From positions 4,340,001-4,404,000 of the forward strand of contig NC_081332.1 in NCBI RefSeq assembly GCF_022539665.2: 64,000 nt of DNA, written 5' to 3'. This stretch comes from Daphnia carinata (taxonomy: Eukaryota). Each line of letters starts with the position of its first letter. Position 1 is the stretch's first letter. The translations under genes and the position numbers were made by a program. The notes below the pieces were generated by a model. That model worked only from the letters and a program-made list of their open reading frames with translations. It made no database searches and was not told the DNA's origin. Positions 1 through 64,000 of the stretch are shown here, one piece after another.

Positions 1-44
1 ATGAGTTAAAGTTTCTAATCTTATTTTACAGTCTTAACAATTAC

Positions 45-2709
45 TTTAGATAGTTCAACTGCTTGGGCAAAGTAGTTAGCCGCTTCAACATCTCCATAGC
101 GGGTCAAGTTGGGTGAAACTTCAGTCAGCCGAGCACGAACTTGCGTCAGTGTATCATACGGCAGTTTGACACCCACAACCTTTTGTTTGCATAGGTAAAA
201 TTTATCAGTTGTATAAAGAAAGAAGTTAATTGACAAAACTATTTATGTATACTACCTCCCCCAATGCACGTAGGATCTTCCAGTCTTCTCGGGCGAGACC
301 AGGGGCAGTAATAGCCGTAAATGTTTGCTGAGCTCGACCCTCCATGTTGACGTAGGTGGCCGGCTTTTCTGTATAAGCAGCTCCAGGAAGCACAGCGTCA
401 GCCATGGCAGCCCCACGATCTCCATGATGACCTAGAGAAAAAAGGTATTAGCTACCGTCAAAACAGAACGAATGCATTTAATATGCCTTGGTAAATAACG
501 AAGCAATCTTTAGGCAAATCCTCACGACTGATGGCGCCTTCGTCGGCTCCCAGAAGGAAAAGAACTTTGGGTGGGTTTGAACGAATGGCATCGATTCCGG
601 CTTTGTAGCCCAAATCTAAGGCGGCTACCTGAGATGCAACTCGCTGGAGGACATTAAGCACACGCCAGTCGTGACCAACATTGGAGGCAACTCGGGCATT
701 CTGGGCTATCCTCTGGGTCAGCTGGAAAATAGCGGCGCCATCTGCTCTCTGCAAAGCTCCCGAACCGACGACAATCACGGGACGTTTAGCACCATTCAAA
801 ACTTTGGAGAAGGCGTGGCGACCCTCTGCCAAGTCTTTCAGTACTTGTACGGAATCTCCAAGATTCTATTTCAAGCGATTCATCATTCATTATATTACCA
901 TTAGAACAATGAAAATGCCAAATTACTTCCGTTTCGTAGGTCAAGTCAACTTTAGGACCGACAGTTGCAACTCGAAGATCGTTATTGATCCATGCTTTGC
1001 GAAGGCGGGCATTAAAAAGCGGTGCTTCGAATCGTGTATTGGTACCGATCAAGAGAACAACGTCCGCCTCTTCGACACCTTTAAAAACAAAAAAGATTTA
1101 GTTTGTACTACCATCCCAACGTACACTAGCGTTACACCTACCGGCAATAGTTGAATTAAGAAGGTAATTTGATCGCAGATCGGTTCCGGCACCATCCATT
1201 GGAAAAATTTCCTCAGTGCATAGCGATTCAGAACCCAAGGTATTTAACATATCTTTAAGAACGACAAGAGCCTGGATTTTGGGATTGAGAAATAGTTAAT
1301 GTCGTTCGATTGATGTGTCCGTTTCGACTTACTTCGGCATCCGCAAATCCACCAACAATGGCAGCCAATTCATTTCCCTTTGCTGACTGCAGTGCTCTAG
1401 CAACAGCAACGAGGGCATCTTCCCATTCAACCATGACCAGTTTACCATTGCTGTCACGTACCATAGGCGAAACCAATCGTTGGCGTTTAAGTCCGTCACA
1501 AGCGAAACGGCTCTTGTCGGAAAGCCATTCCTCGTTAATTTCCTAAAACATGAAAGATTATGTCAAACGGATGGGCTAACGTAGATATGTCTCATCCCAC
1601 TGTATTACCTCATGCGTGCGAGGTAATACTCGAAGCACCTCACCCGTTCGGTGGGTCACGAAGATGTTTGATCCAACTGCGTCCATCACATCAATAGAAT
1701 CGGTTTTTCGAGTCTCCCATGGCCGAGCCATGAAGGCATAAGGTTTGGATGTTAGTGCACCAACAGGGCAGAGATCGATGACGTTACCACTCAGTTCTGA
1801 GAGGAACATTTTTTCTACATATGTTCCGACCTTAGATTGAACTGCTATGTAGATGTAGCTCAATGGAGTAGTGAAAAAGATTGCTATACCTGCATATCTC
1901 CACCGCGTCCAGTGGTACCTAGATCATCGACGCCAGCCACCTCAGAGGCGAAGCGGATACAACGTGTGCAATGAATACATCTCGTCATAATAGTTTTGAT
2001 AAGAGGGCCGACATTCTTGTCTTCGACAGCTCTGAAACAGAAGCAGCCCGTTAGACATGGTTCCATTTGAAACAACGAACACGAAAACTTAATTACCTTT
2101 TCCCGCTGAACGCAATATCTGTAAAGCGACTGCGATCGCTACCGAAAGCCATGGATTGATCCTGAAGGTCGCATTCACCTCCTTGGTCACAAATGGGGCA
2201 ATCGAGGGGATGATTGACCAAGAGAAACTCCATAACACCTTCACGAGCTTTGCGTGTCAGGTCAGAGTTGGTTTTGATTCGCCATCCTTTCATGACGGGC
2301 ATAGCGCATGCAGCAACAGGCTGAATAAGACGGGAAAATTATTATCAATATACTAACAATTCAACAATGTAATTCTTAATACTTTTGCTGATTTTTCAAC
2401 TTCAACCAAGCACATTCTGCAGTTGCCTGCCACAGAGAGCCTTTCATGGTAACAAAATCTGGGAATTTCAACTCCAACCATGGCAGCAGCCTAAAAGGTT
2501 AAAGACTTCATTTACTATTACTGAAGAAAAAGTTTGGTTTTTCATAATAGTTTTACCTGCAACACGGTAGTTCCTGGGTCCACAAGAACAGGTTGGCCAT
2601 CAATGAAGACTTCCACTTTCTCTGGTGCTCCTGTAACAACAGTTCGGCCACCCAGGCTAACTGCCCTACTGACTTGTGGAATAGAGCGCAAGAAAGGTAA
2701 GCGCAACAT
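45..2709 (-). CDS. NDUFS1: NADH:ubiquinone oxidoreductase 75 kDa Fe-S subunit, multi-exon, 3' end outside the window
   Basis: ATG at 2709 ([12 protein letters not shown]..., presequence-like). Exons encode [74 protein letters not shown] and [14 protein letters not shown]. Short GT-AG introns. Confidence 0.97.
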
Positions 2710-4700
2710 CTGAAATATCAAAATACAATTAGTACCATTTAATCCTTGTTTACATAAAAATTCATGATGATGATCAGACTAAAACTTGAATTGTGGACTT
2801 CATACAAGCCAAACAATACCTTATAGAAAACCACTCAAAATACTGTTAAAACCAAAATTCAGTCAGTATAGTATTTATACAGTATTATACTAATCAAGTA
2901 GAGGTAAAAATACGAATCCGGCCTGTACAACACATTACAATCCGCTTACGGTGAGGCTTTGATATTAAATTTTTCTTTTTATGACGTGACGATAACAAAA
3001 CAAAGACGCTGAATGAGGCGTAGAGAGATCAAATCAAGGAAACTGAATACAAAAATTCATTAAACCAAAAAACATATTGTTCTTACTTTGTTAAGGATGT
3101 TTTCCTCGGTTATGAGTTTTCTGTTCCGTCGGCCACAGTCTTCAGCTGTTAGAGTTTCAGCGTTGCAAAACCAAAACGTAATTTTTAAATTGAATTTTGT
3201 AATAGTATTGAATTCTTTACTGGATTAAAGTTTAAGCACTTAATTGTTTTAACCTTTATAACACACGTATTTTATACTTTACATTTATTTCTCATTTACA
3301 ATTTCCGGCAACGTTTTATCGATTTTTTTTTACTAAACGCCATCTCTTGGGGTAAACTGAATGATGCTTGGAATTCCGCGTTACCTGCTGAAAGTTTGTT
3401 TATATCAAAATCGGCGTGTTTTCCTGTTTTCAATCATCATTTTTCAAGTATTCATTCTTCCGTGATCAGTTCGACCTCACTTACTGACCAGCATATTGCC
3501 TTATAACGATGAATGCACCGAATGGCCGTGGTTCAGTGATTGGCAATTTCAGCTTTGAAGGAGATTCGTTGCCAGAGTTTTCCGAATTTGAGGACACACC
3601 TAGCGAAGTTTTTGCCTACAAGAACGAAAGGTAATTATGTTCTACCTAGATTCACCGCATGCTACATTAGAAGCTGTTTGGGGCATGTCATAAGAATGAG
3701 TTTGGGAGAAAAGGAATTCACAAGATGTAGGGTGTAAGGTTACTGGGTCATAGTGTGCATATGATACGTAAAAAGGTGGGCCTGAAGACAGTCTATGCAG
3801 TAACATTACTGCTGTAGCAAAGACAAGTTGGAAAGTTTTTACTCTTATTGAGTTGGGCTATTTAAGTTGTTTGCAAAATTGTTGATTAGAAAATATAAGG
3901 TGAGACTAAGTTGAATTTTACCCATCAAAATAACCAACTTGTTTTAGAATTAGTTCTATTTATATTTCATAGATTTGTTTAGTAAGTGAATCATGCCACG
4001 AAATCCCAAACTCAGACTTTTGAAAGCGTAACAATTACTGAAGGTTTAGAAGAGCTTTGTTAAATATACCACACATATTTGCCATCACTAATAACAGTTT
4101 GGTAAAATAAATAACCTTGCCTCACCACAACAGCTCAGCTAGCATGTTAACAGTTAAATGTGTGTTCAACTGCCCCTGGCGATAAAATCGCCAGGAAACT
4201 CGGCCTACATTCGCGTCTAAGTCAAAATATTTGATTTAGGTCATTTTCAATTTCGCGTTTTCTGATTTAGCCTAATAATTCAAGGACCCATTGTACTGTT
4301 TGGTGTTTGCTACAAAATTTACTCTTTAAGATTGTGCACGGTTTACCTCATCTAGTCTCTAAACCTTGGGCAAATGAATCGCGGCTTCGCAATTGCTTTT
4401 CAAGGTTCAAATAAACGCCCTTTCTGCGCTCATGTGTGCTTCATACCTCTATCCCCCCCGAATCAAAATTTGGCTGCAGCATGCGACCTTTTAACTTACT
4501 GCCGTGGTTTTTCTCTATTAATCAGCTGCTAATCCGTCTCGGCATCGGTTGACGGACGATTGCTATAATCTCCCAACCCTCATAGAAGAAAAGGTACAAA
4601 CAATTCCGGACTTATCCCCATGTACCTCTTCGACGAGTGCCAGCAATACTGATAAATCCCCCTTCCATTTTGCTTTTAAAGGAAACTTTCTGAAGGGAAG

Positions 4701-6412
4701 ATGGCGCCGATTACTGTCATTGAAACCATCACCATTACCCGGCCTCTTAAGGTATCTCATTGGTTTAGATTTTGTAAATTGCATTGCTCATTGAAATTCC
4801 TTAATATACTACATGTTTTTATTACCCAGGTGATAGCCTTCTTGTGTGGTGCCCTGGCTCTGGCCTTGCTGGTTATGTCATTAGCGTCGACTGATTGGTT
4901 GCTAGCCCATGGCTGGCGTCAAGGACTGTTCCTCCACTGTGTCGATGAGATGGCCGAGAGGCCCTTACCTTTTGGCCTGGAAGAAAAAGTCGGATGCTAC
5001 CGCGTTCGGGATGAATGTACTAAATGTTTTCTCCATGAGAGTTCCTCTCTTACCTCGTTATTCACTTCTTTTCTATTATGCAGACTATATTCAATTTACA
5101 GCTGCCCTTTGCATTCTTGCCTTGGCTACAGATGTCTTTGCTACGCTTCTCACAGGTAAGGAGGATAGTAGAACAGCGACATTGGCCTTAATAATCTAAT
5201 TTTTTTTCCCTCAAAACAGGTTTGGGTCTGCAAAGCGGAGATCCGCTAAAGAAGCGGAAGTACTACCGCTTGGCCATCTCCGTCATGCTGGCTTCGCGTA
5301 AGACCTTCAATCTTGATTATTTATTTTTCACAGTAGAGGTCGATCCAGGTATAGATTAAGAGCACAGGGGAACTGTTTGCACACAAATTAGCATAGACTA
5401 TGGAGTCAAACGCTTTTGAAGGCAGGCCATGAATTTGCATCTATCGAACCGGGACGTGGAATGTGGAAGTATTTTTAAGTGGGCAACCTTGCCCGAATAA
5501 TTTCCTGTCGTCATAGTCCGTTAAAAACGCTTACGGGCTAAATAAAAGTAGACAATTGCCGGTCATCTTTTGCTGTAACAATTTCCAGCCAAAAAATGGC
5601 CTTGCAATGGATGAAAGATAGCGAGGCCAGTGTTCCTTTTACTAAAGAGAAAGGTACACACAGTTCGTATTGGGCCTCAATTGCGACTTACGTTTCGTCT
5701 TCAAATGTTTTATATCGCCTTTTTCTTTCAACGAACAACTACACCTTTCCTAACCAGCATTTCTTTCAAAGAGCAACTACACCTTTCCACCTCCATGAAC
5801 TTAAAAAAGTTCATGGAGGTGTTGCAAGTCTTCGCACTAAGACAGACGAAGCTTTCCTCTGACTTAGGTTCGAGTACCGTTTGGGATAGTCATTACAGGA
5901 TGTTTTAAATCAATGGCCTTGGGAAAGTTGACATTGTCGCTAGAGTGGATTTCCTAATCATTATTTCTCATTTTGTGTGGTAACTTTAATTTCGTAAGTG
6001 GATTTTACTTCAAAACAGCAGCTTTTAGGAAAAGTCGTATTTTACTTGGTGTACGTCTAAATTGATTTGAATGTTTGCTTTCCCGACTTGCGCCATTCGG
6101 TTGATTTACGCAGTGGTTTCGGCGTTGGTTGCCCTGGTTCTGTACCCAGTTTCGTTCGCCCGCGAATTACCGCAGGGAAACAGATCCGTATGGGAATTCG
6201 GCTGGGTAAATTTCAGCTTCATTATTTTATTTTTATTCAAAGAAAAACAAAATATTGAAGTCTGGTCAATTTTAAAGGCATACGGAGTGGCTTGGGGTGC
6301 AGCCATTTTCCTCTTCGGTGCCTGTGTACTCCTCATGTGCGATAAAGAGGCGGAAGAAGTGTACTACAAGGAGCGTGACGTACACCTGGCCGAGAAATCA
6401 GGCGGCAATTGA
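4701..6412 (+). CDS. TMEM47: TMEM47/VAB-9-like tetraspan protein (PMP22/claudin superfamily)
   Basis: Exons about 4701-4751, 4830-5016, 5084-5155, 5220-5297, 6114-6205, 6278-6412. Four hydrophobic segments, W-x-x-GLF-x-x-C claudin-type loop, WEFGWAYGVAWGAAIF near the C-terminus. Confidence 0.85.
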
Positions 6413-9400
6413 AATGATGGAATCTCCTAAACCTTACCAAATTTTTTTTTGTTCTTGCTCTCTTTTCGTACGTGTGTCGTGTGGTTTGCCTTTCCTTAAG
6501 TTAAGCCTAATCTTAAAACACTACCGTTTATACATAGACGTAGCGTTGTGTGCACACTCCCTTATGGTAGTTCAGCACTAGTTGCACTCGTTTCGTGGGG
6601 GAAAAAATCACGTACTCTCATATTGTATTACTTTGCTTGACAAAAACTTTATTCAAATGAAACTAGTGCCGATGACGAAGAATAAGAGATATTTTACAAT
6701 AAGACAATGAGACATTGGATCCAATTCGGTGATTGTTGTGTTTTTTCACTCTCTGGATTAAATCGCACGATCGCGAGCGGCCTTGTCGTCTCCCTCCTTA
6801 ATGCCCACTTCCCACCCACCAATTTGTCGAAGGACGTAGGCTACACACCTGTTTGTAATAGTAGGGAAATGCTCTCGTGAAGCTCTGCTTGTCTCCCTCT
6901 CTTTCCCAATTTTTTTTTGTCACACGCCCCATTCCTACTACTGTGTGAGTGTAATTCCCCTACCTCTTGTACGGGGTCGGCGTGTGCACGTTCCGGCCTA
7001 AAACATTAATATTCCTTTTCCCTCTTGTCAAAAAAAAAAAACCCAAAAATGGAAAAGGAAGCCTTCAATTTGTAATCTGAAGGTTACATCCCATTTTCCG
7101 TCTCTTTCTCTACATTTACTTTATGTAATCACATCTAGTCAGGGCGGGGGAAGATAATAACAATAACGGTTTAAAGATAATTACCATTTGACAGCAACCC
7201 TCCATATTTACGGAACAGAATTTCAAATACTCTTTTACAGTATTAAGACATTTATACAGTTTTTTTGGTTCCTTTATTTTGGTTTATTTATGGTGAATTT
7301 ATAGTAGATTTAGTTGTGGGTGTGTCGTCATCCGTGTCGGAATTGTCGGATTACTGATCAATTACTTGTCCACGCACAGCTTTGACCATCACACTACACT
7401 CTCTTTATCTGTCTGTCATTATTTATTCCTTTCTTCTTGATATTCTGCACCAAAAAGCCTCTTTCACCTTTAATATCTCAATACATTTGAACTGATTTTG
7501 TTCCGAGAGTTCGGTCAAAAGTTCGATGTTTTATCTTCATTTTCAGGATCTTCGAATGTCCAATTTTGGACTTTTTGGCCGTGTTGTTTGTATACATTGC
7601 AACACCAAACAGTTGGATATGTACAGCAACAAAATGGCCGCATAGTAACGCAAAACTGTCTGCGCAAACTTGTTTGTAAAGCAGGTAGATTTCCGTTAAG
7701 GAATCCTTCCCTTTCTTGTCTCATTTTCATTTTAATTAATACGACGTACATTTTTTATCTCGTGTGTATCCTTGAGACACACTGTATTTTTATAATTTTA
7801 ACTAGTTATCGCACTGTTTTTGGAACAAAACCCGTTTATTTTCCCCTGAAGCTTCTGCCGTTTTAAATGTGCATTGCTTTTCCGTTGTTTGTCTAGATTT
7901 TTCCCTTCTTTGCCCCATTTAATTCCGTCTTTCTAAAATATGAGCATCATGGAACAGACATTTGAAAGTTGGCCAATTGATGAAAGCAAGCTCTCCATTG
8001 GAATTCGACTATCGACTTACAAATTTATTCCTTAATATCACCCAATTTTATTTAGAAGGGTTTCTTATTTCACTTGTTTTACGATGTATTGCTTCAAGAT
8101 TGTTCAATGTGAATGGAAAAATTCCATGTGTTTGACTACACTTTCGGATACCCTAAAGTAACTGAAAAGAAAGAAGATCGCAACACGTGTATGTTGACAG
8201 CCTTTGTATTGCGGCATGTTATCGTATTCACAGCTACTGGATGCCGACATTGCGGTTAGTTTGGTTTATTTGTCAATTTTATTTTAGTTTTTTTCGATTT
8301 TTTATTTGTATCTTTTTTCTCTTGTTGTCGTTCTAGAAAAACCAGAGTGATGCAAGGCTTCCCGAGCAGCCGATTAAGGTAATTTCGAGTTTCTGTATCA
8401 CGTTTGTAATTTTTTCATCACTGTTGATTTAAAACTACAGATCAATGATAACCAAAAAGCTAAAGTGCAGCTCTTGTTCCTTTGTTTTCAGGCGTAAACT
8501 AACTGTCGGATCTGGATTAGAAATTACCTTTTCCAGAGATGCCTGATGATAAAAGTACAGGAAGAGTGTGGAAACCTACCGCGACATCCAGGATGAGGCT
8601 GATTGCATAAAGCAGGAAAGCCACGAGACTAAACGACTGGGATCAACGTCAACTGGTAAACTTTCATATTTCCAAATAAATTTGCCTTACACTAAAAATA
8701 TCATTTGGCTATGTAAATAGATAAAAACCCTAATGATGAAATGTCGAAGGATAAAAAAAATATTGAACAATCCTCACCGCAAAAATAGCAATCCATCGTC
8801 TGACGGTCGCCGTGAGAAATCAATCGAGACTTTCACAGATCGTTTTCGGTTCATCAACGTGCCACTTTTGTTTGGATTTCGCCTAGTCACCGCCAAGAGC
8901 CGCTTTCACTTGGGTAAGTGTGACATAACATCTCAATTATATCGGACGTCGGTGAAAACTTAGCCTAAAACCGTCGTCACAGCGATTTGACAGTTTTTAG
9001 GTGCGTTCGTTAATGGTCGAATTGCGACTCAAATAGAACAAAAGAAGACTTTCGTAGGATTAACTAAAGGACAGTAAGAAGTAATGAGCTAACGCCCACT
9101 TGCCACTGAAAGCAACAGGGTTGAATCAGTCGGGGAAAACCGCAAAAGGGCTCGCGCAGAACAGGTCTGGCATTGATTCGCTTGATATCTCATCGCCAAT
9201 GGCTAGCGGTTGCCATCTACGCAGAATAGAAATCGACCTAGCAAATCGAAAACAATGGGAGGCAAAAAATAGACGGACACAAAGGTCGGTTGATTGATGT
9301 TTTACAATCTATAAAAAAAAAAATGAATGGTTCAATCATCGCATTCCACGCATCGTTGTCTTACTGCTTCATACCGAAAGACCTACTCTAGGACACTGTA

Positions 9401-10602
9401 CAATGGCCTTCGAATTAGGCGTGCGTTTTCTTCCAGCTACAAATCAGGTCAATGTCGGATGACGTTCCAGTACACTAACAGTCTACTAGTATATCAGGAA
9501 GCTTAGGCACTTGACGTTGGTGGCAGACCAAGAAACCCTTTTAATGACACAACCCCGGAATTGAATTTTAGCTGATTACTTTGAATGGAGGGGAAAAACG
9601 TTCAGCATCTTTTTGCTTAAGGCACGTCATGGTGAGACAAAGTAATTGCGGTTGCGGTTACTTAAGATCCTCTTTCGTCACAGGTTTGCCCCAAGGTCAA
9701 CAAAATGAACGCAAGTCGCCAATAACGCGGAAAGATGTAGGCATTGAATTCTATTGAAATTTCGTTCATATCCTAACCCTCCATGTCGGATGGTTCTAGG
9801 AAACCAACTTGTTTAGCTCGTTGTTCTCATGTCTCCACGATGAGAAGGAGAAACGCCCTTAAATGGGTCTTGATTATCTCTCGGTTTTATGCGCATAAAC
9901 GGGTCTAAAATGGGGATTTCCCCTTATCTGTTTTGTGCAACCCCAATCAAACAAATTTCCATCTAGGTAACCAACAGAGAAAACCTTTTGCGGCACATCT
10001 TTAAAAAAAAGTCAATAACGATGTCTTTGGATTCTCGTTGAATTAGTTCCTGGTGTAGTCGACATATTGGAATTAATTTTAACATTAAAAGACGTCCTTG
10101 AATGAGACCTACAGTAATCTTGTATAAGAGTAGGACCCGAACTAAGTGAAGGCGAAAAATCTGGAACATTTTCTTATTTTAAGAACAGAGAGCCCAGGGA
10201 GAAGAGGACACTTCTTTTATGACAGCCATTTAGTTAAGCCCAAGGACGCGTAGAAACAACAGAAAGATTAAACTTGACCTCTCCAATAGGCCAGCACTTG
10301 AGTCCGTCGCCAATATTCCCGTCATTCGTCTTTCGGTCAAGATTTTTAAAGATTAAACCAGCCGCTTTTCCCTTTCGGTTATTGACACGGGTTCTTGCTG
10401 TTCTCCTTGAAACGAAAAGTACTCGTAAAAACCAAAATCGCATTACAGTCAAAATACCATCAGACGAAGAAAAGAAGTTGGAAAACGTAAAGAAGGGGGC
10501 GATCTTTTTTTCCCTTTTCCCGTTTGTGCCTTTTTCTTTTTTTCTAATCAACAATTTCGTGCGTACGTACATACCCGGCGGATGTCGTTATGAACTGGTT
10601 TG

Positions 10603-10920
10603 TGACGTCAAGCAATCCTTGCTATCCGCCAGTCCAAAGAAAGAGCTTGTGGGTTATTATTTTACGCTTCTCTATTGTGCGATGTCGACTCCTCCTTCGT
10701 CACCGCCTTCTCACTCCTCCCTTTTATTCGTTTGATTTTCAATTTTTTGGATATGTACAACTTTAATTTTATTTCTCTTTCTTCCGCATAGGCCCCTCCT
10801 ACTCTGGTTACCCTTCTCTCTTATTCTCTAGCTCCCCCCTCCGAATCCGCCGCCCCGTTCGAGGACGCTATAAAACCCTGGATTCCTCCACAAAAGAGCC
10901 AGTAGACGCCTAACGTCAGT
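10603..10920 (+). promoter_or_regulatory. Tdc core promoter: CRE, TATA box and initiator
   Basis: TGACGTCA at 10603-10610, TATAAAA at 10869-10875, Inr-like CCAGT at about 10899 and TCAGTT at about 10916. A non-coding first exon ends at the GTAAGT donor at 11111. Confidence 0.6.
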
Positions 10921-11388
10921 TGTTGGCTTTAGAGGATCTCTCTCGAAACACACACCAGCTCCCTCTCTACATTTCCCTAATTCTCGTCGGTTGTTTGCCG
11001 TTCAGCGTGAGAGTCTAAGGATCCACAAGTCGATTTGCAGCCAGTGACACTCGGTGATTCCAACGCAGCGCACGAAGTCAACGTTTTATTATCTACTTTT
11101 CCCATTTCAAGTAAGTTTTAGTGTTGTTTTGCATCTCCTGAAAGAAGAGAAAGAAAAATAGGATGAGGGTGATGATTGCATTCCATCAACGCAATAATAG
11201 TCGAAATGGCTCCCTTAATCCATTTTTTTTAAAAGTAAAAGTGGGATCGGAATGCTCGACATTCCATGATCTGTTGTCCTCTTGCGTGCAATGGAGACGA
11301 AAAAAAAAATTTACGTGTCGATTGATTGAGAACATTCTTGGATTCATTCATAAAAGGTCAGAGCAAACGCATCCCCATCGCAAACAAA

Positions 11389-14300
11389 ATGGACACCAAA
11401 GAATTCCGTCAACGCGGCCGCGAGATGGTCGATTACATCGCCGAATATATGGAATCGGTTGGTGAGAGGCGTGTGACTCCCGACGTGGAACCGGGTTACC
11501 TGCGCGACCTAATCCCGTCGACAGCTCCTTACGAAGGCGAAGGCTGGCCGGAGATCATGGCGGATGTGGAAACGAAAATTATGCCCGGTGTAAGATAATA
11601 GAAAACTCTCCTTTTGATTAGGGGGGGACTTTTTACTTTTATTGAGCATGGTGTTGATTTCATTCTTCTTTCATACAATCATTATTATGCAGATGATGCA
11701 ACAATACCAACCATGTAATGAACACTTTCACTTTCAGTGTTTATTGTTCTTTCCCCCTCATTTGTTTTGCCTATCTGGATTATTATACTGTCCGCAAGTC
11801 TATTATTAACCAAAAAAAAAATTGCGATTGTCTTTGAACAGGTGACCCACTGGCAGCACCCGCGGTTTCACGCTTACTTCCCATCGGGCAACTCGTTCCC
11901 GTCCATTCTAGGCGACATGCTTTCTGACGGCATTGGAGCCATTGGTTTCTCCTGGGTAAGTGTAAATTCACTGTAATTATTGCCGCAACTGTTTGTGTCA
12001 CATTGGCCCCCAGAAGCTCTTTCTTCTTTTCCCATCCAATTTTCACAGCCTCACGAGCTCGAAACCGAGCTTCCCATATTCTAAGTTTTCATCAGAAAGA
12101 AAACGAAATTTTGCGAGTTTTCATTTTCAGAACGATAAGACCGCGACGAGTAAATGGTTTTTACAGCCTCACTCTACGATTAACTATTACTACTGTTTGC
12201 CCATTTAAAATTTTTCCCACCCACGTTGAAACGGCTTCTGTCGCTTTTTATTTTCAAGGATTTCTATTTTTGAGACAGTAGAAGTAGAACACATTCAAAA
12301 GTGTGAAAACCCGCTATGCCCTAGTATTATATTTATTGATACTTTTTTGCCAACTGATTCCTTTTCCTAAAACAATTGCGATAGGTCGAAAAAGAATGTG
12401 GTCGTGCGTGTATATTTTCGACTCACGGCCAAATTAAGATGAGACCTGTTGAAAAGTAAAGCAAAATCTAGATTTTTTACCAATTATGTCGTGATTGTTC
12501 CACTCCCGAGGTAATCTATGTTTAAACGCAGTCTACCTTGAGTAGAGCTGGCCAAGGCCGCCAACAAAAACTAGATGAATGCTTGCCTACTACTAGCTTT
12601 TGCGGTCCCGCCGTTATTTTACTAGTGTAACGACGTGAGTGTTACATCGTGAGAAAGATTCTTCATCTACCTTGGTGTGACGTCAATTGAATCGTTTTTT
12701 TTATTGTGTCAAGGATGGCTAGAATTGTTCAATCACGTACTCTCTATTTGCTGTGTAAGGCAGAAGAAGCAGATCAATCAGATTACGGGTTTTCAGCCTT
12801 GAGGCTGTTTTCTATTTAAACCGGCATTATTACCCGCTTGTCAACAAATTGATCGATATGAATGCAATTTATTAAATTTTCTGCACTTTCCTAATCTAGG
12901 CTGCTAGTCCGGCTTGCACTGAACTAGAGACTATCGTCTTGGATTGGCTCGGTAAGTTAGCACTTTCGATTTGAAAATGTTTTAATTGATCCATAACTCT
13001 TACCTTCCTGCAAACAGGTCAAATGATTGGTCTCCCTCATGACTTTTTATCCTTTCCCGAGAACAGCATAGGCGGTGGTGTCATGCAGGTAAATTGTGTT
13101 GTACTTACATCAGTAACATAATGGATAATTATATATTTCGGTTCATTTGAATGTTACACTAGTCATCAGCCAGCGAATGCGTGTTGGTCTGCTTATTGGC
13201 TGCCCGTGCTCTGAAGATCAAGGAACTCAAAGCTCTCCACCCGTTTGTTGAGGAGGGTGTTCTACTCTCCAAGTTGGTCGCCTACTGTTCCAAGGAGGCT
13301 CATTCATGCGTCGAAAAAGCAGCCATGATTGCTTTCACGAAGCTTCGTATCCTCGACCCTGATGCAGATTTGGCCCTTCGCGGAGCCACGCTTGCACAGG
13401 TAGAATTTTGCACAGCTTGAGTCAGTTAAGTGGTTTTGTCACTAACTAGAAATACTTTTTCTAGGCCATTGAAGAAGACAAAGCTATGGGTTTGGTCCCT
13501 TTCTTCGTATCAGCCACTTTGGGAACCACGTCATGCGTTTCGTTTGATAATTTGGCTGAAATCGGTGAGAGCACACATGTTAGTTTGAAAGCGTTAGGGT
13601 GACTCATTGAATCTTTTTGCTCTTCAGGCCCAATTGCAGAGGCAGCTGGAACATGGCTCCATGTCGACGGAGCATACGCTGGTAATGCCATGATCTGCCC
13701 AGAATTCAAATATCTGATGAAGGGCATTGAACACGCCATGTCCTTCAATTGCAACCCCAACAAATGGTTGCTCACAAACTTTGATTGTTCCACCATGTGG
13801 TATGTGATTATCTTCTCTTTTTTTATGTTTTCAAATTGTTCCTTTATTTAAAGAATTGTGAATCCATTACAGGGTTCGCGATCGCTTCAAGCTGACTCAA
13901 GCCCTGGTCGTCGATCCACTGTATTTGCAGCACAGCCACTCTGGCAAATCCATCGACTACAGAGTAAAAACTAGATTTTAATTTTTTATTCTTGACTATT
14001 TAATTGATTTTCACATTATAAAGCATTGGGGAATTCCTTTGAGCCGTCGTTTCCGCGCTCTCAAACTCTGGTTTGTTATCCGTAACTACGGCGTGGCTGG
14101 TCTTCAGAAGTACATCCGTGAGCATTGCCGCCTGGCCAAGTGTTTCGAAGCCCTTGTCAGAGAGGATGACCGTTTTGAAGTCAGCAACATTGTCCGGGTA
14201 TGACTGTTTTTAGCGAAAACAAAAACGATTGATAACTAATAAAAAGCTTCTTCCTTTCTACACTGTAGATGGGATTAGTGTGCTTCCGTCTCAAGGGCAA

Positions 14301-16313
14301 CGACAATAACGAGCTGAACCAGAAGCTTCTGTCCAACATCAACGCTTCCGGAAAACTGCACATGGTGCCGGCTTCCGTTCACGGCCGATTCGTCATCCGT
14401 TTCTGCGTTTGCGCTCAGGATGCCAAGGATGCTGACATTGATTACGCGTGGGATGTCATCACCGACTTTGCCACCGAGCTGCTCGAAGCCGAGATCGTCA
14501 AGGAGAAATCGGGATTGCCATTGGATGTTCTGGAGAACAGCAACGAGGAGGTTGGTCAGGTCGCACACAAGGTGGAAATTTCGGAGCTGATGGATCTAAT
14601 GGAACGCGTCCATATGCCTATTCAAAAGCAAAACAGTATTGCCAGTATTGGAAGGCAAGGCAGTCTGGCTAGTGTCGGAAGGCAACAAAGCCTTGCGATT
14701 ATCGGAAGGCAACAGAGCCTTGCAAGCATTGGAAGGCAACAGAGCCTCGCCTATATCGGAGAGGTTGGCAACAACCTTTCGGATGGTGGAGAGCAAGAGA
14801 TGGCCAACAAGCCAAGACAGAGACCAAGCCTTGCCAGGAGACTCACAAAGCGTCAGTTCAGTTTTACGGACACCATAGAATTCGTAGGGATGGTCAACAC
14901 CGCTCAAGATGAGAGCATGAATCCTTGAAGAGATTTAAAAATACGATTTTCTTTAGCAATATCTCAACCATATGCAGTTTATACAGACATTTCTTACTTT
15001 TAAGTTTTCGTGGGAATTGACAGGAGCAAAAAGATACATCTGGGTAAATTAAATAGTGCAAGAGACTAACGAAAGAAACAAACTAATATTTATCTCGACT
15101 GTGGAATGGATGCTGACGATGTCATGAATTCTCTAAACAGTCGGTTTTATTGATTGGACTGACTAGATGGTACGAAAACAGATACTTTATGTAGGACTAA
15201 CTTCGCAAAAAAAGCAATTTTGCAGTATACTTACTTTTATACTGTATCGATATATTGCGTAGTTAAATATTTTAAACAAGGGGTGGGGGATCGGGTTGCA
15301 TCAAGTATTGTGATTTTACTTTCATTTTATTTCTTTTTCCTCTTTCATTTATCCCCCACCAAAAAATATTATTTCTCCAGTTTTCTCTCGATTCGGCTTA
15401 TGTTTTCTTTGTTTTGTGTGTACATTCAACCGTTTTTACATTTTCTTTTTTCTTTTTTACTTCTTTCTTCGAATTTTGAGTTTCCTTTTGTTTTGACATT
15501 AATCTTGGTTCTATTCCTTGCAATTCAATGAACATTTCCCGAAAAATTTCGTTTTTTGTTTTTTATTTGCCTTCTTTCAGTTGTAGCTCATTTCGACCTT
15601 CATATGGGGTGAAGTGGTTGGAGGCTTAGCCTTTAAAAAGGGTTTGCCTAGGTTACCTATTCCTGTTGGTTACTCTCTAATAAGCTGACTTGATGAGGTT
15701 TCATGTCGGGTTCGGGGCAATTTCTTTTCTAGGTTTCAACGAATCCGAAATTGGCCGCAGCTGCTAGAAGAAGAGCCCTTCGCAGAAGTGTTGGAAACGA
15801 CTTGGAGTACAAACGTTCTTTCTTTGTCCGCATGGTCAGTGATCCCAAAATGTATAACCCCAAAATCGTAGCGAACTTGTCCTACTACTCGGATTCTAAT
15901 CCATTAACGGTTGCGTCAACCCAAGATAAAAAAGATACGCCGTAAGTATAAACGTCCAATCTTGGACTGTGTGCAATCAATCGTTTCGTAAATCATTCCT
16001 GAATTTCGTATTTTCCATTCAAGATCTTCTTGGATCAGCTGGCCACTGGGTCTTCTTCTGCAAGGGGTATTTGATGACCATTCGACCGCTAGACTTCGGT
16101 AATTATCACGAATAAAGTGAAGGACATTTTTTTTGCAACAGTTATCACTCACAGTTGCAACTGTTTGATAGTTTCCGCAATTGGGATACCAAAGTAACTC
16201 TGAAACCAACTGGATCGAATCATTACAACAGCACTCGACAAAGGTCAAAGTCTCCGTATCGAGATATTGATTCGACTGGTTCCAGCCGTTCTGAATCCCC
16301 CGAAAAATACTAG
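11389..16313 (+). CDS. Tdc2: Tyrosine decarboxylase, Tdc2-type (group II PLP-dependent decarboxylase)
   Basis: [53 protein letters not shown] (PLP lysine), [16 protein letters not shown]. Downstream exons 15733-15941, 16024-16108 and 16172-16313 encode the invertebrate TDC tail motifs [26 protein letters not shown] and RFRNWDT. Confidence 0.93.
14626..14760 (+). repeat. 5 x 27-bp coding tandem repeat, consensus peptide RQQSLASIG
   Basis: [45 protein letters not shown], in the open frame ending at 14928. Confidence 0.95.
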
Positions 16314-16414
16314 TAATTCAATAGAAAAGTTACTATTGCTGTTTAATCGTCGTAAATTTCCGTGTTTTATTCGAAAATGACAAATACAGGAAATCATAGA
16401 AAGTATATGGAATA

Positions 16415-17683
16415 TTATATCACGATGCTTGGATCCCATGCATATTTGCATCGCGTATCCAGGGTATTCAGGCGATTTATTTCTTTTTCATCCAAAAGAA
16501 AGTCTAGTGCAATGTTTTCTTCAACATGAGCAGGATCAAGTGATTTGGGTAACACTCCTAAAACAAACAAGTATAACCACATTGAACTTCATACCAGTAA
16601 TATAGAGTAAATCGTTGTGATTATTATTCTTACCAATTCCCTGTTGTGTTGCCCATCTTAAAAGGATCTGGGCAGGAGATTTGTTATGGTTTTTGGCAAT
16701 TTCTTTAACCACTTCATCGTTTAACAATGGGTTACGGTTGTCATCTACTGTGGTACCCAAAGATGAGTAGGCCTGGTAATGAATATTGTGGTGGGCACAA
16801 TATTCTACAAGTTCTGGTTGGACATAGTGTGGGTGGTGCTCAACCTGTTACGTAAAAAAATATATAAAGTGCAAGTGATATTCAGCTTTGCATTATTAGT
16901 AGCCCTAAAACTAGTTCATACCTGAAGCACATGGGGAAAAGTCCGAGCATAAGATTTCATTTCTTCTAGATGTTTCAAACAGTAATTGGACACTCCAATT
17001 GCTTTAATAAGGCCTTTATCATAGCAGTCTTCTAGTGCCTTCCAACTTTCTTGTCTCATTTGGATGTTAACCACATTATCTACTTTTTTCCCACCAGTCC
17101 CAGGCCAGTGAATTAAATACAAGTCCAAGTAGTTGGTTTTCAAAAGACCAAGAGACCTTTTCACTGAATCAATGCATGGCTGGTATCCTTGGTTTCGGGG
17201 GGCTGGTAAAAGCAATTACTGTTACATCTGGGAAGCTGCACAGAAAAAAGGAAAAGGTGTATTCTTACACAGTTTCGATGTTAGAAATAAATCAGTTCTT
17301 TGTAGTTTGAATTTGGGTAAAAGCTCTCCAAGGGCTGATCCAATGTCCTCTTCATTATGATAAATCACTGCAGAATCTATGATTCCCCACATAAGAAAGA
17401 GAAGTAAAACATGGGAAATTGAAACAAACCATGATATTTATAGCACCTATTAATCTATACCCTGCTTTTAATGCAGCATCAAGGCATTTTAAAATGGTCT
17501 CAGGTCCTTTGATTCTGAATGTACCAACTGAATAACAGAGGAAAATAAATCATAGTTGACTAAATAGAAATTAAAACGTAAGCTCTCGAAGTGAAGGACG
17601 ATAACGATGTTGCAAAAACAGTGAATTATATTTTTACATCCAATTAACGGCATAGAAACTCCGTTTCTTAAATTAACAGCCAT
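16415..17683 (-). CDS. Aldo-keto reductase family protein
   Basis: MAVNLRNGVSMPLIG, GYRLIDSAVIYHNE, LFLTSKL, YLDLYLIHWP, IKAIGVSNY, QVEHHP, KSPAQILLRWATQQG, VLPKS. Ends KYAWDPSIVI* (TAA at 16415-16417). Confidence 0.95.
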
Positions 17684-18243
17684 GCCTGCGCATTGCGTGA
17701 TGTTTATTTACAGACAAATTTGGCACTTGGAGTGGTATTTGATATAAATAATAATGATATAGGAAATCAGAAACACAGTTAGCGTTCGATTGGCTGTGAT
17801 CGGGCCGATCATGGCAATATTTTACACCTGTTGTGAGTTGGGAGCGGGTTGCACATCCAGACTGAAGCCCCACTGGGGTATGAGGCGCAAAAGACTGTCC
17901 GAAACCCGGCCGAGCCCACCACCGAAGACCCTAAGCCCAGTCGTACCAGAATAAACCTTACCCGATTGGCGTTAGCTCCAAGCCCCAAACATACTATACC
18001 AAACGCAAACAAATGAAAGGTGTGTTAAGGGATGCAACGAAAATTAAATAAAGTTGGTCAAAGTGAAAATATCTACACGTCAAGTTTCATTTGAATTTCA
18101 GCTGACAGGTGGCGTAGTTTTCAGCTTAGTTGTCACTTTTTTCTGCCTTTCCGGGTATGCTTTAAATTGCCGACATATTCTTACATTTGTTTCATAGAAG
18201 AACACATTTTATTTACTTGCAGACTTGTAATAATTCAGTGAAG

Positions 18244-19054
18244 ATGACTCAGAAACAGAAAGCACTCTCGAAAGAAGAGGAAATACTTTTGCAAGATTTC
18301 AGCCGAAATGTCTCCACCAAATCAAATGCCTTGTTCTACGGCAATGCATTCATCGTTTCTGCAATTCCGATTTGTAAGTTAATCTCCAAGTTAATAAAAA
18401 TACATTTACTAGGACATCAAAGAACTAAAATATCTTGTGTAACCACAATAAAGGGCTATTTTGGAGAATTCATTTCATGGACCTACTGACTTCTTCACCG
18501 TTGTTCCTCATCATCACATGCTTAAGCACTTACTTGGTTTCTTTTGCTTACAAGAAAACCAAATTTGTCTTGAAACACAAGGTAACTGAAATAGAAATAT
18601 TTTTAACTGTTTCATGCCAACAAGTATTTTTCTGTAAAGGTGGCTGTTAAACGGGAAGATGCCATTAGCCGTGAAATCTCAAAGATGATAGCCGAAGACA
18701 AAAAAATGAATAAGAAAGAGAAGGATGAAAGGTTACTAAGCAGCACATTATTTTCATATGTTTGAGGCTGATATCTAAATATATTTCTTAGGGTTTTATG
18801 GAAAAAAAATGAAGTCTCTGACTATGAGGCCACTACTTTCTCCATTTTTTACAACAATGCACTTTTCCTTGCAGTTGTGATTGGACTAAGTTTTTTCCTT
18901 CTTAAATCATTTTCCCCTTCATTGTAAGTAAAATATTTCAGTTACTTGATAGCAATACCATTAACTTATTGCTTTTTACATTTACAGTAATTACATCTTG
19001 TCTGTGGGTCTCTCCAGTGGTCTTATTGCCCTGCTTTCCACAGGCACCAAGTAA
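18244..19054 (+). CDS. SSR3: Translocon-associated protein subunit gamma (TRAP-gamma)
   Basis: [88 protein letters not shown]. Five exons. Confidence 0.97.
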
Positions 19055-19470
19055 AGATATCTGCCGGGAATATTAAACAGTCTGTATTTCGAGTAACACA
19101 AAGAATGCTTTGAAATACAGTTTAAAGTTACTTAATTACATACCATGCTTCTCATCTAATATAGAATTGCTATTAACTAGTATTAATATGCAGATAAAGA
19201 TAGCACGGTGTTCGATATTTGGATATTAAAGCAGTTCAGGTAAATTTATTTTCTGGAAGGTACATGACCCAAGCAACTTTTTTTCCCTCAACAGGAATTT
19301 TTATAAGTTTAAGCCCAGTTCGAATTTTAATAAATCGTAAAGTCAAGCTCTCAATAAGATCTAAATTGAAAACGTACTTGATTTTCGTTTTCCGCTTATG
19401 AATTAAATACAAATACGGTTGATGGCTGTATATGGGTTTTAGAATTTAAAATTTAGAAGAAAAAATAGTG

Positions 19471-19770
19471 GTTATTTGTCGGCGTAAATTTTTTTGAAAG
19501 TGGTTGGAAGGCTATGTGTAGACTTTATAGTTTTTGAGTAATCTTAAATATAAATAAGGTGCGAATCGAAACCATTACTAGCGCGCCAGTACGCTACAGC
19601 GCTAGCGTGACACATCAAACTTTTTTGATTATTCAAAAACCATAAAGTCTACGTAAAACCTAATTTCGTTTTTCGTGTTCCTTGTTAAATTCTGAACCAT
19701 AATCATATATAGTTATGTAGATCTAATGATATTATTTTTTAATAGGAAAAAAATTTAAGCCCGACAAAAT
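19471..19770. repeat. Small nested inverted repeat (MITE-like) at the left edge of the large foldback
   Basis: TTATTTGTCGGCGTAAATTTTTTT (~19472-19494) mirrors AAAAAAATTTAAGCCCGACAAAAT (~19747-19770). GTAGACTTTATAGTTTTTGAGTAATC (19518-19543) mirrors GATTATTCAAAAACCATAAAGTCTAC (19627-19652). Confidence 0.75.
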
Positions 19771-20269
19771 CAGCCCGGCCTTCTGTTTTTTACGGTATAT
19801 TCAAAAAGTATAAGCTTAATATAAAGATAAACCAGATTTTCGTGATCAGCGATCAATTTCGCATTGGAATAATGTACTTTTAAGTAAATCTAGAATTTGA
19901 CGAAAATTGAAAAAGTGGGAAGGCTATAGCTTTCTTACTTTTTCAATTTTTGGACATTCTGTTTTTTACGGTTTATTCAAAAAGTATAAGCCTAATATAA
20001 AAATAAAATTTAATTTTGGCCAAATTTTTCATTTTGCTTAAAATATATGGCATATGGCAATCCGTTTTATATGGCAATCCGTTTTACATAAAAAAAAAAA
20101 ATGGCGGAAAAAAAAATCGCACTTTTTTCTCTTTTTTCTACTCGTAGCCATCTATCAGTCGGTTTCGTTATTACAGGCATGTAAGCAATTTGAGTTAATT
20201 GTATCCCATTAGCAGTTAATTGAGTAGCGTGGCTGGAGAACAACGCGTGGCTGGAGGAACAATTGAAAA

Positions 20270-21530
20270 ATGGATAAGATAATAAAACAAAAAAATGGTA
20301 AGTATAAACATTATTATATTGGTTTTCAATTATTAATTATTGTTTATTAGATCAAATTATGAAGCTGTAGGCCCAGTTATTGGAACAACACAAAATATTA
20401 GATAACAAAGCTAAGGATCGTAGGCCTAACACGTAATGATTCTATTTATTTGCTTTTATTCATTCGTGTTTTGTAGCTCAAATTTTGAGTCTTCAAGCTC
20501 AGCTAGGGGAAAAGAACAAATTGGAACGGAACAGTTTCCAAACAGTGAAGGAGGTTTTTCAAAACTCATCTCTAACTGAACGTAAGGATGAGTTGGCATT
20601 AGGCGAACACAGCCAGGTACCTAAAGTTTTCAAATAAGAATTCAAAATAAGTATAGAATTTTAAAAAACAATTATTTATTGTTTAGTTATTCAGTCCACC
20701 ACCTGACAGTGTGTTAAATTTAAATTCTGTTAGTGCTGCACTAAAAGAATCGTTAGTAATAAGCTCATGCAGTGAAGGAAGTGAACAATTGTGGGACCGT
20801 ATTTGGGCCGAAAATGGGTGTGGTACAGAAACCCAGAAATGGCACAAGTTCAACATGAAACATGGATTAGGTACTTTTCGGTTTTTTGTCTAGCGAAAAA
20901 GTATTTTTAATGCTATTATTTTGCATTCACAGATTTTAACGGGGGATCAGATCAAGTCTGGAAGTGTTACAGGATGGAAGAGTGAGCCTACAGATGAAAA
21001 AACACTGAGAGTGCATTACCGTAAGGTGTGAGGTAAATTAATAGAGTAATGCAAATTGCCTAATGAGAAGTACCATCTTGTGTTAATGAATCCAGTACAA
21101 CAGCAATCCTTTATAGTTCTGTCACAGCTAGAAGCCTCAAATAATTCTGCTTCTCTGTCTAAAGAACAACTTGTCCTTTACGTTCAGAGTGTTGGGGAAA
21201 CTGGGTACTTAAATGGCCCTAAAGATGTTTTAATTTTGCTGCTATTGCAGAGATGAACATCATACAGGGACTCTTTAGGTATGAAAGGATTTTTCTTCAA
21301 ATAATTTTGAATTTATGACGAAGAATTTCTCCTCCTTTTTGCCAACCAGGTCTTATCTACCAAAAAAAATTTTATCCAATAGGAAAGGATTTTCATGTAA
21401 TGGGAACACAACTATCAACAATGCAACATTCTACAGGTGCTAGTTTATCATTCAAGAGCCTTATACAATGAAGTTAATCTGCAATTTGTATGTCCTTTCC
21501 CAAGCTTCCACCAGAAGTTGAATCTATGAG
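20270..21530 (+). pseudogene. Degenerate intron-containing gene in the left arm
   Basis: ATG at 20270 followed by a chain of GT-AG introns. Exons read DQIMKL*AQLLEQHKILD, AQILSLQAQLGEKNKLERNSF, LFSPPPDSVLNLNSV...WDRIWAENG and ILTGDQIKSGSVTGWK. Stops and frameshifts are present. Confidence 0.6.
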
Positions 21531-22402
21531 TCATGTAAGTTCCATGATCAACAATTGATGTGTTTAACAGTGTTGTTTTTCTTTTCTCAATATAGGTTAA
21601 TAGTAACATTGGATCTGAAAAGATTCTTGGTTGGGGCAAGACACTGAATAAATTGTATTGATTGGATGGATGACATGACATTTCTATACTTAATTCGGAT
21701 TCCCCAGACGGTATTTGATATTAAAAAAATTGAAGTGCATATCTGGGCTCCCTTCTTTTCTGAAGCCCCGTTTCCCCTTGACTCATAATAAGCCCGTAGG
21801 GGGTCATGCCCCTACTGTACGGTATATATAAAAACAACATATACCGAGGTTTGGAGGGCTCTGGCCGGAAAGGGGACGTGGGGTGCCGCTTCGTCCGATG
21901 ATGTGTTCACGGAGGGTGACGTGGCTGCCCACAAATCCGAACTAAAGGTTAATCGCTCCTGTAAAAATGTTCCAAATCTTCAGCTCTTCTTCCGGCTTCT
22001 CTTAGCCAATCACCGGGTAATCTCCCCGGTGGGTCAACAAGGCAGTGTCTCCCCCTGCCTGGGTTGACGGCAACTTTTGAAAGGGCTATTGTGCCTTTTT
22101 AAAGTTGCAAAAATAATTGTAATGTGCAGAGAATTGTCAATAAATTTTTTTTTATAAAATGTTTTTTGCAAAATTTTTTTCTTTCATTGTCTGTGTTCGC
22201 TTTGTTCACACATTACATTTATCAACTTTTTTTTTTATTTAGCTTGCTCAATTCATTTTTATGGTTTTTGCCACCGTTGTATCGCTTATCTGTTAGTATT
22301 CAATTAGTATTTATTACACTTCTTGAATTCTTGAACTTAGACAAGGAACAACGTGTATTACCTTGATATTTTCTGAAGTAATTTTATACTTGTACATTGT
22401 TT

Positions 22403-22475
22403 TACTGGTATGGGAATCGATCCCCAGACATTCAGCGTGCAACGCCGATGCTCTAACATTGAGCCACGAGATATA
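22403..22475 (-). other. tRNA-like unit 1 (degenerate, anticodon position TGC)
   Basis: Minus strand TGGCTCAATGTTAGAGCA-TCGGC GTTGCAC GCTGA-...GGGATCGATTCCC: A box, anticodon-type stem-loop, B-box-like motif. Poor acceptor stem. Confidence 0.7.
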
Positions 22476-22574
22476 TCTATCATATTATTTCTATTATCGC
22501 ATATCATATGTTATAGTCTAGGATGTTTATGTAGTCTTTCACAAGTATATATTTATCTTTTTATAGCTTTCATA

Positions 22575-22645
22575 AGGTTCATAGCTCTTTGGTAGAGCAT
22601 TCAGCTGCGGTAACTGTTACCCTGGGTTCAAACCTTAGTAGATGT
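22575..22645 (+). other. tRNA-like unit 2 (degenerate)
   Basis: TAGCTCTTTGGTAGAGCA (A box/D arm) followed by CTGGGTTCAAACCTTAG (B box/T arm). Confidence 0.65.
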
Positions 22646-22726
22646 ATAAAGTTCTACGTTTCAATTTTATTCAAAGTGTAAATGCAAGTCCGCAAGTGAC
22701 TAGAAAAAAGCTAACCTGACATCATA

Positions 22727-22798
22727 TGATTCATGGCTCATTGGTATAGCATCGGCGCGGTATGCCGAACATCCAGGGTTCGATCCCTGGATAATAAT
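22727..22798 (+). other. tRNA-like unit 3 (degenerate, anticodon position GGT)
   Basis: TGGCTCATTGGTATAGCA-TCGGC GCGGTAT GCCGA-ACATCCAGGGTTCGATCCCTGG. Perfect 5-bp stem with 7-nt loop and canonical GGTTCGATCC B box. Acceptor stem only partly paired. Confidence 0.75.
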
Positions 22799-23589
22799 TG
22801 AATGCTTCCAGATAAACTATGCTTACAGGAAACAATGCTTACCATTAAACGTGGCATAAACAATAAAGGAGAATTGAGAAAGATAAATAAAAAAAAAGAT
22901 GATAAATGTAATGTGTGTAAACAGACAGTGAAAGAAATAAAATTTGCAAAAAAAATTTATAAAAACAAATTTATTGACAATTCTCTGCACATTACAATTA
23001 TTTTTGCAACTTTAAAAAGGCACAATAGCCATTTCAAAAGTTGCCGTCAACCCAGGCAGGGGGAGACACTGCCTTGTTGACCCACCGGGGAGATTACCCG
23101 GTGATTGGCTAAGAGAAGCCGGAAGAAGAGCTGAAGATTTGGAACATTTTTACAGGAGCGATTAACCTTTAGTTCGGATTTGTGGGCAGCCACGTCACCC
23201 TCCGTGAACACATCATCGGACGAAGCGGCACCCCACGTCCCCTTTCCGGCCAGAGCCCTCCAAACCTCGGTATATGTTGTTTTTATATATACCGTACAGT
23301 AGGGGCATGACCCCCTACGGGCTTATTATGAGTCAAGGGGAAACGGGGCTACGGAAAGGAAGGGAGCCCAGATATGCACTTCAATTTTTTAAATATCAAA
23401 TACCATCTGGGGAATCCGAATTAAGTATAGAAATGTCATGTCATCCATCCAATCAATACAATTTATTCAGTGTCTTGCCCCAACCAAGAATCTTTTCAGA
23501 TCCAATGTTACTATTAACCTATGCTGAGAAAAGAAAAACACCATTAAGCATCTCAATTGTTGCTCATGTGACTTACATGACTCACAGAT

Positions 23590-24840
23590 TCAATTTCTGG
23601 CAGAAGCTTGGGAAAGGCCATACAAATTGCAGATGAAAATCATTGTATAAGGCTCTTGAATGATAAAATAGCACCCATAGAATGTTGCATTGTTGATAGT
23701 TGTGTTCCCAGTATGCTGAAAATCCTTTCCTATTGGATAAATTTTTTTTTAGATTAGACATGGTTGGCAAAAAGCAGGAGAAATGCTTTGTCATAAATTC
23801 AAAAAATTTTCAAGAAAATTCCTTTCATACCTAAAAAGTCCATGTATGATGTTCATCGCTGCAATGCCAACGAAATGAAACATCTTTAGGGCCATTTAAG
23901 TACCCAGCTTCACCAACACTCTGAACATAAAGGACAAGTTGTTCTTTAGCAAGAGAAGCAAAATTATTTGAGGCTTCTAGCTGTGACAGAACTATAAAGG
24001 ATTGCTGTTACACAGGATTCATTCACACAAGATGGTACTTCTCATTAGACAATTTGCATACTCTATTACTTTACCTCATACCTTAATAGTAATGCACTTT
24101 CAATGTTTTTCAACTGTAGGCTCACTCTTCCCTCCTGTAACACTTCCAGACTTGACTTGATCCCCCGCTAAAATTCTGTGAATGCAAAATAATAGCATTA
24201 AAAATACTTTTTCGATAGACAAAAAACCGAAAAGTACCTAATTCATGTTTTATGTTGAACTCGTGCTATTTCTGGGTTTCCGTACCACACCCATTTTAAG
24301 CCCAAATACGGTCCCACAATTGTTCAGTTCCTTCGCTGCATGGACTTATTACTAACAATTCTTTTAGTGCAGCACTAACAGAATTTAAATTTAACCACTG
24401 TCAGGTGGTAGACTGAATAACTAAACAATAAATAATTGTTTTTAAAATTCTATACTTATTTTGAATTCTTATTTGAAAAGTTTAGGCTCCTGACTGTGTT
24501 CTCCTCCTGCCAACTCATCCTCATGTTCAGTTATGGATGAGTTTTGAAAAACCTCCTTCACTGTTTGGAAACTGTTCCGTTCCAATTTGTTCTTTTCCCC
24601 TACTGAGCTTGAAGACTCAAAATTTGAGCTACAAAACACAAATGAATAAAAGCAAATAAATAGAATCATTACGTGTTAGGCCTTACCGATCCTTAGCTTT
24701 TTGTTATCTAATATTTTGTGTTGTTCCAATAACTGGGCCTACAGCTTCATAATTTGATCTAATAAACAATAATTAATAATTGAAAACCAATATAATAATG
24801 TTTATACTTACCATTTTTTTGTTTTATTATCTTATCCATT
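23590..24840 (-). pseudogene. Degenerate intron-containing gene in the right arm (mirror copy)
   Basis: Reverse complement of 20270-21530 with scattered substitutions and indels. Shares the in-frame TAG (24739-24741). Confidence 0.6.

Positions 24841-64000: not shown

What the first reader, a model, noticed from the sequence alone, without database searches (positions are those of the whole stretch)
22403..22798. Three divergently arranged tRNA-like units at the palindrome centre
Seen: one minus-strand and two plus-strand ~70 nt units with A and B boxes. Units 1 and 3 are homologous and keep the TCGGC/GC(C/T)GA stem with a 7-nt loop, but carry different anticodon-position triplets (TGC vs GGT), lack the conserved U33 context in unit 3, and have poor acceptor stems. 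Established: A+B boxes recruit TFIIIC/Pol III, as in tRNA-derived SINE heads and insulators. Inference: outward-firing Pol III promoters or TFIIIC sites facing both arms, i.e. antisense to the arm gene, rather than functional tRNAs.
Basis: partly seen in the sequence, partly recalled or inferred. Interest (0 to 1): 0.75.

Follow-up and report, generated by a model that had tools for sequence, protein, structure and literature searches.

The report
Palindromic transposon carrying tRNA promoter boxes
Three broken tRNA look-alikes that keep their promoter boxes sit at the centre of a 5-kb palindrome in a water flea (Daphnia) genome; the palindrome is likely a non-coding-capacity-reduced, IS3EU-like jumping element copied to many chromosomes, and the boxes would act as a central roadblock that keeps transcription of its two facing gene copies apart.

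Summary
Three tRNA-like cores (22466-22414 minus; 22582-22634 and 22734-22786 plus) are the only A+B-box matches in 64 kb (0.02 expected). They are not tRNA genes: 2, 5 and 3 of 7 acceptor pairs, below ARAGORN and Rfam thresholds. They fill the 576-bp spacer of a palindrome (arms 91.6% identical) whose ends read TATGG..CCATA, the IS3EU terminal signature. Each arm holds a broken copy of an inward-reading spliced gene with at least 64 annotated paralogues in Daphnia carinata, 7 of them as consecutive gene-id pairs (0.2 expected). A D. magna relative joins this domain to an IS3EU-type transposase HTH. No 6-bp target duplication or transposase is present, so it is IS3EU-like, not filed as a member. 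Best reading: TFIIIC/TFIIIB sites carried by a palindromic DNA transposon, likely a Pol II roadblock; neutral hitch-hiking is nearly as likely. DNA of other copies could not be fetched, so family-wide co-occurrence is only indirectly supported.

The parts
22411..22466 (-). tRNA-like unit 1 (D arm 4/4, anticodon arm 5/5 with loop GTTGCAC, T arm 5/5 with 6-nt loop; no acceptor stem; weakened A and B boxes)
22582..22638 (+). tRNA-like unit 2 (D arm 4/4, anticodon arm broken, T arm 5/5 with three G-T pairs; canonical A and B boxes); T4 terminator at 22665
22734..22789 (+). tRNA-like unit 3 (D arm 3/4, anticodon arm 5/5 with loop GCGGTAT, T arm 5/5 with 6-nt loop; canonical A and B boxes; no acceptor stem)
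   Evidence: six X1 contigs read G at 22747, which would restore the fourth D-stem pair
22275..22850 (.). 576-nt spacer between the arms, holding the three units; units 1 and 3 plus their 3' flanks align in inverted orientation (68% over 111 nt)
20053..22274 (+). left arm; starts TATGG (17-nt terminal motif duplicated at 20053 and 20070)
22851..25050 (-). right arm, 91.6% identical to the left; ends CCATA at 25050, where 7 X1 contigs run on into unlike flanks
20270..20994 (+). left copy of the arm gene (coiled-coil N-terminus, 110-180 aa in annotated paralogues), spliced; premature TAG at 20368 and frameshifts
   Evidence: intron 20869-20931 skipped by X1 contigs
24116..24839 (-). right copy of the arm gene; same premature TAG (24741) plus further stops
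   Evidence: mirror intron 24176-24237 skipped by X1 contigs
21764..22082 (.). 319-nt tract identical in both arms (mirror about 23032-23350), 52% GC, a row of hairpins (fold z -4.95 and -5.70 for 21770-22180)
22139..22144 (+). AATAAA, likely poly(A) signal of the left arm gene (mirror 22975-22970 on minus)
   Evidence: function inferred
19452..20045 (.). outer modular repeats, incl. a 153-nt hairpin 19509-19661; 65-73% like 25055-25352 in inverted orientation; relation to the element unresolved
18244..19054 (+). flanking host gene, TRAP-gamma (SSR3), 3' end towards the element
25600..26416 (-). flanking host gene, DUF92 (TMEM19-like), 3' end towards the element; limits approximate

Best explanation
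The three units are tRNA-derived A+B promoter boxes without acceptor stems, lying at the centre of a 5-kb palindrome that is likely a non-autonomous, IS3EU-like DNA transposon spread over the Daphnia carinata genome, and they would bind TFIIIC (and upstream TFIIIB) to form a central roadblock for the two inward-running Pol II genes of the arms. Steps: (1) not tRNA genes, boxes and spacing kept - shown (about 0.97); (2) the palindrome is a transposon-derived unit with IS3EU-type ends - inferred from ends, flank heterogeneity and a D. magna relative (about 0.75); (3) the units travel with the element in most copies - inferred from indirect signs (about 0.65); (4) they recruit TFIIIC/TFIIIB and stop read-through from one arm into the other, which would otherwise give a 2.2-kb hairpin RNA and invite RNAi against the whole family - untested (about 0.4 given 1-3). 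The element was probably built by inverted duplication of a monomer [end - gene - head-on unit], unit 2 being an older tandem copy of unit 3; the arms are since homogenised in patches by gene conversion.
For: Boxes: only 3 A+B matches in 64 kb, all 53 nt; the three units are most alike in the A-box/D-arm and B-box/T-arm and least in the anticodon arm (u1-u2 9/13 and 7/13 against 4/22; u2-u3 11/13 and 10/13 against 6/22; u1-u3 11/13, 9/13, 15/22). Ends: TATGG at 20053/20070 and CCATA at 25050 match IS3EU ends TAYGG..CCRTA (PMC12730594, passages; TA..TA and 6-bp TSD in PMC10045372, passages); 7 X1 contigs stop matching at 25050 and go on into unlike sequence (median 255 nt, agreement 0.45). Family: 14 of 25 candidates scored, all D. 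carinata, 85-95% identical; 64 gene ids seen over 10 contig lengths, 7 consecutive id pairs against 0.21 expected (0 of 20000 random draws), five of them giving one identical protein. Transposase link: residues 77-126 of the family profile match D. magna P0059 (E 1.3e-7), whose residues 55-164 resemble HTH regions of rva_4 (PF24764) integrase-core proteins by features (0.93) and predicted structure (TM 0.66-0.83). Centre in other copies: X1 contigs cover the spacer, six contigs cover 22747, one joins 22277 to 22358 with 31 other letters, one joins 22849 to 22733. Roadblock precedent: yeast TFIIIB/TFIIIC stop Pol II at 132 of 272 tRNA genes (PMC5052057, passages); TFIIIC depletion gives read-through (PMC4228148, abstract). 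Gene conversion: identical runs of 319 and 165 nt against a shuffled longest run of median 60, max 150, and a premature stop shared by both arms.
Against: No DNA of any other copy was obtained, so orientation of the paired genes and presence of the units there are not seen. Consecutive gene ids show neighbours, not palindromes; local tandem copies would give the same, and the random control ignores such clustering. No 4-8-nt target duplication for any TAYGG/CCRTA pair of ends (one chance 4-mer with an internal site); the 7 nt outside each end are inverted, not direct, copies. No transposase remnant in the arms: tblastn with P0059 hits only the shared N-terminal domain, Pfam finds nothing in 12 arm frames at E<=1 beyond one 0.08 hit. 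P0059 is a single gene prediction and may be chimeric; a search for longer relatives of it found none among 754 candidates. X1 is one sample, laid at 80% likeness, where joints and short sides can come from other repeats. Unit 1's boxes are decayed. Stem covariation over 3 units is not above shuffles (30/500 to 295/500). The roadblock precedent is yeast and depends partly on the NNS pathway, which animals lack (recalled). Both arm genes here are broken, so this copy has little to protect.
Confidence: 0.42

Rival explanations
1. Neutral hitch-hikers: a tRNA pseudogene or tRNA-SINE head was caught next to the 3' end of the gene in the element's ancestor, was duplicated with it (tandem, then inverted) and is simply decaying; the boxes look conserved because they were invariant in the source tRNA and the time has been short.
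For: Unit 1 has lost the D-loop GG and has a variant B box; the spacer is far more diverged than the arms (68% against 92%); no covariation signal; units 1 and 3 run 270-300 nt to the first T run through A-rich sequence, as a SINE body and tail would.
Against: Acceptor stems are gone in all three while D/T arms and exact 53-nt spacing survive, and the anticodon arms diverge most, which random decay would not favour; three copies were kept in 400 nt.
Confidence: 0.33
2. One reading: the units are active Pol III promoters firing outwards to make antisense RNA that silences or tunes the arm genes.
For: Orientation is outward and opposite to the arm genes; units 2 and 3 have canonical boxes; units 1 and 3 have no T run for 300 and 274 nt.
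Against: Terminators sit within about 30 nt of the arm poly(A) signals and unit 2 ends inside the spacer, so overlap is a few dozen bases of 3' UTR at most; a selfish element gains little from silencing itself; no stranded read data were available.
Confidence: 0.1
3. The units are independent SINE or tRNA-pseudogene insertions peculiar to this locus and unrelated to the family of arm genes elsewhere; the palindrome is a local inverted duplication.
For: No target duplication at the palindrome ends; no second copy was seen as DNA.
Against: Units share unusual marks (G32 and 6-nt T loop in 1 and 3; 81% over 43 nt between 2 and 3 including 5' flank; 15-nt 5' flank 11 of 3000 shuffles, 3' flanks of 1 and 3 24 of 3000; five other flank comparisons not significant); variant X1 contigs link arm end and spacer; paired identical genes on several chromosomes.
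Confidence: 0.12
4. Functional or unusual tRNA genes (for example Thr-GGT, Ala-TGC).
For: Units 1 and 3 keep D, anticodon and T stems; ARAGORN calls unit 3 tRNA-Thr(GGT) at 85% of its threshold.
Against: No acceptor stem, G32, C33 in unit 3, 6-nt T loops; at the same relaxed threshold ARAGORN makes 8 calls in the window, so that call is noise-level; below Rfam gathering.
Confidence: 0.02

Closest known systems
IS3EU/GingerRoot DNA transposons (PMC10045372 and PMC12730594, passages read; PMC11934779, passages read)
   Same: TAYGG..CCRTA ends, inverted repeats longer than 30 bp, dispersed copies, a D. magna relative of the arm domain joined to an rva_4-type transposase HTH
   Different: No transposase and no 6-bp target duplication in this copy; almost the whole element is one inverted repeat with the same gene in both arms; internal tRNA-type boxes are not mentioned in the passages read
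C. elegans extra-TFIIIC sites on CeRep3 repeats (PMC6950938, passages read)
   Same: tRNA-pseudogene-like repeats with both A and B boxes, clustered, proposed to act on chromatin rather than make tRNA
   Different: There TFIIIC binding without Pol III is measured; CeRep3 is an interspersed tRNA-like repeat, not described in those passages as the centre of a gene-bearing palindrome
Yeast tDNA/ETC roadblocks to Pol II (PMC5052057, passages; PMC4228148, abstract)
   Same: The proposed mechanism: TFIIIC/TFIIIB downstream of a Pol II unit stops read-through
   Different: Host tRNA genes and ETC sites in yeast, NNS-assisted; here boxes inside a mobile element of a crustacean, untested
Helenus/TRIMp3 non-autonomous LTR elements (PMC10886601, passages read)
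   Same: A non-autonomous mobile element carrying tRNA-like sequence conserved around boxes A (TRGCY, YGG) and B (GGTTC), anticodon not matching isotype
   Different: Retroelement with direct LTRs, PBS and PPT, where the boxes serve as its promoter; here a DNA-transposon-like palindrome with boxes at the centre
Dada transposons (PMC3706591, part 1 of 4 read)
   Same: DNA transposon of Daphnia associated with small-RNA genes
   Different: Dada inserts into intact U6/U1/tRNA genes with 6-7-bp duplications; here tRNA-like units are inside, none is split by an insertion
tRNA-derived SINE heads (own knowledge)
   Same: A+B boxes with lost acceptor stem followed by a long A-rich stretch
   Different: No target duplication or clear tail found; independent dispersal not testable

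Membership tests
cytosolic tRNA gene | 7-bp acceptor stem | tested here: not met
   2, 5 (two G-T) and 3 of 7 pairs
cytosolic tRNA gene | D, anticodon and T stems | tested here: inconclusive
   met in units 1 and 3 (4/4 or 3/4, 5/5, 5/5); unit 2 anticodon stem 1/5
cytosolic tRNA gene | pyrimidine 32, U33, 7-nt T loop (consensus recalled) | tested here: not met
   G32 and 6-nt T loop in units 1 and 3, C33 in unit 3
cytosolic tRNA gene | passes ARAGORN / Rfam RF00005 threshold | tested here: not met
   0 calls; 24.8 and 23.3 bits against 29
Pol III type-2 internal promoter / extra-TFIIIC site | A box and B box at tRNA spacing | tested here: met
   units 2 and 3 fit TRGCY..YGG and GGTTC (motifs from PMC10886601); unit 1 deviates in both
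Pol III type-2 internal promoter / extra-TFIIIC site | TFIIIC binding in vivo, with or without Pol III | not testable with these tools
   needs ChIP or CUT&RUN
IS3EU/GingerRoot | TAYGG..CCRTA (TA..TA) termini | tested here: met
   20053/20070 and 25050; boundary supported by X1 loose ends
IS3EU/GingerRoot | terminal inverted repeats longer than 30 bp | tested here: met
   2.2-kb arms, 17-19 nt perfect from the end
IS3EU/GingerRoot | 6-bp target site duplication | tested here: not met
   none for any pair of candidate ends; flanking 7 nt are inverted copies
IS3EU/GingerRoot | DDE transposase (rva_4 type) in the element or an autonomous partner | tested here: inconclusive
   absent from this copy; only an indirect link through D. 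magna P0059
IS3EU/GingerRoot | dispersed copies sharing both ends | tested here: inconclusive
   gene family dispersed over 10 contigs; ends of other copies not seen as DNA
tRNA-derived SINE | tRNA head with A/B boxes | tested here: met
tRNA-derived SINE | independent dispersed copies with tail and variable-length target duplications | not testable with these tools
   no genome held; none elsewhere in the window
Helenus/TRIMp3 | two direct LTRs with PBS and PPT | tested here: not met
   repeats are inverted; no long direct repeats around the units
Dada | insertion splitting an intact small-RNA gene with a 6-7-bp duplication | tested here: not met
   no split tRNA or snRNA at the ends

The most novel reading that the evidence does not exclude
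D. carinata carries a young family of palindromic, IS3EU-derived DNA transposons, each with two facing copies of one spliced gene, that has kept a cluster of tRNA-type TFIIIC boxes at its axis as a built-in transcription barrier, so that a long inverted repeat can spread and be expressed without making the hairpin RNA that would silence it; with similar AI-noted cases in Ginger and Helentron-like elements this would be a general, undescribed use of Pol III factors by DNA transposons.
Probability: 0.22. Interest if true: 0.75.

Novelty: new variant of a known kind. Interest (0 to 1): 0.45.

Why it matters
tRNA-type promoter boxes are known in retroelements (SINEs, Helenus) and as host insulators, not, in the papers I could search, as internal cargo of cut-and-paste DNA transposons. 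If the boxes are family-wide and bound, the element scatters dozens of TFIIIC sites over the genome and shows how a long gene-bearing palindrome could avoid making double-stranded RNA. The family also explains about a hundred 'uncharacterized' D. carinata gene models as transposon cargo. If the boxes are neutral, it is an ordinary decayed repeat.

Tried and rejected
No whole genome is held for this window, so other copies could not be read. Sequencing-run search: no RNA holder listed; run X2 gave nothing useful (4 records, all on a poly-T run). X1 depths were not used to rank parts or to place transcript ends, since contig depth cannot do that. Locus searches with the arm family alignment or D. 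magna relatives found no confirmed locus in metagenome contigs (0 of 127 and 0 of 152 pattern matches) or viral contigs (0 of 39, 79 and 3). A motif shared by units 1 and 3 matched 3 viral contigs, all phage tRNA clusters (tRNA-Gly in two): generic tRNA likeness, not a viral origin. The downstream arm exon (23834-24007) found no relative among 18 candidates. AlphaFold models of the arm protein (pLDDT 45) and of P0058 (37) were too poor to search. ESM Atlas gave no hit above 0.77 for the arm protein. P0063, one of the 10 profile hits, is a TPR protein and was dropped as a coiled/helical chance match. Rfam found no ribozyme or other family in 19000-26500 (two further hits at E 2.2 and 3.6 are chance level). 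Covariation test on three units was inconclusive. Assembly artefact rejected: arms differ at 199 of 2237 alignment columns with arm-specific lesions. Dada, Helenus and functional tRNA readings rejected as above. Literature searches listed no paper on this family or on tRNA boxes in IS3EU elements; two searches listed only 25 of 56 and 20 of 36 papers, judged by title and abstract start; Repbase, where IS3EU families are deposited, could not be searched; no supplements were read.

Full report
Setting. The window is Daphnia: host genes around the finding match NDUFS1-type, pyridoxal decarboxylase, aldo-keto reductase, TRAP-gamma, DUF92 and ankyrin families, and the arm gene's only close relatives are D. 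carinata records. No assembly is held. Between TRAP-gamma (stop at 19052-19054) and the DUF92 gene lies a palindrome: 20069-22274 against 22851-25051, 91.6% over 2226 columns.

The observation. Three tRNA-like cores occupy the 576-nt spacer: unit 1 on minus (22466-22411), units 2 (22582-22638) and 3 (22734-22789) on plus. They are the only A+B matches in the window (0.02 expected from 100 shuffles; pattern written after seeing them), each 53 nt from position 8 to the end of the B box, and a profile finds no fourth. They are not tRNA genes: acceptor pairs 2, 5 and 3 of 7; G32 and 6-nt T loops in units 1 and 3; broken anticodon stem in unit 2; no ARAGORN call and Rfam scores of 24.8 and 23.3 against 29, over model positions 8-63 only. 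Relaxed ARAGORN calls are noise (8 in the window at 85%).

Relations among the units. Units 1 and 3 share 39 of 53 positions and align with their 3' flanks in inverted orientation (68% over 111 nt; flank alone 24 of 3000 shuffles): they are the decayed inner continuation of the palindrome. Units 2 and 3 share 81% over 43 nt including 5' flank (15-nt flank 11 of 3000 shuffles): an older tandem copy. The other five flank comparisons were not significant (230 to 2965 of 3000). Identity is highest in the boxes and lowest in the anticodon arm. Stem covariation is not distinguishable from shuffles with three sequences.

The arms. Each arm holds an inward-reading spliced gene (ATG 20270 and 24839). 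Run X1, guessed as DNA by the tool but with contigs that skip GT..AG introns of the host genes and so probably RNA (my inference), has 2288 records laid on 16500-27500 at 80% likeness, 1386 of them under 90% alike, and contigs that skip the arm intron at 20869-20931 and its mirror (sides 25-26 nt). A 59-aa exon finds 14 clusters among 25 candidates, all D. carinata, 85-95% identical. The listings (only 15 of 30 and 15 of 39 members of the two largest clusters were shown) give 64 gene ids on 10 contig lengths after leaving out 2 ids of a later series; 7 are consecutive pairs against 0.21 expected, and five pairs give one identical protein, a sixth an identical but shorter one. This fits a paired unit dispersed over chromosomes but does not show orientation. 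Both window copies share a premature TAG (20368, 24741) and identical tracts of 319 and 165 nt, longer than any of 2000 shuffles (max 150): patchy gene conversion between arms.

What kind of element. The arms begin TATGG and end CCATA, the IS3EU signature TAYGG..CCRTA (PMC12730594, passages); IS3EU ends are TA..TA with 6-bp duplications (PMC10045372, passages). Seven X1 contigs match up to 25050 and then run into unlike sequence, marking that base as a family boundary. The whole-library profile search gave 10 hits: 2 own-family, 7 from D. magna, D. sinensis or unnamed Logan records that share one exon or the other, and 1 dropped TPR protein. One, D. magna P0059, continues into a region that resembles the HTH part of rva_4 integrase-core proteins (features 0.93; TM 0.66-0.83 to such clusters). 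That rva_4 marks IS3EU transposases is my recall. Against membership: no target duplication (the 7 nt beyond each end are inverted copies), no transposase remnant, no long relative of P0059. It works like a non-autonomous IS3EU derivative; I do not file it as a member.

Do the units travel with it? Not shown directly. X1 contigs cover the spacer; six cover 22747 and all read G, which restores the D stem of unit 3; one joins the arm's inner end (22277) to the spacer (22358) across 31 other letters; one joins 22849 to 22733, possibly a tandem of unit 3 (joint kind not shown). These point to variant copies with the same centre, from one sample at loose likeness.

Mechanism. Antisense regulation is unlikely: unit 2 terminates at 22665; unit 1 meets T4 at 22173 and T5 at 22113 around the AATAAA at 22139; unit 3 meets T5 at 23001, 26 nt past the mirror AATAAA. 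The geometry fits a barrier better: two Pol II units converge on an axis where divergent units 1 and 2 leave 101 nt for back-to-back TFIIIB. In yeast TFIIIB and TFIIIC block Pol II at 132 of 272 tRNA genes (PMC5052057, passages), and TFIIIC depletion causes read-through (PMC4228148, abstract); in C. elegans tRNA-pseudogene repeats bind TFIIIC without Pol III (PMC6950938, passages). Read-through here would give a 2.2-kb hairpin able to silence the family (inference). I put this at 0.42, neutral hitch-hiking at 0.33, locus-specific insertions at 0.12, antisense at 0.10, real tRNAs at 0.02.

Novelty. tRNA-like boxes in mobile elements are known for SINEs (recalled) and Helenus (PMC10886601, passages); Dada targets such genes from outside (PMC3706591, part 1 of 4); a tRNA-TE unit in icefish is a looser parallel (PMC12527291, abstract and passages); IS3EU structure is called largely unexplored (PMC11934779, passages). 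Ten searches listed no paper on this family or on boxes inside IS3EU elements; Repbase could not be searched. Earlier AI notes report boxes in Ginger and Helentron-like elements of other genomes; they are unchecked leads and lower the uniqueness while raising the chance of a general theme. Verdict: real feature, new variant of a known kind, interest 0.45.

Noticed in passing
window 21764-22082 and mirror 23032-23350: A 319-nt, 52% GC tract identical in both arms, in the arm gene's 3' part, folds into a row of hairpins (z -4.95 and -5.70); no Rfam match. Could be a structured RNA element, protein-binding palindromes or just the latest conversion tract.
   Followed up: partly
window 19452-20045 and 25055-25352: Modular repeats outside the TATGG ends, 65-73% alike in inverted orientation, with a 153-nt hairpin at 19509-19661 and a 70-nt hairpin at 19892-19960; multi-copy in X1. 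A separate MITE-like family or sub-terminal part of a larger, older element.
   Followed up: partly
window 20045-20086 and 25051-25057: The terminal motif is duplicated (17-nt tandem on the left) and preceded on both sides by the same 7-mer in inverted orientation instead of a target duplication; X1 also has a joint 25057 to 25017 with 7 letters between. Unexplained.
   Followed up: partly
P0058, P0061 (D. magna): Share the arm gene's third exon but continue into a different, unassigned domain, while P0059 shares the fourth exon and continues into a transposase-type HTH: the arm gene may be a patchwork of 5' parts of two genes of an ancestral element.
   Followed up: partly
window 21025-22082: Further intron-like stretches and open frames of 50-91 codons follow the annotated stop in both arms; no homologue found for the one searched.
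   Followed up: partly
window 14625-14760: Four to five 27-nt tandem copies inside the last coding exon of the pyridoxal-dependent decarboxylase gene give a 9-residue repeat (family D13).
   Followed up: no
L002:956-1030, L003:956-1030: Phage tRNA-Gly(GCC) genes match the 23-nt D-arm motif of units 1 and 3; taken as generic tRNA likeness.
   Followed up: yes
window 40000-64000: Dense long poly-A/poly-T runs with strong AT skew through the introns of an ankyrin-repeat (CAMTA-like, label recalled) gene on the minus strand.
   Followed up: no
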